IMG/VR virus record: IMGVR_UViG_3300028361_000020
Span: 1-64,000 of that record
Direction: 5' to 3' (one strand)
From: a virus
Lineage: Duplodnaviria > Heunggongvirae > Uroviricota > Caudoviricetes
Length of the DNA stretch: 64,000 nucleotides
Below the pieces are notes generated by a model that was given only the letters and a program-made list of their open reading frames with translations, did no database searches and was not told the origin of the DNA. The position numbers and the translations under genes were made by a program. Positions within the stretch are counted from its first letter, which is position 1, and the number at the start of each line of letters is the position of its first letter. Below, piece by piece: positions 1 to 64,000 of the stretch.

Positions 1-287
1 TAAGCGCGTTGCACCTTGCGTGGACAGCACCTTCAGTTAAATCACTGCTGTGATCGTGCTGTAGGTGAATTGGGTGTTTTAAGAAACCTGGCGGAAACAA
101 TTTGAGATTTATCTTTGTTTCTTTGATAGACTTTGGCGGCGACTTTGCCAGGTTGCTGTTGCACCAGTAACACATATTGCCCTGCTCTGCTGCATACTGT
201 TCGCGTATTTCTCTGCGTTCTTTTGAGTCAGCTTTGCTGTATAACACAGGCAATTTGTAATTGTACATACATACTTTCTTTTAATGT

Positions 288-363
288 TGGCGAGAATGAC
301 GAGATTTGAACTCGCAGCCTTCGGATAGACAATCCACTGCTCTACCAATTGAGCTACATCCCC
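288..363 (-). tRNA. tRNA, anticodon GTC (Asp) likely
   Basis: Cloverleaf folds by hand; T-loop GAGTTCAAATCTC; acceptor pairs with two G-T wobbles; CCA encoded. Confidence 0.65.
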
Positions 364-436
364 ATTTTACGTTGTGCTGCCCATTTCAGGCATGTTGCTA
401 TGCTTACACTAAAGGGTTCACAACGTAGTTTTATCT

Positions 437-528
437 TGGCAGAGAGGCAGGGATTCGAACCCTGGGAACTCGTTAAAGTTCGTCGCATTTCAAGTGCGGT
501 GCCTTAAGCCAGACTCGGCCACCTCTCC
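437..528 (-). tRNA. tRNA-Ser (TGA), class II with long variable arm
   Basis: 92 nt; acceptor GGAGAGG/CCTCTCT; anticodon loop CTTGAAA; T-loop GGTTCGAATCC; CCA encoded. Confidence 0.8.
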
Positions 529-537
529 GTATTACTG

Positions 538-804
538 TTATTTACCAAGAGTTCCTAAAAATTCAAGTCTTTTGAATCTTTTGAATTCTGCTTCTGCTGT
601 AGCGAATATTTTTTCCGAGGCAAGTAACACGCTCTTTTTCTTGGTCTGTCTGTATTCTGTTGTTAATCTAAAGTAATCAAGTTTGTATTTTTCAAAACGC
701 TTTTTAATCAGTGTGGTTGTTCCGGGAGATGTGCCTCTGTGGTACTTGTGCCACTTTGCAATCTCCTGTTCCCATTCTTCAAACTGTTTTAACTTTTGAT
801 CCAT
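538..804 (-). CDS. hypothetical protein, 88 aa
   Basis: ORF between tRNA-Ser and the AOX gene on the same strand. Confidence 0.4.
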   Translation of the reverse strand: MDQKLKQFEEWEQEIAKWHKYHRGTSPGTTTLIKKRFEKYKLDYFRLTTEYRQTKKKSVLLASEKIFATAEAEFKRFKRLEFLGTLGK

Positions 805-835
805 AAAAGCAATTTAACACATTTCTTGTGATGTG

Positions 836-1519
836 TCAACGACTAAGTAATTCATTGGCCATCTGATGGTTTGTTTCTGAGTGACCTTGTTCGTCTGCTC
901 TTACCTTGAGTACAACGTCTCTTAGTGTTGCGGATTGGCTTAACTTGTAATAATCAATTGCAATTTGTGGCGCAGGCACGTTTTCGACTGTGCCCACATC
1001 AATTTCTGCAAGATACTGAGTATAACTTATAACAGCTTCTTCTTCAAAGTATCCTACCAGTCGATGTGCAGTTTTTGGAAACAGAGCGTACATTACAAAA
1101 TAGAAATGCCAAAATAGAAATTGTGCTAGCAACACCAAGCATCTTTCGAAGCGACTAGGCTGTGCAATCTCAATAAAGATCATGAGGTGCATGCGTTCGT
1201 TTTCTGCTTCGTCCAGCAGCACCTTGATCCACTTTCGGTCATCGGGCGCCATGTTTCGTAGACTTCTTAGGTGATTCCACATTCCTGCAACCATTCCAGG
1301 AACACCAGCAACTGTTTCAAGTACAACAGCACGGTGTCCATAACGTTTGGCAAAAAAGGTATCAGCAAACCATCTAAAAACTTTGGTTAACCCTAGCGCA
1401 ATGTGGTCGGAAATGTTTTGTGGTTCTGTATGCTTAAACTCTAACAATTGCTTTTCTCTTCTTCTTCTTGCGTGTCTTATCAAGTTCTCTTTGGAGCTCA
1501 AGGTTGTAGCTATCAACAT
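836..1519 (-). CDS. alternative oxidase / plastoquinol terminal oxidase-like di-iron quinol oxidase
   Basis: Motifs LETVAGVPGMV, NERMHL, FEEEA and RADEQGH, typical of the AOX/PTOX di-iron carboxylate family. Confidence 0.7.
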   Translation of the reverse strand: MLIATTLSSKENLIRHARRRREKQLLEFKHTEPQNISDHIALGLTKVFRWFADTFFAKRYGHRAVVLETVAGVPGMVAGMWNHLRSLRNMAPDDRKWIKVLLDEAENERMHLMIFIEIAQPSRFERCLVLLAQFLFWHFYFVMYALFPKTAHRLVGYFEEEAVISYTQYLAEIDVGTVENVPAPQIAIDYYKLSQSATLRDVVLKVRADEQGHSETNHQMANELLSR

Positions 1520-1633
1520 CGTTCTTGTGTGTTATCCATACAAGGAACAATGCTGGCCAAAATACTAATAACCAAAATACCCACCACGCCCAATGTACTC
1601 CTGGAGTTCTAACTTGCATATTATTTCCTAAAA

Positions 1634-2275
1634 TTAATCTTCGTTGTGTTCGTCTTTAATGGTTCTAGATGATTGATTACAATCACCAAACGGAATGCCA
1701 TCAATGTGAACTAAAACACCCAGCTTGTTAGCAAGGTTCGCTATTTCAATAATTGCAATGTCTGGAAATGCAACAAGTGGAAGGTTGTTTGTATTGTAAC
1801 TTGTTGTCATGTAGTCTTCCTTGGTTTCTGTTGTCCGGTTATCGTACTCGACAAGACCTTTCAAATTAATATCATCTTTCATCAATCGAGCCAACGCCGT
1901 GAGCTCTGTACGGTAACGACGCATAATAGCATTTTGTGCTGTACCATGGTGGTAGCCATTTTTGGCTTCAAGCTGCTTGACTCGACTAATTTCCTCATCT
2001 AAGTCAGTGATCATATCTTTAAGATTTTTCATCGTAGATTCCAATGGTAATTGAGGCAAACTTGCCAATTGTGTCTGAGTGATTGTGATTGAACTTTTTG
2101 CCGCAACTGTCAGAATGCGTTCTTTGTTTGCAAGAGTTTCTAATGCGTTGATTTCATCCTCTAACTCAACAGTAACGTCAAATCCATGTTCACTTAGAAA
2201 TTTGTATAGAAGAGCAGTAACAGTAGTCTTCCCCATTCCAGCGACAGCAGTTACGTTAATGTTAATATCTGACAT
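1634..2275 (-). CDS. P-loop NTPase, kinase-like; start at internal MSDININ (ATG 2273-2275) because the longer ORF overlaps tRNA-Met
   Basis: Walker A AGMGKTT 12 aa from the start; the upstream ORF extension runs into the tRNA. Confidence 0.5.
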   Translation of the reverse strand: MSDININVTAVAGMGKTTVTALLYKFLSEHGFDVTVELEDEINALETLANKERILTVAAKSSITITQTQLASLPQLPLESTMKNLKDMITDLDEEISRVKQLEAKNGYHHGTAQNAIMRRYRTELTALARLMKDDINLKGLVEYDNRTTETKEDYMTTSYNTNNLPLVAFPDIAIIEIANLANKLGVLVHIDGIPFGDCNQSSRTIKDEHNED

Positions 2276-2294
2276 AAAGTTTCCTTTATAAAGT

Positions 2295-2372
2295 TGGTTG
2301 CGCGGGCAGGATTCGAACCTACGACCTTTGAGGTATGAACCCAATGAGCTGACCGGACTGCTCTACCGCGAC
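2295..2372 (-). tRNA. tRNA with anticodon CAT (Met/fMet/Ile2-type); top of acceptor mismatched
   Basis: Anticodon loop TTCATAC; GGG in anticodon stem; T-loop GGTTCGAATCC; CCA encoded; positions 1-72 and 2-71 unpaired (initiator-like?). Confidence 0.6.
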
Positions 2373-2828
2373 ATAAAGACAATTTAAAAAAAACAGTTAC
2401 TGAATATTTCATTACTCTATTTACATATACGAGCAATGTGGGTTAGTGCTTAGTGTGTTAATCAACTGCTTTATTAAAAGTATCAAACTTTGTTTCCTTA
2501 GGTTGAGATTACACCTTAGGATGGAAGTCTTTGGACCTTACCGTAATCCTTGCGAGGTTAGTTAATCCGTTATCCACATACCAGCCGGACAGCTTATGTA
2601 TGTATCTTCCAACGCTGCCTTTTTTAGCGTGTGGCGTTTCACGCATCATATACTGCTACTCGTCTATCGATCCTACGTTAGCCTTGCGAGCTATTTGGAT
2701 CCGCTAAGATCCGACGTTATATTTCCAAACAAACACGTCTGCCTTGCGAGCTTCTGTGCGCCATATTCTACTAGGTAGTATGGCATTAAGCGTCTTTAAC
2801 AGTACACTGGAGCAGACTCTTGCATTTT

Positions 2829-2900
2829 AATCAAAGTTGGATTTGAACCAACACCGATTCCAGAAAAAGAATTGCTCTACCAGAGAGCTATTTGCAACCT
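2829..2900 (-). ncRNA. tRNA-like element (D-arm and T-arm present, acceptor does not pair, 6-nt anticodon-like loop); possible pseudo-tRNA or stable small RNA
   Basis: GCTC-TCTGGTA-GAGC D-arm and GTTGG-TTCAAAT-CCAAC T-arm, but no acceptor helix. Confidence 0.3.
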
Positions 2901-3421
2901 ACTATGATGTGCTACTCCTGTTGCTTCATACCTTGTTAGATACAAAATACAACACATCATCTGTTTTTCACCTTGCGGGCTAATAAACCTTACTTCAAGT
3001 ATTGGGTATATTAATTAACCTTCAACTCTTGTAATGCTGCGTTGCCTTTCCGCGCGAACGGTCAGACTATGCAGCTACCTGTTAGTAATCAGCAATCATT
3101 AGTTTGGTACATCATAGCTAAACCACCACAGTCTATTAACACTCACCGATCGGCTCCGTGTATATCCTTTCGGACTATAATACTAACTTACTGCCTACCG
3201 CCTTTCTACGGACGGACTGCACCTACGAACTAGTCGGTTGCAGTTAACTCAGGCTTGTATAGATGGACAATATAAGAGCAAGCTCTTATAGTGCGGAAGT
3301 TTATAGGAAACCTTCCTTTTATCACATTGCTGTGACTACCCTATCAACAAACACCCGAGGATGCCTGTTGCAAGCGGACTACACTCCGCAAATCTTTTTA
3401 GTACGTTTAGTTCTTACTAGC

Positions 3422-3450
3422 AGCGTAACACATGTTTAACAGCGTGTCAA
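3422..3450 (-). promoter_or_regulatory. sigma70-like early promoter (TTGACA-17-TACGCT) with AT-rich upstream element; copy 1 of a tandem pair
   Basis: Minus strand reads aaattaaagtagTTGACAcgctgttaaacatgtgtTACGCT. Confidence 0.5.
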
Positions 3451-3658
3451 CTACTTTAATTTATGTTCTATGAAACCATTGGTTTCATACTTTAAGTAGG
3501 AAGTTAACCGCTCGAATTTTGTGATTACACAAGAATAAGATTCTTGCCACTCGTCGTTTTGACCTATTTACTCTCCTATGACACTTCCCTGAGACTCTGC
3601 AATCAATAGTTCTGTATGTGTTATACTCTGCAAATAGAGCAGCTTACTTCTTACTAAC

Positions 3659-3687
3659 AGTGTAACACATGTTTAACAGTGTGTCAA
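3659..3687 (-). promoter_or_regulatory. sigma70-like early promoter (TTGACA-17-TACACT); copy 2, near-identical to the copy at 3422-3450
   Basis: Minus strand reads aaattaaagtagTTGACAcactgttaaacatgtgtTACACT; about 55 bp repeated 235 bp apart. Confidence 0.5.
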
Positions 3688-3912
3688 CTACTTTAATTTT
3701 ATTTGTAAAAGCATCATCAACAACGTGTTAACTAACTCTATATAAACACTATAGCACTAGTTAACAACGCTGTCAATAACTTTTTAGAAATAAGCTTATT
3801 TCCAGTCTATGACTGCTTACAACTTACCGCCATTGCTGACTGGGCCACATACTTGATTTCAAGAGTGCCTGATATTTTACAACCCTGGGCCTAAAGTAGG
3901 GTTGACGTGATA

Positions 3913-4224
3913 TTATGGGTTCCAGTATCCCATTTCTCCAGTTGTTGGATTGTAAATAGTGTAGAAGAAACCTGTGGGCAGTGTGCTAGTTGGTGCTGTA
4001 CCTGTGGTGTTTTCTCTAACTGGTTTGATGACTAATATATCTTCAACTGTGTTTTGTAGCACACCACCAGTTGCATTAATGACAATACTATTTGCTGCTT
4101 GAGCGTCCTGTCCAGTAAATGCACCAATTGCTATTGACGCTGCGCCTTGGTTAATTCTGCCTGCTTCAAGAACAGTTGCACCTGTGGCCATAGTGTGTTT
4201 TCCGTATAATACTCTTCCTGACAT
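3913..4224 (-). CDS. hypothetical Gly/Thr/Ala-rich protein, 103 aa
   Basis: ORF; low-complexity GATV-rich sequence. Confidence 0.4.
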   Translation of the reverse strand: MSGRVLYGKHTMATGATVLEAGRINQGAASIAIGAFTGQDAQAANSIVINATGGVLQNTVEDILVIKPVRENTTGTAPTSTLPTGFFYTIYNPTTGEMGYWNP

Positions 4225-4263
4225 GTTCTGATATGTGTTTTATATATTTATCAGAAGCATTAG

Positions 4264-4337
4264 AGATATGTGTTGGTGCCCTCGGGGAGAATCGAAATCC
4301 CGTCGACGGATTACTAAACCGTTGCTAAACCACTCAG
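4264..4337 (-). tRNA. tRNA, anticodon ambiguous (AGT or TAG reading); acceptor GCCCTCG/CGAGGGC perfect
   Basis: Perfect 7-bp acceptor, T-loop TTCGATT, CCA encoded; anticodon stem has a T-T mismatch. Confidence 0.55.
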
Positions 4338-4341
4338 CTAC

Positions 4342-4431
4342 GAGGGCAATTTGGTATCAGTGAGGGAATCGAACCCTGCTTGGATAATTGTGCTATAACG
4401 CCTGTAGTAGCACACACCGGTTAAACCTAAC
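4342..4431 (-). tRNA. tRNA-like, 90 nt class-II-sized; T-arm and acceptor clear, anticodon region aberrant (GTGCTA/TAGCAC helix with 12-nt loop)
   Basis: AGGGTTCGATTCCCT T-arm; acceptor GTCAGTA/CACTGAT (6 of 7 pairs); CCA encoded. Confidence 0.35.
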
Positions 4432-4451
4432 CAATACTGACATAGGTAATT

Positions 4452-4526
4452 TGGAGCGGGTGAAGAGATTCGAACTCTCGACATTTTGATTGGCAACCAA
4501 ATGCTCTACCCCTGAGCTACACCCGC
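4452..4526 (-). tRNA. tRNA-Gly (GCC)
   Basis: Acceptor GCGGGTG/CACCCGC, D-arm GCTCAGGGGTAGAGC, loop TTGCCAA, T-loop AGTTCGAATCT, CCA encoded. Confidence 0.85.
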
Positions 4527-4699
4527 GTTATTTGATAATACTCATATCTGTATCTGATAATGTTAGTAGAAACAAACTATCGTATCTATTAGTATATATG
4601 AACATACGATAAGTATTGGGCAATTTGTGAAACGGTCCATGCCGCATTTTAAATCGCCCAATAACTCCAATAAGAAATTTGAGATGCCGATGTCCTATT

Positions 4700-5227
4700 T
4701 CAATTTTCATAGAAATCATCAAATTCATCATCCAGGTCGATCTCCTGGCTACTGCCACCTGTGTCATATGCTTTGTAGTAATATTCGTTGGGCATCAAAA
4801 CTCTCACATCTGGTAATACCAGTTGTGCCAGCAGCAATGTTCTGTCACTGATTTCAGTTACATGCCAAGCTGTGCCACATCCGCCACCGAAGCAATGAAT
4901 TGAGCCATGGGCCCGACCTTTTAAAAATTCTTTAAGCTTGTAACCAGCTGACGTGATTATGCGGTTGACCCGTTTTTTACCGCTTAGTCTTTCTGCATCA
5001 TCCTCGGTGAGTGTTGTAATCTCAGCACAGTTATCGTTGCCAATGGTAAGTAAACATCTCTTGATTTTGATGCTGCCCTTGGTGCCTGGATTGTCCGGAG
5101 TTTCTTTTGTGCTCCATGGCAATTCACAAGTCACGTGGTCGACGTAAAATGTCTGGCCCTTGGTTTTCACAGCCCACATTGGGATGGTTGGGTCTGTTAG
5201 GTGTCCTTTGTTAAAGTGGAACACCAA
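4700..5227 (-). CDS. hypothetical protein with HCFGGGCGTAWH motif and acidic C-terminus, 175 aa
   Basis: ORF; no family recognised. Confidence 0.45.
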   Translation of the reverse strand: MVFHFNKGHLTDPTIPMWAVKTKGQTFYVDHVTCELPWSTKETPDNPGTKGSIKIKRCLLTIGNDNCAEITTLTEDDAERLSGKKRVNRIITSAGYKLKEFLKGRAHGSIHCFGGGCGTAWHVTEISDRTLLLAQLVLPDVRVLMPNEYYYKAYDTGGSSQEIDLDDEFDDFYEN

Positions 5228-5383
5228 ATCTTTGCATGCTATTTCTACCTATGACATTATTTCTCTCCTGTTATATGTCTTTTAATTATTTATATTATGG
5301 CAACCTAACTGACGATCTTAATGGGTATTGACTTGCGTCGCAGGGTTTCAGGATTGTTGCCTTTACTACAAACCCTTGTTCGA

Positions 5384-5908
5384 TTAGCAGTTGAGCAAGT
5401 TGCACCAGTTTTTAAAATACTGGTGCAACTGCGTTGTTCGTTTGTGTACGCCGTAATGATACAGCATAAAGTCTTTGGAATTTTGCTTCTTGTCAGCAAT
5501 CAACATATCTTTTACTTCGGGCAACAACAGTCCAACAACTCGGCAAATGTCATCAAGTGTAAAATCATCTGTGCCTGGCCTGCATAGGTACGAGTTAGCT
5601 GTACGACGATATTCCATGGTTAGCATAATTACATACGGGTCAAACAGTTTGATCGCTGCAACGTTTTTTGTTAAGTCTGCATCATTTTGAAAAATTGGAT
5701 GCAGACAATATGCTGCAATTGCAGCCGGGGTCGCGCCTAGTTGGTTGAGAATTTCAATACCTTCATCGATGTGGTTCATTAATTTGACGCCGCTTCGATC
5801 AGTGATATCATCTTTATAATAATCGGATATCGCCGAGTATTCTAAGGACCGCATTATGTATATCTCCATTGTTGTTTCGATAGCATTTTTACAACAGGCT
5901 TCAGCCAT
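5384..5908 (-). CDS. hypothetical protein, possible HD-type phosphohydrolase, 174 aa
   Basis: H...HxD...H...D spacing (LMNHIDEGI, CLHPIF, KLFDPY) is only suggestive. Confidence 0.35.
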   Translation of the reverse strand: MAEACCKNAIETTMEIYIMRSLEYSAISDYYKDDITDRSGVKLMNHIDEGIEILNQLGATPAAIAAYCLHPIFQNDADLTKNVAAIKLFDPYVIMLTMEYRRTANSYLCRPGTDDFTLDDICRVVGLLLPEVKDMLIADKKQNSKDFMLYHYGVHKRTTQLHQYFKNWCNLLNC

Positions 5909-6030
5909 ACTGCTAAGGTTGAATACAGTTTTGCGACAAGTCGTTAATAACTACTGTTTAGGTCGAATTGTTATCAACTTAGTTGATTTCTTATCTAGAA
6001 TCAATCAACGGCTCAGAGGTTGTAACAAAT

Positions 6031-6104
6031 TGGTGCCCCCAATGGGATTTGAACCCATATACGCGGGGTTAGAAGCCGATGCATAACCGTCATGCTCCGG
6101 GGGC
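6031..6104 (-). tRNA. tRNA with anticodon CTA (amber-suppressor type) at canonical positions 34-36; anticodon stem weak
   Basis: Standard numbering fits throughout (acceptor GCCCCCG/TGGGGGC, D GCAT/ATGC, T ATGGG-TTCAAAT-CCCAT, CCA encoded); loop TTCTAAC. Confidence 0.55.
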
Positions 6105-6160
6105 GTTGTTTAGCGAAAGAGGAGTCGATTTTTGAGTTCACACTGCACTTCTGTATTTGT

Positions 6161-6232
6161 TGGCATCGGCGGAGATAATCGAAATCTACCTTTTGGGTTT
6201 TGGAGACCCATCTGCGTCCTACGCTCACCGAC
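6161..6232 (-). tRNA. tRNA-Trp (CCA)
   Basis: Anticodon arm TGGGT-CTCCAAA-ACCCA perfect; acceptor pairs with two wobbles; T-loop TTCGATT; CCA encoded; short D-arm. Confidence 0.7.
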
Positions 6233-6269
6233 AATAATTTTCTGTTCCTAATGTCATACTAAGTTGTTT

Positions 6270-6348
6270 TGGTCGGAGTAGAAGGATTCGAACCTTCGAC
6301 CCTCTGCTCCCAAAGCAGATGCGCTAAACCAGACTGCGCTATACTCCG
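6270..6348 (-). tRNA. tRNA-Pro (TGG)
   Basis: Acceptor CGGAGTA/TACTCCG, D GCGC/GCGC, anticodon arm TCTGC-TTTGGGA-GCAGA, T GAAGG-TTCGAAT-CCTTC, CCA encoded. Confidence 0.85.
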
Positions 6349-6422
6349 TATATTTGAAGTTAGCGAACTGCGCCATACTCCGTTATTAATAGCTTCGGCA
6401 CCTAAAACTGTTTTATACATTG

Positions 6423-6451
6423 ACTGTACAGTATTTAGTTGAGCGTGTCAA
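6423..6451 (-). promoter_or_regulatory. sigma70-like promoter TTGACA-17-TACAGT facing the Pro/Trp tRNA group
   Basis: Minus strand reads cttgTTGACAcgctcaactaaatactgTACAGT. Confidence 0.5.
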
Positions 6452-6460
6452 CAAGTATTT

Positions 6461-6528
6461 ACGAGAAGATTCGAACTTCTACCTCCGGTTCCAAATGCTG
6501 CAAGGCGTCCGGCGAACTACCATTATTC
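6461..6528 (-). ncRNA. degenerate tRNA-like element (T-arm AGAAG-TTCGAAT-CTTCT present; no acceptor pairing)
   Basis: T-loop signature only. Confidence 0.3.
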
Positions 6529-6828
6529 TACATAACTACTGCTCGTCCGTTCCTACGTTAGTTTCTTCCGACATCGCTATACAGTAGTGTCCCTGCTTTC
6601 CTGCCAGGTTTACTTCGCTTTGCCAGTGTGCCTGCCTAGCCCTGCCCTAGTTCACGGTTTTTACGCTTTGCAACATGTTACACACTGGTTCCACTCTGCT
6701 CTCCCGGCGCTGCCGCCCGGTCTTTCAGTATGGGTCTTTCGTTGCCCCCTAACGCGGTGACTTTCGATCTCTTAGCGGATAATTTAATCCGCGTTTAACT
6801 TATAGCTTCGACTAACTAAAATGCTGGA

Positions 6829-6900
6829 TGGTCGGGTAGGATTCGAACCTACAACCTTCTGTACCAAAAACAGATGCTCTACCAATTGAGCTACTGACCA
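6829..6900 (-). tRNA. tRNA-Gln (TTG), copy 1
   Basis: Anticodon arm TCTGT-TTTTGGT-ACAGA perfect; D GCTC-AATTGGTA-GAGC; T GTAGG-TTCGAAT-CCTAC. Confidence 0.8.
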
Positions 6901-7027
6901 ATATTCTTATAAAATTCCACAACACAAGGCAGTCCGTATATCTTTAAGATACTGCTCTTCGGTAGGAGTAAAAGCTTGCTGCACCGATTAAATGTTCTTT
7001 CCTTGACTAGCTAAGGAATTCTAGGGC

Positions 7028-7100
7028 TGGAGGAGAAGGAATCGAACCTCCCAAAAATCAGATTCAAAGTCTGATGCATCGCCATTCTGCTACGTCCTCC
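7028..7100 (-). tRNA. tRNA-Gln (TTG), copy 2 with a different backbone
   Basis: Anticodon arm TCAGA-CTTTGAA-TCTGA perfect; acceptor TGGAGGA/TCCTCCA; T GGAGG-TTCGATT-CCTTC; CCA not encoded. Confidence 0.65.
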
Positions 7101-7107
7101 AATGTTC

Positions 7108-7362
7108 TTATAATGTTTCGTGTTGCGTACTTGTGCCAACTGTTGTGTCTGTCATATATCTCAGCACCAAGTTAGCAATGCTTACTGCTAGAATAATACT
7201 TGCGCTTGCGCCAGGCGCAAGTATATCAACTATTCCAACAATTTCGACCAAGCTTGCAACAAATAATGCTATGTTGAAAATAACTGTTCTGTAACCTTTT
7301 AAAAAATTCATAATACCGTCTCCTTGTTGATGGTACTTATATTTATGTGTAGTAAACTTCAT
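7108..7362 (-). CDS. small membrane protein, 84 aa
   Basis: ORF with a hydrophobic segment. Confidence 0.35.
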   Translation of the reverse strand: MKFTTHKYKYHQQGDGIMNFLKGYRTVIFNIALFVASLVEIVGIVDILAPGASASIILAVSIANLVLRYMTDTTVGTSTQHETL

Positions 7363-7384
7363 ACCACGCGGCGCGTATTGTATT

Positions 7385-7469
7385 TGGTACGGGCGGGGAG
7401 ACTCGAACTCCCAAACCTTGCGGTGTCACGACCTAAACGTGATGTGTCTGCCAATTCCACCACGCCCGC
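7385..7469 (-). tRNA. tRNA-Leu (TAG), class II
   Basis: 85 nt; acceptor GCGGGCG/CGCCCGT; anticodon arm TCACG-TTTAGGT-CGTGA perfect; T GGGAG-TTCGAGT-CTCCC; CCA encoded. Confidence 0.85.
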
Positions 7470-7571
7470 ATATTCAAATACTTTCTATTTAAACAAGACT
7501 CGTTTTACTGTATCTCTAGAACCTCAATTCATATTGAGATTTTTTTAATGTAGCATTCGTACTACCGCAAA

Positions 7572-7904
7572 TTATTCAGGAGCGCAAATCCAGCCTGTGC
7601 TACCTGTTTCAAAAGCGTCCATTGTGATTTCATCACCTGCATCGAGCGCGGCTTGATATGCTGCTACATCTGCTTCATATGTGGCAGCATTAATAAGGTA
7701 TCTGTTGCCTGATGCAGACATGAATACAATTGTTGGTGTTGAAGTCAACTTCTTGCCCATTTTTTTGAGCATCTTGTTGATACGTTTGACTTGTTTTTTA
7801 CCCATTTCTTCTTCCATCTCGCACCGATGATCATCAGTGATATAGACATCTTGATCATTGATGTGATTCAGCATGTCTCGAAGTTCTTTGCGTTTGATTT
7901 TCAT
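7572..7904 (-). CDS. hypothetical protein, paralogue A of a tandem pair, 110 aa
   Basis: Shares MKIKRKELRDMLNHIND...GKKQVKRINKMLKKMGKKL with the neighbouring ORF. Confidence 0.45.
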   Translation of the reverse strand: MKIKRKELRDMLNHINDQDVYITDDHRCEMEEEMGKKQVKRINKMLKKMGKKLTSTPTIVFMSASGNRYLINAATYEADVAAYQAALDAGDEITMDAFETGSTGWICAPE

Positions 7905-7944
7905 AATAGCCTCTTGAGTTACAGTTAAAAGTTGATACCGTATT

Positions 7945-8223
7945 TTAATTAATAGTGTATTGCGCGTCGTCGAGCTTGTCAGACATTTTCTTATATAGCC
8001 TACGCATGCGCTTGACTTCTTTTTTGCCTAGGCGTCCCTCTAATTTAGTCATAGCAGCATCATTAATATGATCAGACTGTGTGTCAATGTAGTCCATTAA
8101 GTCAGCAAGTTGATTGTATTTGATTTTCATTGAGCGCCTTTTTGATTGGGTTAGAGTTAAATTAAAAGTAGTAGCTGTTAACAATAGGATTGCTGCTATA
8201 GTCCAATATAGACCGGCAGTCAT
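7945..8223 (-). CDS. hypothetical protein, paralogue B; a start at the internal MKIKYNQL (about 8130) is likely
   Basis: MKIKYNQLADLMDYID...GKKEVKRMRRLYKKMSDKL is paralogous to 7572..7904. Confidence 0.45.
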   Translation of the reverse strand: MTAGLYWTIAAILLLTATTFNLTLTQSKRRSMKIKYNQLADLMDYIDTQSDHINDAAMTKLEGRLGKKEVKRMRRLYKKMSDKLDDAQYTIN

Positions 8224-8355
8224 TCCGTGGCGTTAACAGCCACTACATTTACTATTTGTACCAGGTTCTCATAAAGTCTGGGCTTCCCGCTGCAATTGCC
8301 TACGGAGTGTGCTTTGCGAATTCACGCATGACCGTCTACACTATACAAATTCTTT

Positions 8356-8742
8356 TTAGTCTCCTATGTAATCACCTAAGTGAAGGATACCATTATGATC
8401 TTCTAACACTACAAATGCAACACTGTCTTCGTATGTGTCTGGTGCAAGGCAGAACCCTCTCTCGGATATAAAGTCAGATACATCTCGTTTTGGCATTCTA
8501 TCATATCCCATTCTGGAAATTGTAACGTCTTTGCTAAACATAGAATATTCATCAAACGCTTGTAACCCGCCACCAGGCTTGCATTTATATTCACGTTTCC
8601 ATTTGTTAGGTGCTGTTGCATCCGTGACCAACTTACTAAGAAATTCAGCTTCAAAAACGATGCCGTAAATCGAAAGGACAATGCTAGGATTATCTTTGAT
8701 AATAGTTGCAATAAAACTTTTACAATGTTCTGTGCTGTTCAT
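8356..8742 (-). CDS. hypothetical protein, 128 aa
   Basis: ORF. Confidence 0.45.
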   Translation of the reverse strand: MNSTEHCKSFIATIIKDNPSIVLSIYGIVFEAEFLSKLVTDATAPNKWKREYKCKPGGGLQAFDEYSMFSKDVTISRMGYDRMPKRDVSDFISERGFCLAPDTYEDSVAFVVLEDHNGILHLGDYIGD

Positions 8743-8871
8743 AGTGTGCCTACCTAGTTTGTTGTTTATAGTCGCTTCGGGGATAATGGATACGCATTAA
8801 TCCCATTCCTACCCGAAGCTGGCAAAGGTTTAAAGCAGACAGGTGCACCAGCTGCTTAGCCTTGCGTATTT

Positions 8872-8946
8872 TGGAGTCGCGTTGAGGAATCGAACCACCA
8901 ACTTCTACCTTTGCAGGGCAGCGCATTACCATTTTGCTAACGCGAC
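8872..8946 (-). tRNA. tRNA-Cys (GCA)
   Basis: Acceptor GTCGCGT/ACGCGAC perfect; loop CTGCAAA; T-loop TTCGATT; CCA encoded. Confidence 0.8.
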
Positions 8947-8953
8947 ATATTCT

Positions 8954-9268
8954 TCATGAGTGACGTACACTGCCACCAGCTTTGACCGAACCGCCGACGT
9001 TGTCACATCTAACACTTCCACCAGCTTTAACATTGCCGCCGACATCATCACTTCTAACACTACCGCTGGCTTTAATGTCGCCGTTGACTGTTGTGCAATT
9101 AACAGATGCACTGGATGTTAAATTATTAATAACACCTTCTAGTACTCGTATCTCTACAATTCCAGTTGCGTGAATTTCTTCACCGTTGATTGTAATTACA
9201 TCTCTCGTTACCGACACGTCTCCAGTTTTTGAAGTGTATGTAACGCCGTTAATACTAACCGTATTCAT
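8954..9268 (-). CDS. small repeat protein with tandem VGG(N/S)VKAGGSVR units, 104 aa
   Basis: Three or four tandem peptide repeats near the C-terminus; its own TTGACA promoter upstream. Confidence 0.45.
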   Translation of the reverse strand: MNTVSINGVTYTSKTGDVSVTRDVITINGEEIHATGIVEIRVLEGVINNLTSSASVNCTTVNGDIKASGSVRSDDVGGNVKAGGSVRCDNVGGSVKAGGSVRHS

Positions 9269-9295
9269 TGTAAGCCTCTTTGTTGTTGTTAACTT

Positions 9296-9324
9296 ATACT
9301 AGCATTTCTGCACAGTGTTGTCAA
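9296..9324 (-). promoter_or_regulatory. sigma70-like promoter TTGACA-17-TAGTAT for the repeat-protein gene
   Basis: Minus strand reads aagaggTTGACAacactgtgcagaaatgcTAGTAT. Confidence 0.45.
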
Positions 9325-9474
9325 CCTCTTGTAAGTAGCAAGCTACGGTAACGATCCGTATATAAATGATTGCATTTTCAATGGACTTATAGCTAATATC
9401 CCCACTTACTAATATCACTTGATCAGCCCCTTCCGCGGCCTGCTTCACCTTTAGCTTAACTTGCTGTAATTAGG

Positions 9475-9568
9475 AGCACAGGGCAAGATTCGAACTTGCA
9501 TTTGGCAGTAAAGGATCACCCGCTGCCTCTTATGGATTCAAGGCTTCCAATTGCCTATATCTCCGTGC
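9475..9568 (-). tRNA. tRNA-like, 94 nt class II (long variable hairpin GGCAG...CTGCC); anticodon arm unresolved; no CCA
   Basis: T-arm GCAAG-TTCGAAT-CTTGC; acceptor GCACGGA/CCTGTGC (6 of 7 pairs); D-arm AGGC-AATTGGAA-GCCT. Confidence 0.35.
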
Positions 9569-9574
9569 ATAATC

Positions 9575-9651
9575 TGGTGCCGCAGGAAGGATTTGAACCC
9601 TCGACCTTTTCCTTACAAGGGAACTGCTCTACCGGACTGAGCTACAACGGC
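9575..9651 (-). tRNA. tRNA-Thr (TGT)
   Basis: D GCTC-AGTCCGGTA-GAGC; loop CTTGTAA; T GAGGG-TTCAAAT-CCTTC; CCA encoded. Confidence 0.8.
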
Positions 9652-10059
9652 GTTATTATTAAAGCTAGGCGGTAAGTGTATCCTTGCGGTCCCCATGGAT
9701 TCCGAGGTGACAAACATCGCTCATGCAATGCGTCGCTTTCTTACTCTTTGCTATCCCGTATGCCTATGTTAATTTTGGCAGTCTAACATGCTGTCTCTTC
9801 GTCCACCTGCCCTATGTCATAACATTTGACGCCACGGTGGATACCAAAAATAATACACACTTGCTGGACACCATATACTATCGTTCCAGGTTTACCTTAC
9901 GGCTTAGGTGGTCCAATCTTTGCAGTCTCAGACAAGTGATGTTCAAACAGTGATTGATCACGGAGTCCTTGCATTATATACATTGCCTCACACGGATCAC
10001 TGTAACGCCGTAGTGAATAATTTATTGCTTGATAATAAATCACATACGGTCGGGTTATT

Positions 10060-10135
10060 TGGAGCGGGCGATCGGGATCGAACCGACGACATTTAGTTTG
10101 GAAAACTAACGCTACTACCACTGAGCTACGCCCGC
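10060..10135 (-). tRNA. tRNA-Gly (TCC)
   Basis: Acceptor GCGGGCG/CGCCCGC; anticodon arm TTAGT-TTTCCAA-ACTAA perfect; T-loop TTCGATC; CCA encoded. Confidence 0.85.
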
Positions 10136-10565
10136 ATATAAAATTACAATCCAACATTTACACTACACTGCGCCGAACGCAGCTCGGTCATCCAATTTCC
10201 GATCTTCTTGGGTGTGAGCCAAGCGTGCTTTCTGCGCGACAACGCAATGAACTATGTTGTGTCACTTGATTACAAGTTGTCGCCTGTAATCAAGCTAGGA
10301 TATTCTGTTTGAATAGGACCCAATGCTTAAAACATTATATGTTAAAAGCAAACTTTATCACGTCTATGCCTAGCAATTGACGCCTATTCTTTCCCACCAC
10401 TTGGGTGTTTAGTGCGTAGACTAAACACCTAACTCTAATATTTTGATAGCCGCTGCCTATCGTGTACTACTTGATCTTTACAATCTGGCTGTACTGCGCT
10501 ACGCGGAATGCTTCTGATGTTTAAACAGTGAGGCATCTCAAGCGCACTGTGTCTGGTAGGGGATC

Positions 10566-10640
10566 TGGTAGTCCGAGAGAATTTTGAAATCTCAACCTTT
10601 GGTATGTAACACCAACGCTCTTCCTTTGAGCTACCGAACT
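10566..10640 (-). tRNA. tRNA-Val (TAC)
   Basis: Acceptor AGTTCGG/TCGGACT pairs with wobbles; D GCTC-AAAGGAA-GAGC; anticodon arm TTGGT-GTTACAT-ACCAA; CCA encoded. Confidence 0.75.
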
Positions 10641-10956
10641 ATTTTTAGATAGTTAAAAACTTTGTTACTGTTGACTCAATTGTATATTGTTTTTCTTAAA
10701 CAGTTATTTGCTATAGCAGCATCGTTAGGATTATTAAATACCCCAACTAAGCTAACCCCTAATCTCTCAGGAAGGGCATAACCTTCCTTTCCTCACCAAG
10801 GCAATGTATGCATCCTTTAGTGAGAGTATCTTATGTTAGGCATAAAGTGGTGTCTGCCAGAGCAACCCGAGAAGGGGTGTCTATCCGGCAGTCCAATGCA
10901 GTATCTTAAGTTGTTGTGGCATCAACTATGTTTACATGGCACAAATCTAACGTTGT

Positions 10957-11032
10957 TGGTGGAGAATGTCGGTCCCGACCCGACCACCTCTACATTGCAA
11001 ATGTAGCGCTCTCCCAGATGAGCTAATCCCCC
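10957..11032 (-). tRNA. tRNA-Ala (TGC) with an unusual T-loop (GTCGGGA)
   Basis: Anticodon arm CTACA-TTTGCAA-TGTAG perfect; D GCTC-ATCTGGGA-GAGC; CCA encoded. Confidence 0.7.
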
Positions 11033-11119
11033 GTATTAGTGGATGTATATTACTATACTTCTAAAGGACCTACCTGTTGCACCAGTTTGGTGTGTGGGCC
11101 CATAATAACTTTTAATTTA

Positions 11120-11209
11120 TGGCAGACAGACAGGGATTCGAACCCTGGGTACCGTTTCCGGTACGACGATTTAGCAAACCGTTCCTTTCGGCCTCTCAGG
11201 CACCTGTCC
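11120..11209 (-). tRNA. tRNA-Ser (GCT), class II
   Basis: 90 nt; anticodon arm ACGGT-TTGCTAA-ATCGT; variable hairpin GTACCGGAAACGGTAC; T CAGGG-TTCGAAT-CCCTG; CCA encoded. Confidence 0.8.
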
Positions 11210-11548
11210 TTATTTATAGCAGGTGTCACCGTTGCTACGCAATGAGACTGCCGTGTTTGCACACCTGCTTGCGTTTGCTACCCTTGGGGAACAAACAATA
11301 GTTTAACTTAGCGGATTCGTATTTACAGCCTTAGTGGACTTTGCAATGAATCTCTTATCTAAGTGGTGGGCTCAACCATAGCAGGCGATTTAACTAGATA
11401 ACGACTAATCTAGTACCGTTATTGAATTTGCAATCCAACGTCTCGATTGAGACTTTTATGTATAGCCACTATTACCAACTATTCGGTAAATTGTCGCGGT
11501 CAAATACAACCATATAGGAAAGTCATACATTGCAAAGCTCTTGTTATT

Positions 11549-11623
11549 TGGCTCTCCCCTCTGGAATCGAACCAGACTACAACTGATTAACAGTCAGCTC
11601 GCACACCTTGCGCGCCGGGGAGA
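11549..11623 (-). tRNA. tRNA-Asn (GTT)
   Basis: Acceptor TCTCCCC/GGGGAGA perfect; loop CTGTTAA; T TCTGG-TTCGATT-CCAGA; CCA encoded. Confidence 0.8.
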
Positions 11624-12126
11624 ATATTTCTTTTGTATTGCCTTAGACTCACGTCCTCTCCATCCTTCACGGATAGTGTTTTAAGCTTCGCTGGTGATTA
11701 ACTTGTATGTGTTTCGAACTACATACAACTCATCAACAACCATGCAACTCAATGCCACCGCCGCTAAACAATCGCGCACCAAGTTTCTCTAAACTAGCCA
11801 GCAAACTCTACTTTCATCTGCATATTGTTTAATTATCGTCGACTGGTGTACAATGTGGTTAATCATTGCACTGCTGGTCTATTGTCGTTTGGTGCTCTCC
11901 TGCGTGTTTCACAGAAAAACCACTTTCTGATACTAATCTCGGGTGCTGCCCAATATGCATGTGAAAGTAGAGTTATGAACGCACATTGGTGTGTGCGTTC
12001 CTCTACTTTCTCTCACTATTATCGACTTGAGTCTAAGCGAGTAGTTGTTTTGTGTATCTTTCGATACTAACAACTGCATCTAGTTAGTTTTAAAGAGCGT
12101 GCAAACATTGCTGTTTGCCTTATTAA

Positions 12127-12155
12127 TAATGTAACACTTTTTATAGTGTGTGTCA
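12127..12155 (-). promoter_or_regulatory. sigma70-like promoter TTGACA-17-TACATT heading the 2.3-12 kb tRNA cluster
   Basis: Minus strand reads gtgcTTGACAcacactataaaaagtgtTACATT. Confidence 0.5.
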
Positions 12156-12470
12156 AGCACTTGTTTAGTATTCTAACAAACAAGTTTTGCTTTTAATTTG
12201 CGTCTACGTTGTTTGTTGTCCTACTGTTTAACTGTTGTACGCTATGTTGTGAGCCTTGTCAATGCCTATTTTAGGAGAACATAAAAAAACCTTCCTAAGC
12301 AGTTACGCGTGGAAGGTGTTTCAGAACTTTTAGTTTTTAAAGTAACTATCTAGTTTTTAACACCCTTTACACATAGATTCAAGACAGGATTAGATTGCCC
12401 TGGTGTCCATGAATTGATCGCTGTGGCAAGTATGAGTGTCATTGAAAGTAGTTTCCTTTGTTGTATTTAT

Positions 12471-12689
12471 TTATCTCTTTGAGACAAAAACTGGATCTAA
12501 AGTGGCTGTAGGATCTACGTCGACTGTTGCCCAAACTCCAGGAACAGTAAACACTTGATAACTACCGTTTATTCGTTGGGCAACTTGCTTTCCGTGTTCA
12601 ATGCCATCGCCTTTGTAAGTGCCGAGCCAGGATTGAAAGTATCTTGCGTTACTGTCCCAGACAACTATTACATCTTCTCTGTTGTTCAT
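12471..12689 (-). CDS. hypothetical protein, 72 aa
   Basis: ORF; stop/start overlap with the next gene. Confidence 0.35.
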   Translation of the reverse strand: MNNREDVIVVWDSNARYFQSWLGTYKGDGIEHGKQVAQRINGSYQVFTVPGVWATVDVDPTATLDPVFVSKR

Positions 12690-13054
12690 TTGTCTTCTCC
12701 TTTGAACGGCGCCAGGACCTGTTTGCAGTAATGTGCATCAGCTTTGGCCTGGGCACCCTCTACGGTCTCTGCGGAAACATCGAACCCACCATAAGAAAAT
12801 GATACAACTATTCCATCTTCGGCCGAGGAAGAAATACAATAATTAAATCCAAATTGCGCCTGTGCCTTACAATGAATTACGCCTGCACCGTTTGGAAAGA
12901 CCTGCGCGCAAGTGGTATCCCACACTAGAGGCACAATCATCTTAGGCAAGACAGAGGCTATTGTATCGGCTGCATCTTCGATACCTATCACTGTGCCTTC
13001 GCTGTTATAAATGTTGCTCCACAGTATCTCTGAAATGCGATCTCTAATGTTCAT
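12686..13054 (-). CDS. hypothetical protein, 122 aa
   Basis: ORF. Confidence 0.4.
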   Translation of the reverse strand: MNIRDRISEILWSNIYNSEGTVIGIEDAADTIASVLPKMIVPLVWDTTCAQVFPNGAGVIHCKAQAQFGFNYCISSSAEDGIVVSFSYGGFDVSAETVEGAQAKADAHYCKQVLAPFKGEDK

Positions 13055-13490
13055 GTTGTTTCCTGTGTTAAGTACGAGTGTGTGCCTGCAGCAAGCTTGT
13101 CTAGATCATTGTAGCATGGAAACGCACACCACACCTCCATCGGATGTATCTTTAATACCTGAGCTGCAAACTGTATTGTCTCTGTGGTGCCTAGTGCAAA
13201 GTTACTGTCTCTTCACACTCTAATATAAAGGGCACAAATTGTTTCCTTGTCATGTTTTATTTCAATTCGTACACGCTGCCGCAAAAGGTTAGTACATCTT
13301 CTTTCATCAGTGTTGCTTTAGCTTGTAACGCTTCTTCCTTTGAATAAAAACTTCCAATTTTTTTCCATATTCCGTACCACGTTTTTTTGAACTTTCCAGT
13401 TGTATATTGACATGCTGCTGTTTTTATACCACATTCTCCACCGCTTTGAAACTATGGCTGCTTTTGCTTGCTCGTCATTTAGTATATCCA

Positions 13491-13877
13491 TTAGTACAAC
13501 ATCTCGTATCCAGTTCCTGTAAGCGCGTGCTTTAGTTGAGACCAAACACCAGGTTCCCATTCTCCTGGAATAGTAGATCTGCCTTGCTTTTCACACTCGT
13601 CAATTACGTCCTTTGCTTCTTTGAGTCCATATCCTGTTGAGGCGCGCACTGCTTTAATAGCTTGGATTTTTTGTCGGCTCAAGACACCGGGTACAGCGTG
13701 AATAGTCATTGATCCTGTTACGTTGCCTTTGATCATTGCAAACAACATCTGGCGCTTTATAGCCGGATCCAATGCATCCAGCATTGCATCTGCTTTTTCT
13801 TCTAGCAATCCTATCTCTTGATCCACTGCTCGCATAAATGATATAGTTGCGTAAATAAATTCTCCTGAATACTTCAT
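13491..13877 (-). CDS. protein with a ribosomal L7/L12 (bL12) C-terminal-domain-like module
   Basis: KIQAIKAVRASTGYGLKEAKDVIDE resembles the bL12 CTD signature K(V)IKAVR..TGLGLKEAKDLVE; the N-terminal 60 aa are unrelated. Confidence 0.55.
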   Translation of the reverse strand: MKYSGEFIYATISFMRAVDQEIGLLEEKADAMLDALDPAIKRQMLFAMIKGNVTGSMTIHAVPGVLSRQKIQAIKAVRASTGYGLKEAKDVIDECEKQGRSTIPGEWEPGVWSQLKHALTGTGYEMLY

Positions 13878-14083
13878 TCGTCAATCTCCGCAGCTTCAAG
13901 TAAAAAGTCAATTGAATTGTTGATGAGAAACTCATCAACAATTCCTGGAAATGACCTCCACACTTCTGACGCAACCCAATCCCAGTCTGCACCTTGTCGA
14001 GACCTTAGCACAAGCTCTTTGTTTTTGCCAATGCATTCGACCATCCACATTGCAAGTTCGTTAATGCGATTAAAGTCTTTCAT
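13874..14083 (-). CDS. hypothetical protein, 69 aa
   Basis: ORF. Confidence 0.35.
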   Translation of the reverse strand: MKDFNRINELAMWMVECIGKNKELVLRSRQGADWDWVASEVWRSFPGIVDEFLINNSIDFLLEAAEIDE

Positions 14084-14442
14084 TTATCATGTTCCACATA
14101 TGTTGCGATTCCTAATCGAGAATCTGGTTGCCGGAGGGTAGGACGAACTACAAGTTCATCTCTTTCGTTGTATTTTATCAGCCACGACGGATATCTGTCG
14201 TCGTGCAGCTTGAGCATAGTAAGGCGACGCAGCATAGCGTGAGGATAATTGTACAACGAGTACTGATCAGCAAGGTAAGCTTTGCCTCTGACAGCAGAGT
14301 GAGTTATTCTCTTTTCAAAGTAAGTGCGTGTCAGCGGAGTAAAGATAATAGCTTTGTACCAAGACTTGCTGCGCTTGCTCATCTTTGTGATCTCTGATTC
14401 TCTAATTATTATTCTACGCTTGGGCATTGCGTGTCCTTCCAC
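14080..14442 (-). CDS. hypothetical protein, 120 aa
   Basis: ORF. Confidence 0.4.
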   Translation of the reverse strand: MEGHAMPKRRIIIRESEITKMSKRSKSWYKAIIFTPLTRTYFEKRITHSAVRGKAYLADQYSLYNYPHAMLRRLTMLKLHDDRYPSWLIKYNERDELVVRPTLRQPDSRLGIATYVEHDK

Positions 14443-14741
14443 TTCTTTAGCTTGTGCTGCATCATTACTTGTAAATCTAAGTCAGTAACTTCGGGCGCAT
14501 ATGTGTGGATGATGTCTAGTGCGCAGGCAATAACATCTATTGCTTCGTCTACAGGACCGTTCTTGTGTGCAATTTTGTAGCTCTTGCCGTTCTGTATTTG
14601 GATCTCTAGGGCAAGCTCGCCTACTTCTGTTACAAGGTGTGTCAGTATGTCTTGCAGTGTACGTCCGTTGTTGATCTCGTCGCATGCTGCAAATACAGTT
14701 TCTGCTAATGTTGGGTAAGTTTTGTGTGGTAAAGTTGTCAC
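14409..14741 (-). CDS. MazG-like nucleotide pyrophosphohydrolase
   Basis: LTHLVTEVGELALE ... DEAIDVIACALDI matches the all-alpha NTP-PPase (MazG/HisE) EEXXE/D pattern. Confidence 0.55.
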   Translation of the reverse strand: MTTLPHKTYPTLAETVFAACDEINNGRTLQDILTHLVTEVGELALEIQIQNGKSYKIAHKNGPVDEAIDVIACALDIIHTYAPEVTDLDLQVMMQHKLKKWKDTQCPSVE

Positions 14742-14799
14742 GAATTCTCTCCTCTTGTAAGTTACAGTAGCACATACTTGTACACGTAGTCAAGTGAAA

Positions 14800-14826
14800 A
14801 GGGCCCCAGGGGCCCTTTTCTTTATC
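14800..14826 (-). terminator. intrinsic terminator (GGGCCCC-A-GGGGCCC hairpin plus T-run) after the SPFH gene
   Basis: aaaagggccccaggggcccttttc; GC-rich perfect hairpin flanked by A/T runs (bidirectional). Confidence 0.6.
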
Positions 14827-14835
14827 CGTTAACGC

Positions 14836-16230
14836 TTAGTTGCGAATAGTTGGATCAACTTGCAGATCTTGTGCAGTCTTAATCATAATCATTTGCATGA
14901 ACTGATCAACTGTTCCGAGTGCATTCCCGGTCGTACCACCTTCGCCGCCTGCGCTGCCGCTGTTAAACACTGTGCTCGGAACATTGATCGTTGCTGCTGC
15001 CGCGGCCCATACTGTCTGCGCTTGTACCCAAGCATCAAGTTTTTGAGCAAGTGCTCCGTCAGCAAGTAGAATTGCTTCTTTTGCATATGCTTCAGCGTCG
15101 GCTGCAACTGTTACACTTTCGGCTTCGATTCGTGCTCTTTCTAAGTCGATAACGGCCGTTTCACGTGCAAATTCAGCTTGCTCTAACCGTTGTCCAGCAG
15201 CAATGAGTACCAGCTGCTTTTGAGTTTCGGCACCAGTTGTTTGTTCAATTTGTTCAACTTGTGCCGTGGCCTGGCGACGTGCAATGTCGGTTGCACCAGT
15301 TTGGATGGCCAGCAAACGCTGTTCTTCCTGTTCCAAGCGCTGTTCACGTGCTACAACTCTACGTGACGATGCAGCTTTTCGTGCAATGATCTGATTCTCG
15401 TACTCATCATCCGGGTCAATGCCTTCGAGGATCGCCTGGCTTACTGTAATACCATACTGTGAAGAAACTGTTTCCCTACGAATCGGCTCGCCGTTTTGAT
15501 CTAGGATTTTCTCCATCACTAATTGTCTTACGTCAGTGTCACCAACCTGGTCTAAGTTTTCAGTTGCTTCGTCATCATTGGGTCTTGCTCTACTTGGAAC
15601 AATTCCGCCTGATTGATTAAGACTGATTTGGCGCACCATTGCCCGGCCTTTTGTGATTGTGTCATAAAATTCAGTCTTGAATTGATCACGCTGTCCGCCG
15701 CTGTAGTATTCTTCCATGGTAAACATGTTTGCAACGCTGTCGATACTTGCATTCACATCTGGAATCAGTGTGGAATTAACCAGCTGACTCAATGTTCGGA
15801 AGGTTTTTGACATCTCTACAAACTCTACCGGATCGTTTGGAATTTGAAAGATTGTGCTTTGCGTCACGTCGCCAGTCCAGTTGTCTGCCAATCGCACACG
15901 GTAAGGAGCATTGACTGCGTTTCCAACAGCATCCGGATTGGCAGTGTTTACAACTGTGATAAACTTGGGCCAAGTTGTACTGATGCCCCATCCTGCAAAA
16001 TACCAACCGGTATCCATCACTGCTGATTCTGTACTAAAGATAGTACGCACATGCGTTTGGAATCCTGCATCGTTATAGCCGAATGCGCTGCTGGATAGTA
16101 CCAATGTGCAGGCGCCGAATGCGCCGCCTGCAATGACTTTTTTGATTCGTAAAAGTTCTTTTGGAAAGGGAATGAACAATGCTGCAAGTGCAACAAAGAG
16201 CAAAATTCCCGATAAAATTAGACCACCCAT
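14836..16230 (-). CDS. SPFH/band-7 (stomatin/prohibitin/HflKC-like) membrane protein, 464 aa
   Basis: N-terminal TM helix; coiled-coil-rich EQ/AEA segment (ETAVIDLERARIEAES..AEAYAKEAILLADGALAQ) typical of band-7 proteins. Confidence 0.65.
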   Translation of the reverse strand: MGGLILSGILLFVALAALFIPFPKELLRIKKVIAGGAFGACTLVLSSSAFGYNDAGFQTHVRTIFSTESAVMDTGWYFAGWGISTTWPKFITVVNTANPDAVGNAVNAPYRVRLADNWTGDVTQSTIFQIPNDPVEFVEMSKTFRTLSQLVNSTLIPDVNASIDSVANMFTMEEYYSGGQRDQFKTEFYDTITKGRAMVRQISLNQSGGIVPSRARPNDDEATENLDQVGDTDVRQLVMEKILDQNGEPIRRETVSSQYGITVSQAILEGIDPDDEYENQIIARKAASSRRVVAREQRLEQEEQRLLAIQTGATDIARRQATAQVEQIEQTTGAETQKQLVLIAAGQRLEQAEFARETAVIDLERARIEAESVTVAADAEAYAKEAILLADGALAQKLDAWVQAQTVWAAAAATINVPSTVFNSGSAGGEGGTTGNALGTVDQFMQMIMIKTAQDLQVDPTIRN

Positions 16231-16256
16231 GGTGTGTCTCCTATTGAGGTTAAGTG

Positions 16257-16544
16257 TTAAAGTTTGATTTTTTGTATAACGCCATCAAGCGTTACACGAG
16301 CTTCTTCGTAGTTTTCGATCCAGTACCAGACTGAATTTTCTACGTATTTTGCAAGCAGATAGATGCTGCCAAACAGTGCCACGTTGGGCAAAATGTATTC
16401 CAGAAAGATTTGCATCAGTGTCTCCTCGTTAGGTACATTATAATGTACAGTAGCATTGTCTGTGTATGCTGTCAATGATAAAGGCGGAACTAAATCCGCC
16501 TTTATCTTTATTATCACTGGGTTGTACGAATAGTTACAGAACAA
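16257..16544 (-). CDS. small membrane protein, 95 aa
   Basis: ORF with a hydrophobic segment. Confidence 0.35.
   Translation of the reverse strand: MFCNYSYNPVIIKIKADLVPPLSLTAYTDNATVHYNVPNEETLMQIFLEYILPNVALFGSIYLLAKYVENSVWYWIENYEEARVTLDGVIQKIKL
16468..16495 (-). terminator. intrinsic terminator hairpin GGCGGA-ACTAAA-TCCGCC with flanking T/A runs
   Basis: aaaggcggaactaaatccgcctttat. Confidence 0.5.
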
Positions 16545-16720
16545 TCATCTTCGTTGTTGAATTTCATTGTTTCCTTGACTTTTTCGTCTAAAATGCGTTT
16601 GTGGTTAGCTTTCCAAACGCTTGCAACCCACGCAGTGTATTCCTGTCTGTTAGTATCTTTCAAATTCAACATCAAGGTATTCCTCCTCTTTAAGTGCAGC
16701 ACGTTCGCGCACTTGGTCAA
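16514..16720 (-). CDS. hypothetical protein, 68 aa
   Basis: ORF; overlaps the nadV 3' end. Confidence 0.3.
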   Translation of the reverse strand: MTKCANVLHLKRRNTLMLNLKDTNRQEYTAWVASVWKANHKRILDEKVKETMKFNNEDDCSVTIRTTQ

Positions 16721-18077
16721 AAGTATCTTCGATCAACAGCTTTCCGTTGCGGAAAATAGGGCGTAACAAGTTGCCTTTCTTGTCTGCAACAGATTTAGGA
16801 ACAGTACGGAAACTGCCGCCGCAGACGCCGGTTTGGTATATAAGTCCGAGGCGACCTTTCTTTGAAGTCTTACCTCCGTGGATTGGGTCTTTGAAGACGT
16901 CAGTCCACTCGCCATCTGATGCCATAATTGCGCTTGCTTTCATGGCGTACTTTAAGCTATCGCGGTTGACTAATTGCAGCAATCCCCCGCCCATTCCAAA
17001 TGCAATATTATCAATGCTCAGTCCTGCCCGGATCAAGTTATTGATCAATTGTGGCAAGCTGTGTTCACTGATACCGTCGCCTTGAATTACACGAATGTAG
17101 GACGGCAGTATTCTAAAGCCTTTTGAATTAACAGTAAATCCAAACTCTTCCATTAGAAGTTCTACAACATCAATTGGAACAGTCAACGGATCCCCACTGT
17201 CTGGCCGAACAACCAATGTGCCACCTTTATCGATGATCTTTTCTTTTAGTTCGCCCCACATCTTAATAGCTTCGTAGATGTTGTAGCTGTCGCTCACACA
17301 TGCATAAATTTTGCCTTCGCCACCGAATAGCTCGATCATGTTTTCGTAGGCAGCTTTTTCGTTTTCTCTGCCCCAGCTTGTGATAGTAGAGTGTTCACTT
17401 GCTGGAATTGAAAATCCTGGCATGTCTGCGCCATAGTAACGTCTTGCTCCTACAATTCCTTCAATGGTGTCGCTGCCCATAAAGTTAACAAGGTGACCCA
17501 TTCCACCAAGCTTTGCAGCTTCGTGTGATGTTGCGCCTCGTGCTCCAAAGTCGTGCAGCTTGAACATAATCTGATCCATTACTGGAACATCGCTGGTTGT
17601 TGCCAGCGCACGAGCAATGATAGCTTTCATTTTACGTGATTTTGTTGCAACAGTCGAAGGGTACCAAACACCTCTTAGTGTAAGTGGCTCCAAAAAGCCT
17701 GGCAACCACCAAAAACGCGGATCAGTGTTGATGATCTGCATTTGTACGTTTGAAATAGGCATGTATGTGCCTTCGGCAACTGCTTCGATTTCGATTGGGA
17801 GACGACCGCTGAATTCCTCAACAATAATGTCCCATAGTTCTCTATAGAAAGGTTCACCGTGCTGAGTGATGATCATTTCTGCTTCATCAATCATTTCAAT
17901 GGTAACAACCTCTCCTATTAGATATTCTTTGATCAACGCCTGCGCGCCGAAGAACACTGAGTTCTCCTCGCCTCCTCGACTTTCAATATATGAACTCACA
18001 TACTGTGTGCCTTTTGGAAACTGGTGTGGTTGACTGTACTTGTACGAGTCTGATAGTAGTATAATATTATGTTTCAT
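16650..18077 (-). CDS. nadV: nicotinamide phosphoribosyltransferase (NAMPT/NadV)
   Basis: N-terminus MKHNIILLSDSYKYSQ; 475 aa; family-typical length and motifs throughout. Confidence 0.9.
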   Translation of the reverse strand: MKHNIILLSDSYKYSQPHQFPKGTQYVSSYIESRGGEENSVFFGAQALIKEYLIGEVVTIEMIDEAEMIITQHGEPFYRELWDIIVEEFSGRLPIEIEAVAEGTYMPISNVQMQIINTDPRFWWLPGFLEPLTLRGVWYPSTVATKSRKMKAIIARALATTSDVPVMDQIMFKLHDFGARGATSHEAAKLGGMGHLVNFMGSDTIEGIVGARRYYGADMPGFSIPASEHSTITSWGRENEKAAYENMIELFGGEGKIYACVSDSYNIYEAIKMWGELKEKIIDKGGTLVVRPDSGDPLTVPIDVVELLMEEFGFTVNSKGFRILPSYIRVIQGDGISEHSLPQLINNLIRAGLSIDNIAFGMGGGLLQLVNRDSLKYAMKASAIMASDGEWTDVFKDPIHGGKTSKKGRLGLIYQTGVCGGSFRTVPKSVADKKGNLLRPIFRNGKLLIEDTFDQVRERAALKEEEYLDVEFERY

Positions 18078-18097
18078 TTTAGAAATCCTCTAAGTTG

Positions 18098-18427
18098 TTA
18101 TGCCGATCCTCTTTGAATCGGACTTTCGGGTAAGGTTGATTCAGGAGCAGCGGATTGCCACTCCTTTGTCCATCTTACAAGATCTGTATAACCTGCGGGC
18201 CAATCATCTCGCCCAAGGTCGGTTAATTTTCCACAGCACATGCACTCGAATGAAACTGCACTTTCTTTGCTGCCCCAACTTTCACCAGACACACCAGGAA
18301 AAAATCGTAAATCACTGCGGGTAACTTGTAGAATAGCTTCGCAACCTTTGCCGCCATTTCCCCAGCCAGAACATGTTACTTCAGTAGCCCAGCTGTGTCC
18401 AAACTTTCCTGGTTTAATTACTTTCAT
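18098..18427 (-). CDS. hypothetical Trp/Gly-rich protein, 109 aa
   Basis: ORF. Confidence 0.4.
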   Translation of the reverse strand: MKVIKPGKFGHSWATEVTCSGWGNGGKGCEAILQVTRSDLRFFPGVSGESWGSKESAVSFECMCCGKLTDLGRDDWPAGYTDLVRWTKEWQSAAPESTLPESPIQRGSA

Positions 18428-18438
18428 TGTTGTGTTCC

Positions 18439-19554
18439 TTATCCGATGTTAATGAAGTTGTCAACAATCGCAAAGTGATCCTCAAACATTTGTGTACGGT
18501 CTACTTCGTTAAACGGTACCCATCGTGCTAGTTCTGCATCGTCACTGCCTTTTACTTTTGGCAGAGTTTTATCAAACCCGAGGTCGATGAAAAACGCAGT
18601 TGTAATGGTGCGGCCGCGGGTTGATCGGAATGGATCATCAAAGGTCTTTGATGCCCGGATGCTGCCGCGCAGTACCGGAACTGGAACTTTGATTTTTGTT
18701 TCTTCTTTTAGCTCGCGCAGCGCACCGGCCTCGAGGCGTTCTCCTGGATTAAGGAATCCACCAGGCAGTGCCCAAAGTCCTATACCCGGTGCATGCTTGC
18801 GCTTGACCAATAAAATGTGTCCACTTTGCACTACAACTGCATCAGTTGTTACAAAGGTGGGTGCATATGGTGCGGATTTCCAGGATTCTTTGTATTGTTG
18901 AATCATACTGTATTCAACAAACAGTGTTGCAAATTCTTCGTGTGCCCATTCTCTAACAATGTCGTCCAGTATATCAGCAGATTCTGCTGGCATGGTATCA
19001 CACATAAATAATTCTACACCGCGGTAAGGACCGTGTTCAAAAATAGTTTCACGGATCGGTGTTGCATCAATTCCATCTACATTGGCAACACTTTCGCTGC
19101 CCCATGTAGGGAAGATTTTCAAGTAAAAGCTGGTTCCGTCTTTTTCGTGGCCAATGAGACCAATGCGCAGAGGATCGGGGGAGTATTTCATTGCGCTGAA
19201 CACCACAGATTGTACAGCAGCAACCCATTTGTTGTCGTCGTATGGATAATCACACACTGGCACAACTTTGACATTGTCCTGTGGATACACCGCCTTGATC
19301 ATCGACTTGCGTTCTTCAAACGTGAATGGGTTGCGAGTATTTCTTGCACTAAAGCTGGACCCAAGCACAAGGATCACTTCTTTTGCCAGTTTCAGTGCAG
19401 CGTCAACCACTGCTTTGTGCCCCAGGTGAAATGGCTGGAACCTGCCAATGAACACCAGTGCGTCGTAGCGGATTTCTGTTTTGGAATTTTCCGATAGTGC
19501 AGTAGTGGCTTTTAGTTTGCTATGTATAGTGTCGTTAATTAAGTCGTATTTCAT
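18439..19554 (-). CDS. natV: bifunctional NMN adenylyltransferase / Nudix hydrolase (NatV-type)
   Basis: (H/T)xGH motif FIGRFQPFHLGH plus Nudix box GGFLNPGERLEAGALRELKEETKI. Confidence 0.9.
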   Translation of the reverse strand: MKYDLINDTIHSKLKATTALSENSKTEIRYDALVFIGRFQPFHLGHKAVVDAALKLAKEVILVLGSSFSARNTRNPFTFEERKSMIKAVYPQDNVKVVPVCDYPYDDNKWVAAVQSVVFSAMKYSPDPLRIGLIGHEKDGTSFYLKIFPTWGSESVANVDGIDATPIRETIFEHGPYRGVELFMCDTMPAESADILDDIVREWAHEEFATLFVEYSMIQQYKESWKSAPYAPTFVTTDAVVVQSGHILLVKRKHAPGIGLWALPGGFLNPGERLEAGALRELKEETKIKVPVPVLRGSIRASKTFDDPFRSTRGRTITTAFFIDLGFDKTLPKVKGSDDAELARWVPFNEVDRTQMFEDHFAIVDNFINIG

Positions 19555-19604
19555 TTGCTAAAACTCCTTTAGCGTGTTTAGGCAAAACTCTATGTCTTGC
19601 TTTT

Positions 19605-19633
19605 AGTATACACTCGCAACAAGCGTGTGTCAA
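19605..19633 (-). promoter_or_regulatory. consensus sigma70-like early promoter TTGACA-17-TATACT for the NAD operon
   Basis: Minus strand reads TTGACAcacgcttgttgcgagtgTATACT. Confidence 0.6.
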
Positions 19634-19697
19634 GTATTAGGTGGCAAGATATGTTATTTTGCCCACATCCAACTTCCATTTTCTTTCTGTGTAAACA

Positions 19698-20705
19698 TCA
19701 TATACCCCTGTTAATTAGTTTGAGAACTGAGGCGTGCGCCTGTTCGGTGCGTGTGACAAAGTCGGTGTCACTGATTACAATATAGTTGCGGTTGTTGTCA
19801 ACTAAAAATTTCAACATCTCTTCAAAGAACCATTCACGTTGTTTTTGTTTTTCGACAATTCTGGTTCCGTCCTGTACCCACTTAACAGTAGGCGCCAGAA
19901 CAATATACAAATCAAAGTGTTGCTTCTTTGCGTACTCCAGTGCCATTTCCAACGGCTTGTCCAGGTACAAGTGCGAAAACAAGTAAGTAGTGAACGCTTC
20001 TGTGTCAGTTACTGTAACTGGCATTTCTGCCTTGTACGCATATTCATTAACCCAGTTGTCTTGGATTTTGACAATAGCTTCGAAGTCTTTTTCGTTAACT
20101 TCTTCTTTTACTTCAGTTATCATGCGGCCGTATTCTTGAATAGGAGTTCCGATGTTGCGCAAGCGAAAACTTTCAACTAATATAGACTTGCCTGTTGATT
20201 CCGGTCCAACTACTGCTACTCTCTTGTGAAAACTACGCTTTGCAGGTGCTGACATAAAACTCCAATTTTCTAACAGCGCCTCTCTAATTGCTGTGCTGCT
20301 AATAGGGTGCATTTCACGATGCGGGTCAATTGGTAACCATCGGCAACCGAGCACCTCTGCAGCTTTCTTGCCATACATATCCGAACTTACAAAGTAATCA
20401 AGCTTGGGGAGGTGCAGTTCAAACTCCGCCTTCCATTTGTCCCAAACTGTTGGGTCTATGATTGTGCCATTTTCGTCTACTTCGCTCGACGGGATGTTGT
20501 CTATGTGTTTGATAATGTGTACATTTTGGTTATCAGCAAATAGTTCGCATAACCACTTGTAACGTGTGGACAGCGGAACAACATCAGTTTCATTTCCAGA
20601 GACCATAATATATAGTTGATCTACTACAGATAATGCAGTGATAAACATGTTCAAATGACCCAGGTGTAAGTTTGTAAACTTGCCTATTGTACCGCCGATT
20701 GTCAT
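19698..20705 (-). CDS. NadR-like bifunctional NMN adenylyltransferase / ribosylnicotinamide kinase (no HTH domain)
   Basis: N-terminal GKFTNLHLGH nucleotidyltransferase motif; C-terminal Walker A VVGPESTGKS kinase domain. Confidence 0.75.
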   Translation of the reverse strand: MTIGGTIGKFTNLHLGHLNMFITALSVVDQLYIMVSGNETDVVPLSTRYKWLCELFADNQNVHIIKHIDNIPSSEVDENGTIIDPTVWDKWKAEFELHLPKLDYFVSSDMYGKKAAEVLGCRWLPIDPHREMHPISSTAIREALLENWSFMSAPAKRSFHKRVAVVGPESTGKSILVESFRLRNIGTPIQEYGRMITEVKEEVNEKDFEAIVKIQDNWVNEYAYKAEMPVTVTDTEAFTTYLFSHLYLDKPLEMALEYAKKQHFDLYIVLAPTVKWVQDGTRIVEKQKQREWFFEEMLKFLVDNNRNYIVISDTDFVTRTEQAHASVLKLINRGI

Positions 20706-20706
20706 A

Positions 20707-21330
20707 TCAGGCTTCCTGTGTCTTCATTGCGTTGTACCAAGTAACTGCGCCGTATGTGGCCAGTCCAAGGAACACAACGTACAGTCCAGATATTACATAC
20801 AGCTCTCTGCTATAGTAAAGCGGAATAGCAATCAAGTCCATTGCAATCCAGATGATCCAGTTTTCCCAAACCTTTTTCAACAGCAAGATCGATGCAGCAA
20901 TTGACATGGTTGTGGTTAATGCATCAACATACGGAACGGCTGCATCTGTAAAGGTGGACATTATAAAGCCTACCAGCACCGCTCCAAATAAGATGCCAAT
21001 GGCAATTAAAATTCTTGTAGTATTTGCAATTGTCACAATCTTCATACTGTCAAGAGTGTCACTGGCAACTTCGCCTAGTGTTTTGCCATATTTCCACATC
21101 ACAAAGCCAACAATTTGCAGCGGCGCATAAAACGCCCATTGCAACAGCATGTCGGAGTACAGTTGGACTTCCATAAACACGTATCCCATAACAAGGACAC
21201 CTGCCAATCCAAACCAATAATTGATGAGTTTTTGTTTTGCTAACAAGTATACGTTAGCGATTAATAGCACCGTGGCTAGTAATTCAATCTGACCTAGTGG
21301 GCCAGAGAAGTAGTTAATAATCGTATCCAT
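20707..21330 (-). CDS. pnuC: PnuC nicotinamide riboside transporter
   Basis: 207 aa, about 7 TM helices, Trp-rich PnuC-like pattern; genomic context with a NadR-like gene. Confidence 0.7.
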   Translation of the reverse strand: MDTIINYFSGPLGQIELLATVLLIANVYLLAKQKLINYWFGLAGVLVMGYVFMEVQLYSDMLLQWAFYAPLQIVGFVMWKYGKTLGEVASDTLDSMKIVTIANTTRILIAIGILFGAVLVGFIMSTFTDAAVPYVDALTTTMSIAASILLLKKVWENWIIWIAMDLIAIPLYYSRELYVISGLYVVFLGLATYGAVTWYNAMKTQEA

Positions 21331-21382
21331 TTGCTAAAACTCCTTTAGCAGTTAACGTAGCACTCTTTGTGTCTACATGTTA

Positions 21383-21411
21383 TTTATACTACATGTTGCA
21401 ATACTTGTCAA
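21383..21411 (-). promoter_or_regulatory. promoter TTGACA-17-TATAAA overlapping a T4-late-like TATAAATA box
   Basis: Minus strand reads TTGACAagtattgcaacatgtagTATAAATA. Confidence 0.55.
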
Positions 21412-21454
21412 GTGCTGATTACACGATGTACTCTGATTCAGTAACAGACTTTGC

Positions 21455-22054
21455 TTAGTAATGCAAAGCCTTTTTAAAACCCTCAGAGATATGTATTGTA
21501 AAATCAATGCCGTCTAAAACGTTATTCCAAAACGGATCAAGATCTTTAATTTTAACATTGTTATAAATGGTATCTCGCAGCTTTAACATATAATCTAGAT
21601 TGGCTGCTGCAAACACCTTATCGGGTATTTTGTACAACTTTGTGCTCTCATCTAGCATCTTAACATAGTTTGCAAGTACAAGTGCAGGTGTTGCGAGTTG
21701 ATGCAAGTCGGCTTTGATCATTTCTACACATTGCCAACTTCGGCCTGTGATATTGTGATCTGCTGTTGCTATTATAATATCAAACACACCTGTGCGTTTT
21801 GGGTACATTTTTTCAACCCATTGTGCGCTGCGCAGTTCTTTGCAATCTAGTTCGTCGTATACAATGTCATGGTGCATCACTGCCCAGTCGAGATCCTCAT
21901 CGTAGGGAACGTTGTTGATCTCTAAATAATCATAACAACTTAAAATATGGCGCCAATTATGATAGGCAAGGTTATTACCGTCATACCGATCTTTGGCTAT
22001 AACTTCTATACTTGTGAGGCTGTATAAGGTATCGCCAATTAATTTACTCCACAT
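21455..22054 (-). CDS. putative HD-domain phosphohydrolase, 199 aa
   Basis: H(N)WRH ... MHHD ... D spacing. Confidence 0.4.
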   Translation of the reverse strand: MWSKLIGDTLYSLTSIEVIAKDRYDGNNLAYHNWRHILSCYDYLEINNVPYDEDLDWAVMHHDIVYDELDCKELRSAQWVEKMYPKRTGVFDIIIATADHNITGRSWQCVEMIKADLHQLATPALVLANYVKMLDESTKLYKIPDKVFAAANLDYMLKLRDTIYNNVKIKDLDPFWNNVLDGIDFTIHISEGFKKALHY

Positions 22055-22058
22055 TTTT

Positions 22059-22574
22059 TCATCCTATTTTATATTTTACAATACGATAGCATTTGCCATC
22101 CATAAAGTCTTCCAGCATTTGATTTGCATCTTCTATATATCCTGGGATAAGATATTTCCCAGAAATACACGATACTGAAACATTAGGATCACCATTACTG
22201 TATTCCCCTCTTCCTGCCACGTTGCCACTACAACGGTTTAAAATAACGCTAGTTGGTGTTACTAACTCGTGTCCATTAAAGATTGTTTGTGCTAGAACTA
22301 TAGAATTATCTTGCACTCTTACATGCCCGGGCAAAAAGCTGCCATCGCCTATAATTACATTGTCGCCTAAATGTACCCAATTTCCAAGATGCACATTGTT
22401 ACCAACAACAGTGTTTCTTCCAATTTTAGTCCACAAGCCTATGTCTACATTGTTGCCAATTTTTGACCAACTGCTGATTCTAGTCCATGGACCAAGTGTG
22501 AAGTTTTTGCCAATTGTGACACTCGGTGACAATGATGGGGTATTTTTCCAGAATTTAAGAAATTCAAAGTTCAT
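22059..22574 (-). CDS. left-handed beta-helix (hexapeptide-repeat) acyltransferase-like protein
   Basis: Repeated [LIV]G-x-x-x-x hexads (IGNNVDIGLWTKIGRNTVVGNNVHLGNWVHLGDNVIIGDGS). Confidence 0.6.
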   Translation of the reverse strand: MNFEFLKFWKNTPSLSPSVTIGKNFTLGPWTRISSWSKIGNNVDIGLWTKIGRNTVVGNNVHLGNWVHLGDNVIIGDGSFLPGHVRVQDNSIVLAQTIFNGHELVTPTSVILNRCSGNVAGRGEYSNGDPNVSVSCISGKYLIPGYIEDANQMLEDFMDGKCYRIVKYKIG

Positions 22575-22644
22575 TGTATCGGACTTTCTTTCTGGGAAGG
22601 TAATCCATTGTTAGATTTCTTACCTTCCCAAAAAATAGGATCTG

Positions 22645-23217
22645 TTATTTCTTTTGCTTTTTCAGTTCCGTGTCAATGATGCTGTCTGACACCCTTGCAC
22701 CAACTGCATCGAGCATGCGTCCAGCTAGTGAATACATTGTATTGTAGAACCAACGCGCAGGCTTGTGACACAGGTCCCAAAATACTGCCCAAGGCCATAA
22801 CAACGCCCATGTGCTGATCCGGTCAACATTGTATAGCGGCGTGTAGGGACGGTAATGCTCACTTTGACGAAAATCTGCTCGAGTGCCTGTTACATCCTTT
22901 TTTTGAAATTTTGACCATTCATCTGCAATTTCATAATAGTTACTGCGAAGAAACGCAGCGTATCTATAAAATACTGCATACAGTAGAGCAACCACGGTGT
23001 ATGCTGCAAGTCCAACTACGACCAACAGAGGATTTGCTGCAATCGAAGCTAATATTGGAATATTAAACAACAGCTCGCTGGTTCCTGCTAACAAGGCCAG
23101 TGTTAGTCCTGCGCCCCACAAGTTGTCACATTCGGCTGAGATTATTCCGCCTGCAAGTACTGCAATTGCAATTAAGAAGAACCAAAATCCTCCTATTAGT
23201 GCTACTAATTCAAACAT
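22645..23217 (-). CDS. integral membrane protein, 190 aa
   Basis: 3-4 predicted TM helices. Confidence 0.4.
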   Translation of the reverse strand: MFELVALIGGFWFFLIAIAVLAGGIISAECDNLWGAGLTLALLAGTSELLFNIPILASIAANPLLVVVGLAAYTVVALLYAVFYRYAAFLRSNYYEIADEWSKFQKKDVTGTRADFRQSEHYRPYTPLYNVDRISTWALLWPWAVFWDLCHKPARWFYNTMYSLAGRMLDAVGARVSDSIIDTELKKQKK

Positions 23218-23218
23218 A

Positions 23219-23785
23219 TTACTTTCTTTCCTTTGCTAATGTTGCCAGTTCATCTATATGAACCGGAGTGTAATTAATAGCCTCAACACTTACGTTCTTG
23301 TAAGGGCCTTCTGGGCTGGCGTTTTGGTGAATATGGCCGTGTACATTGAGAAGTAAATCACAATCATCCGGCCATACTCCGTTTCTTTCTTTTAATCTCA
23401 ATAGTCCACTATCATGAATAGGAACATGAGTAAACATCAATCCATGTTCTGGAAACATTCTCCACATGCTGACTTTTTGAAAAAAGCCTCCGCTTGAAAG
23501 AAAAGGAATGTCGTCATGGTTGCCAACAATAAGACGCTTGCTGCCATTTAGTCGAGGCCAGTTCTTTTTAAACCATTCTTTGTCACCCATAACAACGTCG
23601 CCAAGGTGATAAACAATATCGCCGGCTTTCACAACACTGTTCCATTGGGTTATCATGTGCTCGTCCATCTCGTCAACAGATGCAAAGCGATCGCCACGGA
23701 CTAAACCGCCCGTGACTCTATCGCCAAACTTTAAGATGTTTGCGTGTCGAAAATGGGTGTCACTTATGACCCAAATGTCTCTCAT
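23219..23785 (-). CDS. calcineurin-like metallophosphoesterase
   Basis: SDTHF ... GDxxxxG ... GNHD ... HGHIH motifs. Confidence 0.7.
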   Translation of the reverse strand: MRDIWVISDTHFRHANILKFGDRVTGGLVRGDRFASVDEMDEHMITQWNSVVKAGDIVYHLGDVVMGDKEWFKKNWPRLNGSKRLIVGNHDDIPFLSSGGFFQKVSMWRMFPEHGLMFTHVPIHDSGLLRLKERNGVWPDDCDLLLNVHGHIHQNASPEGPYKNVSVEAINYTPVHIDELATLAKERK

Positions 23786-24450
23786 TATTGGTCCAGTGCA
23801 ACTGTTGAGATCTTAACACCCTTGAAGTGCGCTTTGGCACGATCGCTTTTGGTGTCAATCTTTACAACTTGTGCAATGCTGATACCACCCTTGGCATGCT
23901 GACTGTCCATTGCAAGCAATAAATCGCCTACTTCGACCAGTCCGGCTTTTCCACGATACTGATATTCTTGTGGACCAGTGCTGAACTTAACAGAATATGT
24001 GTACGGCATGACAATTTCAATGTCTTTCTTGTCAAAGATAAGGACTCCGCTGCCATCCTTCATCTCTAGAACGTATTTGCCGTTGCTGTCTACTGCAAGA
24101 CCCACACCGAATCGCGCTTCGTTGTCTCCAGTTACTTTAGTTTGAAATAGTTTGTCTTTCATAATATCTTTTCCTTTGCTTTCGATTGCGTGTTCATCGT
24201 CGAGCCTTACAAACTCGTGGTGTCGGCGGGTAATCGATCCGCCGCTTGTCTCGTAACGAGCAGTTACGTGGTACTGATCGGAAAAAGTAACACGCAGAGC
24301 GTTTGATCCGTTAAGAAGGCGTACTCGGTCGTTTTTTTGTAAATATTGTTTGTTCACGTTATCTCCTTTTTTATTTCTTCTCTTGATCGATTCATCACGA
24401 CAACCTCTTTCCCACAGGTTGTCTATATAGTTTTCTGTCCATCCATTCAT
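23785..24450 (-). CDS. hypothetical protein, 221 aa
   Basis: ORF. Confidence 0.4.
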   Translation of the reverse strand: MNGWTENYIDNLWERGCRDESIKRRNKKGDNVNKQYLQKNDRVRLLNGSNALRVTFSDQYHVTARYETSGGSITRRHHEFVRLDDEHAIESKGKDIMKDKLFQTKVTGDNEARFGVGLAVDSNGKYVLEMKDGSGVLIFDKKDIEIVMPYTYSVKFSTGPQEYQYRGKAGLVEVGDLLLAMDSQHAKGGISIAQVVKIDTKSDRAKAHFKGVKISTVALDQ

Positions 24451-24452
24451 TT

Positions 24453-25274
24453 TTAGGATACCTTATTATTGTATTGATATTTTTTTGAAAAGCTTGGCAC
24501 GCTCTGATTTTTAATCACTGTCAACAAGTGTCCTTTGTTGTACTGTATTTCTTCTTCTTCGAATGCTGCTTTGATTACCGGAAAGTCATCAAGGAACAAA
24601 TTAAATTCATAATGGTACATTAAATTACCGCTGCCACCTCCTGAACCAATATGCAATCCAGTATTCTTCATGACGTCACTTGCCCATCCAAGGTTATGAC
24701 TTAGTTGGAATATAATTTTTCCTCGAAATCCGGGATAGCCTCTTGGACGAGGTTTACCGTCAGGAAAGCATTCTCGACCGCCGAAATTGCTTACACCATT
24801 CTTTGGGCAACTATGACTGTTGCTAACTGATTCAGAATAATTAACGTCAAGATTAAATATCTTAATCCAGTAGTCTGCACGCATTTTGTTTACTCGGTCC
24901 TGCTGCCTGTCTTGTTGCCAAGCAGAACTAAGCGCGTTGTCAAAGAAAAACTCTGGATTAATGTGAATCCAATTGATCAGTTTGTCCATAGTAGGTTGGT
25001 TGGCTAAATCGTCAAATCTTTTTTGTTTGATGATTCTGCGTGACCGAGCGTGCATACGAGTTTTGCGCAACTTGCCGAGATGATTAACATATCCGCGCTT
25101 GGTTGAAAACAGATCACTTGTCCAAGGACATACGTATGCTTTGGCAATTTTTGCAGAGTCAACTGGTATCATAGTTGGTCCATCTTTGTAAACTTTAAGG
25201 CTTGGCATTGTTTTATCCGTGATTATGTTTGATCTATTACGTATTATAGCACGGACCTCATAGGGTGTCAACAT
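24453..25274 (-). CDS. hypothetical protein, 273 aa
   Basis: ORF. Confidence 0.4.
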   Translation of the reverse strand: MLTPYEVRAIIRNRSNIITDKTMPSLKVYKDGPTMIPVDSAKIAKAYVCPWTSDLFSTKRGYVNHLGKLRKTRMHARSRRIIKQKRFDDLANQPTMDKLINWIHINPEFFFDNALSSAWQQDRQQDRVNKMRADYWIKIFNLDVNYSESVSNSHSCPKNGVSNFGGRECFPDGKPRPRGYPGFRGKIIFQLSHNLGWASDVMKNTGLHIGSGGGSGNLMYHYEFNLFLDDFPVIKAAFEEEEIQYNKGHLLTVIKNQSVPSFSKKYQYNNKVS

Positions 25275-25276
25275 TT

Positions 25277-25549
25277 TTAATCTACGTGCTTTAGTAGAAA
25301 TAGTGTAAGGCTGCGTTGATCGCCAGAGAATCGCAAGTATCGTTGTTTGTTTTCTTGAATAACATCAAATCCGTTTAAAAATAGCCAATTTTCAAATAGT
25401 TGCTCATTAAACCCGTAACGGTACGAATTGTAACTTCGGCGTGATGCAAATTTACTTGTAGAAAGTGAGCTACCGCTGTCAACTAACCACTTTCTATACA
25501 CCTTGTTTAGCATTTCAGTAGGGAATATAGTTTCAGTTTTAATAGACAT
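25277..25549 (-). CDS. small protein, member of the Y-x-L-F-[VL]-L-K family (ends LTLFLLKHVD)
   Basis: C-terminal motif shared with five other ORFs. Confidence 0.45.
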   Translation of the reverse strand: MSIKTETIFPTEMLNKVYRKWLVDSGSSLSTSKFASRRSYNSYRYGFNEQLFENWLFLNGFDVIQENKQRYLRFSGDQRSLTLFLLKHVD

Positions 25550-25789
25550 TTAACTGTACTTCAACAAAAACCATGTATATGATTTTTGCGTGTTAAATGT
25601 AAGTTCAAACCCATCTTTTTTAGTGCCAGTAACGTCTGCGCCGGACATATCTGCAATGTACGTTTTATATCCTTTATACAGTTTGCTTGGCATTAATTTA
25701 CCGTAGTCAATATCCACATACATCTGCCAGAGTTTTTTATCAATTTTACTGCCGCGATCTAATGTTATAGTTTTTGTGGTCACATCCAT
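25550..25789 (-). CDS. small protein, Y-x-L-F-L-L-K family (ends YTWFLLKYS)
   Basis: C-terminal motif. Confidence 0.45.
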   Translation of the reverse strand: MDVTTKTITLDRGSKIDKKLWQMYVDIDYGKLMPSKLYKGYKTYIADMSGADVTGTKKDGFELTFNTQKSYTWFLLKYS

Positions 25790-26121
25790 GCGTTTAGTCC
25801 ATGCATAAATTCAAACCATTTCAGCGAACCAACAGTACTGAAATAAACAATACAGCCTTGCCCGCGGCGAACTATATAAATCTCGCGATGTTTATCACAC
25901 GTTTCGTATACTTTTTTAATAAGATTTACATCACTTGCATCCTCGTAAAAAATATGCACATAATGTTGTTCAGGTTCGGTAACCATTACCCATACGTCTT
26001 CTTCTTGTTCCTGTGGTTGCTCGCTTTCGGGCCAATATCCGTATTTTACTATCATTAGTTCAACCACTTCAACAAGAAGAGCGTATAATCTTTTTCTTGC
26101 ATGAACCACAAATGAGTCCAT
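25780..26121 (-). CDS. hypothetical protein, 113 aa
   Basis: ORF. Confidence 0.4.
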   Translation of the reverse strand: MDSFVVHARKRLYALLVEVVELMIVKYGYWPESEQPQEQEEDVWVMVTEPEQHYVHIFYEDASDVNLIKKVYETCDKHREIYIVRRGQGCIVYFSTVGSLKWFEFMHGLNAWM

Positions 26122-26375
26122 TGCTCTGACTTGAGGACGCTCGCACCTCGTCGCTTCAGCGGTCGGTTTGCTATAAGTGGATTAATTTTGCCTGCTGGTA
26201 CAGCATGGATATATGTACTCCACCCAGTTGCTAGTGCTCCCCAGTGATTTCTTCGTTGTATAACAGCATCTTTGCCTCCTAGTTTATCGAGCACATGATT
26301 GTGGGCACGGTGAAACTCAAGGACTAAATTATTTATTTCAACACTGAACATTATATTGCCGCCATTGCAAACCAT
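26055..26375 (-). CDS. small protein, Y-x-L-F-L-L-K family (ends YTLFLLKWLN)
   Basis: C-terminal motif. Confidence 0.45.
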   Translation of the reverse strand: MVCNGGNIMFSVEINNLVLEFHRAHNHVLDKLGGKDAVIQRRNHWGALATGWSTYIHAVPAGKINPLIANRPLKRRGASVLKSEQWTHLWFMQEKDYTLFLLKWLN

Positions 26376-26743
26376 GTTGCATCTTTGTCATATGCAAATA
26401 CAAACCTACTATGAAGGTTAACCCACGAACCTTCTTTAAGGTTTTTCTTACACCACGCCTTGGCCTCTCGTACTTTTGTTGGATCAGATTGAATACAGGT
26501 ATAATCGTATACTTTAGAAATTTCAGCAATTTTCTGCTGTTTGCGTCTGTTGGGCAAACGTAAAAAGTGCTGATAGTGTTTCTTTTCCATTATTAAATCC
26601 TTATACGTGTGTTTCATATTAAAAATTTGACCTATAGGGCCAGTCATTGGCTGAACACCAACTATATTATGTGCAATAACACTATGCATAACACGTCTGA
26701 TCACTGGAAGGAGTACTCTGTAATATTCTTTGATATCTGTCAT
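26351..26743 (-). CDS. hypothetical protein, 130 aa
   Basis: ORF. Confidence 0.4.
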   Translation of the reverse strand: MTDIKEYYRVLLPVIRRVMHSVIAHNIVGVQPMTGPIGQIFNMKHTYKDLIMEKKHYQHFLRLPNRRKQQKIAEISKVYDYTCIQSDPTKVREAKAWCKKNLKEGSWVNLHSRFVFAYDKDATWFAMAAI

Positions 26744-27154
26744 TTACACACAACTCAAACTAAACATAATAAAGTCTCTTTCATTTTTAAACCCCATTAT
26801 CAAATCCATGTTGTCTACATATTGTGATTGGTGATCAACTGTGTGATGCAGCCAGCGTTCCTGGAACTGTCCTTTGCAATTTCTACTACACCAATTTGTA
26901 TACTTAGCAGAACTTCGTCCAACTCCCCACATTCCTTGACATTCCATTGGAACATCCTTGGCAAGTATCTGTACTCTATATGGATAGCCGGGCATGGCTT
27001 GAGCGGGCGTTAACATGTCATCACGTGTACTAAAATGTAAACCAGGATCATTGATACACAAGTAGTACTCCCAAGAAGGGTGCCCGCTCTTGGAAAGTAT
27101 GTTTTCCCACTTCCACTCAAGTAATTTATATTTGATGTATTTTACCGGGTTCAT
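26744..27154 (-). CDS. hypothetical protein, 136 aa
   Basis: ORF. Confidence 0.4.
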   Translation of the reverse strand: MNPVKYIKYKLLEWKWENILSKSGHPSWEYYLCINDPGLHFSTRDDMLTPAQAMPGYPYRVQILAKDVPMECQGMWGVGRSSAKYTNWCSRNCKGQFQERWLHHTVDHQSQYVDNMDLIMGFKNERDFIMFSLSCV

Positions 27155-27182
27155 ATTTGTGATCCTTGTGCGCGGCCGTTAT

Positions 27183-27479
27183 TTATTCGTCGTCCCATTG
27201 GTCAATGCTATTCCTGTCAATTCCAGCTTGCAAGTTATCAATAAATTCCTGGACAAATTCGCTGTTATGCTTGATCAACTCAATGTTTGCACAATGTGGC
27301 GATCCGTCGTTCATTACAATTGCGTCGTGGCCGTAAGCATCGCACATGAATCCAATAAGGTGTTGCCTTGCAAGTGGACCATCATAGTACACTGCTAGCA
27401 TATAGCCGGTGATCAAGCACACAATACCAAATGGCACAAAAAGAAATTTCATTAAAACTTTCCTAACTATAGTGAACAA
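27183..27479 (-). CDS. hypothetical membrane protein, 98 aa
   Basis: ORF with an N-terminal TM segment. Confidence 0.4.
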   Translation of the reverse strand: MFTIVRKVLMKFLFVPFGIVCLITGYMLAVYYDGPLARQHLIGFMCDAYGHDAIVMNDGSPHCANIELIKHNSEFVQEFIDNLQAGIDRNSIDQWDDE

Positions 27480-27840
27480 GGTTCACTAGTTTCCAGGGTT
27501 TCTCAGCAAGCCATAAGAATCGATTTGGGTATATCAATTTGAACCGTTGCATATATTCTGCTTCCATTCCGTCAAGTATCTCTTGTGTAAGTTCAACTTC
27601 GTTTGAATGACACATCTCTCCCCAGCGACTATCGCCACTGTCGTAAAGCTGTTGTCCGAACACCATGTAGTTGCAACTCATACCATCTGACAGGTAATCG
27701 CAATCAGAGTCTGCTGGACGGTTTTTATAGCCATATTTTTTGACGTTGTATTCATAAACGTCTTCGGCTGCATCACTGAATTCTTTATTCCACTTGGTGC
27801 GCACTCCCCAATACGAATATACGTTTATATTAATTCCCAT
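27463..27840 (-). CDS. hypothetical protein, 125 aa
   Basis: ORF. Confidence 0.4.
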   Translation of the reverse strand: MGININVYSYWGVRTKWNKEFSDAAEDVYEYNVKKYGYKNRPADSDCDYLSDGMSCNYMVFGQQLYDSGDSRWGEMCHSNEVELTQEILDGMEAEYMQRFKLIYPNRFLWLAEKPWKLVNLVHYS

Positions 27841-28201
27841 TTGTTACAGTCCTTGTGTAGTAGTGTTTCATTTTCTTCCAGGTACGATACTGTCTTTCTG
27901 GCATACTATCGATGTCGTCGGCTGCTAATGTGTCAAGCTTATCAAACAGTTTTTGTTGTTTTTGATGTTTAATGAAATAATCACTGTCATTAACTAAGTG
28001 GTGCAACACCTTAACGTCGACTATCTTAAGTGTTCTTTTGCTCCAATGAGCAACATAATCAAACGAGTGTACCAGCTCTGTCCGAGGCATGTAAAGTTTT
28101 GCTTTTGCAATGTCGGCATCGAATACTTGTTTGAACACGTCTTTTTCAGCAACATAGTATTCGTTGGAATTAACGTCTACAAATGCAATTTTAGTAGTCA
28201 T
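27830..28201 (-). CDS. hypothetical protein, 123 aa
   Basis: ORF with SD AGGAGA upstream. Confidence 0.4.
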   Translation of the reverse strand: MTTKIAFVDVNSNEYYVAEKDVFKQVFDADIAKAKLYMPRTELVHSFDYVAHWSKRTLKIVDVKVLHHLVNDSDYFIKHQKQQKLFDKLDTLAADDIDSMPERQYRTWKKMKHYYTRTVTNGN

Positions 28202-28785
28202 CTAGTTCTCCTATAATATACACTAACAAATACTAACGCACATGTCAAGTTCTTATAAGTCGTAGCTGTCCTTAAATGTATTATACTTTATGATTACTTT
28301 AATGCTGTTTGATTAACTACGTTAATCAGTTAAGTCTTTCATTACATTCAATCCTTAACAGTTATCTTCTTCTAAGATTCTATCTAGATTTAGGATCCAC
28401 ACTTAGCCTTCTTACAGGCTAAGTATAAAAAAAAAGGACTCTATCTGAGTTTCTTTCAACACTTCATATTCAAAAACCTAATATCGTTAGGGAAAGGCGG
28501 TTATGCGGTACCTTTTTACTTTGTGCTTATTAACGCGGACTTGCAAAACAGTAATATGAACAACTGTTTTGCGATCTGTAGGATTCCAATTGTCAGGATT
28601 ACCTACTCATTTTCTCTTGTCAGGAGATACGATTACAGACATACAGAACTGGCTTCGAGCCAGCAAGGAAACGACACCAGATCCGCCCGCCATACTGAAA
28701 TGACAAAGCTCAAGGTGACCACGGGCTGTGGTAACATGCGTTTGTATATAGCCTTGGTTAGCCTAGTATGCCTGGTGTGCCTAAA

Positions 28786-29373
28786 TCAGATAAACTGATT
28801 AACTACTTTTCTTAAAGAAAATTTAGATTTCTTGTCTCTGTATATCTTTGCTAGTTTAAATCCACTAGATTGTGAGTATGATGTTTCCGGTGCGCCCATA
28901 GTTGGATGATATTCATTGTGTTCAAACAGTCTTATTTGCTGAGAATATACTTCAATTGTGGTGCCGCCGAGTTCGTTGAGTGGCCGGTTTGGTACCAATA
29001 ATGGATTTACGCTAACAATTACACTGCTGCCGCTTAGTTGATTCTGGTATACCAATCCATTAATAGGATCTTCTAACTTGCTGCCCCATATCTGTCTTGC
29101 ATAAACCTTTACAGGATTTCCGCGTACATAATTATAAGGTTCATCTTCTCGAAGAATATCAAATGTGTGCTGTCTTGCGCTCAAACACTGTTCAGCAAAG
29201 AATTCGTAATTCTTTTTAGTTCGATATTTGCCGCCAACGTTTTGCAGGATGTTGCATGAAAAAACAGTTTTAGATACTTGTTTTAAATTAACCACAGGGT
29301 GTGCCTTTATAAACCCGCCGTTTTTTCTGCTCATCAAACTCCAAACAACTAGTTCGCCTTTCATGGAGGTCAT
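28786..29373 (-). CDS. hypothetical protein, 195 aa
   Basis: ORF. Confidence 0.4.
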   Translation of the reverse strand: MTSMKGELVVWSLMSRKNGGFIKAHPVVNLKQVSKTVFSCNILQNVGGKYRTKKNYEFFAEQCLSARQHTFDILREDEPYNYVRGNPVKVYARQIWGSKLEDPINGLVYQNQLSGSSVIVSVNPLLVPNRPLNELGGTTIEVYSQQIRLFEHNEYHPTMGAPETSYSQSSGFKLAKIYRDKKSKFSLRKVVNQFI

Positions 29374-29756
29374 AAAGAAGAGGCCTTATATGCAGCCGCT
29401 TCTTTACGTTTGGATTTCCATGTTAGTGAATCACGCATTTTTTCATATGCTGCAATCTTTTCATCATAGAAGTTCATCATACTATCAAGTCTAGCAACCG
29501 CATCAGGAGAGGTGTCGCCTGCGCGGCTGTTTTCACACATCATGTTCATCTTTGCCAGATGACAATGAACAATAGAATCTTGAAACATTTGACCTAACAT
29601 ATTAGAATCTTCATAGTCAATGGTGACTTTAGTCATCTTTGTTAATCTCCGAAACAACTTGTATTCTAGCACGATACATGCCACCCTTGATCTTTTCGCC
29701 ATCGGTTTCACCTTTGGAAAATACCTCAGCAAACTTAACTCTTTTAGCTTGATCAA
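29370..29756 (-). CDS. hypothetical protein, 128 aa (start uncertain; overlaps the cca 3' end)
   Basis: ORF. Confidence 0.3.
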   Translation of the reverse strand: MIKLKELSLLRYFPKVKPMAKRSRVACIVLEYKLFRRLTKMTKVTIDYEDSNMLGQMFQDSIVHCHLAKMNMMCENSRAGDTSPDAVARLDSMMNFYDEKIAAYEKMRDSLTWKSKRKEAAAYKASSL

Positions 29757-30894
29757 ATACTTTCTTTAGTTTCTGCAAATGTTGTACATCTACATTTTCA
29801 CAGCCTAGTCTGCCGCGTTCGTCGCACTCGCCTACTCTTAGCAGCAAGTCTACAACTTCTGGATTTCTCCAAGCATCCATTTCTGTAAACATTTTTACAA
29901 ACGTTTTTGGATTCAACGAGTCTAACTTGTGCATGTGCATGTGAAATCTTGTGGTCTTCATCGCACGGTTGCGCATATTAGAAGGCACAGACAGCCTATT
30001 GGCAAAGCTTTCTACAACAGCAACACCTGTGACTTCATGGCCGTAGTGCTTGGGCAGTGCTGCTCTAGGCGTTAGACCTTTGCCAAAGTCGTGTACCAGT
30101 GCAGCAAATCGCGTTTCTAGGTCGTAGCCAAAATCAACTGCGGCAGTTAGTACCAACATTGTGTGCTCGTACGCATCGCCTTCGGGGTGCCATCGCCGCG
30201 CCTCTAGTGCAGTCTTTAGCTTGTACACTTCGGGAAAAATCACATGCAAGGCATCCGTTTCCAACAGTGTGTCAAAAAACAGGCGCGCATGAGGCTCCAT
30301 TAGTGCTCTTCTTGTTTCTTTCCATACACGCTCACTTACTAGTTCATTAAGAACACCGGACTTGGCCATTTTTGAAACCATTGCAACTGTTTCGGGTGCA
30401 ACTGTCCACTCAGGACCTAGTCTGGCGCGAAATCTCGCCAGACGCAATACTCGTACAGGATCTTCGGCAAATGCATCACTGGTGTGCCGAAGGACTTTTG
30501 CTTCTAAATCTTCCAAGCCACCATATGGATCAAAGAACGCCCAATTGTCGTTGGTGTCAGTGTCTATTGCAAATTCACTTTCGGTCAGTTTCTGCATGGC
30601 CATGCTGTTGACAGTTAAGTCTCGTTGGCCCAAGTCTTCCAACAGTGTAACATCTGTACCAAAATCGCTGGTGAATCCCAAGTAACCTTCGCCAGTTTTA
30701 TGTTCGCGACGTGCAAGTGCATATTCTTCATTGGTCTCAGGATGCAAAAATACAGGAAAATCAGCACCAACTTGTCCAAAACCGTCAGCTAGCATTTGCT
30801 CGGGTGTAGAACCAACTACTACCCAATCTCGGTCTTCGACAGTACGCCCCAGCCGCATATCTCGTACCGGGGCGCCTACTAAATGTCTTTCCAT
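29629..30894 (-). CDS. cca: tRNA nucleotidyltransferase (CCA-adding enzyme, class II with HD domain)
   Basis: N-terminus HLVGAPVRDMRLGRTVEDRDWVVVGSTPEQM..DFPVFLHPETNEEYALAR is close to E. coli Cca; HD motif ALVHDFGKG. Confidence 0.85.
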   Translation of the reverse strand: MERHLVGAPVRDMRLGRTVEDRDWVVVGSTPEQMLADGFGQVGADFPVFLHPETNEEYALARREHKTGEGYLGFTSDFGTDVTLLEDLGQRDLTVNSMAMQKLTESEFAIDTDTNDNWAFFDPYGGLEDLEAKVLRHTSDAFAEDPVRVLRLARFRARLGPEWTVAPETVAMVSKMAKSGVLNELVSERVWKETRRALMEPHARLFFDTLLETDALHVIFPEVYKLKTALEARRWHPEGDAYEHTMLVLTAAVDFGYDLETRFAALVHDFGKGLTPRAALPKHYGHEVTGVAVVESFANRLSVPSNMRNRAMKTTRFHMHMHKLDSLNPKTFVKMFTEMDAWRNPEVVDLLLRVGECDERGRLGCENVDVQHLQKLKKVFDQAKRVKFAEVFSKGETDGEKIKGGMYRARIQVVSEINKDD

Positions 30895-30986
30895 AATAGT
30901 ATCCTTTTGTTACTAGCTAACTCTAACAGACATTAAGTCATCTGTCAACAGTTAATATTTGCTTTATCTAATTATTTCCCCTAACC

Positions 30987-31030
30987 TATTATCCATATTT
31001 AATCCTCAAAAATGTAATTTGTTGATCTGT
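30987..31030. repeat. 44-bp perfect direct repeat, copy A (tattatccatatttaatcctcaaaaatgtaatttgttgatctgt), spanning the 3' end of the MORN-repeat gene
   Basis: Identical to 31327-31370. Confidence 0.85.
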
Positions 31031-31336
31031 GAGAGTGGATCTTTTGCACCACTCATCAAAGCTGCATTGCATGCCCTCTAAATACCAAAACTTTGCACCA
31101 TCTGTGTTTTCAACTGCTGGTCCATTGGTTCTATGTAGTTCACCATTCTCATACCACTGCGTTGCACCATCTGTGTTTTCAACTGCTGGTCCATCGGTTC
31201 TGTGCAGTTGGTCATTCACATACCAATGCTTATCACCATCTGTGTATTCAATTGCTGGTCCATTGGTTCTATGTAGTTCACCATTCTCATACCAAAGCTT
31301 ATCGCCACTTGCATTGATTACTGGGTTATTATCCAT
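30989..31336 (-). CDS. MORN-variant repeat protein (4 x WYxNGxLHRTxGPAxExTDG), 115 aa
   Basis: Four tandem roughly 20-aa repeats encoded by roughly 60-bp DNA repeats. Confidence 0.6.
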   Translation of the reverse strand: MDNNPVINASGDKLWYENGELHRTNGPAIEYTDGDKHWYVNDQLHRTDGPAVENTDGATQWYENGELHRTNGPAVENTDGAKFWYLEGMQCSFDEWCKRSTLTDQQITFLRIKYG

Positions 31337-31370
31337 ATTTAATCCTCAAAAATGTAATTTGTTGATCTGT
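31327..31370. repeat. 44-bp perfect direct repeat, copy B, spanning the start codon and RBS of the MORN-repeat gene
   Basis: Identical to 30987-31030. Confidence 0.85.
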
Positions 31371-31401
31371 AAAAGCCAAATTTTCCACATTCTTACCTTA
31401 G

Positions 31402-31740
31402 TTAAAGATGCCAAGAGGCCCTGAATCGCAATGTCTGGCCAAACAGCTCTTCGTCGCCATACTGATGAGTAACTTCTTCGGTTATAACAGTGATATTGTT
31501 GAGAGAAATATTTCCTGATCCGAGTTGCGCGCAGGCCCAAATAATAATAGTGTCAGTGTACACTCGTAAAGTAAAGCTGACATTGTTGCTACGTAGGACT
31601 GCAATATGATCGTGAAAACTTTTCACCGTCTTGTTAGACATGCATTTACTGTAAAATTTAGCCGGTGCGGCCAGATTTACGTGTCCTACGAAGATAGTCA
31701 GTTTAACATTCATTGTGTAACTTCTTGTTTGTTCTAACAC
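31402..31740 (-). CDS. hypothetical protein, 112 aa
   Basis: ORF. Confidence 0.35.
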   Translation of the reverse strand: MLEQTRSYTMNVKLTIFVGHVNLAAPAKFYSKCMSNKTVKSFHDHIAVLRSNNVSFTLRVYTDTIIIWACAQLGSGNISLNNITVITEEVTHQYGDEELFGQTLRFRASWHL

Positions 31741-31766
31741 TACAAAGCATGTTAGTTATACAAGGT

Positions 31767-32087
31767 TTAGTTCTTATTTTTCTCAAACCATTCATTGAGT
31801 GTAAAGATGTCTGGCAAGTCAATGCCGTAGTGTTCATCTTTTGATTTGTCCCATTTGGGCTTTTCAATGTGATAGACAAAATTTTGCACATCAAATTCCT
31901 TGTTGCCAAACCGAATTGTGCCGCACGGATACGTGTTTGTCTGAATAGCCACTTGTATTTGCTTTGCGGCCCAGTCAGCAAAGTCGCAAATAAGTTCCTC
32001 GGCTGACTGGTATTCAAGTGGTATAATTTCTTCCGATGAGTATGTACATCCGTCTAAAACATGATAAACAACCATTAGCTTTTCCAA
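31767..32087 (-). CDS. hypothetical protein, 106 aa
   Basis: ORF. Confidence 0.4.
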   Translation of the reverse strand: MEKLMVVYHVLDGCTYSSEEIIPLEYQSAEELICDFADWAAKQIQVAIQTNTYPCGTIRFGNKEFDVQNFVYHIEKPKWDKSKDEHYGIDLPDIFTLNEWFEKNKN

Positions 32088-32320
32088 GTAATTACTCCTA
32101 TTTTAATCTAATTTAGGCGTCGCTATACCGAATAGCGTATTCAACTACATCTTCATACATTTCTTCAGGGACAGCCGCCTGCTATCTCTGGATTGTCACC
32201 CATTGCTGACTGCCTTTCGCCTTTTTCATAAAAATCTCTCAATGTATTTCTCCATTGTGTATTGCTATTTTGTTAGTTACAATGTAGCAGCAAAATGTAT
32301 TAGTATCAACTACATTTTCT

Positions 32321-32629
32321 TTATTTAACATTTTTGCTTTCTCTGCCAAGTTTAGCATGGTGGGCAGCAGCAGTGTACAGTTGTACGTTATCTGCTAGAT
32401 CGCCTTTTCCGGTCCCGCGTACTTTGTCCAGGTGAGCCATTATGCATACATCACAAATAGCAACATCGAGATGTGCTGGCGCTGACATTGGATCAAAAAT
32501 AGACGAACCGTAGTGCCCATAAGATCGAAAGTGTAACCCGTCATACGGGTGTACATCAACTTTCGGCGACGCCATATTAGGCAGGTCTACTGCACATACA
32601 ATGCAGGGTATAGTTCCAGTTGCTTTCAT
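32321..32629 (-). CDS. hypothetical Cys/His-rich protein, 102 aa
   Basis: ORF. Confidence 0.4.
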   Translation of the reverse strand: MKATGTIPCIVCAVDLPNMASPKVDVHPYDGLHFRSYGHYGSSIFDPMSAPAHLDVAICDVCIMAHLDKVRGTGKGDLADNVQLYTAAAHHAKLGRESKNVK

Positions 32630-32815
32630 TTAATTTTCTCCAAATCCAGCCGACGGTGTTTCTGCATATTTGCTTAACTCTTGCTCACAATTTGTACACC
32701 TATGGATCTTGTCTTCGTGATTGATACCAGCGGAAATTATTCGTCTGCACCAGTTACACAACAATGCACCGTGTCCGCTGTTGAATTTGACAATTGCATT
32801 TTTATAATTGTACAT
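32630..32815 (-). CDS. small zinc-ribbon-like protein (CNWC ... CTNC), 61 aa
   Basis: Two CxxC pairs. Confidence 0.4.
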   Translation of the reverse strand: MYNYKNAIVKFNSGHGALLCNWCRRIISAGINHEDKIHRCTNCEQELSKYAETPSAGFGEN

Positions 32816-32817
32816 GA

Positions 32818-33075
32818 TTATTTAACAACATCAACTGGGTAGAATCTGTCTGTGCGCGGTGTATAAAATCTGACGTCACTTTGCCTGATCCAGAATGTAC
32901 AAGTCCAAAGCCCCCACAAACGTTTACGCTCAGCTTCGTAGTATTTTACTATTTTGTTCTGGTAAGCAGTCTCGCGGGAAACACCAGTTAGTACAACAGG
33001 CGCCCAAAATGTCCTGCCGGTAAAGATATGGTGTGCCAGCCTGTGGGGATATTTCTTTATGTTTTCTTTGGTCAT
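32818..33075 (-). CDS. hypothetical protein, 85 aa
   Basis: ORF. Confidence 0.4.
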   Translation of the reverse strand: MTKENIKKYPHRLAHHIFTGRTFWAPVVLTGVSRETAYQNKIVKYYEAERKRLWGLWTCTFWIRQSDVRFYTPRTDRFYPVDVVK

Positions 33076-33183
33076 GATATTGTCCTAGAGTACCCGAACA
33101 ACTTTATCTAGTCCGGGTGTTGCATAACATATATTGTAGCACAAGCAAAGAACAACGTCAACCAACACTGCTGCGCAGATGCT

Positions 33184-33411
33184 TTATTTGTGCGGCTCAC
33201 CGCGTCTGTAATTCCAACCTTTGCCACCCAACGCTTCTAGTGTTTTCCATTTATTGTTGGCGTCTTGACAAGACTGCGGTTGACCAACAGATCCGACAAC
33301 AGCATTGCATTGCTGACATCTATAGTCTATTACCAAATCGTGGTCAAAAAACGCATCTGCGCCACATGGTAAAAATATTACATCTAGCCACTGGTGCGGA
33401 TTAGTAGACAT
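33184..33411 (-). CDS. hypothetical Cys-rich protein, 75 aa
   Basis: ORF. Confidence 0.35.
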   Translation of the reverse strand: MSTNPHQWLDVIFLPCGADAFFDHDLVIDYRCQQCNAVVGSVGQPQSCQDANNKWKTLEALGGKGWNYRRGEPHK

Positions 33412-33886
33412 ATATCATTTCACCATTTTTGTACACAACATCTGGCCCATCTAGCTCTTTGTGTAGTTGCTTCCACGCTGCCAACTCTTTTTCCAATTCA
33501 CTGACGTCTGGCTTCCACATCTTAGCAAATTTCAATACATTAGGGCGTTCAAAATCATTACACGGTACTGGTATTGCACAACTCTTAGCGCCGTCTAGTG
33601 TAGTGTTTTCGTGACCTAGCCAGGTGTGTGGAATCAAAGAAATCTTGTCAAATTCTTTTTGATTCACGCGCAGGGTAACTTTGCGAAAGCTGTGTTCAAA
33701 CCAATCAATGTATTCAGGGAATTGGTAAATTTCGTTATAATCGTCCTGATCAACATCATCATCACCAAGTTCACCAAAATCTTTCAACTTTGTGAATGAT
33801 TTATGTGCATTTAGAACTGAGTGCGCGACCAGTGTAGGCACCATGGAGTCAGGAACCTGATCCAGTACTGCAATATACATTTTCAT
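33401..33886 (-). CDS. hypothetical protein, 161 aa
   Basis: ORF. Confidence 0.4.
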   Translation of the reverse strand: MKMYIAVLDQVPDSMVPTLVAHSVLNAHKSFTKLKDFGELGDDDVDQDDYNEIYQFPEYIDWFEHSFRKVTLRVNQKEFDKISLIPHTWLGHENTTLDGAKSCAIPVPCNDFERPNVLKFAKMWKPDVSELEKELAAWKQLHKELDGPDVVYKNGEMIYVY

Positions 33887-33889
33887 ATT

Positions 33890-34219
33890 TTAATCTTCCC
33901 ATTGTCCATGGCCATCATGTAGGCCGCTACTATCATCTTGTTGTACTGCATCGTCATCAAACGGATCGATTAAATCACCAGTTTCCCAATGCACCCAGTC
34001 ACCATGCTTTGGTCTATCATACAGCTTCAATCGTTTAGGGTGTAAATTGCTTACGCCACGTCCGTTTAAATAGGCAGCGTGTTGCCCATTCTTTTTCTCT
34101 TGCACCTTGGCCTTACAACTCTTGCTACAAAATTTCCCCCAGCCGCGATTGAGATCGGCTTGACGAACTGTGTGTCTGTCGCCGCATCTGTTGCATAATT
34201 TATTAACTGTTGCAGCCAT
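33890..34219 (-). CDS. hypothetical zinc-ribbon protein (CNRC ... CSKSC), 109 aa
   Basis: ORF; promoter TTGACA-17-TACAGT at 34247-34275. Confidence 0.4.
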   Translation of the reverse strand: MAATVNKLCNRCGDRHTVRQADLNRGWGKFCSKSCKAKVQEKKNGQHAAYLNGRGVSNLHPKRLKLYDRPKHGDWVHWETGDLIDPFDDDAVQQDDSSGLHDGHGQWED

Positions 34220-34486
34220 CTCGATGCTTCCTTGTGCTATACAATCACTGTAGCAAATTTATAGCACAATGTCAACAACTTTAATGTATCGTTAACAAGT
34301 AGTAGCCAGAGATGCTGGCATCTGGTGCCTGCCACTCGAAGCCTGCTACAGCAAGAACAGCCGTTTCATTTTCATCAACTGTATCTGGACAAGCAATGTC
34401 TTTGGGGATGCCATAATACACTGGTGCTAGATTTTTCTTCTTGCATCGCCCAACTATCATATCCATTGCAGAAATAAATTCATCGT

Positions 34487-35044
34487 TTATGGCATATCTC
34501 CGAAATCATTAATATTGTCTGCTTCCATATCACGCACAACAAAGTTTGCACCCAATGATGTTAGAATTTGCTTAATTGTGTCCAACTGTTCCTGATCGTC
34601 AAAACAGATCATCCATTCTGCACTTCCGTCACTAATGTCGTCTAGTGCACCAAAACCAGCAATATCACCACCCTGATCATTACTGACCATTTTCTTGGTA
34701 AACTTATTGTATGGTTGAGAAAAGACATTTATTCCATAATCTTGTTCTATTTGGATGATTACATTAACTTCATCAATGTTGTATGTGTCACCTTTACCTT
34801 CATCGGTTAGTCCGTCAACCATCTCAACAGTGTAACCATCCGCAAGTGCGCGGTACCAATCATCACTGGTGTAATACAGCGCTAGAATCTCATCATCAGG
34901 CAGCGCAGTTAAACGTGATTTTTCAACCTTAACACGGGCTACGCCAGCGTGGTATCCATCTGGCAAGCCTGAACTTTCATAAACAAAATTAGCTAGTGTA
35001 TCGGTAACTTCGTCTTTACATAGTTTCATAGTATAGTTCTCCAA
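34487..35044 (-). CDS. hypothetical acidic protein, 185 aa
   Basis: ORF. Confidence 0.4.
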   Translation of the reverse strand: MENYTMKLCKDEVTDTLANFVYESSGLPDGYHAGVARVKVEKSRLTALPDDEILALYYTSDDWYRALADGYTVEMVDGLTDEGKGDTYNIDEVNVIIQIEQDYGINVFSQPYNKFTKKMVSNDQGGDIAGFGALDDISDGSAEWMICFDDQEQLDTIKQILTSLGANFVVRDMEADNINDFGDMP

Positions 35045-35388
35045 TGTTTGTTAAATTCTGTCATGAAAGATTCAATGTTTGCTGCTCCAACAGGATTGGC
35101 ACTGTGTACATGCCAGGCAAAGTTTGGATCATATACTGCGTTGTTGTCCATGATGTAGTTGCAGATCCACTTGGCGAAACTCATTCCTGTTTTTTCGCCG
35201 TTGTCTGTGGTGTAATGTATGTCAGCCAAATCGTGATCAAAGCTGACAAATGTGGGCAGGCCGTATTGTTTAACTGCCCACACTGCGTCGTCCATGCTGC
35301 GGCAGATTACTAACTCTTTGTAAGGTCCGTAATCATAGCGCACATCGTCTGGAAAACGTATGTCGTCTAAAAACAGTGTCCAGTTCAT
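35026..35388 (-). CDS. hypothetical protein, 120 aa
   Basis: ORF. Confidence 0.4.
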   Translation of the reverse strand: MNWTLFLDDIRFPDDVRYDYGPYKELVICRSMDDAVWAVKQYGLPTFVSFDHDLADIHYTTDNGEKTGMSFAKWICNYIMDNNAVYDPNFAWHVHSANPVGAANIESFMTEFNKHWRTIL

Positions 35389-35717
35389 TCTAGTACTCCA
35401 AATTTTAATACAAACAGTGTATAATGTTTTTCATCAACAAACTCAACAGTACTAAAATTGTCTTCGCCGCAGTTAATGTAAATTGCATTGTATTTTAGAA
35501 ATTCATTTTCAATTTCAATTACTTTATCTCTATTAGTTTTGCTCGAACTCGACGAGTAACGATTACTTAAAAAGCCTAGACTGTTAATAAGTTTTCTCCA
35601 TCCATCTGGCGTGTTGGGCAAATATGGTGCAATTCTAAAGATCACTATAATACAATCAGTAATACAGCAATTGCACCAGCTGCTGTCGATCCTAGTGCAA
35701 TTGCTGTAATCTGCCAA
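35385..35717 (-). CDS. small protein, Y-x-L-F-V-L-K family (ends HYTLFVLKFGVLE)
   Basis: C-terminal motif. Confidence 0.45.
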   Translation of the reverse strand: MADYSNCTRIDSSWCNCCITDCIIVIFRIAPYLPNTPDGWRKLINSLGFLSNRYSSSSSKTNRDKVIEIENEFLKYNAIYINCGEDNFSTVEFVDEKHYTLFVLKFGVLE

Positions 35718-35995
35718 ATTCTACATTGAGTAAACGCCTTTTGTGCTCTTCTTTTATGGTACGCAACTTTTTCGTCGAGTTGTTCAATGGTTAAGTCCAT
35801 TAAGTCTATTAGTCCTTGCTGCATATTTCTTTCCTTAACCATGCGCTGTTCTCTTGCAGATGGTTTGACATTGTTGTTGATAGTAAGTAGTCGTTCGCCA
35901 TTGGCGTAACGCTTGCGAGCCAAACGAAATGCATTGTCAGCTTCACCTTCGATGGTTGCGTCAAGAGCTACGTTGATTATTTTATCCAGTGACAT
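35645..35995 (-). CDS. hypothetical protein with a C-terminal TM helix, 116 aa
   Basis: ORF. Confidence 0.35.
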   Translation of the reverse strand: MSLDKIINVALDATIEGEADNAFRLARKRYANGERLLTINNNVKPSAREQRMVKERNMQQGLIDLMDLTIEQLDEKVAYHKRRAQKAFTQCRIWQITAIALGSTAAGAIAVLLIVL

Positions 35996-36001
35996 AGTGT
36001 G

Positions 36002-36247
36002 TTATCCATACTTGAGTACAAACAAGTTATAGCGTGCTTCGTCAGAAAAGTCAACTAGGTAACGTTGGCCTTTCTGAAAGAAAGTTGCATGATACATGGT
36101 TAGTTGCTTGTTAATAGTTTTAGTAGAAAATCCGCCGCCTCTGCGATGCTGTTGCTCGGGTATCTCTTCTTCTAATTTTCTAATAAAGGATCGCCAATGT
36201 ATTGGGCAATCAGAAAACCGCCTGCCTAGGTCAATTCTTATTGGCAT
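36002..36247 (-). CDS. small protein, Y-x-L-F-V-L-K family (ends RYNLFVLKYG); shares a DCP..W N-terminal motif with 36231..36554
   Basis: C-terminal motif. Confidence 0.45.
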   Translation of the reverse strand: MPIRIDLGRRFSDCPIHWRSFIRKLEEEIPEQQHRRGGGFSTKTINKQLTMYHATFFQKGQRYLVDFSDEARYNLFVLKYG

Positions 36248-36554
36248 GATAGCCGCTAAATGTTAATACAAACAACGAATACTTTTTAGGATCTTGAAAT
36301 ATAACAACCCCACTTTCTACTGTTGACATCGAAGCATCGTAATACGACAAACCTTGATTGAAAAGAAACAACTGGTCTTCGAGTGTGTCAACCTCTTGCA
36401 GCAAGGATTCGATGCCTGTCCAAACCAAATCCTTCTGGCACCAGTGAACAAAGCCGACCCATGCACTCGGACAGTCTGCCATTCTCCGGTCCAGCTTCAT
36501 CTCTACAGTTGCCATTATTCTGCTACTCGACGGGTTAGTGTAACAACCTTCCAT
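36231..36554 (-). CDS. small protein, Y-x-L-F-V-L-K family (ends KYSLFVLTFSGYHANKN)
   Basis: C-terminal motif. Confidence 0.45.
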   Translation of the reverse strand: MEGCYTNPSSSRIMATVEMKLDRRMADCPSAWVGFVHWCQKDLVWTGIESLLQEVDTLEDQLFLFNQGLSYYDASMSTVESGVVIFQDPKKYSLFVLTFSGYHANKN

Positions 36555-36910
36555 GGTCCGTGGTCTTCATAGAAGTTTGACTTGCGGCGGCACTCTCTTG
36601 CGTCGAAAGTAGAAACTCCTGCACGTTCTGACGAAACTACAACCTGAACTGTGCTACACTCACTCATCATCTGTTGCTGCGCCAAGGCCGGTGACATTGT
36701 AAGAAACAGCACAGGAAAGAATGTAATTATCCCAACTATGCATGCAATCCTGGCGTATCGTCCTACGCGATCCAAAATTAAAATTGGCCATAGCATAATC
36801 AGCACGCCAGCTCCTAGATACACTAGTAACCATGGCGAGTCAAGCAACGGTATTCCGTCCATTAAGTAGAATAAAAGTTCTGCTATTGTTACAACATAAT
36901 CACGTATCAT
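36515..36910 (-). CDS. integral membrane protein, 131 aa
   Basis: 2-3 TM helices. Confidence 0.4.
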   Translation of the reverse strand: MIRDYVVTIAELLFYLMDGIPLLDSPWLLVYLGAGVLIMLWPILILDRVGRYARIACIVGIITFFPVLFLTMSPALAQQQMMSECSTVQVVVSSERAGVSTFDARECRRKSNFYEDHGPWKVVTLTRRVAE

Positions 36911-37067
36911 TGTTTTTCATCCCATTCGATGTTTAATTTGTCAAAAAATGCACGGCGCACCGCTTTCTCTTGTTTTGTTCGAGCTTTCCAAAAAAGGCTG
37001 CGATAACCGTTTACAAACATTATCGCGTCTGCTATTACATAGCCTGCAACAACAATAACAAATGCAA

Positions 37068-37325
37068 TTAGTTCCATAATGATCTCTTCTGGTACATTGT
37101 TGCACCTCTGGTGTTGGGTGTGTATTCTCTTACTAAGATGTCACACAACGCTAATGTACCGGAGTATTTTAAGCAAAATATTGTCATAATTGATTTCTTT
37201 TTATGCGACACTAATTTTAAATTGTAATTCGTTCGCCTTTGTTCCCACGTCAAATCAAATCCTTCGCTTTCTAACAAATGATAGAACTTGCGTGTATACT
37301 TATCATTATTATATTTTGCAAACAC
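37068..37325 (-). CDS. hypothetical protein, 85 aa
   Basis: ORF. Confidence 0.35.
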   Translation of the reverse strand: MFAKYNNDKYTRKFYHLLESEGFDLTWEQRRTNYNLKLVSHKKKSIMTIFCLKYSGTLALCDILVREYTPNTRGATMYQKRSLWN

Positions 37326-37362
37326 AATTTCTCAATATCCAGGAAGAGGAGTTAGGTGATAA

Positions 37363-37650
37363 TCAACACTGTCCACAATGGCCAACCCTTCGGTTACACA
37401 GGTTGCACATTTCAACGATTTTGCATTGTCCTCGAAATGCGTTACGTCTGCGTTTTTGGCTAACACCCTGACGAGTCCCCCATCCTGATCCTCCTAAAAA
37501 GCTACTGTCTGACTTTTCAAAAATCTCTTGAATGTACTTTTCTGCTTCTTCTCTTGTGGTTGATTGAGCAACTTTATGCTGTCGTATATATACAACAAAC
37601 GGCCTGTTGGGTTCAGGCTCGGTAAACCAAGATTTAAACCACGACAGCAT
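37363..37650 (-). CDS. hypothetical protein with a C-terminal Cys cluster (start at internal MLSWFK)
   Basis: ORF; the longer reading overlaps the rnlA C-fragment. Confidence 0.35.
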   Translation of the reverse strand: MLSWFKSWFTEPEPNRPFVVYIRQHKVAQSTTREEAEKYIQEIFEKSDSSFLGGSGWGTRQGVSQKRRRNAFRGQCKIVEMCNLCNRRVGHCGQC

Positions 37651-38566
37651 CAGCAACCTCCATCCATTTAGCACAAGCTTTCCATTGTACATTTGTGTTG
37701 ATGTGCTTTGATACATAATGCAATAACATCTCGCGCATGTCGTCGCCATCCAGCAAGCGAAACACAAAGCTGGCGTCGGTCTTGTTTTGCAACTTAGGAA
37801 TAAACTTTGTAGCAACCGACTTACGATCTGGATATTTTACAGCTTTTTCATAAAGTGCCTTGACACGATCTTCGGTGCGACCAAACGCATCCCAGAATCG
37901 AACTTCGAAATCGCGGATACGATCTGCATCTACTTGTGGCAACTGGCCGATCACATCGTCGAGATCCTCGTTGACAATCAATGCAACAATGTTACGATCG
38001 AACCGCACACGATCCAGTGTTTTATGGATACGCACATACCAGTCGTTCTTGCCTTTGTACATCTCGCCGTTGAAGCTGATGATAAACCCTTCACGACCTT
38101 CGTCGTTGCGGTGCTTGGCAACGTAGTCATCCAGCGTACCATCAACCGAGTCATGTAACACAACTTGTGTAATTGAGTCCGGTGTTGAATTCTGGCGACC
38201 CAAGTAGTTGCCAGTTAGATTATGACGGATTGCCAGCAGCACAAGGTCAGCAGATCGATATCCTAGCACAATCTGGTTATCGGGCGCTACAAACTCAAAC
38301 AATGGAGTAACTCCCATTTTTACAGCTTTTTCTAACCAATGCATTTCTGCTTGGTAGTTAGAACGAGTACGCATGTACCTTTCGGCTTGCTCGCTCACAT
38401 CAGTTACCCCCATCTTAGTAGCAAGACGGACAACGCCATTAATGATCAATGGTCTAATCATTGAGTTATGCACAAGAATGTTATTAGCAAAAAAATTATT
38501 AGTAGATGTCTGGATGTCATATCGGAGAGAATTGTTTCTAATTTTTTTAATATTTGCAATTTTCAC
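37634..38566 (-). CDS. rnlA: RNA ligase 1 (RnlA) C-terminal fragment preceded by a 34-aa split-intein C-half (IntC)
   Basis: MKIANIKKIRNNSLRYDIQTSTNNFFANNILVHN|S resembles DnaE IntC and ends with HN+Ser; the downstream extein SMIRPLIINGVVRL...FEFVAPDNQIVLGYR matches T4 Rnl1 after KEDG. Confidence 0.8.
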   Translation of the reverse strand: MKIANIKKIRNNSLRYDIQTSTNNFFANNILVHNSMIRPLIINGVVRLATKMGVTDVSEQAERYMRTRSNYQAEMHWLEKAVKMGVTPLFEFVAPDNQIVLGYRSADLVLLAIRHNLTGNYLGRQNSTPDSITQVVLHDSVDGTLDDYVAKHRNDEGREGFIISFNGEMYKGKNDWYVRIHKTLDRVRFDRNIVALIVNEDLDDVIGQLPQVDADRIRDFEVRFWDAFGRTEDRVKALYEKAVKYPDRKSVATKFIPKLQNKTDASFVFRLLDGDDMREMLLHYVSKHINTNVQWKACAKWMEVADAVVV

Positions 38567-38602
38567 AAATTTTCCTTTACAAAGTAGGTGTTTGTCTAGT
38601 TT

Positions 38603-38610
38603 TTATATAA
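38603..38610 (+). promoter_or_regulatory. T4-late-type promoter box TATAAATA upstream of the plus-strand homing endonuclease gene
   Basis: tttttaTATAAATAcc, then SD-like aaggat 8 nt before the ATG. Confidence 0.4.
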
Positions 38611-38634
38611 ATACCATACACGAAGAAATAAAGG

Positions 38635-39651
38635 ATGTCAACTATGAAATGTTATGTTTGTGAAGATAAAATAGAAGAAAAGTTCAGTCATTTTTATACA
38701 TGCGCTAACGGCTTATCCAAACCGGAACATTTAATAAATCTTATATGCTATAATTCTAACACAAGCAAGTCAGATTTTAAAAATGACCTAATAAATATGT
38801 ATGTTGTTCAGGATTTTTCAATTAAGGATTTATTAGATCATTTTAACATACAACGGTTATCAAGTAGTACGTTATATAAGATTATATATTACTTAGGTAT
38901 TCCTAAGAAGACTACCACGAGATCAAAACGAACTCAAGAAAAATACAAAAAAACTTGTCTTGAAAAATACGGCACAATAAATGCTCTTTCCAAAGATACA
39001 ATTGCATATCATAAACGAAATGATACTGTAAAACGTAAATATGAGGTCGACAATGTCAGATCGGCGCAAGAAATAAAGGATAAAATTAATATTACTATGC
39101 TTGCCAAATATGGAACACTACGAAGAACAAATATTGAGAAGCAGAAAGAAACAAAAGCAAACTGGTCTAATGAGTACAGAGCTGCGCTTGGTGATAAGAT
39201 TAGTGCTGGCCGTAAAAAGTGGTGGGCTAATTTAACAGATTCAGAAAAATATAATGCTTGTAAAAGATCTGGGCTTAACCAATATTCTGGCAAAATGAAT
39301 TCTATTGAGTCGGTAATTGCCGAGGCGCTAGCTTCATTAGGAATATCGTATATATTTTCATATTTTATTGGGAATAGACAATTTGACTTCAAGATAGGCA
39401 CTATATTGATTGAATGTCAAGGTGATTTCTGGCATGCTAACCCAATATTTTATAACGAAGGAGACGTTGTAACTCATCCAGGTAATAAAAATAAACCAGT
39501 ATCTGATATTTGGGAAAATGATAAAAAGAAACAATTACTTGCCGAAAAGAAAGGATTTACAGTTATTGAAATATGGGAATATGAAATTAATAACTGTACT
39601 GATCTACCCCAACTTATTCTTCAAAAAATAGAAGGTCTTCTTCCCCAGTGA
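38635..39651 (+). CDS. free-standing homing endonuclease-like gene (N-terminal Zn finger, KYGT repeats, C-terminal Vsr/DUF559-like PD-(D/E)xK nuclease domain) lying between the two rnlA fragments
   Basis: Only plus-strand gene in the region; AT-rich; C-terminal ILIECQGDFWH ... KGFTVIEIWEYE resembles Vsr/DUF559 motifs. Confidence 0.6.
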   Translation: MSTMKCYVCEDKIEEKFSHFYTCANGLSKPEHLINLICYNSNTSKSDFKNDLINMYVVQDFSIKDLLDHFNIQRLSSSTLYKIIYYLGIPKKTTTRSKRTQEKYKKTCLEKYGTINALSKDTIAYHKRNDTVKRKYEVDNVRSAQEIKDKINITMLAKYGTLRRTNIEKQKETKANWSNEYRAALGDKISAGRKKWWANLTDSEKYNACKRSGLNQYSGKMNSIESVIAEALASLGISYIFSYFIGNRQFDFKIGTILIECQGDFWHANPIFYNEGDVVTHPGNKNKPVSDIWENDKKKQLLAEKKGFTVIEIWEYEINNCTDLPQLILQKIEGLLPQ

Positions 39652-40303
39652 GCTCATCTGCCCGTATATAATCGCTTATATCGGTGCACCAAATTTTGTG
39701 ATTTCCAGTAAGTTTTAGGATATGCCCATTAGTCAATTCTATTTCATACCAATCATCACATTGGGTTTTAATAGCCGATGCCAATACAGGTGTCCACATT
39801 ATCTGCTTTTTTAAATTCTGCCCTAATACAAGTCCATTATAGTTAGTTTCACATAAAAATTTTATAGTTTTGCCACCATCAGGTGTTGCAATAATACTAT
39901 CTTCATCAAGACACCCGTCCATTTTTTCCATAACAGTGTGCGGACGTGTCATGTCGATGTTTTTTGACAGTGTTTCTTCACGCTCGTTGATGTTAAAAAA
40001 CTTGTGGAACGGACGAGACATAAGTTCTCCGTCTTCACCAAATATCAATCCGCGGCATTCGCGCTTGATCCTGCTGGACAGGCTGCGTTCTTCACGCATC
40101 TTTGCGCTGCCGCCTGCAACTGCAATTGGTGGAAAGGTGTCTGGCATGGACACGGCATAGTTAATTACAGTAAAGCCGTCGCGCTCTGCAACAATAAACT
40201 CGTCACATCCTTTGATATGCGGAAGTACATCGTTGATAGTGCGTATCTCGGGAAATTTGTAAGACATGTTGCCTCCATTAAACTCTAGCACTACTCGGTG
40301 CAT
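39614..40303 (-). CDS. rnlA: RNA ligase 1 (RnlA) N-terminal fragment fused to a split-intein N-half (IntN)
   Basis: RECRGLIFGEDGEL..RPFHKFFNINE..NIDMTRPHTVMEKMDG matches T4 Rnl1 up to the KxDG adenylation motif; it is followed directly by intein block A CLDEDSIIATPDGG and block B TNGHILKLTGNH. Confidence 0.8.
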   Translation of the reverse strand: MHRVVLEFNGGNMSYKFPEIRTINDVLPHIKGCDEFIVAERDGFTVINYAVSMPDTFPPIAVAGGSAKMREERSLSSRIKRECRGLIFGEDGELMSRPFHKFFNINEREETLSKNIDMTRPHTVMEKMDGCLDEDSIIATPDGGKTIKFLCETNYNGLVLGQNLKKQIMWTPVLASAIKTQCDDWYEIELTNGHILKLTGNHKIWCTDISDYIRADELTGEEDLLFFEE

Positions 40304-40354
40304 AATTTATATTACACTATAGCAGTCCTATAGTCAACGGCTAAAAACAATTTT

Positions 40355-40867
40355 TTACAGCAACGCATCGCCGTACATATCAAATATTCGAATATCATCA
40401 AACCCTTCAGTAAAGTCGGGCATCACAAAGCTCTTGGTCATGTTTGCAATAACAAATCCAGGAATTGTTTTACCTGGCCTGCTGACAAGACGATTCTGCC
40501 AATTGGCCCAGTCGTCAACGTCCGCCACGGATGGATGCAAATAGCATTCACAAATTATATCGTATGCATTCTTTTTCATACGTTCAACAATAACGGCTCG
40601 CTTGTTAACACCCATGTTGGTTTGATCCCAGATCACATCATGTTTGTCTTGGAGAGCAAACACCAATCCTTCTTCTGCAATTTTCACAGCATTTTTATAT
40701 TGAGACTCGAACACATCGTTGTAGGTTTTACCCAAAGCGAGTGCAATCAGTTCAAGTTCGGCATCTGTGCTGTACACATATGCATCGCGGTCCATTTCGA
40801 CCATCTGTTTTACGCGAGTGCTTTTTCCTACTGCTGGCGCGCCAACTAATACATAACAAGTTGCCAT
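40355..40867 (-). CDS. P-loop kinase (polynucleotide/nucleoside kinase-like, Pnk-kinase-domain-like)
   Basis: Walker A LVGAPAVGKST at the N-terminus; 170 aa; adjacent to rnlA. Confidence 0.5.
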   Translation of the reverse strand: MATCYVLVGAPAVGKSTRVKQMVEMDRDAYVYSTDAELELIALALGKTYNDVFESQYKNAVKIAEEGLVFALQDKHDVIWDQTNMGVNKRAVIVERMKKNAYDIICECYLHPSVADVDDWANWQNRLVSRPGKTIPGFVIANMTKSFVMPDFTEGFDDIRIFDMYGDALL

Positions 40868-40868
40868 T

Positions 40869-41186
40869 TTATTTCTCCTTGGTTAGCTGTGTTATCGTGT
40901 ATGCTTTAACGTCCCATACGGACGGGTTGTTGTATGTGGCACAGGCCTTGGTAATTGCAGCTTCTGCATCTGCCGTGTACACATATCCTAAATGATTTGT
41001 ACCCGCATGCACAGAAAAGCATCTAATCTTTTCTAAGGTATCTGCATTTTCCATATGTTTACAATGCATATGCAGGGTCAGATGGTAATTGGGTAGATTC
41101 ACACACAACATCAAATTGGTCGGTAGGAAACATTGTAGTTGCAAGCTCGTCAGTGAGTTGCTGGTATGCCGAAGTTGTATCAGCAA
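40869..41186 (-). CDS. hypothetical protein, 105 aa
   Basis: ORF. Confidence 0.35.
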   Translation of the reverse strand: MLIQLRHTSNSLTSLQLQCFLPTNLMLCVNLPNYHLTLHMHCKHMENADTLEKIRCFSVHAGTNHLGYVYTADAEAAITKACATYNNPSVWDVKAYTITQLTKEK

Positions 41187-41258
41187 GTATCATTGCAGAA
41201 AAGACTTCGCATTGTGCCAATGGCATCGCGCCAAATACAATCATTAAAATTAACAATC

Positions 41259-41570
41259 TCATAATACTTTTTCGCAGTCGGTGACATCAAACTCAACACT
41301 TTCAACTGTGCTCTGAAGAATAAATTCACTGTCAAACCCGTCGCGGCTGGCGACGCCTAGTGCAAGTTCCTCGGATGGCCAAAGAGTTGCTCCGGATGAT
41401 CCATCGCCATGATCTGTGATTCTAACCCATGCTGTAACTTTGACTGATTGTCGTTGAGCCCATCCTAAGCGAAATGCATCAGCCAGCTGGCTGGGTTCGT
41501 CTGTTTTCATTCCGTGATTGATTAACGCTTGTGTTAGTTCGACGCCGTCGTCTTGCATATGCATAGACAT
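41259..41570 (-). CDS. hypothetical protein, 103 aa
   Basis: ORF. Confidence 0.4.
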   Translation of the reverse strand: MSMHMQDDGVELTQALINHGMKTDEPSQLADAFRLGWAQRQSVKVTAWVRITDHGDGSSGATLWPSEELALGVASRDGFDSEFILQSTVESVEFDVTDCEKVL

Positions 41571-41707
41571 TGTATCTTTCCGATCTTTGTTTCTATTTGC
41601 CTAAGTAAAATTCAATAAAGCTGATGTTAGGAGTGTCTCTGATGCTGCATGTACACAACGCAAGGCACCCTACTAAGCCAAAGAGTATTGCAATGTTGAG
41701 GATTGTT

Positions 41708-42157
41708 CTACGCGTCATCTATTGGTCCGAGTCCTAGAAGGACTCGACGATTGTTTTCTATACGCCTGGCTTCTAGTTTATCAAGCATACGCTGGGCGTC
41801 ATCGGCTATGTCGTCATCGTCGCCCCAGTCATCGTCATCGTTGTCTCGCTCATCTACTGCACCAGGGTATTCTTCCCATCGGCCCAACTCATAATCCCAA
41901 TGTCGTGAGTCATACATTTTCATATTGAACCAATACCCAAATAAATCAATACACAGTTCTGGACCTGCATGATCCTCGCCAGTCCAGCCAAGATCAAGTG
42001 TCAGCTCAAGTAGGTTTCGCGTACAGGCGAACTTACTGATTTGGACTTCCCAATGTTTGCGTTGCGAAAATGATCCTTGTTTGTAATAATAATCTTTGCT
42101 TGAGGCAGACGACTCTTGAGGTCGCCAATTTCTAATGATCCATGATAAACGTATCAT
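41708..42157 (-). CDS. hypothetical acidic (Asp-rich) protein, 149 aa
   Basis: ORF. Confidence 0.4.
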   Translation of the reverse strand: MIRLSWIIRNWRPQESSASSKDYYYKQGSFSQRKHWEVQISKFACTRNLLELTLDLGWTGEDHAGPELCIDLFGYWFNMKMYDSRHWDYELGRWEEYPGAVDERDNDDDDWGDDDDIADDAQRMLDKLEARRIENNRRVLLGLGPIDDA

Positions 42158-42459
42158 GTTAGTTCCTCTGTGTCGTGTGTGCCAATTATGACTTCGGCTC
42201 GTACATCAGTGAGGTGGAATTCAACAACCTTGTATCCTTGTTGTGCCATGTTGTCCCATTTGCCTTTGGTCATGGCGTCCATAGTGCCGCCATGACAACT
42301 GCCGCCATGATAAAGGCTGTACTTCGACATCCATAGGACGGCATCCTTTGCAGCTTCACGGCTGGCACGGATTGTTTCAGGAATCACAACAGGTGATCCC
42401 CATTCTGGGTCCATGATTGCAAAAAATCTCTGATTCACTTTTACATTAACTGTGGTCAT
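42154..42459 (-). CDS. hypothetical protein, 101 aa
   Basis: ORF. Confidence 0.4.
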   Translation of the reverse strand: MTTVNVKVNQRFFAIMDPEWGSPVVIPETIRASREAAKDAVLWMSKYSLYHGGSCHGGTMDAMTKGKWDNMAQQGYKVVEFHLTDVRAEVIIGTHDTEELT

Positions 42460-42495
42460 TGTCAGTTCCTCTTGATGTGTGTAGTGTATGCTTGC

Positions 42496-42524
42496 ACATT
42501 AGCACAAGCATACACTATTGTCAA
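42496..42524 (-). promoter_or_regulatory. sigma70-like promoter TTGACA-17-TAATGT with a 12-bp perfect inverted repeat embedded in the spacer and -10 region
   Basis: agtgtatgcttg...caagcatacact hairpin between rIIB and the next gene. Confidence 0.45.
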
Positions 42525-42529
42525 GCTAC

Positions 42530-43366
42530 TTACTCGGTTGCAGTATTTGCGTTTTCCTGCACAGCAGCAGTGAATGCATCAGCTGGATCTACACCAAGCT
42601 CGCCAACTACCGTGTAGGAGCATGTACGACCCTTGCTGTCGCGGTAGTCGCTGGGCACACTAACAACGTCCATAGGATTGATCTTTAGGATCATGATACG
42701 CTCTCCGCCGAAGCTGTTGAGGTAATCTTCACTGCAAAAATGCAATCCATCCGAGCAAGTCTGGTCTTTGTCGTCGTTGACCATGTTGCGCGGCATTGTG
42801 ACAACAGTCATGTCGTTTTCAAGTGTGACTTCTACTTCTTTCAAACGTCCAGAAACAGTGTCTGCCATGGCAGTCTTCTCTTCGTCAGTCAGCAAGTATG
42901 CTGGCTTGTTTGATACTGTACCGGAGTAACAGTCTAGGTAGCTGTCTCTTACGCGCTTGTACGCCAAAAAGCAACCGTCTGGAGTAATAGGCAGACAATT
43001 CTTTTCCAAGAAGCCGTACAGCTCTTTTACTGCGCGGTGACTTGGGTTGCTCTGCAAGTTCTCCATGAATAGAACTAATGGCTCGATTGGAAATCCTTCT
43101 TGTAGCATTTCGATCATACGCTTTGACAATGCGTTGTGCATTTCTCTGCCGTCCCAGAACAGTTTCTCGCCTTGGACTTCGACACGACCGTTGCCGTATT
43201 CGAGTACAACCTTTTCTGGATCGATGATCTTCTTCACAGTTTCCCAGTCGCCGGCAATGATAGCATCTTTGACTTTGGTATAGGTCACGTGTGTTTTAGC
43301 AATAGTATGTGGTGTGTTGTTGACAACAACAACAATGTTGTTGCCTTGCATCATATATGGAAGCAT
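42530..43366 (-). CDS. rIIB: rIIB membrane-associated protein
   Basis: C-terminal half (FMENLQSNPSHRAVKELYGFL..DQTCSDGLHFCS..PMDVVSVPSDY) aligns with T4 rIIB. Confidence 0.8.
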   Translation of the reverse strand: MLPYMMQGNNIVVVVNNTPHTIAKTHVTYTKVKDAIIAGDWETVKKIIDPEKVVLEYGNGRVEVQGEKLFWDGREMHNALSKRMIEMLQEGFPIEPLVLFMENLQSNPSHRAVKELYGFLEKNCLPITPDGCFLAYKRVRDSYLDCYSGTVSNKPAYLLTDEEKTAMADTVSGRLKEVEVTLENDMTVVTMPRNMVNDDKDQTCSDGLHFCSEDYLNSFGGERIMILKINPMDVVSVPSDYRDSKGRTCSYTVVGELGVDPADAFTAAVQENANTATE

Positions 43367-43367
43367 A

Positions 43368-45506
43368 TTATGTTAGTCCTTTATGTTGATCGACGAGGTT
43401 AATATATTCTGCAACAATAGTCTCGTCGTAGTACCTACTGCGCTGCATTTGTTGTATCATTGAGTAACGACTGCGGATCCCCTCGATTTCTTTGGTCGCT
43501 GTTTCTTCTAACAGTGTTAAGTTAAGTGAGCTTTCGATTGTGTTTGAAAGCTCAAACAAGCTGCGGTCGCCTCCTACAGGAACTTCAGGAAGCTTTTTGC
43601 AAAACGCTCGCATTGGACTTTTTTCGTCCAACATGTTAACAAGCTTCTTATTATAATAGATTGATTCTCTATCTTTGTCAACCCGTGAAAGCACCATGCT
43701 AAGTAAATTTTCGGATTTAAGTTCGCCCAGTACTTCTTCTACAAGGTCCTCATATCTCACCCAATTAGGCAAAGCTTCTACTGCGGCGACATCAGTCTTG
43801 CGTACCCCATACATTGCAACAGTTGACAGTTTTGGATGACCGCTTGCTTTCATGGCACGGTAAACATTCTTAACATTGATGTCTTTGCCTGCCTTAGAAA
43901 TTCCTTTGAATCCTGTAATAGGGACATAGCAATAGATTTTAGTATTATCCATGTCTCCTGGAGACATTGTGCATTCGCTCCACGTCATGGAATTATTGTA
44001 ATGGCATGTGTCTATTTTAAGCAGTGTGATCTTTTCTGACATTCTTGAAACTGTATCAGGCTTTGTTAAATCAGTAACGTCAATGACCTGATTTTCCGGA
44101 GGATTGTGAATGGCAGCCAAAAACCCTGCAACATCAACTGGCTTGTCTGCATTCTTTGCAAAAATTACAAATGCCGTCTTGCCTTTCTCATAAGCAATTT
44201 TGACATGATATTTGCTGCGTTCCCACATGCGAGCATTGTCGGTGTTTTTAATAAACAACACATCTTTGCAGCATTCCACTAACCAAAGACCCCCATACCC
44301 GGCCTTCTTCTCGGTTGCAATTTTGCTCAGTCCGCCGCTGGCGTAAGACCCTTTGGCTGTTGAGAATGATCGCAACACAACATTGAATTTTTTGGCAATG
44401 TCTTCTACATTTAATTTTATGGATGAGTTGTAATAGTATCTATTTCCGAATAAGAACGGAATCTTGTTGTTGTCAATATAGTGCTGGACCACTCCGCTCC
44501 ATAATTGGTTTTTTGCCTTGTTCCTCAAAAATTGTACTCGGTCCCACGTGTTTTCAATTGATTTCATTTCCGCAATCAGTGTTACTTCTAATGCATCAGC
44601 AATTTCTTTGTATTTTGCTTTGATTTTAGTAATAGTGCATTCAGTGTACTGAAGTCCTTCTCGGCTTGCCTGGAATTCAATTTCGCCTAATTCAAATTTG
44701 ATATCAAGTCCAGTGTTGCTGACAAAATTCAAGTCACCTAATTTTCGGTCACTGCTTGGAATTTCAATCGGATAGGCAATGTTGCCCATGATTGCATTGT
44801 TAGTAGACTTGGCGTAGGCCATCTGGCTATTACGCGAAAACACGTTGGCAACAATACATTTGCCTTCATATTCAACCGTGTTAAACTCTATTTCGGTGCC
44901 GGTTAGATTTGGCACAAGATCGAAATATGTAAACACAGACTTGGCTTCTGTACTAAAGCGCCAGAAATCATCAGCGTCAGTTACTGCAAATTTTACTTCA
45001 ACACCAGACGGCTCGTCTGTTTTCTCCACACCCATCTCAGCAACACTCGGAACACCGTCGTCGTTGATAAAAGCACTAAAAATGCCCTTGACGCCGTCTT
45101 TAATAGCAATAACGGTGAAGCTGTCAGTGTAGCTAAATGGCGACTTTGATCCAAGACCTAGTGCGCCGATAAAGTCATTACTGTCGGCTTTGGTGCTTTC
45201 GAAGTAAGTGGTGTAGATGTGTGTAACATCATCGAGGTTCAAGCCAATACCATAATCGCGAATTGCAAAGTACGGCTGGAGCCTTGTCGGTAAGTGCAAA
45301 TCAAATGGTGTGTTGCGCTTTCCAGCTGCAACATGACTGTCGACTGCGTTGCAGCTAAGTTCTCGGATGATTGCTCGAATTTTGTTTGCATACAAACCAC
45401 TTGACAGAATACCAAATGCCTTTGCGCTATTTTTGATCTTGAATTCACTAACCTTAGTGATTCCGCCAAAGACTGCCTTGTCTGCTGGCGCTGAGTTAAT
45501 AATCAT
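43368..45506 (-). CDS. rIIA: rIIA protein (GHKL-ATPase-like N-terminus)
   Basis: KAFGILSSGLYANKIRAIIRELSCNAVDSH and IGALGLGSKSPFSYTDSFTV nearly match T4 rIIA. Confidence 0.85.
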   Translation of the reverse strand: MIINSAPADKAVFGGITKVSEFKIKNSAKAFGILSSGLYANKIRAIIRELSCNAVDSHVAAGKRNTPFDLHLPTRLQPYFAIRDYGIGLNLDDVTHIYTTYFESTKADSNDFIGALGLGSKSPFSYTDSFTVIAIKDGVKGIFSAFINDDGVPSVAEMGVEKTDEPSGVEVKFAVTDADDFWRFSTEAKSVFTYFDLVPNLTGTEIEFNTVEYEGKCIVANVFSRNSQMAYAKSTNNAIMGNIAYPIEIPSSDRKLGDLNFVSNTGLDIKFELGEIEFQASREGLQYTECTITKIKAKYKEIADALEVTLIAEMKSIENTWDRVQFLRNKAKNQLWSGVVQHYIDNNKIPFLFGNRYYYNSSIKLNVEDIAKKFNVVLRSFSTAKGSYASGGLSKIATEKKAGYGGLWLVECCKDVLFIKNTDNARMWERSKYHVKIAYEKGKTAFVIFAKNADKPVDVAGFLAAIHNPPENQVIDVTDLTKPDTVSRMSEKITLLKIDTCHYNNSMTWSECTMSPGDMDNTKIYCYVPITGFKGISKAGKDINVKNVYRAMKASGHPKLSTVAMYGVRKTDVAAVEALPNWVRYEDLVEEVLGELKSENLLSMVLSRVDKDRESIYYNKKLVNMLDEKSPMRAFCKKLPEVPVGGDRSLFELSNTIESSLNLTLLEETATKEIEGIRSRYSMIQQMQRSRYYDETIVAEYINLVDQHKGLT

Positions 45507-45590
45507 GTTTGCTGTGCCTTTGTTGGGTTGTGCCTAATAAACATAGCACAATAATAATGCTATGTCTAGTTTATTCATTGAACGTCTGGG

Positions 45591-46160
45591 TTATCGAAGT
45601 TCAATTGCTTCTTCTACGCCTGTGTCAAACGCTTCTTCTGTGCGAAAGTTTGTTACAATAACAAATTCGTCTAGATCAGTCTTTGGATATCCTGCAATCC
45701 GCATCCACGTGCCGCCCCAGAATGAACCAAGCGCAGTTTCGTACACACGTTTTTGGTCAATTAACCGAGTCTGCGCTAGACGAAAGTCTTCACGTCCACC
45801 GGTGATAATACGCTGCAATTCTACATACACTTGGCTGTCAAGGGTTGGGTTCTGTTCCTGAATAAACTGGAACATTGCCTGCGATCCCTCGTCGCCATAA
45901 CGTGCATCGAGTGCTGCTGTTACCACGTCTCTGAGATCATCTCGTTGCATTGTTGGAATTTGCGCAGCTTCGGCAATGGTGTTGCTATAGTTGGCTAGCA
46001 CGTTCTTGTTGTCTTGAAATGTTGCAATGATAACATTTTCAAGTCTGTTGCCAGTGTCGAAAGCTGAAATATAACTTCCTGCTGTGATTACAGCAATTCC
46101 GCCAATTACAATAGTTGTGGCTATTAAACTCTTCATAGTACTTCCTTTAAAATACTTCAT
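45591..46160 (-). CDS. LemA-like membrane protein, 189 aa
   Basis: N-terminal TM plus a LemA-like helical body; tentative. Confidence 0.4.
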   Translation of the reverse strand: MKYFKGSTMKSLIATTIVIGGIAVITAGSYISAFDTGNRLENVIIATFQDNKNVLANYSNTIAEAAQIPTMQRDDLRDVVTAALDARYGDEGSQAMFQFIQEQNPTLDSQVYVELQRIITGGREDFRLAQTRLIDQKRVYETALGSFWGGTWMRIAGYPKTDLDEFVIVTNFRTEEAFDTGVEEAIELR

Positions 46161-47256
46161 GCTTATGGAACATGTAAGTTATAACTGGTGTTACAACTAG
46201 CAACGTCATTGCTGCTAGTACAAGCGCCCAGATCGGTGGTGCAATTTCTTCTGCTAGATACTCAAACTCGTCCATGGATCTTAGTTGGAAGTTTTCTAAC
46301 ACTGCATCTTCTATTATAGCATCAATTGCCTGAGTGTCAAGTGAATCCAGCGCAAGAATGTTATTTTCTATGGCCAACCCAACAATACTGTTGCTGCTCC
46401 AGTGTCGCACGTCTACCCAACTAATCGCATCCCCGTCCATTCCGATCACAGTAACCACATCGTTAATGTTGTGAGCTTCCCACGCTTGTGCTAGTGCTAG
46501 TGCAAAGCTCGGCGGACCGCCAGTTACCACTACAATAGCATTTGCGCCGGTTTTGCGTATGTTGGCATTTACAACTGCAAAGTCTTTGTTCCATTGAGTG
46601 TGCAGCGCACTGGATGTCTTGTAGCCAGTGAATATCACACGGTTTGCAATGTAATAGTCTCGAACGCGCGGATATGCAATGGGCAACACCTCAACTGGCT
46701 CGTCTTCTGCAAACAAGCTGTCAACTGCGCCACGGATATAATTGGTGTACCTTTGCGATGTAGTGACAGGATCTCCAAGTGCAACTTGTGCAAACCTTGC
46801 TGGTGTTGTGCTGCCTTGCTTGTCTTCTCTTGCAATTTCAAAGCGTATGTCAAGATCAGAGTCTAGGAAGTATCTGCGTTCCCATTCAAAAATAGATTTG
46901 TATTCTGTTCTATAATTAGTAGTACAAGAGCGCTGCCCGTTGCTGTTTGTCGAGCAGGTTTGCCCGTCGGGTACAAACCGAGTGCGATATTCTGTGCAGA
47001 AATTGTCAGATGATCTTTGCCAACCTCTCTGACATGATTCCTGTATCGTATCTAGCTTGGTTACTACTCCGTTGATCAACTGTGTGTCAGAGGTTTGTCC
47101 AAAGCTGCCAGCAGCAAAGATAAGCACAAGGACCAGCAGCGTTCCGCCAGCTTGCACTCCAAACTCTTTCCATGTGTATTCCCAGTTGAAATACAGTTTT
47201 ACAATACCCATCACTACAAGTGCAGGAATAAGGAAGAACAGAATACTAAGTCCCAT
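46147..47256 (-). CDS. membrane protein with N- and C-terminal TM helices, 369 aa (possible partner of the LemA-like protein)
   Basis: ORF; TM at both ends. Confidence 0.4.
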   Translation of the reverse strand: MGLSILFFLIPALVVMGIVKLYFNWEYTWKEFGVQAGGTLLVLVLIFAAGSFGQTSDTQLINGVVTKLDTIQESCQRGWQRSSDNFCTEYRTRFVPDGQTCSTNSNGQRSCTTNYRTEYKSIFEWERRYFLDSDLDIRFEIAREDKQGSTTPARFAQVALGDPVTTSQRYTNYIRGAVDSLFAEDEPVEVLPIAYPRVRDYYIANRVIFTGYKTSSALHTQWNKDFAVVNANIRKTGANAIVVVTGGPPSFALALAQAWEAHNINDVVTVIGMDGDAISWVDVRHWSSNSIVGLAIENNILALDSLDTQAIDAIIEDAVLENFQLRSMDEFEYLAEEIAPPIWALVLAAMTLLVVTPVITYMFHKHEVF

Positions 47257-47322
47257 TAGGTGATCCTTTTGTTATTTTAGTCATAGTAAATTACTAACAT
47301 GCTAATTCAACAATGTCAACAA

Positions 47323-47745
47323 CTATTCGTGAAGTTTGTATGCGTGCATGGCCTTGATTTCGTCTGGCTCCCAAACAAACGCCCACATGCAAGTAACCTC
47401 ATGGGTAAGAAACACCATGCCATCCTCCATGCACCACGGATAGGCTGGATCACAAGTGTATCCAGAATGCCCAGCAATTTTTGAGATATTTTTAAACTCA
47501 ATGATAGGCGCAGACAGTACCAAAGTTGTGCCAAAATCTCGGTTGCTGCCTGTTCATGCAACAAATGCATTGTGCAAGTCAGTTTCGCTAACCTCGTCGA
47601 TTTCGGCCATGTGCGCCAGCATTTCGGCTTGTGCGTGAGCAGCTTGCGCCATGCCTTTTCCAGGATTCATGTCTTGTAGATCTTCTCTCATAATGATATA
47701 CAGTCGTGGATCGATTACTTTTTGATTCATGTTATATTCTTTCAT
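47323..47745 (-). pseudogene. peptidyl-tRNA hydrolase PTH2-like gene interrupted by an in-frame TGA (two same-frame ORFs, 47554..47745 and 47323..47523)
   Basis: LYIIMREDLQDMNPGKGMAQAAHA matches the PTH2 core; downstream same-frame ORF continues ..NRIFGTT..LSAPI after the stop at 47554-47556. Confidence 0.5.
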
Positions 47746-48099
47746 TGATAGATGTCCATTCTCTGGTTATTACTGTAACTCGACAAATCGATCCTATTTC
47801 AACTGTTGAATTCTGGGCTGCGACTGCCGCGCCTTGAATTTTAGTACTTATTATTTGTGTCAACCACTAACTTATACAATCTCCATGGATTTTTAAAAGT
47901 TATCAATGATACTACACGACGTTTAAAATCAACTTTATCCATTGAATTAAGTGTAATCTATTGATTATCGAGTATTGACTGGGCCAGCATTGTTTTTCGC
48001 TGTTGCAATGTTCGTCTACTGCAAATACTGCTCCAAACGGATAGCATAATTATCAACAGATTGATACCATTAAGTATAGCCATTTCTAACGACATTGAA

Positions 48100-48750
48100 C
48101 TATAATTCAATGTCTACAAAGTCGTTGATGTCAATGCACTGAAATTGGGTGCCCAGAATGTTTTGATTGACTGAGTGGTGCCAGTGCCCAAACAACCAAT
48201 GATCGGGCTTGTGAAATGCAAACATTTGCTCAAACGCTTCTGCTGTTCTAGTTTTGAATTGAAATGTTCCGCTCATTGAACGATTTTTAGAAATAAACAT
48301 CTCGTATGCAACACTGGTAGGACAGTCGTGAGTAATAATCACTCGCGGACGGACTTTATTGTACAACACTATCATGTTAGATAATTCTTCATAGCTGAGT
48401 TCTTCGTCTTCCCACCAATCTAGACCCCTGGTGCGCTGTTGGTAGTCGATGCTCCATGCACCACCTACGTACATCACGTCGCCTTCTACTGTGCCGTCAT
48501 TGATGTAACCCAGCATATCGTTCTTGCACATATCAGGATCGTCATGATTGCCTCGAATAAAGCGATGCTGCGGGTTTTCTGTGTGATACCCGTTGACACT
48601 GTCGTGCCAGCTAGCTCCAGCAAAGCCAATGCCAAAGTCCCCTATTTGAACACTAGGTCCTTTCCAGTTCTCCAGGATTGTTTTGTATGCATGCACGTTC
48701 CCATGAATGTCCCCTATGATTCTTGTTTTGGTCATTTTTGATTCCACCAT
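48100..48750 (-). CDS. calcineurin-like metallophosphoesterase (PP-lambda / ApaH-like)
   Basis: GDIHG ... GDxxD ... GNHD motifs. Confidence 0.7.
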   Translation of the reverse strand: MVESKMTKTRIIGDIHGNVHAYKTILENWKGPSVQIGDFGIGFAGASWHDSVNGYHTENPQHRFIRGNHDDPDMCKNDMLGYINDGTVEGDVMYVGGAWSIDYQQRTRGLDWWEDEELSYEELSNMIVLYNKVRPRVIITHDCPTSVAYEMFISKNRSMSGTFQFKTRTAEAFEQMFAFHKPDHWLFGHWHHSVNQNILGTQFQCIDINDFVDIEL

Positions 48751-49295
48751 TCACGCCATTTTTTTCTCGATACAGATTCGTACAAGTCTTCTGCACCTAC
48801 TTCTACGCTTTCAGCATTTCCACCTTTTTTGATGTGGAAGAAAGCAGGTGCGCCTTTGTTGTACTGGCAAAGATTTTCTACAGGTTCCAAGCTGTCTGCA
48901 ATTTTAAACAGTGTCTCGGACCCCAAAAAGAAGTTGCCTTGCCAGTCCAGCTTTAGTCCATAACAGTACACGTTGATATCCCAGTTGTCAACCAAGTTGG
49001 CTAGGTCCCATATTTGTTCTTCGGTAAAGAATTGGGCTTCGTCAACTAACACAAATTGTGGTTTGTTGTTTGCACTCTTTAGTATTCTACTACTGGGTAA
49101 TTCATCAGATAAGATTGTTATACAGTCTTTTTCGATGCCTAGTCTTGTAGAAATGCTGCCTGTGGTTCTAGTATCTACGCTTGGCTTTAAGAGAACTGTT
49201 TTAAATCCTTTCTCCTCCAGCATGTAGTTTTTAGTTAGAACAGCAAGACTCTTTCCAGAGTTCATGGATGAATAGTAGAATATTAGTTTACACAT
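48732..49295 (-). CDS. tdk: thymidine kinase (start at the internal MCKLIFYYSSMNSGKS)
   Basis: Tdk N-terminus xxIFYYSSMNSGKS; the upstream ORF extension overlaps the preceding gene. Confidence 0.8.
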   Translation of the reverse strand: MCKLIFYYSSMNSGKSLAVLTKNYMLEEKGFKTVLLKPSVDTRTTGSISTRLGIEKDCITILSDELPSSRILKSANNKPQFVLVDEAQFFTEEQIWDLANLVDNWDINVYCYGLKLDWQGNFFLGSETLFKIADSLEPVENLCQYNKGAPAFFHIKKGGNAESVEVGAEDLYESVSRKKWREWWNQK

Positions 49296-49500
49296 TATTT
49301 TCCTTAGTTGGGGTTGTTTCGTACTTTCCTCTGGCTCTAAGATATCCTGCCTCAAATGATAGATGTACCAATCGAGCAACTTTATCAGGCGTATCAAACT
49401 TGCCACTGTATATTTGTTCGTCTAAACAGTTTTGATTGCGCTCTTCTTTGGACATAAATAAATATGTGTCCAACATTTGCTCCATGGTTGCTTTGGTCAT
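49288..49500 (-). CDS. hypothetical protein, 70 aa
   Basis: ORF. Confidence 0.35.
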   Translation of the reverse strand: MTKATMEQMLDTYLFMSKEERNQNCLDEQIYSGKFDTPDKVARLVHLSFEAGYLRARGKYETTPTKENNV

Positions 49501-49505
49501 TTATC

Positions 49506-49757
49506 CTACTTCTTTTGTTCGTTGAGTTGTTGCTTGCGCTTGTTCATCATTTTTATCATAACTTCTAAGTCTTCTTGTAGGTTTGCTACGCCGCCTGCGT
49601 TGGCGATCATAGTACCGGACTGATCAGACAACGAAGTGTTTGATGGAATTACTTCAGTAAGTTCGCCCTGGGCAATACGTTCTGTTAATTCAGCAATGGT
49701 ATTTTCCATAGTAGCAATTTGTTGGATTAATTTTTCGTTTGTCATTTCTTTTCCCAT
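49506..49757 (-). CDS. hypothetical coiled-coil protein, 83 aa
   Basis: ORF. Confidence 0.35.
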   Translation of the reverse strand: MGKEMTNEKLIQQIATMENTIAELTERIAQGELTEVIPSNTSLSDQSGTMIANAGGVANLQEDLEVMIKMMNKRKQQLNEQKK

Positions 49758-50260
49758 GTTCCCATTAGTGATTGTGCTACCAACATATGCTTGTACAACA
49801 GACCCTCATCAGAGTCTGTCCACACGTGACGACCTTTTCCTAGTGCTTCTTTGAAGTTGTACCGGTTGTCGTCAAAAAGGATAAAGTCAGCGATATCAGC
49901 ACCGTACTCTTCTAAGTACATTCTCACTTCGTCGCCACGCTGCATTCCTTTGTTGTTAATCCACGATTCTTTTGGATCTGTCTTCCATGGATTTGCAATT
50001 GTACCTCTGAAGCCCGAGTTACCAAATGCAGCCTTTACCCAGTGCTCTGCTTGGTTGCTAGTTGCATCAATGAAGTTCTTCCATGTTGACATTAGAACAA
50101 ATTCTACAGGATACTTGTCGTGTATTTTGTTCATAAAGTCCACAGCAACTGGGTCAAACCGGTGCCACATGTCATACGAAGCATTGTGCGCATAATTTAC
50201 CCGCGCAGATGTAAACACGCCGTCAATGTCTAAGAATACCAAGTATTTGCGTGTCATCAT
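49742..50260 (-). CDS. HAD-superfamily phosphatase (Pnk-phosphatase-domain-like)
   Basis: Motif I LVFLDIDGVF at the N-terminus; 172 aa. Confidence 0.55.
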   Translation of the reverse strand: MMTRKYLVFLDIDGVFTSARVNYAHNASYDMWHRFDPVAVDFMNKIHDKYPVEFVLMSTWKNFIDATSNQAEHWVKAAFGNSGFRGTIANPWKTDPKESWINNKGMQRGDEVRMYLEEYGADIADFILFDDNRYNFKEALGKGRHVWTDSDEGLLYKHMLVAQSLMGTWEKK

Positions 50261-50423
50261 CTTCTCTGTCCTTTATTGCTTCATTAATGTCTTTTGTATG
50301 TTCAGTGTACAGTACTTTTTCTCTAAAGTCAATACAATCACAACAGCCACATGCCATTCTTTTGGACTTTTTGCCCTTCATGTTGATGTTGCCTGCTCCT
50401 CTTGGCACTGGGGATCTTGGCAT
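50223..50423 (-). CDS. hypothetical Cys-containing protein, 66 aa
   Basis: ORF. Confidence 0.3.
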   Translation of the reverse strand: MPRSPVPRGAGNINMKGKKSKRMACGCCDCIDFREKVLYTEHTKDINEAIKDREDDDTQILGILRH

Positions 50424-50439
50424 GTTAGTCTCCTTATAG

Positions 50440-50514
50440 TGGTGCGCCCGGAAGGACTTGAACCCCCGACCACTGATTAAACTTCAGCTGCTCTACCTAC
50501 TAAGCTACGGGCCA
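50440..50514 (-). tRNA. tRNA-like with irregular acceptor (bulged G); anticodon loop AGTTTAA (TTT?)
   Basis: D GCTT-AGTAGGTA-GAGC; T GGGGG-TTCAAGT-CCTTC; CCA encoded. Confidence 0.4.
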
Positions 50515-50673
50515 CACATTATTGGTCGCAGGGCGTAGACGATAATGAGCCGTCCCCTCGAGGTTTCTGACGCCGCCCTGCTAAGTCCAACAAGTTACAA
50601 CTGCACTGTGATCGGCAGATTTATTATAACTCGACGCAGACTATTCTTATTCGGTGTATAGTATTATTTTCCA

Positions 50674-50922
50674 TTATAAGCCTTTCAAAAATTCGTATAC
50701 TGCATCAGCGGATGCAAACATTTTAGTACCTTGTTGTCTACTTGTTACCATAATCTGCTTGTCGTAACAGCGGATCAGGCCAAAGCCTTTGAACCTACCG
50801 TTACCCAGTAACCTTGTGTTCCATCGTGTTCTACGCGGAACTGGATCGTTCCACTCATGTTCAATGCCAAGTATTTCACTACATTGCACATAAAACGTTT
50901 TTTGTTCATCATTTGTCATCAT
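50674..50922 (-). CDS. hypothetical protein, 82 aa
   Basis: ORF. Confidence 0.4.
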   Translation of the reverse strand: MMTNDEQKTFYVQCSEILGIEHEWNDPVPRRTRWNTRLLGNGRFKGFGLIRCYDKQIMVTSRQQGTKMFASADAVYEFLKGL

Positions 50923-50983
50923 ATTGCTATACTACATTATTTTGTATGCTGTGTCGACCAGTAATTTATCATCTTTCCTAATG

Positions 50984-52540
50984 TTACGGATTTAATTCTT
51001 CATACGCTGCTTTGCAGGTTGCATAAAAGTTTGTCATTTCTGGAAATGTATTGAGGAAATCCTTGCCGCGTCTGCGGTCGTATTCATTTACAAACTGGTA
51101 GAACGAACTTCTTCCGTGGGTAATTTTTTTAGTTTTGATATCTGTAGGATGAAGGTCACATGCAGTCATTACATCCAATAAGATTCTTTTTAATTTAAGC
51201 GATTCGTTGCTTAAAAACCCTGTATTACCGTTCCACTCGTCGGCAGCATTTGCGTACATAAAATTCACAGAAGGCAGCAAGAATTCAGCAACCAGTTCCT
51301 TGGTTGACAACGCCACATCCAAAAACTCTGGGTGTCTAACATAAGGAATATCAATGCCAATCCGATTGTATGAACGATGCGTGTTGGTATACCCGGATGT
51401 TTTGTATTTTGTCAACCCGAGGTTTACTGTGTTGTCTAAGTTGACTCCACTTTGGTCTAATTGCTGAAATATGTGGTGTTTGTTGTACGTCTTCTTCAAT
51501 GACAGCACATATTCTAAAAAGTCTAGGAAGGTTGGGAGACTGAACAAGTTAAACGCTGCCATAAATGTAACGCGAGTATCGGTTGTGTTCCCAAGAAAGT
51601 ATGTTAAATTTTCTTTGAGCATGTTCCAATTCATACCGTCTCGGCTGTATTCGGCCTGACCCTCGACACTTTCGGCACTGAGGAATAACGTAACTCGCTT
51701 GACACATTTTTCATCAACCAATTGATTTGACAACTTGGTAAACTGTTTCCACAACTTGTCGGGCGGGCAACCGTTGCTGTTGATGGCAAACTCCATGTTG
51801 GGATTTGGATGTTCCAGCATGTATTCCATTAGTTTGACAGTGTGTTTGCTCATCAACGGTTCTCCGCCTGTGACACGCAATGTGTGCAGATGCGGCAGTG
51901 CTTCGGGCAACCATTTCCAGAATGCATCAGTGTATGGATTGTCTTCTCGATTTTTAATTTGCTCTGCTGGATTGCCGTTGTACTGTACGCCCGGGAATAA
52001 ATAGGCACCGTGTTCTGTTATTTCATCTACCCATTTGCTGCTGAAGCTTGGCCCACAATATGCACATTTAAAATTGCATACATTACTGAAACTAATTTCC
52101 ATATATTTTGGAAATACATTCTCGTCGCCCTTTAGTGCAGCAATTTCATCAAAGTTATGCACACTGTACGGATCCAAACTTTTTAACGTGCGATCGCTGG
52201 TCTCATTGGTGTTGTCCTCGATGCGCCAACAGAAGTCACATTCTGATGGTCTTTTGCCGTTGAGCATTTGCTTGCGGGCTGTCTTTTTATGCTCTGTGTT
52301 GTGCAATGCACTAGGATTGACTTCGAGTTCGTTCAACGGAATTTTATGTGCAGTGGGATGGTGACAACTGTGTGTTAACCCTGATCCCAAGTGCATAGTA
52401 ACTTGTGTCCATTTTGCCAAACAAAAGCCCGGACCAGTTTCGTTGAGTAATTCTTGCATCTTGTCGCAGTTGTTTTTACTATGCTCGATATAGCCACTGG
52501 GCTGTTTGTCCCATTCAACATCATCAAATTTCTTGGTCAT
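50984..52540 (-). CDS. radical SAM enzyme (MoaA/PqqE/SPASM-like CxxxCxxC) with a roughly 140-aa Cys/His-rich N-terminal extension, 518 aa
   Basis: EISFSNVCNFKCAYCG cluster at about residue 150; GGEPLM SAM-binding motif. Confidence 0.65.
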   Translation of the reverse strand: MTKKFDDVEWDKQPSGYIEHSKNNCDKMQELLNETGPGFCLAKWTQVTMHLGSGLTHSCHHPTAHKIPLNELEVNPSALHNTEHKKTARKQMLNGKRPSECDFCWRIEDNTNETSDRTLKSLDPYSVHNFDEIAALKGDENVFPKYMEISFSNVCNFKCAYCGPSFSSKWVDEITEHGAYLFPGVQYNGNPAEQIKNREDNPYTDAFWKWLPEALPHLHTLRVTGGEPLMSKHTVKLMEYMLEHPNPNMEFAINSNGCPPDKLWKQFTKLSNQLVDEKCVKRVTLFLSAESVEGQAEYSRDGMNWNMLKENLTYFLGNTTDTRVTFMAAFNLFSLPTFLDFLEYVLSLKKTYNKHHIFQQLDQSGVNLDNTVNLGLTKYKTSGYTNTHRSYNRIGIDIPYVRHPEFLDVALSTKELVAEFLLPSVNFMYANAADEWNGNTGFLSNESLKLKRILLDVMTACDLHPTDIKTKKITHGRSSFYQFVNEYDRRRGKDFLNTFPEMTNFYATCKAAYEELNP

Positions 52541-52810
52541 TGTTTATTTTTACCACTTCTTACTGCAACTATAACACAAAAGTTTATATGTGCAACGTAT
52601 TTATTATAACTAATAGTGTGCTGTTACGCCAAAGGAAAACCAGGTCTATAACGCAGGCTACTATCCATATTTTTCCCTTGGCGCTCTAGCCTTGCCACTA
52701 TTGCTAGCCCGACAAGGTTTCTCTCGCGTCTAGGGTACTTCGTTCCACTCATTATAAGATGGCTGCCTCGAAGCCAACTTCCTAATAGTTTTTCTTAATA
52801 TCCTTGTCTA

Positions 52811-53017
52811 CTAAGTGTTATTTATATGCGGCGTTACATCAGACATCTTGCGGCGAACTGTAATGCCCTTGCCAGACGGTGTTGTACGAACAAATACACC
52901 AATATCTTCGCCGCCATTTTGCAAAATATCTCCGTGCATATCGAAAGTCGGCTTTGATTTTTCAACTACGCTAAGAATAAAAGGCAGGGGCTTTCCTGGC
53001 ACAAAGTAAAGGTTCAT
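52811..53017 (-). CDS. hypothetical small protein, 68 aa
   Basis: ORF upstream of the rSAM gene. Confidence 0.3.
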   Translation of the reverse strand: MNLYFVPGKPLPFILSVVEKSKPTFDMHGDILQNGGEDIGVFVRTTPSGKGITVRRKMSDVTPHINNT

Positions 53018-53020
53018 GGT

Positions 53021-53203
53021 TTATTCCTTTTGCGCATTTAAGAGTGCATCTTTGTCGGATAGCGCAATACCAGTGTATTTAATGTGCGCCTCCTGATTCA
53101 TTCCGCAAAGATGACACTCTGCTGGGCGATAATAATCTGCTTCAAATTTATGGTATGTTACCACGCAACACCAACAGCCGTCTATCTTGGCAAACGTTGT
53201 CAT
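53021..53203 (-). CDS. Cys-rich micro-protein (DGCWCCVV ... ECHLCG), 60 aa
   Basis: ORF, 7 Cys in 60 aa, immediately upstream of the rSAM gene on the same strand. Confidence 0.35.
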   Translation of the reverse strand: MTTFAKIDGCWCCVVTYHKFEADYYRPAECHLCGMNQEAHIKYTGIALSDKDALLNAQKE

Positions 53204-53402
53204 GGTTTATTCCTTCTTATTTCGTAGTCAAGTCTACGCTGGGCTTGTTACGGCCTGCCTTGCTGTTGAAAGTGATACTAATCTCATCCACTTGTGATAA
53301 GAAGTTGATTCAGTGTGAACGTGGCCCCATTCGCGTGCCTTGCGTTGTTTTTCATATTCTGCACACGCAATCGCCTCTGGTTCGTCGTACTCGTTTACAA
53401 CT

Positions 53403-53669
53403 TTACTCATTTTGTGCCAGTGCCTTGAGAATTAATATTACCATATCCTCTACAACATCCTCTTCGTTGGCTGGCACAAAGTCATTGGCTGACATAGTAC
53501 CGACACTCCATGCGCTCCAGCACCGTGTGCAATACATTGCGCCGTCAAGCTCTTCTGCAACGGCATCCTTGAGTTGGTCTAGTGCAGACTCAGATAACAA
53601 TGCAAGCAACGCTTTGTTGGAAATACTACTCATTGCCGACCTTCTTGTCGTCGTTGAAGATTTTGACAC
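53403..53669 (-). CDS. hypothetical protein, 88 aa
   Basis: ORF. Confidence 0.35.
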   Translation of the reverse strand: MSKSSTTTRRSAMSSISNKALLALLSESALDQLKDAVAEELDGAMYCTRCWSAWSVGTMSANDFVPANEEDVVEDMVILILKALAQNE

Positions 53670-54048
53670 TCACACCTTCGGAGTAATAACCGTTGCTGCT
53701 TCCATAGAACCTAACATCGACTGATCCTTTGATGGTGCGGAATCTGTAGTAGGTCCATGTATGGCTGTCGTTGCTATGTGTAGTTGGACCCGGGTCGTAG
53801 TTTGAAACTTCTTCAACCAACAACAAAGGAGTACCGACTAGATCTTCTAAGTCTCCGACGATGTCTTCGATGTACACACTTTCGCAACAATCTTGATCAT
53901 GTTCTAGTGTAACAAAGTTGTTTTCTGTAACGTACAATGTCAGAGAATCGTCGTCGGCGGTTACAGCACTCAACACACGGCCCAGCAGACCTTCAAATGT
54001 TTTGACTGGCCCTACCAATCTGTTGTATGTTATATGCTTGCTTTCCAT
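53626..54048 (-). CDS. hypothetical protein, 140 aa
   Basis: ORF. Confidence 0.4.
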   Translation of the reverse strand: MESKHITYNRLVGPVKTFEGLLGRVLSAVTADDDSLTLYVTENNFVTLEHDQDCCESVYIEDIVGDLEDLVGTPLLLVEEVSNYDPGPTTHSNDSHTWTYYRFRTIKGSVDVRFYGSSNGYYSEGVSVKIFNDDKKVGNE

Positions 54049-54074
54049 AACTTTATCCTTTGATTTTTATATTT

Positions 54075-54150
54075 GGTACCGGCTCTTGGGATTGAACCAA
54101 GGACCTCCAGTTCCACAAACTAGCGCTCTAACCAACTGAGCTAAACCGGC
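54075..54150 (-). tRNA. tRNA-His (GTG)
   Basis: Acceptor GCCGGTT/AGCCGGT; D GCTC-AGTTGGTTA-GAGC; loop TTGTGGA; T CTTGG-TTCAATC-CCAAG; CCA encoded. Confidence 0.8.
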
Positions 54151-54455
54151 ATATTTTCTCTTTTAATAGTGTCTAGCACACGTTCTCTTTCATGTGCTAG
54201 ACGACCAATTTCGTTTGCTAGCGTTACTAACTCGTCATTGGAGTAATCCATATTGAAGATTAGTTCGGCTACAAATTCCTTGCGATTGTGTGCAGACCAG
54301 TATTTGCGCACACGACGGACAATCTCGTTACTGTTCTTAGAGTCTTGATTGTTCATCCACTGTTCAAGAAGCTTTTGCATGTTAGTCAAGTGTGCTGGTT
54401 TGGCCAGCCGCACGCGCTGCTCGCGTTTCGCCACGTTCCAGCGCATCGGGATCAA
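54141..54455 (-). CDS. hypothetical protein, 104 aa
   Basis: ORF; its stop overlaps the tRNA-His 5' end. Confidence 0.4.
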   Translation of the reverse strand: MIPMRWNVAKREQRVRLAKPAHLTNMQKLLEQWMNNQDSKNSNEIVRRVRKYWSAHNRKEFVAELIFNMDYSNDELVTLANEIGRLAHERERVLDTIKRENMPV

Positions 54456-54606
54456 GGTTCAGTGCATCGGCAGTGCGTTGTGCTTTTTCTTGCCCTACCA
54501 CAGTGGTATATTGCTTGCCGCCAACTATGACATTCCACAAGTTTGTTTGCACTCGTTCGGATTGTGTGTTTGGAGTGATGGTAAAGTCATTGCATTTACG
54601 CTTCAT
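54382..54606 (-). CDS. hypothetical protein, 74 aa
   Basis: ORF; promoter TTGACA-17-TACATT at 54657-54685. Confidence 0.35.
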   Translation of the reverse strand: MKRKCNDFTITPNTQSERVQTNLWNVIVGGKQYTTVVGQEKAQRTADALNLDPDALERGETRAARAAGQTSTLD

Positions 54607-54694
54607 GTTAGTTCCTATCCTGTGTGTCTATGCATTGTGCATCGTGTCTATATGTAAATGTAGCAGAGTGTTGCTGACATGTCAACGTGTATTT

Positions 54695-54769
54695 TGGTGT
54701 GCCGGATGGGATTCGAACCCATGACCTTCGGTTTAAGAGACCGCTGCTCTACCGCTGAGCTACCGGCGC
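54695..54769 (-). tRNA. tRNA-Lys (CTT)
   Basis: Same backbone as the Lys(TTT) at 60239; loop CTCTTAA; T ATGGG-TTCGAAT-CCCAT; CCA encoded. Confidence 0.7.
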
Positions 54770-54773
54770 ATAT

Positions 54774-54877
54774 TGGTGGAGAGAAATGGAATCGAACCAC
54801 TGACACCAGGCTCTTGCCCGTGCTCTACCTCAACAAATTCGTTCTGCAGAACTCCTTCGTCTCTGAGCTACCTCTCC
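54774..54877 (-). ncRNA. tRNA-like RNA (104 nt) with about 29-nt insertion (palindrome GTTCTGCAGAAC) in the D-loop and a tetraloop in place of the anticodon loop
   Basis: Acceptor GGAGAGG/TCTCTCC, T-arm AGTGG-TTCGATT-CCATT and CCA are canonical; the body is aberrant. Confidence 0.35.
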
Positions 54878-54894
54878 GTAATTTCTATCCAACG

Positions 54895-54975
54895 TCATTA
54901 CTGCAACAGGAATCGAACCCGTTTTTCTAGCTGACTGCTAGCGTCCTATCCAGTAGACGATACAGAATCTGCATA
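54895..54975 (-). ncRNA. degenerate tRNA-like element (T-arm ACGGG-TTCGATT-CCTGT and D-arm-like hairpin; no acceptor)
   Basis: Signature hairpins only. Confidence 0.25.
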
Positions 54976-55094
54976 CAACCTCTCAACGAAGTGGTTGTAT
55001 GCAGGACCTTGGATAAGGCAGTCGTTGCTGCCTAAGCTTGCTATCCTAGTCTTTAAACCAGGAAGGAAGTTAATCTTTCTCGCAAGCTATTGTT

Positions 55095-55171
55095 GGACTA
55101 GGATGGACTTGAACCAACGACCTCCCACGCGACAAAGCATAGGCGCTCTTCCAATCTGAGCTACGTAGTCC
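55095..55171 (-). tRNA. tRNA-like; D-arm and T-arm canonical, anticodon arm unresolved, no CCA
   Basis: GCTC-AGATTGGAA-GAGC; GTTGG-TTCAAGT-CCATC; acceptor GGACTAC/CTAGTCC (6 of 7 pairs). Confidence 0.35.
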
Positions 55172-55181
55172 GTAATAAAAT

Positions 55182-55400
55182 TTACTGTTCCTTATCGCAT
55201 TCGCCAACCCATGCAAGCTCTCCGGTATTAGGGCAAAACAATGCATAGCCTCGGCTAATGGATTCTTGCGTCATTGTTTCCAAAGTTTCTGTCGCTGTTT
55301 TCAAGAATTCTTGATGTACTACTGCAACAACAAAAAAGATCATCGCAACTGACAAGAGTATAAACATCACAGCTAGTAGGGCTCCGTCGTGTTTTGGCAA
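55182..55400 (-). CDS. small membrane protein, 72 aa
   Basis: TM helix. Confidence 0.35.
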   Translation of the reverse strand: MPKHDGALLAVMFILLSVAMIFFVVAVVHQEFLKTATETLETMTQESISRGYALFCPNTGELAWVGECDKEQ

Positions 55401-55412
55401 TATTTTATTCCT

Positions 55413-55862
55413 TTAATAAATGTACACAACCGGTTTTACATTGGTGAATTCACTCTCAATAATGGTAGCAATAACATTCCAATTGCCGCCACCCAGGCCA
55501 GCGCCAATCTGCGGCATTGCAACATGAGAATGGCCCCTGCATTCGCAAAATTCATTGATGTTGCGCATTGCATCGGATACTGCATCGTAGCTAACGTATC
55601 GCTTTTTTTCGCCGCCATAGAACTGCTGTGTAATTGCATTGATCAAAACTTTGTCGTTTTCTTCTACAGGAATAATACAGCCCATTGCAAGACCAATAGT
55701 AATTGCAGCATACTGGTTTAAATATGCATTGTACGCCAACGGAAAGTCGTCTCGTACAATCTTTGCCACGCCACTACCCATAACACCTTGTGCATTGCAG
55801 CCGTGTGCAAGCACTTTGATATCAGTTTTAAACATGTCGCCGTTTCGATATTCAATCTTCAT
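55413..55862 (-). CDS. macro-domain protein (ADP-ribose binding/processing)
   Basis: VLAHGCNAQGVMGSGVAKIV fits the macro-domain Gly-rich loop; 149 aa. Confidence 0.65.
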   Translation of the reverse strand: MKIEYRNGDMFKTDIKVLAHGCNAQGVMGSGVAKIVRDDFPLAYNAYLNQYAAITIGLAMGCIIPVEENDKVLINAITQQFYGGEKKRYVSYDAVSDAMRNINEFCECRGHSHVAMPQIGAGLGGGNWNVIATIIESEFTNVKPVVYIY

Positions 55863-56057
55863 TGTTGATCTCTTTTATAATTTTGGTGACTTTATTCCAA
55901 GATTCGATTGTTGGGAGGCCAACTGGCAATTCATCCAATCCTAATTTTGCAAGGCTCTCTGAAGATGTTTTATCCCATGCTCTGAGCTGTTCTGAAAATT
56001 CTTCTGAAATAACAATCTTAGCCATTGTAACGTCCCTGTTTGTTGTGTTGTGTAACT

Positions 56058-56086
56058 ATATTAGCAGACTAATACAGTACTGTCAA
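56058..56086 (-). promoter_or_regulatory. sigma70-like promoter TTGACA-17-TAATAT upstream of the macro-domain gene and a 53-aa micro-ORF
   Basis: Minus strand reads atgcTTGACAgtactgtattagtctgcTAATAT. Confidence 0.5.
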
Positions 56087-56091
56087 GCATG

Positions 56092-57093
56092 TTAATGATG
56101 TTCAACCTCGTATTCGTCAATAATCTTGGTGATTCCGTTAACCAAGAACCGATACGCATCATGATCTTGACCTTGACTTCCTTCGTGAAGCCCTGGGATC
56201 CATGCTTTTCGGGTACTATCCATAAATCTTTCAATGCAATTTCCTACCAACGCCAGTTGCAACAATTCAAGTACCCGGTTGGTATCGCCTGCTGCATATG
56301 CATCACTTACTTTAGATCGTAGACGAAATATGTCAAGCTCGGTGCCGGCACCATAGCGACGAAATGTGTTTTTAAGTGGGTGCGAAGAATTTTGGTCTAG
56401 TACTATACCATCACTAAATCCACCATTATCCACGGTCCTAAGAATACTTTTTACCTTGGCAATTTTTTCTACATCGACTGTTTTGTCAGTAACCCATTTT
56501 TCTACAAATTCTTCATCTGTGAGATTTTCATCTGACCAACACTTATTTTCAAAATAACTTTCAATAAAGCTGGGTAATGTTTCTGCTAGCTGTGCATAGG
56601 TTACATCACGATCATAATCTTCAGTGGGATCAAGTCCTTTTCCCTTGCCGGTGTATTGATCAAATTTATAGTTAGACCACAGATCGTCTACAAAGTCTTT
56701 GCGCATCATTACATAGTTGATTTCACAAGGCGGCATTGATCCGTATTCTTTGGCAAAAAGTCTGCGTTCGTGCGTGGCCTCAAAGAACAAGTCGATGTCA
56801 AAATTATCACGTTTGACTGCAATATCATGAACCTCATTGTCGCCAACCTCAGTTTCGACTAGTATCTCTTTGATTCCAGCAAGAATTAGAGGCAGTGCCA
56901 CGCCAGAGGCATTGGTGCCACCACCGTAGTCGTCGTATTCTGCTACAAACGGAGTAAGCACAGGTTTCCATAATGCTGAACTTTTGCAGAAACTGGAATC
57001 AGTGCCGTTTTCCATAAGCGGAAATACGTAGACTTCTTCGCCTTCGAAAATTGGTAGATTGGTTAGTCCGCATGTTTTATTCCAGCATCCCAT
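56092..57093 (-). CDS. hypothetical protein, 333 aa
   Basis: ORF. Confidence 0.45.
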   Translation of the reverse strand: MGCWNKTCGLTNLPIFEGEEVYVFPLMENGTDSSFCKSSALWKPVLTPFVAEYDDYGGGTNASGVALPLILAGIKEILVETEVGDNEVHDIAVKRDNFDIDLFFEATHERRLFAKEYGSMPPCEINYVMMRKDFVDDLWSNYKFDQYTGKGKGLDPTEDYDRDVTYAQLAETLPSFIESYFENKCWSDENLTDEEFVEKWVTDKTVDVEKIAKVKSILRTVDNGGFSDGIVLDQNSSHPLKNTFRRYGAGTELDIFRLRSKVSDAYAAGDTNRVLELLQLALVGNCIERFMDSTRKAWIPGLHEGSQGQDHDAYRFLVNGITKIIDEYEVEHH

Positions 57094-57220
57094 ATTATAA
57101 CTCTTTTTCCTGTTTCAATGTTTTTGCAGTTTCTAGCATTTCGATGGTTTCTGTAATAAACTCTTTGATTATTAATAAACAATGTGCCGCCTTGTGGATG
57201 TACAAATACTCTTCCCTGTG

Positions 57221-57592
57221 TTAGCAAAGTGTGCGAACCAATGCCATATCAGCACTGGTACCAAACTCTGATTTTACAGCTTTCATCACTTGTCCGATGT
57301 TGCCGCCGGATTGCAGAATTGGCTCAATCACAGCTCGCAGTTGTAGCTCAGTTGCCATAGCAGGAAGATACTTGGAAAGGATTGCGATCTCTTGTGGATC
57401 AGCAAACTTGTTCTCCTTTAGCTTCTGCACAGCTTTCTTGACATACTGGACTGCTTCGTCAGCGGAGGTTTCTCGGGTATTATCATTCTTGCCAATTTTC
57501 TGAATTTCATCTAAGTGAAACACCATTACACTTGCAAGTGGATTCTTTTCCTTGCGCATTACAAGTACATCAGTTTTGAATAGTTCGAGCAT
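57221..57592 (-). CDS. GatB/YqeY-domain protein
   Basis: C-terminal GNIGQVMKAVKSEFGTSADMALVRTL matches the YqeY/GatB C-terminal helical domain signature. Confidence 0.6.
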   Translation of the reverse strand: MLELFKTDVLVMRKEKNPLASVMVFHLDEIQKIGKNDNTRETSADEAVQYVKKAVQKLKENKFADPQEIAILSKYLPAMATELQLRAVIEPILQSGGNIGQVMKAVKSEFGTSADMALVRTLC

Positions 57593-57656
57593 TGTATTTC
57601 TTTCTAAATAATGTTTAATAAGCTGGCAGCATTTGCTGACTGCATTTCCTCAGTCT

Positions 57657-57740
57657 TGGTGTCCTTCCAGATTAGACGACTAGTAGGATTTGAACCCAAT
57701 TTCCAACGTCAAGGTGTCCTTCTATTAGACGACAGCTTAC
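57657..57740 (-). ncRNA. tRNA T-arm-like hairpin (GGGTTCAAATCC) flanked by imperfect 22-bp direct repeats (ggtgtccttc(cag/t)attagacgac); tRNA remnant or small RNA
   Basis: Direct repeats at 57658-57680 and 57711-57731; promoter-like TTGACA at 57770. Confidence 0.3.
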
Positions 57741-57771
57741 TAAAACAACGTACTATGTCTATACTAGTATG

Positions 57772-58554
57772 TCAACTAATTTTTATGCCTCGTTGTATTA
57801 AATCCTCAGCAATTTTTTCTGCGGCAGCAGCGTTGGTCTTGATCCCTGGGTGTGCTAGGTCTCTTGCGTGATCAACGTTTTTAAATGGAGTAATTCCAGC
57901 ATGGTCACTGAAGAAACTCCCTTCGCAATATAACGTTTTGTTTCTCCATAATGCTCGATCGGCCATCATATAAAATTCCGACGTACCTTGCCAATTGTGC
58001 CTAGCACAATACCCAGGAGACTGAGGCAAGTAACAGCATATAAATCCAGGTTTGGAGATATTGCTATATCGATGTGGCCCAGTCCAAATTTGCACGATTG
58101 CTTTTGGGTGCGGATAGTGTTCGTGCAGAATAAGAGAATTCCAAGAACTAACGTCAATTGCACTTCCTGCAATTCCTAGATTAACTGTAGGAATGTTTAG
58201 AAGTTTTTCCAGCTGCGAACAAACAGTATCCTCGTTGGCCAGGCCAATTCCGTACACATTTGAACATCCTAGCACAACTATGGAATTTTTCCAATCTGTG
58301 CTGGCAAACTCGCCGTGTCGAAATCCTTCCTGATTTTGACTATATGAGATTTTTTTGTTTTGATAAACCCAGTCTTTTCCTAGTCTTTTCTTATTTTTTT
58401 TAAAAAGTTTTTCGGTGTCGGTTGGACTGAAATTTTTAGAAATTGCCTGTTCGAGGCCCCGATTTGATATTAATCTTTGCATAACAGTATTTATTATATT
58501 ATCTATGCAGGACACTAGTCTGCTTACCATCCGGTGCCTATCCGGTGCATCCAT
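57772..58554 (-). CDS. hypothetical protein, possible SGNH/GDSL-type hydrolase, 260 aa
   Basis: IVVLGCSNVYG near the N-terminus is GDSL-like; weak. Confidence 0.35.
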   Translation of the reverse strand: MDAPDRHRMVSRLVSCIDNIINTVMQRLISNRGLEQAISKNFSPTDTEKLFKKNKKRLGKDWVYQNKKISYSQNQEGFRHGEFASTDWKNSIVVLGCSNVYGIGLANEDTVCSQLEKLLNIPTVNLGIAGSAIDVSSWNSLILHEHYPHPKAIVQIWTGPHRYSNISKPGFICCYLPQSPGYCARHNWQGTSEFYMMADRALWRNKTLYCEGSFFSDHAGITPFKNVDHARDLAHPGIKTNAAAAEKIAEDLIQRGIKIS

Positions 58555-58606
58555 TCACAGTGGGAAGTTACCCGGTCTGCTTCACAGCTTATGCTAATAG
58601 ACAATT

Positions 58607-58683
58607 TGGTGCACACGGAAGGATTTGAACCTCCGACACCTGGTTCTTCAAACCAGTGCTCCACCAGACTGAGCTACGTGTGC
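58607..58683 (-). tRNA. tRNA-Phe (GAA)
   Basis: All stems perfect: GCACACG/CGTGTGC, CTGGT-TTGAAGA-ACCAG, GGAGG-TTCAAAT-CCTTC; CCA encoded. Confidence 0.9.
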
Positions 58684-58689
58684 GTTATT

Positions 58690-58766
58690 TGGTGCTCTTG
58701 GTAGGACTCGAACCTACAACCAACGGATTCGAAATCCGGTACTCTATCCAATTGAGCTACAAAAGC
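58690..58766 (-). tRNA. tRNA-Arg (TCG)
   Basis: D GCTC-AATTGGATA-GAGT; loop TTTCGAA; T GTAGG-TTCGAGT-CCTAC; CCA encoded. Confidence 0.75.
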
Positions 58767-58772
58767 AGTATT

Positions 58773-58858
58773 TGGTGAGTCGCCTTGGAATCGAACCAAG
58801 CATGGGCTCTCACCCGGAGGATTTACAATCCCCTGCCCCACCTTAGAGCATGCGACAC
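58773..58858 (-). tRNA. tRNA-Tyr (GTA), class II
   Basis: 86 nt; anticodon arm GGGGA-TTGTAAA-TCCTC; variable hairpin; T CTTGG-TTCGATT-CCAAG; CCA encoded. Confidence 0.8.
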
Positions 58859-58878
58859 ATTATTCTGTGTAATTATTA

Positions 58879-59127
58879 TTAAATGTAAACGTTTACGTCG
58901 CCTATCAGGGTTAAACAAGAAACTGGAAAAGTCTTATATTCAACAGTTTTGTTAGAAATCCATACGCACTCGCAAATGTTGTTAACGATGTTTTGCACAA
59001 GCATATTAGGACCTCCGCTGTTTAACATGACCGCTGCACCCGCTATAATAGGCAAACTAGGCTCTATTCGTTTGCGTACTAGTCTAAGGTCGTTTTTGTT
59101 AAATTCCATTTTAATCCTATTACACAA
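58879..59127 (-). CDS. hypothetical protein, 82 aa
   Basis: ORF. Confidence 0.35.
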   Translation of the reverse strand: MCNRIKMEFNKNDLRLVRKRIEPSLPIIAGAAVMLNSGGPNMLVQNIVNNICECVWISNKTVEYKTFPVSCLTLIGDVNVYI

Positions 59128-59324
59128 ATTGGGTGTGTGGTTGGCTCAACGCTACAGCGGCGCGATTTAACCAGTCAGCCATAACTGGTACCGTTATTCA
59201 GCCGGAAAATTCTTGGATGCGCCCGGATTCGCATATCTTTGGTAGTCGAGGTGGGTCATTTGCATTAGCCCCAACCATTCCACATTTTCGTGTTGACGTT
59301 GATATCATTTTCAACACAATATAC

Positions 59325-59420
59325 CGAAACTTGGTAGTCGCGGTGGGTATTGAACCCACTACCTCTCTTTATTGGTGCTACAGGAAGGTAACGCTCCTTC
59401 TACCACTCAGTTATCAGCTG
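59325..59420 (-). ncRNA. tRNA 3'-half-like element (T-arm GTGGG-TTCAATA-CCCAC, acceptor 3' strand CGCGACT-A-CCA) without a matching 5' acceptor strand; its 3'-terminal 18 bp are duplicated at 59235-59259
   Basis: cttggtagtcg(a/c)ggtgggt occurs twice; the upstream part overlaps the C-terminus of homing endonuclease 2. Confidence 0.3.
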
Positions 59421-60061
59421 AGGCCCTCACTTTTCGGACTCTGTAACGATTTTATATATTCTTCATTTAGTTTGTCTTCTGTTAATATCAATACTATTAC
59501 ATTATTCTGTTCACAAACACAAGTTATTTTTTCTTCGTCTTGAATTGCTAAAAAATTGTTTTTTGGATCTAAATAAATGTCGTAATCTACAAGATAGAAA
59601 TCAGGAAAGTATTTTTTATTTATATTATACTTAATGTACTTGGGTCTAATCCATTTAATCCCTAGTGTATCTAATATCTCAGCACATCTTAATTCGTACG
59701 TTGATTGCAAGCAAACTTGCTTACCAAAAGAATCGTTATAATAAAATTTTTTACTTCTGCCTGCGCCTTCGCGGTAGCCTCCAAATCCTTGCTTTTTTGC
59801 TAGTCTTGACCTTTCTTCAACTGTTAACGTCGCCGCTCTTCCTGTAACTTTTCTTTTTCCTAATTTAAAGTCTTTTTTAGATTGCATCGACTGTTTTTTA
59901 GTCACTTCGCAAGTAAGTAGTGTTTTACCTTTATTCCATGCTGTTTTACCAGTCATTCCATTTTTGTATATTCTGTTAATATTTGAAGGACAGGTTCTTT
60001 CATGGTTTGTATGACTATTTTTATTTTTGCATTCTTTACTACAGTGTTGGCATATAAGCAT
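59414..60061 (-). CDS. homing endonuclease-like gene 2 (Zn finger plus Vsr/DUF559-like nuclease domain), paralogue of 38635..39651, embedded in the tRNA cluster
   Basis: N-terminal CQHCSKEC...HERTC; C-terminal GIKWIRPKY..FPDFYLVDYDIYLD..VIVLILTEDKL; AT-rich; SD GGAGA before the second ATG (the longer ORF runs to 60088). Confidence 0.5.
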   Translation of the reverse strand: MLICQHCSKECKNKNSHTNHERTCPSNINRIYKNGMTGKTAWNKGKTLLTCEVTKKQSMQSKKDFKLGKRKVTGRAATLTVEERSRLAKKQGFGGYREGAGRSKKFYYNDSFGKQVCLQSTYELRCAEILDTLGIKWIRPKYIKYNINKKYFPDFYLVDYDIYLDPKNNFLAIQDEEKITCVCEQNNVIVLILTEDKLNEEYIKSLQSPKSEGLS

Positions 60062-60087
60062 AATAGTTCTCCTATGCTTATTTAGCA

Positions 60088-60128
60088 TTAAGCTCGGCTC
60101 GGTGCTCTACTATTGAGCTAATTGACCA
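60088..60128 (-). ncRNA. tRNA 5'-half fragment (GGTCAAT-TA-GCTC-AATAGTA-GAGC-A-CCGAG) abutting the start of homing endonuclease 2
   Basis: Canonical acceptor 5' strand, D-arm and anticodon 5' stem, then the sequence runs into the endonuclease gene. Confidence 0.4.
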
Positions 60129-60238
60129 TATTCATTGTTTAAAAGATGTACTATCTGGCCAGTACGAGCAAACCTGCAGGCAACGTCTGGCGCGCCTTGT
60201 GAAATCGAATCACATCTAGTACATCACTAAAACAATGT

Positions 60239-60313
60239 TGGTGTGCCGGGAGGGGATCGAACCCACGACCTTGGAATTAAAAGTTCCTTGCTCTACCTCT
60301 GAGCTACCGGCGC
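60239..60313 (-). tRNA. tRNA-Lys (TTT)
   Basis: Acceptor GCGCCGG/CCGGCAC; D GCTC-AGAGGTA-GAGC; loop CTTTTAA; T-loop TTCGATC; CCA encoded. Confidence 0.75.
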
Positions 60314-60386
60314 ATTTGTTTATCACGATGCTTGTGTTTGTGTTTTTGTTTCATTGTATTCTCTTTCTGCTTGTGTGTAAGCTTAT

Positions 60387-60415
60387 GTTGTAACATGCAT
60401 ACACGATGTTGTCAA
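60387..60415 (-). promoter_or_regulatory. sigma70-like promoter TTGACA-17-TACAAC between tRNA-Glu and tRNA-Lys
   Basis: Minus strand reads aactaTTGACAacatcgtgtatgcatgtTACAAC. Confidence 0.35.
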
Positions 60416-60430
60416 TAGTTATAGTGGAAG

Positions 60431-60506
60431 TGGAAGCGCCAACAGGAGTTGAACCCGTCTCTCCAGGGCGAAAACCTAGTATCCTAAACCGATAGACGAT
60501 GGCGCC
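60431..60506 (-). tRNA. tRNA-Glu (TTC)
   Basis: Acceptor GGCGCCA/TGGCGCT; anticodon arm CTAGG-TTTTCGC-CCTGG; T ACGGG-TTCAACT-CCTGT; CCA encoded. Confidence 0.75.
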
Positions 60507-60511
60507 TTATT

Positions 60512-60588
60512 TGGTGGTGCATCGTGGATTCGAACCACGCACCTTACCGTTATGAGCGGTATACTCTAACCCAATGAGCTAATGCACC
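60512..60588 (-). tRNA. tRNA-Met (CAT), elongator-like
   Basis: All stems perfect: GGTGCAT/ATGCACC, TACCG-CTCATAA-CGGTA, CGTGG-TTCGAAT-CCACG; CCA encoded. Confidence 0.85.
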
Positions 60589-60593
60589 AAAAT

Positions 60594-60682
60594 TGGAATT
60601 CAAGGTCGGAATCGAACCGACGTAAGACTAACTACTGTCCACGGATTTGCAATCCGTTGCATAACCATTCTGCCACTTGAAT
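60594..60682 (-). tRNA. class II tRNA (89 nt, long variable arm) with anticodon GCA at canonical positions; identity unclear
   Basis: Acceptor ATTCAAG/CTTGAAT perfect; anticodon arm ACGGA-TTGCAAA-TCCGT perfect; T GTCGG-TTCGATT-CCGAC; CCA encoded. Confidence 0.6.
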
Positions 60683-60683
60683 A

Positions 60684-60789
60684 AATCTATTTTAGAAGAT
60701 TGTCCAAGGAATCAACCCTTGCTTCACCATCTGATAACGCCTGTCTTTGTGTAATCAGCACGTAAACATTTGTGACCATCGACAATCTT
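60684..60789. repeat. 21-bp perfect inverted repeat (aatctattttagaagattgtc / gacaatcttctaaaatagatt) enclosing a roughly 64-nt loop
   Basis: Seen directly; lies between the tRNA cluster and the GIY-YIG gene. Confidence 0.8.
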
Positions 60790-61350
60790 CTAAAATAGAT
60801 TTAAAATAGTTTCTTTGTTTTTACAAGAAAACCATTCTTTAGTTATAGAAATAGCAGAAAGTTCTTTGATTAGTTTTGTTTCTTCTTCATTATGAAAAGG
60901 TAATAGGTTTAAAGCTAATATAACTGCATCTATTCCATTATGAGTTTTATAATTACCCAATCTATTTGTTATGTTTGTAGTTTTTCCTATCTTTATTTTG
61001 TCATGTACTTCAATGCAATAAAGATATCCTAGATTTAATGTTTCGTTTATCTTAGAAAGATTTATAAATCGATCCAATACCTTTAGAGAATCTTTATCTA
61101 AAAAATCTATGTTTCCATTGAATCTTCTTAAAAATTCATTCAACAGTAATATTTGTATATCTTTCTTGTGCTTTTTTGCTACTGCATGATCTTGTAAAAT
61201 CTTATCTATAGTTTTACCGTTACTAAAATTTTCATAACTGTTTTTTGCTAATTCTTGTAATTGAAAAATTCCTAATGTTCTCATTAACACTTTTTTGTTT
61301 GCCTTATTTCTTTTTATTTGTGTATTTACAAATTTTTTACGTATAAACAT
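60790..61350 (-). CDS. GIY-YIG homing endonuclease (Seg-like)
   Basis: GYLYCIEVHDKIKIGKTTNITNRLGNYKTH matches GIY-x10-YIG-x-T...R...H; AT-rich gene flanking the tRNA cluster, as segB does in T4. Confidence 0.65.
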   Translation of the reverse strand: MFIRKKFVNTQIKRNKANKKVLMRTLGIFQLQELAKNSYENFSNGKTIDKILQDHAVAKKHKKDIQILLLNEFLRRFNGNIDFLDKDSLKVLDRFINLSKINETLNLGYLYCIEVHDKIKIGKTTNITNRLGNYKTHNGIDAVILALNLLPFHNEEETKLIKELSAISITKEWFSCKNKETILNLF

Positions 61351-61886
61351 TAGTATAATCCTTTATAGTTAGTCTTTTGTTCTTGCGAGATATGTTTTCT
61401 GACATTTCAGAATTTCCCGCAAGTAAGCCTTCACTTACTCATGTCTTCTCTTTGATGTTGTCTCCATCAAAGTATATCCACATGCTCAATATACAATTAC
61501 CACAACTAAATGTCAGCTACTTTTTTCTCTATATGAGACATTGTTTTCACAATACCTGAATCAGGTTGGGAGTATATTTCCCAACAACGCTATAAACTAA
61601 AAGCCTCTTAGTATTGCTACTGGAGGCTGTTTAATTAGATGTTTGTATTAAGGAAACTGTTTAATTTCCTCCACCCCAACCTTCAGAAAATCCAAAGCGA
61701 TACTCATAGCATTCTTTAATGCTTTCTATCATAATATACATATGTTTAAAAATGTGAGTCATTCTTTTAATCGTCCTGTTTATGTTGTTGTGTTTAACTT
61801 AACACATACTTATTTATCTGTCAACTAGTTTTATTTATCTCTTTTGAAATAATTAAGCTAGTTGTTTAATTTGTCTACTTGTTTAT

Positions 61887-61915
61887 ATAGTACAGTAGTT
61901 AAACCACTGTGTCAA
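61887..61915 (-). promoter_or_regulatory. sigma70-like promoter TTGACA-17-TACTAT
   Basis: Minus strand reads agaggTTGACAcagtggtttaactactgTACTAT; a second TTGACA box lies about 90 bp downstream at 61818. Confidence 0.5.
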
Positions 61916-61923
61916 CCTCTAAT

Positions 61924-62322
61924 TTACATAAGTCCTGCAAGTATTTTGTAATTTTCATATGACTTCTTGATAGCAGGATTGTCTTCGTGTGTTTCGGCTG
62001 TGAGAATCAAGTCGTACCAATATTCGAGTTGGCGAGATGCAAATGCACCAAACTGGCGCGGCTGATGAAGCTTGCCAGAAACTTTTAACCAGACACAAGT
62101 TTCTCGAAATTTTTCTTCCTGGTCGGCGTAACCAAACCATTCGGGCATGGAAGTGTGGCCATGCTGCCCGATGCCGCAATATGCTGCCCAAATGTTACTC
62201 CACTGGCTGTCGTCTTCTGGATCAAAATTAGTACGGGCCACAACGACCATTACATCATCTCTATTTATAGTACCGTCGACGATATCTCTTACGCAACGAC
62301 TTAAACTTGTTCCTACCTTCAT
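61924..62322 (-). CDS. hypothetical protein, 132 aa
   Basis: ORF. Confidence 0.4.
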   Translation of the reverse strand: MKVGTSLSRCVRDIVDGTINRDDVMVVVARTNFDPEDDSQWSNIWAAYCGIGQHGHTSMPEWFGYADQEEKFRETCVWLKVSGKLHQPRQFGAFASRQLEYWYDLILTAETHEDNPAIKKSYENYKILAGLM

Positions 62323-62567
62323 TTGTTACTTTCCAGCCTAATATTTAATACAAAGTTTTCAACGAGCAACTTTGTAATTGTTCCTTGTGCAATCAACATT
62401 TTTTCATCTTCTTTTAGTCCTGCAAATTGCTCAACTACGCTAGACGCCATCAATTGGTATGCAGTTTCTTTGTTAACTGCCATCTTTGTCCAGTCAATTG
62501 GATCCTTGAGTTCTACCTCTTGCGCAATACTTGCTAGTTGGTCAACTGTTAACATCTGTGATTTCAT
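62319..62567 (-). CDS. hypothetical protein, 82 aa
   Basis: ORF; stop/start overlap. Confidence 0.35.
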   Translation of the reverse strand: MKSQMLTVDQLASIAQEVELKDPIDWTKMAVNKETAYQLMASSVVEQFAGLKEDEKMLIAQGTITKLLVENFVLNIRLESNK

Positions 62568-63306
62568 ATTCGTATCCTAATTTGTAAAAGACTGTATCGT
62601 AGCCTGGTTGTGACGACACTATGGCCTGTCCTGTTATGCGGAACTTGTCTTTTTTTGAAATATAGTTCCACAGTGGTTGTGTTTGCGTAAAGTTCTTAAC
62701 AAACACTGAAAGTATAGCATTGTCTTGAGTTACAAAGTAAAAGCGTCTTTCTTTTTCATTTTTACTTGCCCGCTTAACAGTTCCGGCAAATGTTAGTATC
62801 TCGTCGATTATAACCGTCTCTCCGTACTGATCCTCAGGGAGGCTCTTTCGTCCCTTAAGAATTGCTTCGGTTTGCAAAAATTCATCGTAGAATGCTGGTA
62901 GCTTAACTAACATTTTAATGTGTTCTTGATTGACAGGTGTAGCAATGTCCAACGCTTCTTCGAGATCGGTCATAAACTGGCTTATGTGCATGTCTTTGAT
63001 TCGACGCATCAGAATAGTGTTGATAAAATGCGACCTAATTTTGTCAGCTAACGCCTGATCATCCATTGAAATATCAACATCATGTTGATGAGAATCTGGC
63101 GATGTTTTACCAATTAACTCCAGTTTCTGGTGTATTTTGTATAGGTCAGGTTGCTTTGCAGTGCGCAGTATTGAACAAATTAAAGCTATCGGATCCTCTG
63201 CAAATTCAAATAACTTTGGCTCGGGGTTTTGTGGTTGTAATTTGGCCTCCGGTGTGCAAGTCACATCAGCAACCGGATTATAAAAATCTTTATTTAAATG
63301 TGGCAT
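62542..63306 (-). CDS. hypothetical protein, 254 aa
   Basis: ORF. Confidence 0.4.
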   Translation of the reverse strand: MPHLNKDFYNPVADVTCTPEAKLQPQNPEPKLFEFAEDPIALICSILRTAKQPDLYKIHQKLELIGKTSPDSHQHDVDISMDDQALADKIRSHFINTILMRRIKDMHISQFMTDLEEALDIATPVNQEHIKMLVKLPAFYDEFLQTEAILKGRKSLPEDQYGETVIIDEILTFAGTVKRASKNEKERRFYFVTQDNAILSVFVKNFTQTQPLWNYISKKDKFRITGQAIVSSQPGYDTVFYKLGYEYEITDVNS

Positions 63307-63312
63307 ATTATA

Positions 63313-63981
63313 TTAAGACCACAAATTTTCGTAGTAGCGGCCAAACAATCTAAAGCCGTTGGTGATGCGGGCCTGGAATGCATCTCTGCCCACTGTGTCA
63401 ATTTTAAAAGTGTCGCGGGGCCCTTTGATCATCTCACTGTTTCCGGATTCTAACTTTTCCAAATAGGTGTCATGCTCGCCACTGTAGAATTGGTTTTCCC
63501 AATTGTCGTCTTGCTTGGTTTGAAAGGCAAAGATCATTTCATCCAGCACCCAGTCCCAGCGTTTAAAGTGGTTGCTGTCGATGTCCCATTTGTCCTCTTT
63601 GGGTTCTGCATTTGTACTCCAAAGATTTTCTGGAACATCACTGTCATCAACAAGACATGCGCCTTGTTGATGTTCTTTGAGATGTTCTAGCATAGGAAGA
63701 ATCACATAAGAAAGTGTGTGATCCATGCTCCAGGTGTCGCTGTGGTCAATGCGAACGTCGATCTTTCGGTGTTGCTTGCTGTGTATCCAGCTTAGAAATT
63801 TGGACAACACAGTGTTATGACGAGTATGGTCACTAAACTTTTTTCTTTCTCCAACTTGGGTTTCTGGCTCAATACTGCCGTGTGCAAGTAATTCACCAAA
63901 TTTGTGGACCCAGTTGGGCTTGCAAGTCATTCCATCTTCGTCTTTGACTTCCTTGACCCAGAAGCAAATAGCATCAGCCAA
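63313..63981 (-). CDS. hypothetical protein, 222 aa
   Basis: ORF near the window edge. Confidence 0.4.
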   Translation of the reverse strand: MADAICFWVKEVKDEDGMTCKPNWVHKFGELLAHGSIEPETQVGERKKFSDHTRHNTVLSKFLSWIHSKQHRKIDVRIDHSDTWSMDHTLSYVILPMLEHLKEHQQGACLVDDSDVPENLWSTNAEPKEDKWDIDSNHFKRWDWVLDEMIFAFQTKQDDNWENQFYSGEHDTYLEKLESGNSEMIKGPRDTFKIDTVGRDAFQARITNGFRLFGRYYENLWS

Positions 63982-64000
63982 TTGGTATGGACCGAACCAC

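Follow-up and report, generated by a model that had tools for sequence, protein, structure and literature searches.

The radical-SAM gene and its neighbourhood

The DNA analysed here, a 64-kb window of the genome of a T4-type phage, carries on its minus strand an open reading frame of 518 amino acids (50984..52540), located between the genes for tRNA-Lys (50440-50514) and tRNA-His (54074-54150) in the tRNA/early-gene region. There are 28 tRNA genes around it, and genes for thymidine kinase, a CCA-adding enzyme and NAD salvage are close by. In T4-type phages the tRNA region is a place where accessory genes accumulate in general. An Rfam scan of the interval 50-56 kb found tRNAs alone, and megablast of the region against phages gave no match. 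A sigma70-like promoter match (TTGGCG-18-TATAAT; 52603..52632, minus strand; 10 of 12 positions matching) lies about 60 nt upstream of the start codon, but is only suggestive, because such sites are no more numerous in the region than in shuffled sequence.

The reading frame is a real gene, with thousands of homologues, and an identical protein is encoded in several samples, on at least 18 contigs. An earlier note on this DNA had recognized it as a radical-SAM enzyme with an extra cysteine-rich domain ahead of a distal CX3CX2C motif, an assessment that is supported, that domain probably being cluster-binding. The radical-SAM core (about residues 146-350; 51491..52105, minus strand) contains CNFKCAYCG at residues 155-163, close to the position given in the note, its cysteines being C155, C159 and C162, and GGEPLM at residues 225-230, of which GGE (225-227) is the SAM-binding motif. 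Membership of the radical SAM superfamily is indicated by the Pfam profile PF04055 (33.6 bits, against a gathering threshold of 29.5), by the CX3CX2C and GGE motifs and by a core fold of the partial TIM-barrel type. The core is preceded by an N-terminal domain (residues 1-145; 52106..52540, minus strand) and followed by a family-specific helical domain (about residues 351-518; 50987..51490, minus strand) with a single invariant cysteine, C509. The AF2 model of the whole protein has a pLDDT of 90.4 and a pTM of 0.90; a sequence search of the PDB with the enzyme gave no match.

An N-terminal twitch-type domain and the family NF033640

Twitch domains are defined by the pattern CX9-15GX4C, a gap, and CX2C, in which a beta-hairpin lies between the first two cysteines and a helix comes after it (PMC6231123). 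This arrangement is found in residues 40-104 of the 518-residue protein, both in the sequence (C40-X13-G54-X4-C59 ... C101-X2-C104) and in the predicted models, which place a hairpin between C40 and C59 (residues 46-50/55-57 in the full-length model, 49-51/56-59 in that of the isolated domain) and helices at 69-110 after it. The four cysteines and G54 are invariant among 23-29 homologues of 37-77% identity, as are C155, C159, C162, the GGE motif and C509, and five histidines of the N-terminal domain (H57, H60, H61, H65 and H80). Since all the family-invariant residues are retained and the reading frame is full length, the gene is intact. The list of N-terminal residues in the earlier note was thus correct for C40, C59, H60 and H61, whereas C25 is not conserved and the 'C91, C94' of the note were a miscount of C101 and C104. 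The domain occupies an unusual position: twitch domains generally lie C-terminal to the core, but here the signature comes first and the core begins at residue 146. Such a signature suggests that there is a second Fe-S cluster, ahead of the catalytic core and not behind it. As a lone query, the N-terminal domain matched none of the solved structures.

What had been regarded as an atypical domain turns out to be the defining trait of NCBIfam NF033640 (N_Twi_rSAM; "twitch domain-containing radical SAM protein"), a family characterized by just this permuted order. The NF033640 profile matches the whole protein (E=1.6e-86; 290.9 bits against a cutoff of 170), residues 38-506 aligning with profile positions 3-398 of 398. 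The possibility of a housekeeping role, raised in the note, found no support among NCBIfam profiles: MoaA reached 36.6 bits (cutoff 284), NrdG 23.9 (131) and QueE 18.9 (260), models for MiaB, RimO and HemN were absent from the match list, and the viperin-like antiviral radical-SAM profile gave 18.2 bits against a cutoff of 180. On these profile scores the gene is a further member of an already catalogued family, and is not a housekeeping radical-SAM gene. Our literature search found no paper on NF033640 and no characterized member, the family having only been catalogued.

The same order of motifs, an N-terminal C...C...CxxC and then a CX3CX2C core, is shared with phage members of the family in the Vibrio phages K566/K567 (VPHK566_0303, 0305, 0306 and 0308) and in the Ralstonia phage RsoM2USA (gp349). 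The window enzyme shares 37% of its residues with gp349 and about 23% with the copies in K566, and scores against the cutoff of 170 are 316 bits for gp349, 202 for K566 0303 and 193 for K566 0306, compared with 291 for the window protein. The K566 and RsoM2USA genes belong to arrays or islands, whereas the window copy stands alone. T4-type phages do have NF033640 genes, K566 four of them, and the remark on T4-type phages in the note is to that extent inaccurate.

Among characterized enzymes one comparison is with BtrN, the 2-deoxy-scyllo-inosamine dehydrogenase of butirosin biosynthesis and the prototype of twitch radical-SAM enzymes. Both have a radical-SAM core and one auxiliary cluster (predicted in the case of the window enzyme), with one cysteine before the hairpin, one after it and two after the helix (PMC6231123). 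There is also a resemblance in setting: the surroundings of NF033640 genes are of a carbohydrate type, and DegT-family aminotransferases are encoded close by. The parallel for butirosin is the DegT-family aminotransferase BtrS. BlsE (cytosylglucuronate decarboxylase, PDB 7vob) aligns over the core alone, with 13% identity, and has no counterpart to the N- and C-terminal domains. Unlike the SPASM/twitch maturases of RiPPs (SkfB, SuiB and those of the anSME type), the window enzyme lacks an RRE, a SPASM motif of seven cysteines and a conserved precursor peptide, and has its domains in permuted order.

The small upstream reading frames

A 60-residue reading frame is indeed present upstream on the same strand (53021..53203), but it has five cysteines (C10, C12, C13, C30 and C33), rather than seven, and is not directly adjacent to the enzyme gene: the 480 nt between them hold a reading frame of 68 residues (52811..53017) and a 270-nt spacer (52541..52810). 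The earlier note had suggested an enzyme-peptide pair, the 60-residue product being either a substrate or an Fe-S/zinc partner; as a RiPP-type system, the enzyme would crosslink the peptide or modify it in some other way. The micro-ORF has no homologues: its only match among 5.8 billion proteins was itself, and tblastn gave nothing in 50,697 phage genomes, nor in 215 fetched loci, of which about 130 have a gene of family NF033640. Nor does it occur in the closest relative with the enzyme gene (locus L054), where the enzyme is 75-77% identical, again stands alone, and is preceded by a homologue of the 74-residue reading frame located at 54382-54606 in the window, so that roughly 1.8 kb including the micro-ORF is a lineage-specific insert in the window phage. 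Moreover, the spacer carries the promoter-like site described above, Pfam searches found no RRE/PqqD domain in the enzyme or in the scanned reading frames of 60, 68 and 82 residues, and the likeness of the micro-ORF to the RPxECxxC motif of the enzyme is no better than expected by chance (E = 1-9). The micro-ORF is thus not a co-conserved precursor gene adjacent to the enzyme, as would be expected for a RiPP maturase. Because it is not conserved, the idea of a pair is largely refuted, and we regard it as highly implausible; judged by sequence comparison, the micro-ORF is an orphan early gene unrelated to the enzyme. As the claim that a T4-type phage carries such a peptide-modifying pair fails, the feature is an ordinary accessory gene.

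A reading frame of 82 residues downstream was considered as a partner, having been kept together with the enzyme in L054 (79% identity), but was rejected, as among its 45 homologues it occurs without the radical-SAM gene in related phages (loci L216-L218).

Gene islands and the proposed substrate

NF033640 comprises more than 5000 metagenomic proteins. It is very common in marine viral metagenomes, the count of IMG/VR viral contigs being at least 538, and occurs also in the cultured phages just mentioned and in metagenome-assembled genomes (MAGs) of Bdellovibrionota. In 80 IMG/VR loci its surroundings recur: a conserved protein of about 300 residues with a GT-A-like DxD motif is encoded no more than three genes upstream of a family member in 73, the gene set c2+c4+c1 is present in 64, usually preceded by a tail-fibre gene (matching phrog_19602 and the Peptidase_G2 IMC domain), and 54 contain more than one family member (at most 6), often as tandem arrays of paralogues. 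Neighbouring genes specify transferases (GT1, GT2, GT7+LamG, carbamoyltransferase, DegT aminotransferase, sugar C-methyltransferase) and other enzymes (UDP-Glc dehydrogenase, NDP-sugar epimerase, a nucleotidyltransferase-cupin fusion). In the Bdellovibrionota MAGs, arrays of up to eight copies lie inside glycan-type clusters, and in phage K566 the four members have a GT8-like gene and one annotated as PagP for neighbours. Profile searches of the PDB with two partner families gave a weak nucleotidyltransferase match for one and nothing else.

The window itself retains little of this. When 36 neighbour clusters were compared with it by tblastn and HMMs, the only matches were the radical-SAM gene, a reading frame of 260 residues (57772..58554, minus strand) and, marginally (E=5.6e-4), an NMNAT-Nudix reading frame, which was hit by the nucleotidyltransferase-cupin cluster. 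The 260-residue product, which is SGNH/GDSL-like and contains GCSNVYG and D..HP blocks, is 50% identical (E=7e-74) to one encoded in locus L086 (13073-13825) and 41% to another in L081 (12538-13353), both adjoining radical-SAM paralogues, and it matches the HMM of cluster c19 (E=7.8e-11), whose representative matches DUF6071 and, weakly, GDSL. It is the sole other window gene with relatives in the same radical-SAM/glycan islands, and a tentative candidate for a functional associate.

The best explanation, to which we would give an even chance, is that the gene encodes an intact, stand-alone, two-cluster radical enzyme of the NF033640 type, acting as a tailoring enzyme on a sugar or glycoconjugate, and that the micro-ORF is an unrelated orphan. 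The [4Fe-4S] cluster of the core would cleave SAM to give a 5'-deoxyadenosyl radical, which would abstract a hydrogen atom from the substrate; the auxiliary cluster, fully ligated by cysteine, would serve as an electron sink or relay by analogy with BtrN, and C509 may be a hydrogen-atom donor. From the gene context of about 130 loci, the substrate would be a sugar, nucleotide-sugar or glycoconjugate, and a tailoring reaction of the kind of oxidation or epimerisation is likely, directed at a glycan of the host envelope (LPS-type) or of the phage fibres. In the window phage the enzyme would have become uncoupled from the usual tail-fibre/glycosyltransferase island to serve as an accessory gene of the tRNA/early-gene region, possibly working with the product of the SGNH-like gene 5 kb upstream. 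This association of the family with glycans is one of guilt by association, read from gene neighbourhoods, and the island is absent from the window, so the substrate of the window enzyme could differ.

Might the substrate instead be a protein? A maturase acting on a tail-fibre or other virion protein, or on a secreted or host protein, with the island glycosyltransferases then decorating the modified residue, would suit the position of NF033640 genes directly 3' of tail-fibre genes in most viral loci and weak NCBIfam matches to peptide maturases. It would also suit seven Bacteriovoracaceae loci, the only ones of their kind, in which a PqqD-like (RRE-type) protein of 95 residues and an S24-like peptidase flank the enzyme, a hint of peptide or protein substrates. 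We nevertheless consider it unlikely, given that no RRE was found in the enzyme or the small reading frames scanned in the window, that the viral copies have no adjoining conserved small precursor gene (the one conserved small downstream reading frame, of 82 residues, occurring in related phages without the enzyme), and that the neighbours are mostly sugar-nucleotide enzymes. The location among 28 tRNA genes and genes of nucleotide metabolism, together with the interruption of some islands by genes for DHFR and thymidylate synthase, could be taken to indicate an enzyme acting on phage tRNAs or DNA, but accessory genes of many kinds gather in this region of T4-type phages, no significant similarity to MiaB/RimO, QueE, TYW1, RlmN/Cfr or any other nucleic-acid radical-SAM family was found, and the conserved partners in about 130 loci are tail-fibre and glycan genes, not genes for tRNA or DNA modification; we therefore think this improbable.

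Equally, a phage lineage that had lost its island might retain a non-functional leftover, and it is true that, apart from the SGNH-like relative, other island clusters were not found in the window, and that, when metagenomes were scanned for the GT-A-like protein encoded upstream in the islands, the best 80 of at least 579 relatives did not include any on the contig of this phage. The island search, however, covered 64 kb of a genome of at least 251 kb, and decay is hard to reconcile with a full-length reading frame that keeps every invariant residue, recurs unchanged in several samples (at least 18 contigs) and has a 75-77% identical stand-alone counterpart in a related phage. It seems very improbable that the gene is such a remnant.

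The preferred reading, of a sugar- or glycoconjugate-tailoring enzyme, can be extended to the family in a more speculative form, which we put forward as a possibility short of an expectation: NF033640 may be a phage-spread, two-cluster radical toolkit for undescribed glycan tailoring, in which arrays of paralogues would diversify the glycan and a stand-alone copy would act directly on a sugar of the host envelope. If so, sugars in host LPS or in glycosylated phage fibres might, for example, be oxidized at a specific site, epimerized or altered by C-C/C-H chemistry, and the copy in the T4-type phage could block superinfection or evade receptor-based defence. The family merits attention for its abundance, its almost constant wiring to tail-fibre and sugar-enzyme genes, its arrays of paralogues and its permuted twitch architecture, of which there is no solved structure. 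Its chemistry, once solved, would explain a recurrent unannotated island of uncultured phages and Bdellovibrionota, and could reveal new radical carbohydrate chemistry.

Family membership and the phage that carries it

The 518-aa radical-SAM enzyme (50984..52540, minus strand) and the 60-aa micro-ORF (53021..53203, minus strand) are both present, and the enzyme does contain CNFKCAYCG (residues 155-163) and GGEPLM (residues 225-230). Pfam matches only its radical-SAM core (residues 149-269). Over its full length it fits an NCBIfam model, NF033640 ('twitch domain-containing radical SAM protein'; N_Twi_rSAM), with 290.9 bits (cutoff 170) and E=1.6e-86, and the enzyme is a new member of this catalogued, uncharacterised family. 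The outcome named as damaging to the idea of an enzyme-peptide pair was a clear match to a housekeeping radical-SAM family together with a micro-ORF not conserved in relatives: no such match was found, the NCBIfam housekeeping and antiviral models all scoring far under their own cutoffs, and the micro-ORF is not conserved (see below).

The N-terminal domain, previously thought atypical, is the defining feature of the NF033640 family. In alignments of 23-29 homologs (37-77% identity), its residues C40, G54, C59, C101 and C104 are invariant, together with histidines H57, H60, H61, H65 and H80, the CX3CX2C triad C155/C159/C162, G225-G226-E227, and one C-terminal cysteine, C509; the 'C91/C94' listed earlier was a miscount, and C25 is not conserved. 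The SPASM/twitch signature is CX9-15GX4C, a gap, and CX2C, with one cysteine before a beta-hairpin, one after it and two following a helix (PMC6231123), and C40-X13-G54-X4-C59 ... C101-X2-C104 matches it. The AlphaFold2 model (pLDDT 90.4, pTM 0.90) likewise predicts a beta-hairpin in the C40-C59 interval and helices after it. Solved structures offer no counterpart to the N-terminal domain, searched alone, or to the C-terminal helical domain of 170 aa.

The window is part of the genome of a large T4-type phage and has 28 tRNA genes, besides those for rIIB, a macro-domain protein and thymidine kinase. The phage is uncultured, as megablast against 50,697 phage genomes gave no match; at least 18 contigs (the longest of 251 kb) encode an identical enzyme. 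An NAD-salvage set (NAMPT, an NMNAT-Nudix fusion and a NadR-like CTP_transf+AAA_28 protein) occurs with an SPFH/Band-7 protein and a CCA-adding enzyme at 14836-20705 and 29629-30894 (minus strand), a gene set resembling that typical of KVP40-type T4-type vibriophages. The tRNA callers disagree across 54777-55171 (minus strand): ARAGORN gives tRNA-Asp at 54898-54967 and a tRNA with a four-base anticodon (ttgt) at 55094-55171, where Rfam reaches 27 bits (threshold 29), and misses a 101-nt tRNA-like Rfam match at 54777-54877. Elsewhere, a local GC dip to 0.354 with positive AT skew (38001-40000) falls at a 338-aa ORF (38635-39651) that may be an inserted mobile gene; just three ORFs of at least 150 aa lie on the plus strand, this one included.

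Small genes beside the enzyme

The micro-ORF was said to have seven cysteines and to lie directly upstream of the enzyme; it has five (C10, C12, C13, C30, C33), and is separated from the enzyme by a 68-aa ORF (52811..53017) followed by a spacer of 270 nt free of ORFs. Roughly 60 nt ahead of the start codon of the rSAM gene, this spacer has a sigma70-like match (TTGGCG-18-TATAAT), such sites being no commoner than in shuffled sequence. Among 5.8 billion proteins the micro-ORF found only itself, and it matched nothing in the phage collection or in 215 fetched loci (about 130 with a family member). At locus L054, which encodes the enzyme's closest relative (P0002; 75-77% identity), the enzyme and a downstream 82-aa ORF are kept as one block (71% nucleotide identity), and the gene directly upstream is a homolog of the window's 74-aa ORF (54382-54606). 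The window's approximately 1.8 kb between enzyme and 74-aa ORF (tRNA-His, a DUF7448 ORF, the spacer and ORFs of 88, 58, 60 and 68 aa) is a lineage-specific insertion. The association of micro-ORF and enzyme is coincidental. The 82-aa ORF was also considered as a dedicated partner and rejected, its 45 homologs occurring in related phages that have no rSAM gene.

Only 3 nt separate the micro-ORF from the 68-aa ORF after it, and both have the identical start context AAGGAATAAACCATG (53017-53220, minus strand), which fits small early genes packed closely together. Upstream of the rSAM gene, an element of some 185 nt without ORFs (52601-52784, minus strand; folding energy -62 kcal/mol, z = -2.8; no Rfam match) is 75% identical to L054 5711-5893, which lies in the tRNA-Leu/tRNA-Cys interval of a tRNA cluster, 2.1 kb from that phage's rSAM gene. 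The element may encode a small stable RNA of the kind represented in T4 by the species 1/2 RNAs, here as a candidate member of the tRNA region.

Glycan islands around the family

Relatives of NF033640 type exceed 5,000 proteins (E<1e-5) and are encoded on at least 538 IMG/VR contigs. Cultured phages gave one strong match, gp349 of Ralstonia jumbo phage RsoM2USA (37% identity; 316 bits on NF033640), with more distant copies in Vibrio phages K566 and K567; fold relatives in BFVD include 'MoaA/nifB/pqqE family' proteins of KVP40 and phi-pp2. The T4-type K566 (L219, 161.5-172 kb of its record) has four family genes, two above the NF033640 cutoff and two below, accompanied by a GT8-like gene and two unannotated genes of ~310-360 aa; this region adjoins NAMPT and a gene annotated PagP (lipid A acylation). 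Species-representative genomes gave 45 loci, mostly in Bdellovibrionota MAGs and some on Mb-scale contigs.

Neighbour clusters, built from our own ORF calls and blastp, revealed a common order at most viral loci: tail-fibre gene(s) (matching phrog_19602 and the Peptidase_G2 IMC domain), then genes for a 304-aa, a 115-aa, two ~280-aa and ~180-320-aa proteins, a ~300-aa GT-A-like protein (motif 'VDGDN') and the rSAM. The GT-A-like protein (cluster c1) is at most three genes upstream of a family member in 73 of the 80 viral loci, and the c2+c4+c1 set is conserved in 64; 54 have at least two family members (maximum six, and up to eight in bacterial loci). Products of the variable genes after the rSAM include DegT aminotransferases, carbamoyltransferases, NDP-sugar epimerases/dehydratases, UDP-Glc dehydrogenases, sugar C-methyltransferases, a nucleotidyltransferase-cupin fusion, GT1, GT2 and GT7+LamG glycosyltransferases, methyltransferase-like and DUF6071/SGNH-like proteins, and more rSAMs. 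Some islands (L081, L086, L091, L092, L103, L109, L116, all IMG/VR) pair a ~112-120-aa SPASM-like ORF (Pfam SPASM E=0.002) with a ~210-250-aa rSAM-core ORF, whichever of the two comes first; such pairs are two-domain rSAM enzymes in split or rearranged form.

PqqD-like and S24-peptidase-like proteins adjoin the enzyme in seven Bacteriovoracaceae MAG loci (L019, L020, L021, L025, L026, L033, L053), where the recurrent order is GT1, unknown, pol-beta NTase-like, carbamoyltransferase, GT1, (DegT), PqqD-like, rSAM, S24-peptidase-like, shorter rSAM, and a membrane protein with a conserved terminal S-P-x-x-C motif. This looks like a hybrid glycan/peptide-maturation system.

Within the 64 kb, tblastn and HMM searches with 36 neighbour clusters found no other island genes save one SGNH-like ORF and a marginal match of the nucleotidyltransferase-cupin cluster to the NMNAT-Nudix ORF (18439-19554, E=5.6e-4). 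The 260-aa SGNH/GDSL-like ORF (57772..58554, minus strand; GCSNVYG ... D..HP blocks), the only clear other island-type gene, is most similar (50% and 41% identity) to genes beside rSAM paralogs in glycan islands of marine phages. When metagenomes were scanned for the GT-A-like partner, this phage's contigs were not among the matches listed. The nearest island-type relatives of the enzyme are 66-71% identical, and the simplest history is that a T4-type lineage received a single island gene by transfer into its accessory tRNA region and kept it intact.

Likely chemistry and substrate

Two-cluster motifs, a SAM-binding core, family membership and gene context are established for the enzyme. It would cleave SAM and abstract a hydrogen atom, C509 being a possible hydrogen donor, and its auxiliary cluster, probably fully Cys-ligated, would act as an electron relay, the role proposed for those of BtrN and anSME (PMC6231123).

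The company kept by the family suggests a carbohydrate or glycoconjugate as substrate. The PqqD-like neighbours in Bacteriovoracaceae might instead point to a protein or peptide substrate other than the micro-ORF, a reading to which, beside the sugar-modifying genes of so many viral islands, we give a minor but real chance. Modification of a nucleic acid, for which the surrounding tRNA genes might speak, is improbable for a member of a family so often found among glycan genes. That the gene is a decaying remnant, stranded without its island, is more doubtful still, its reading frame and invariant residues being retained; and the pairing of enzyme and micro-ORF in a RiPP system, as first proposed from their proximity, is very improbable for a peptide that has no homologs and belongs to a block absent beside P0002. 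The window's copy is of modest interest in itself, and the NF033640 family overall is a good target for enzymology.
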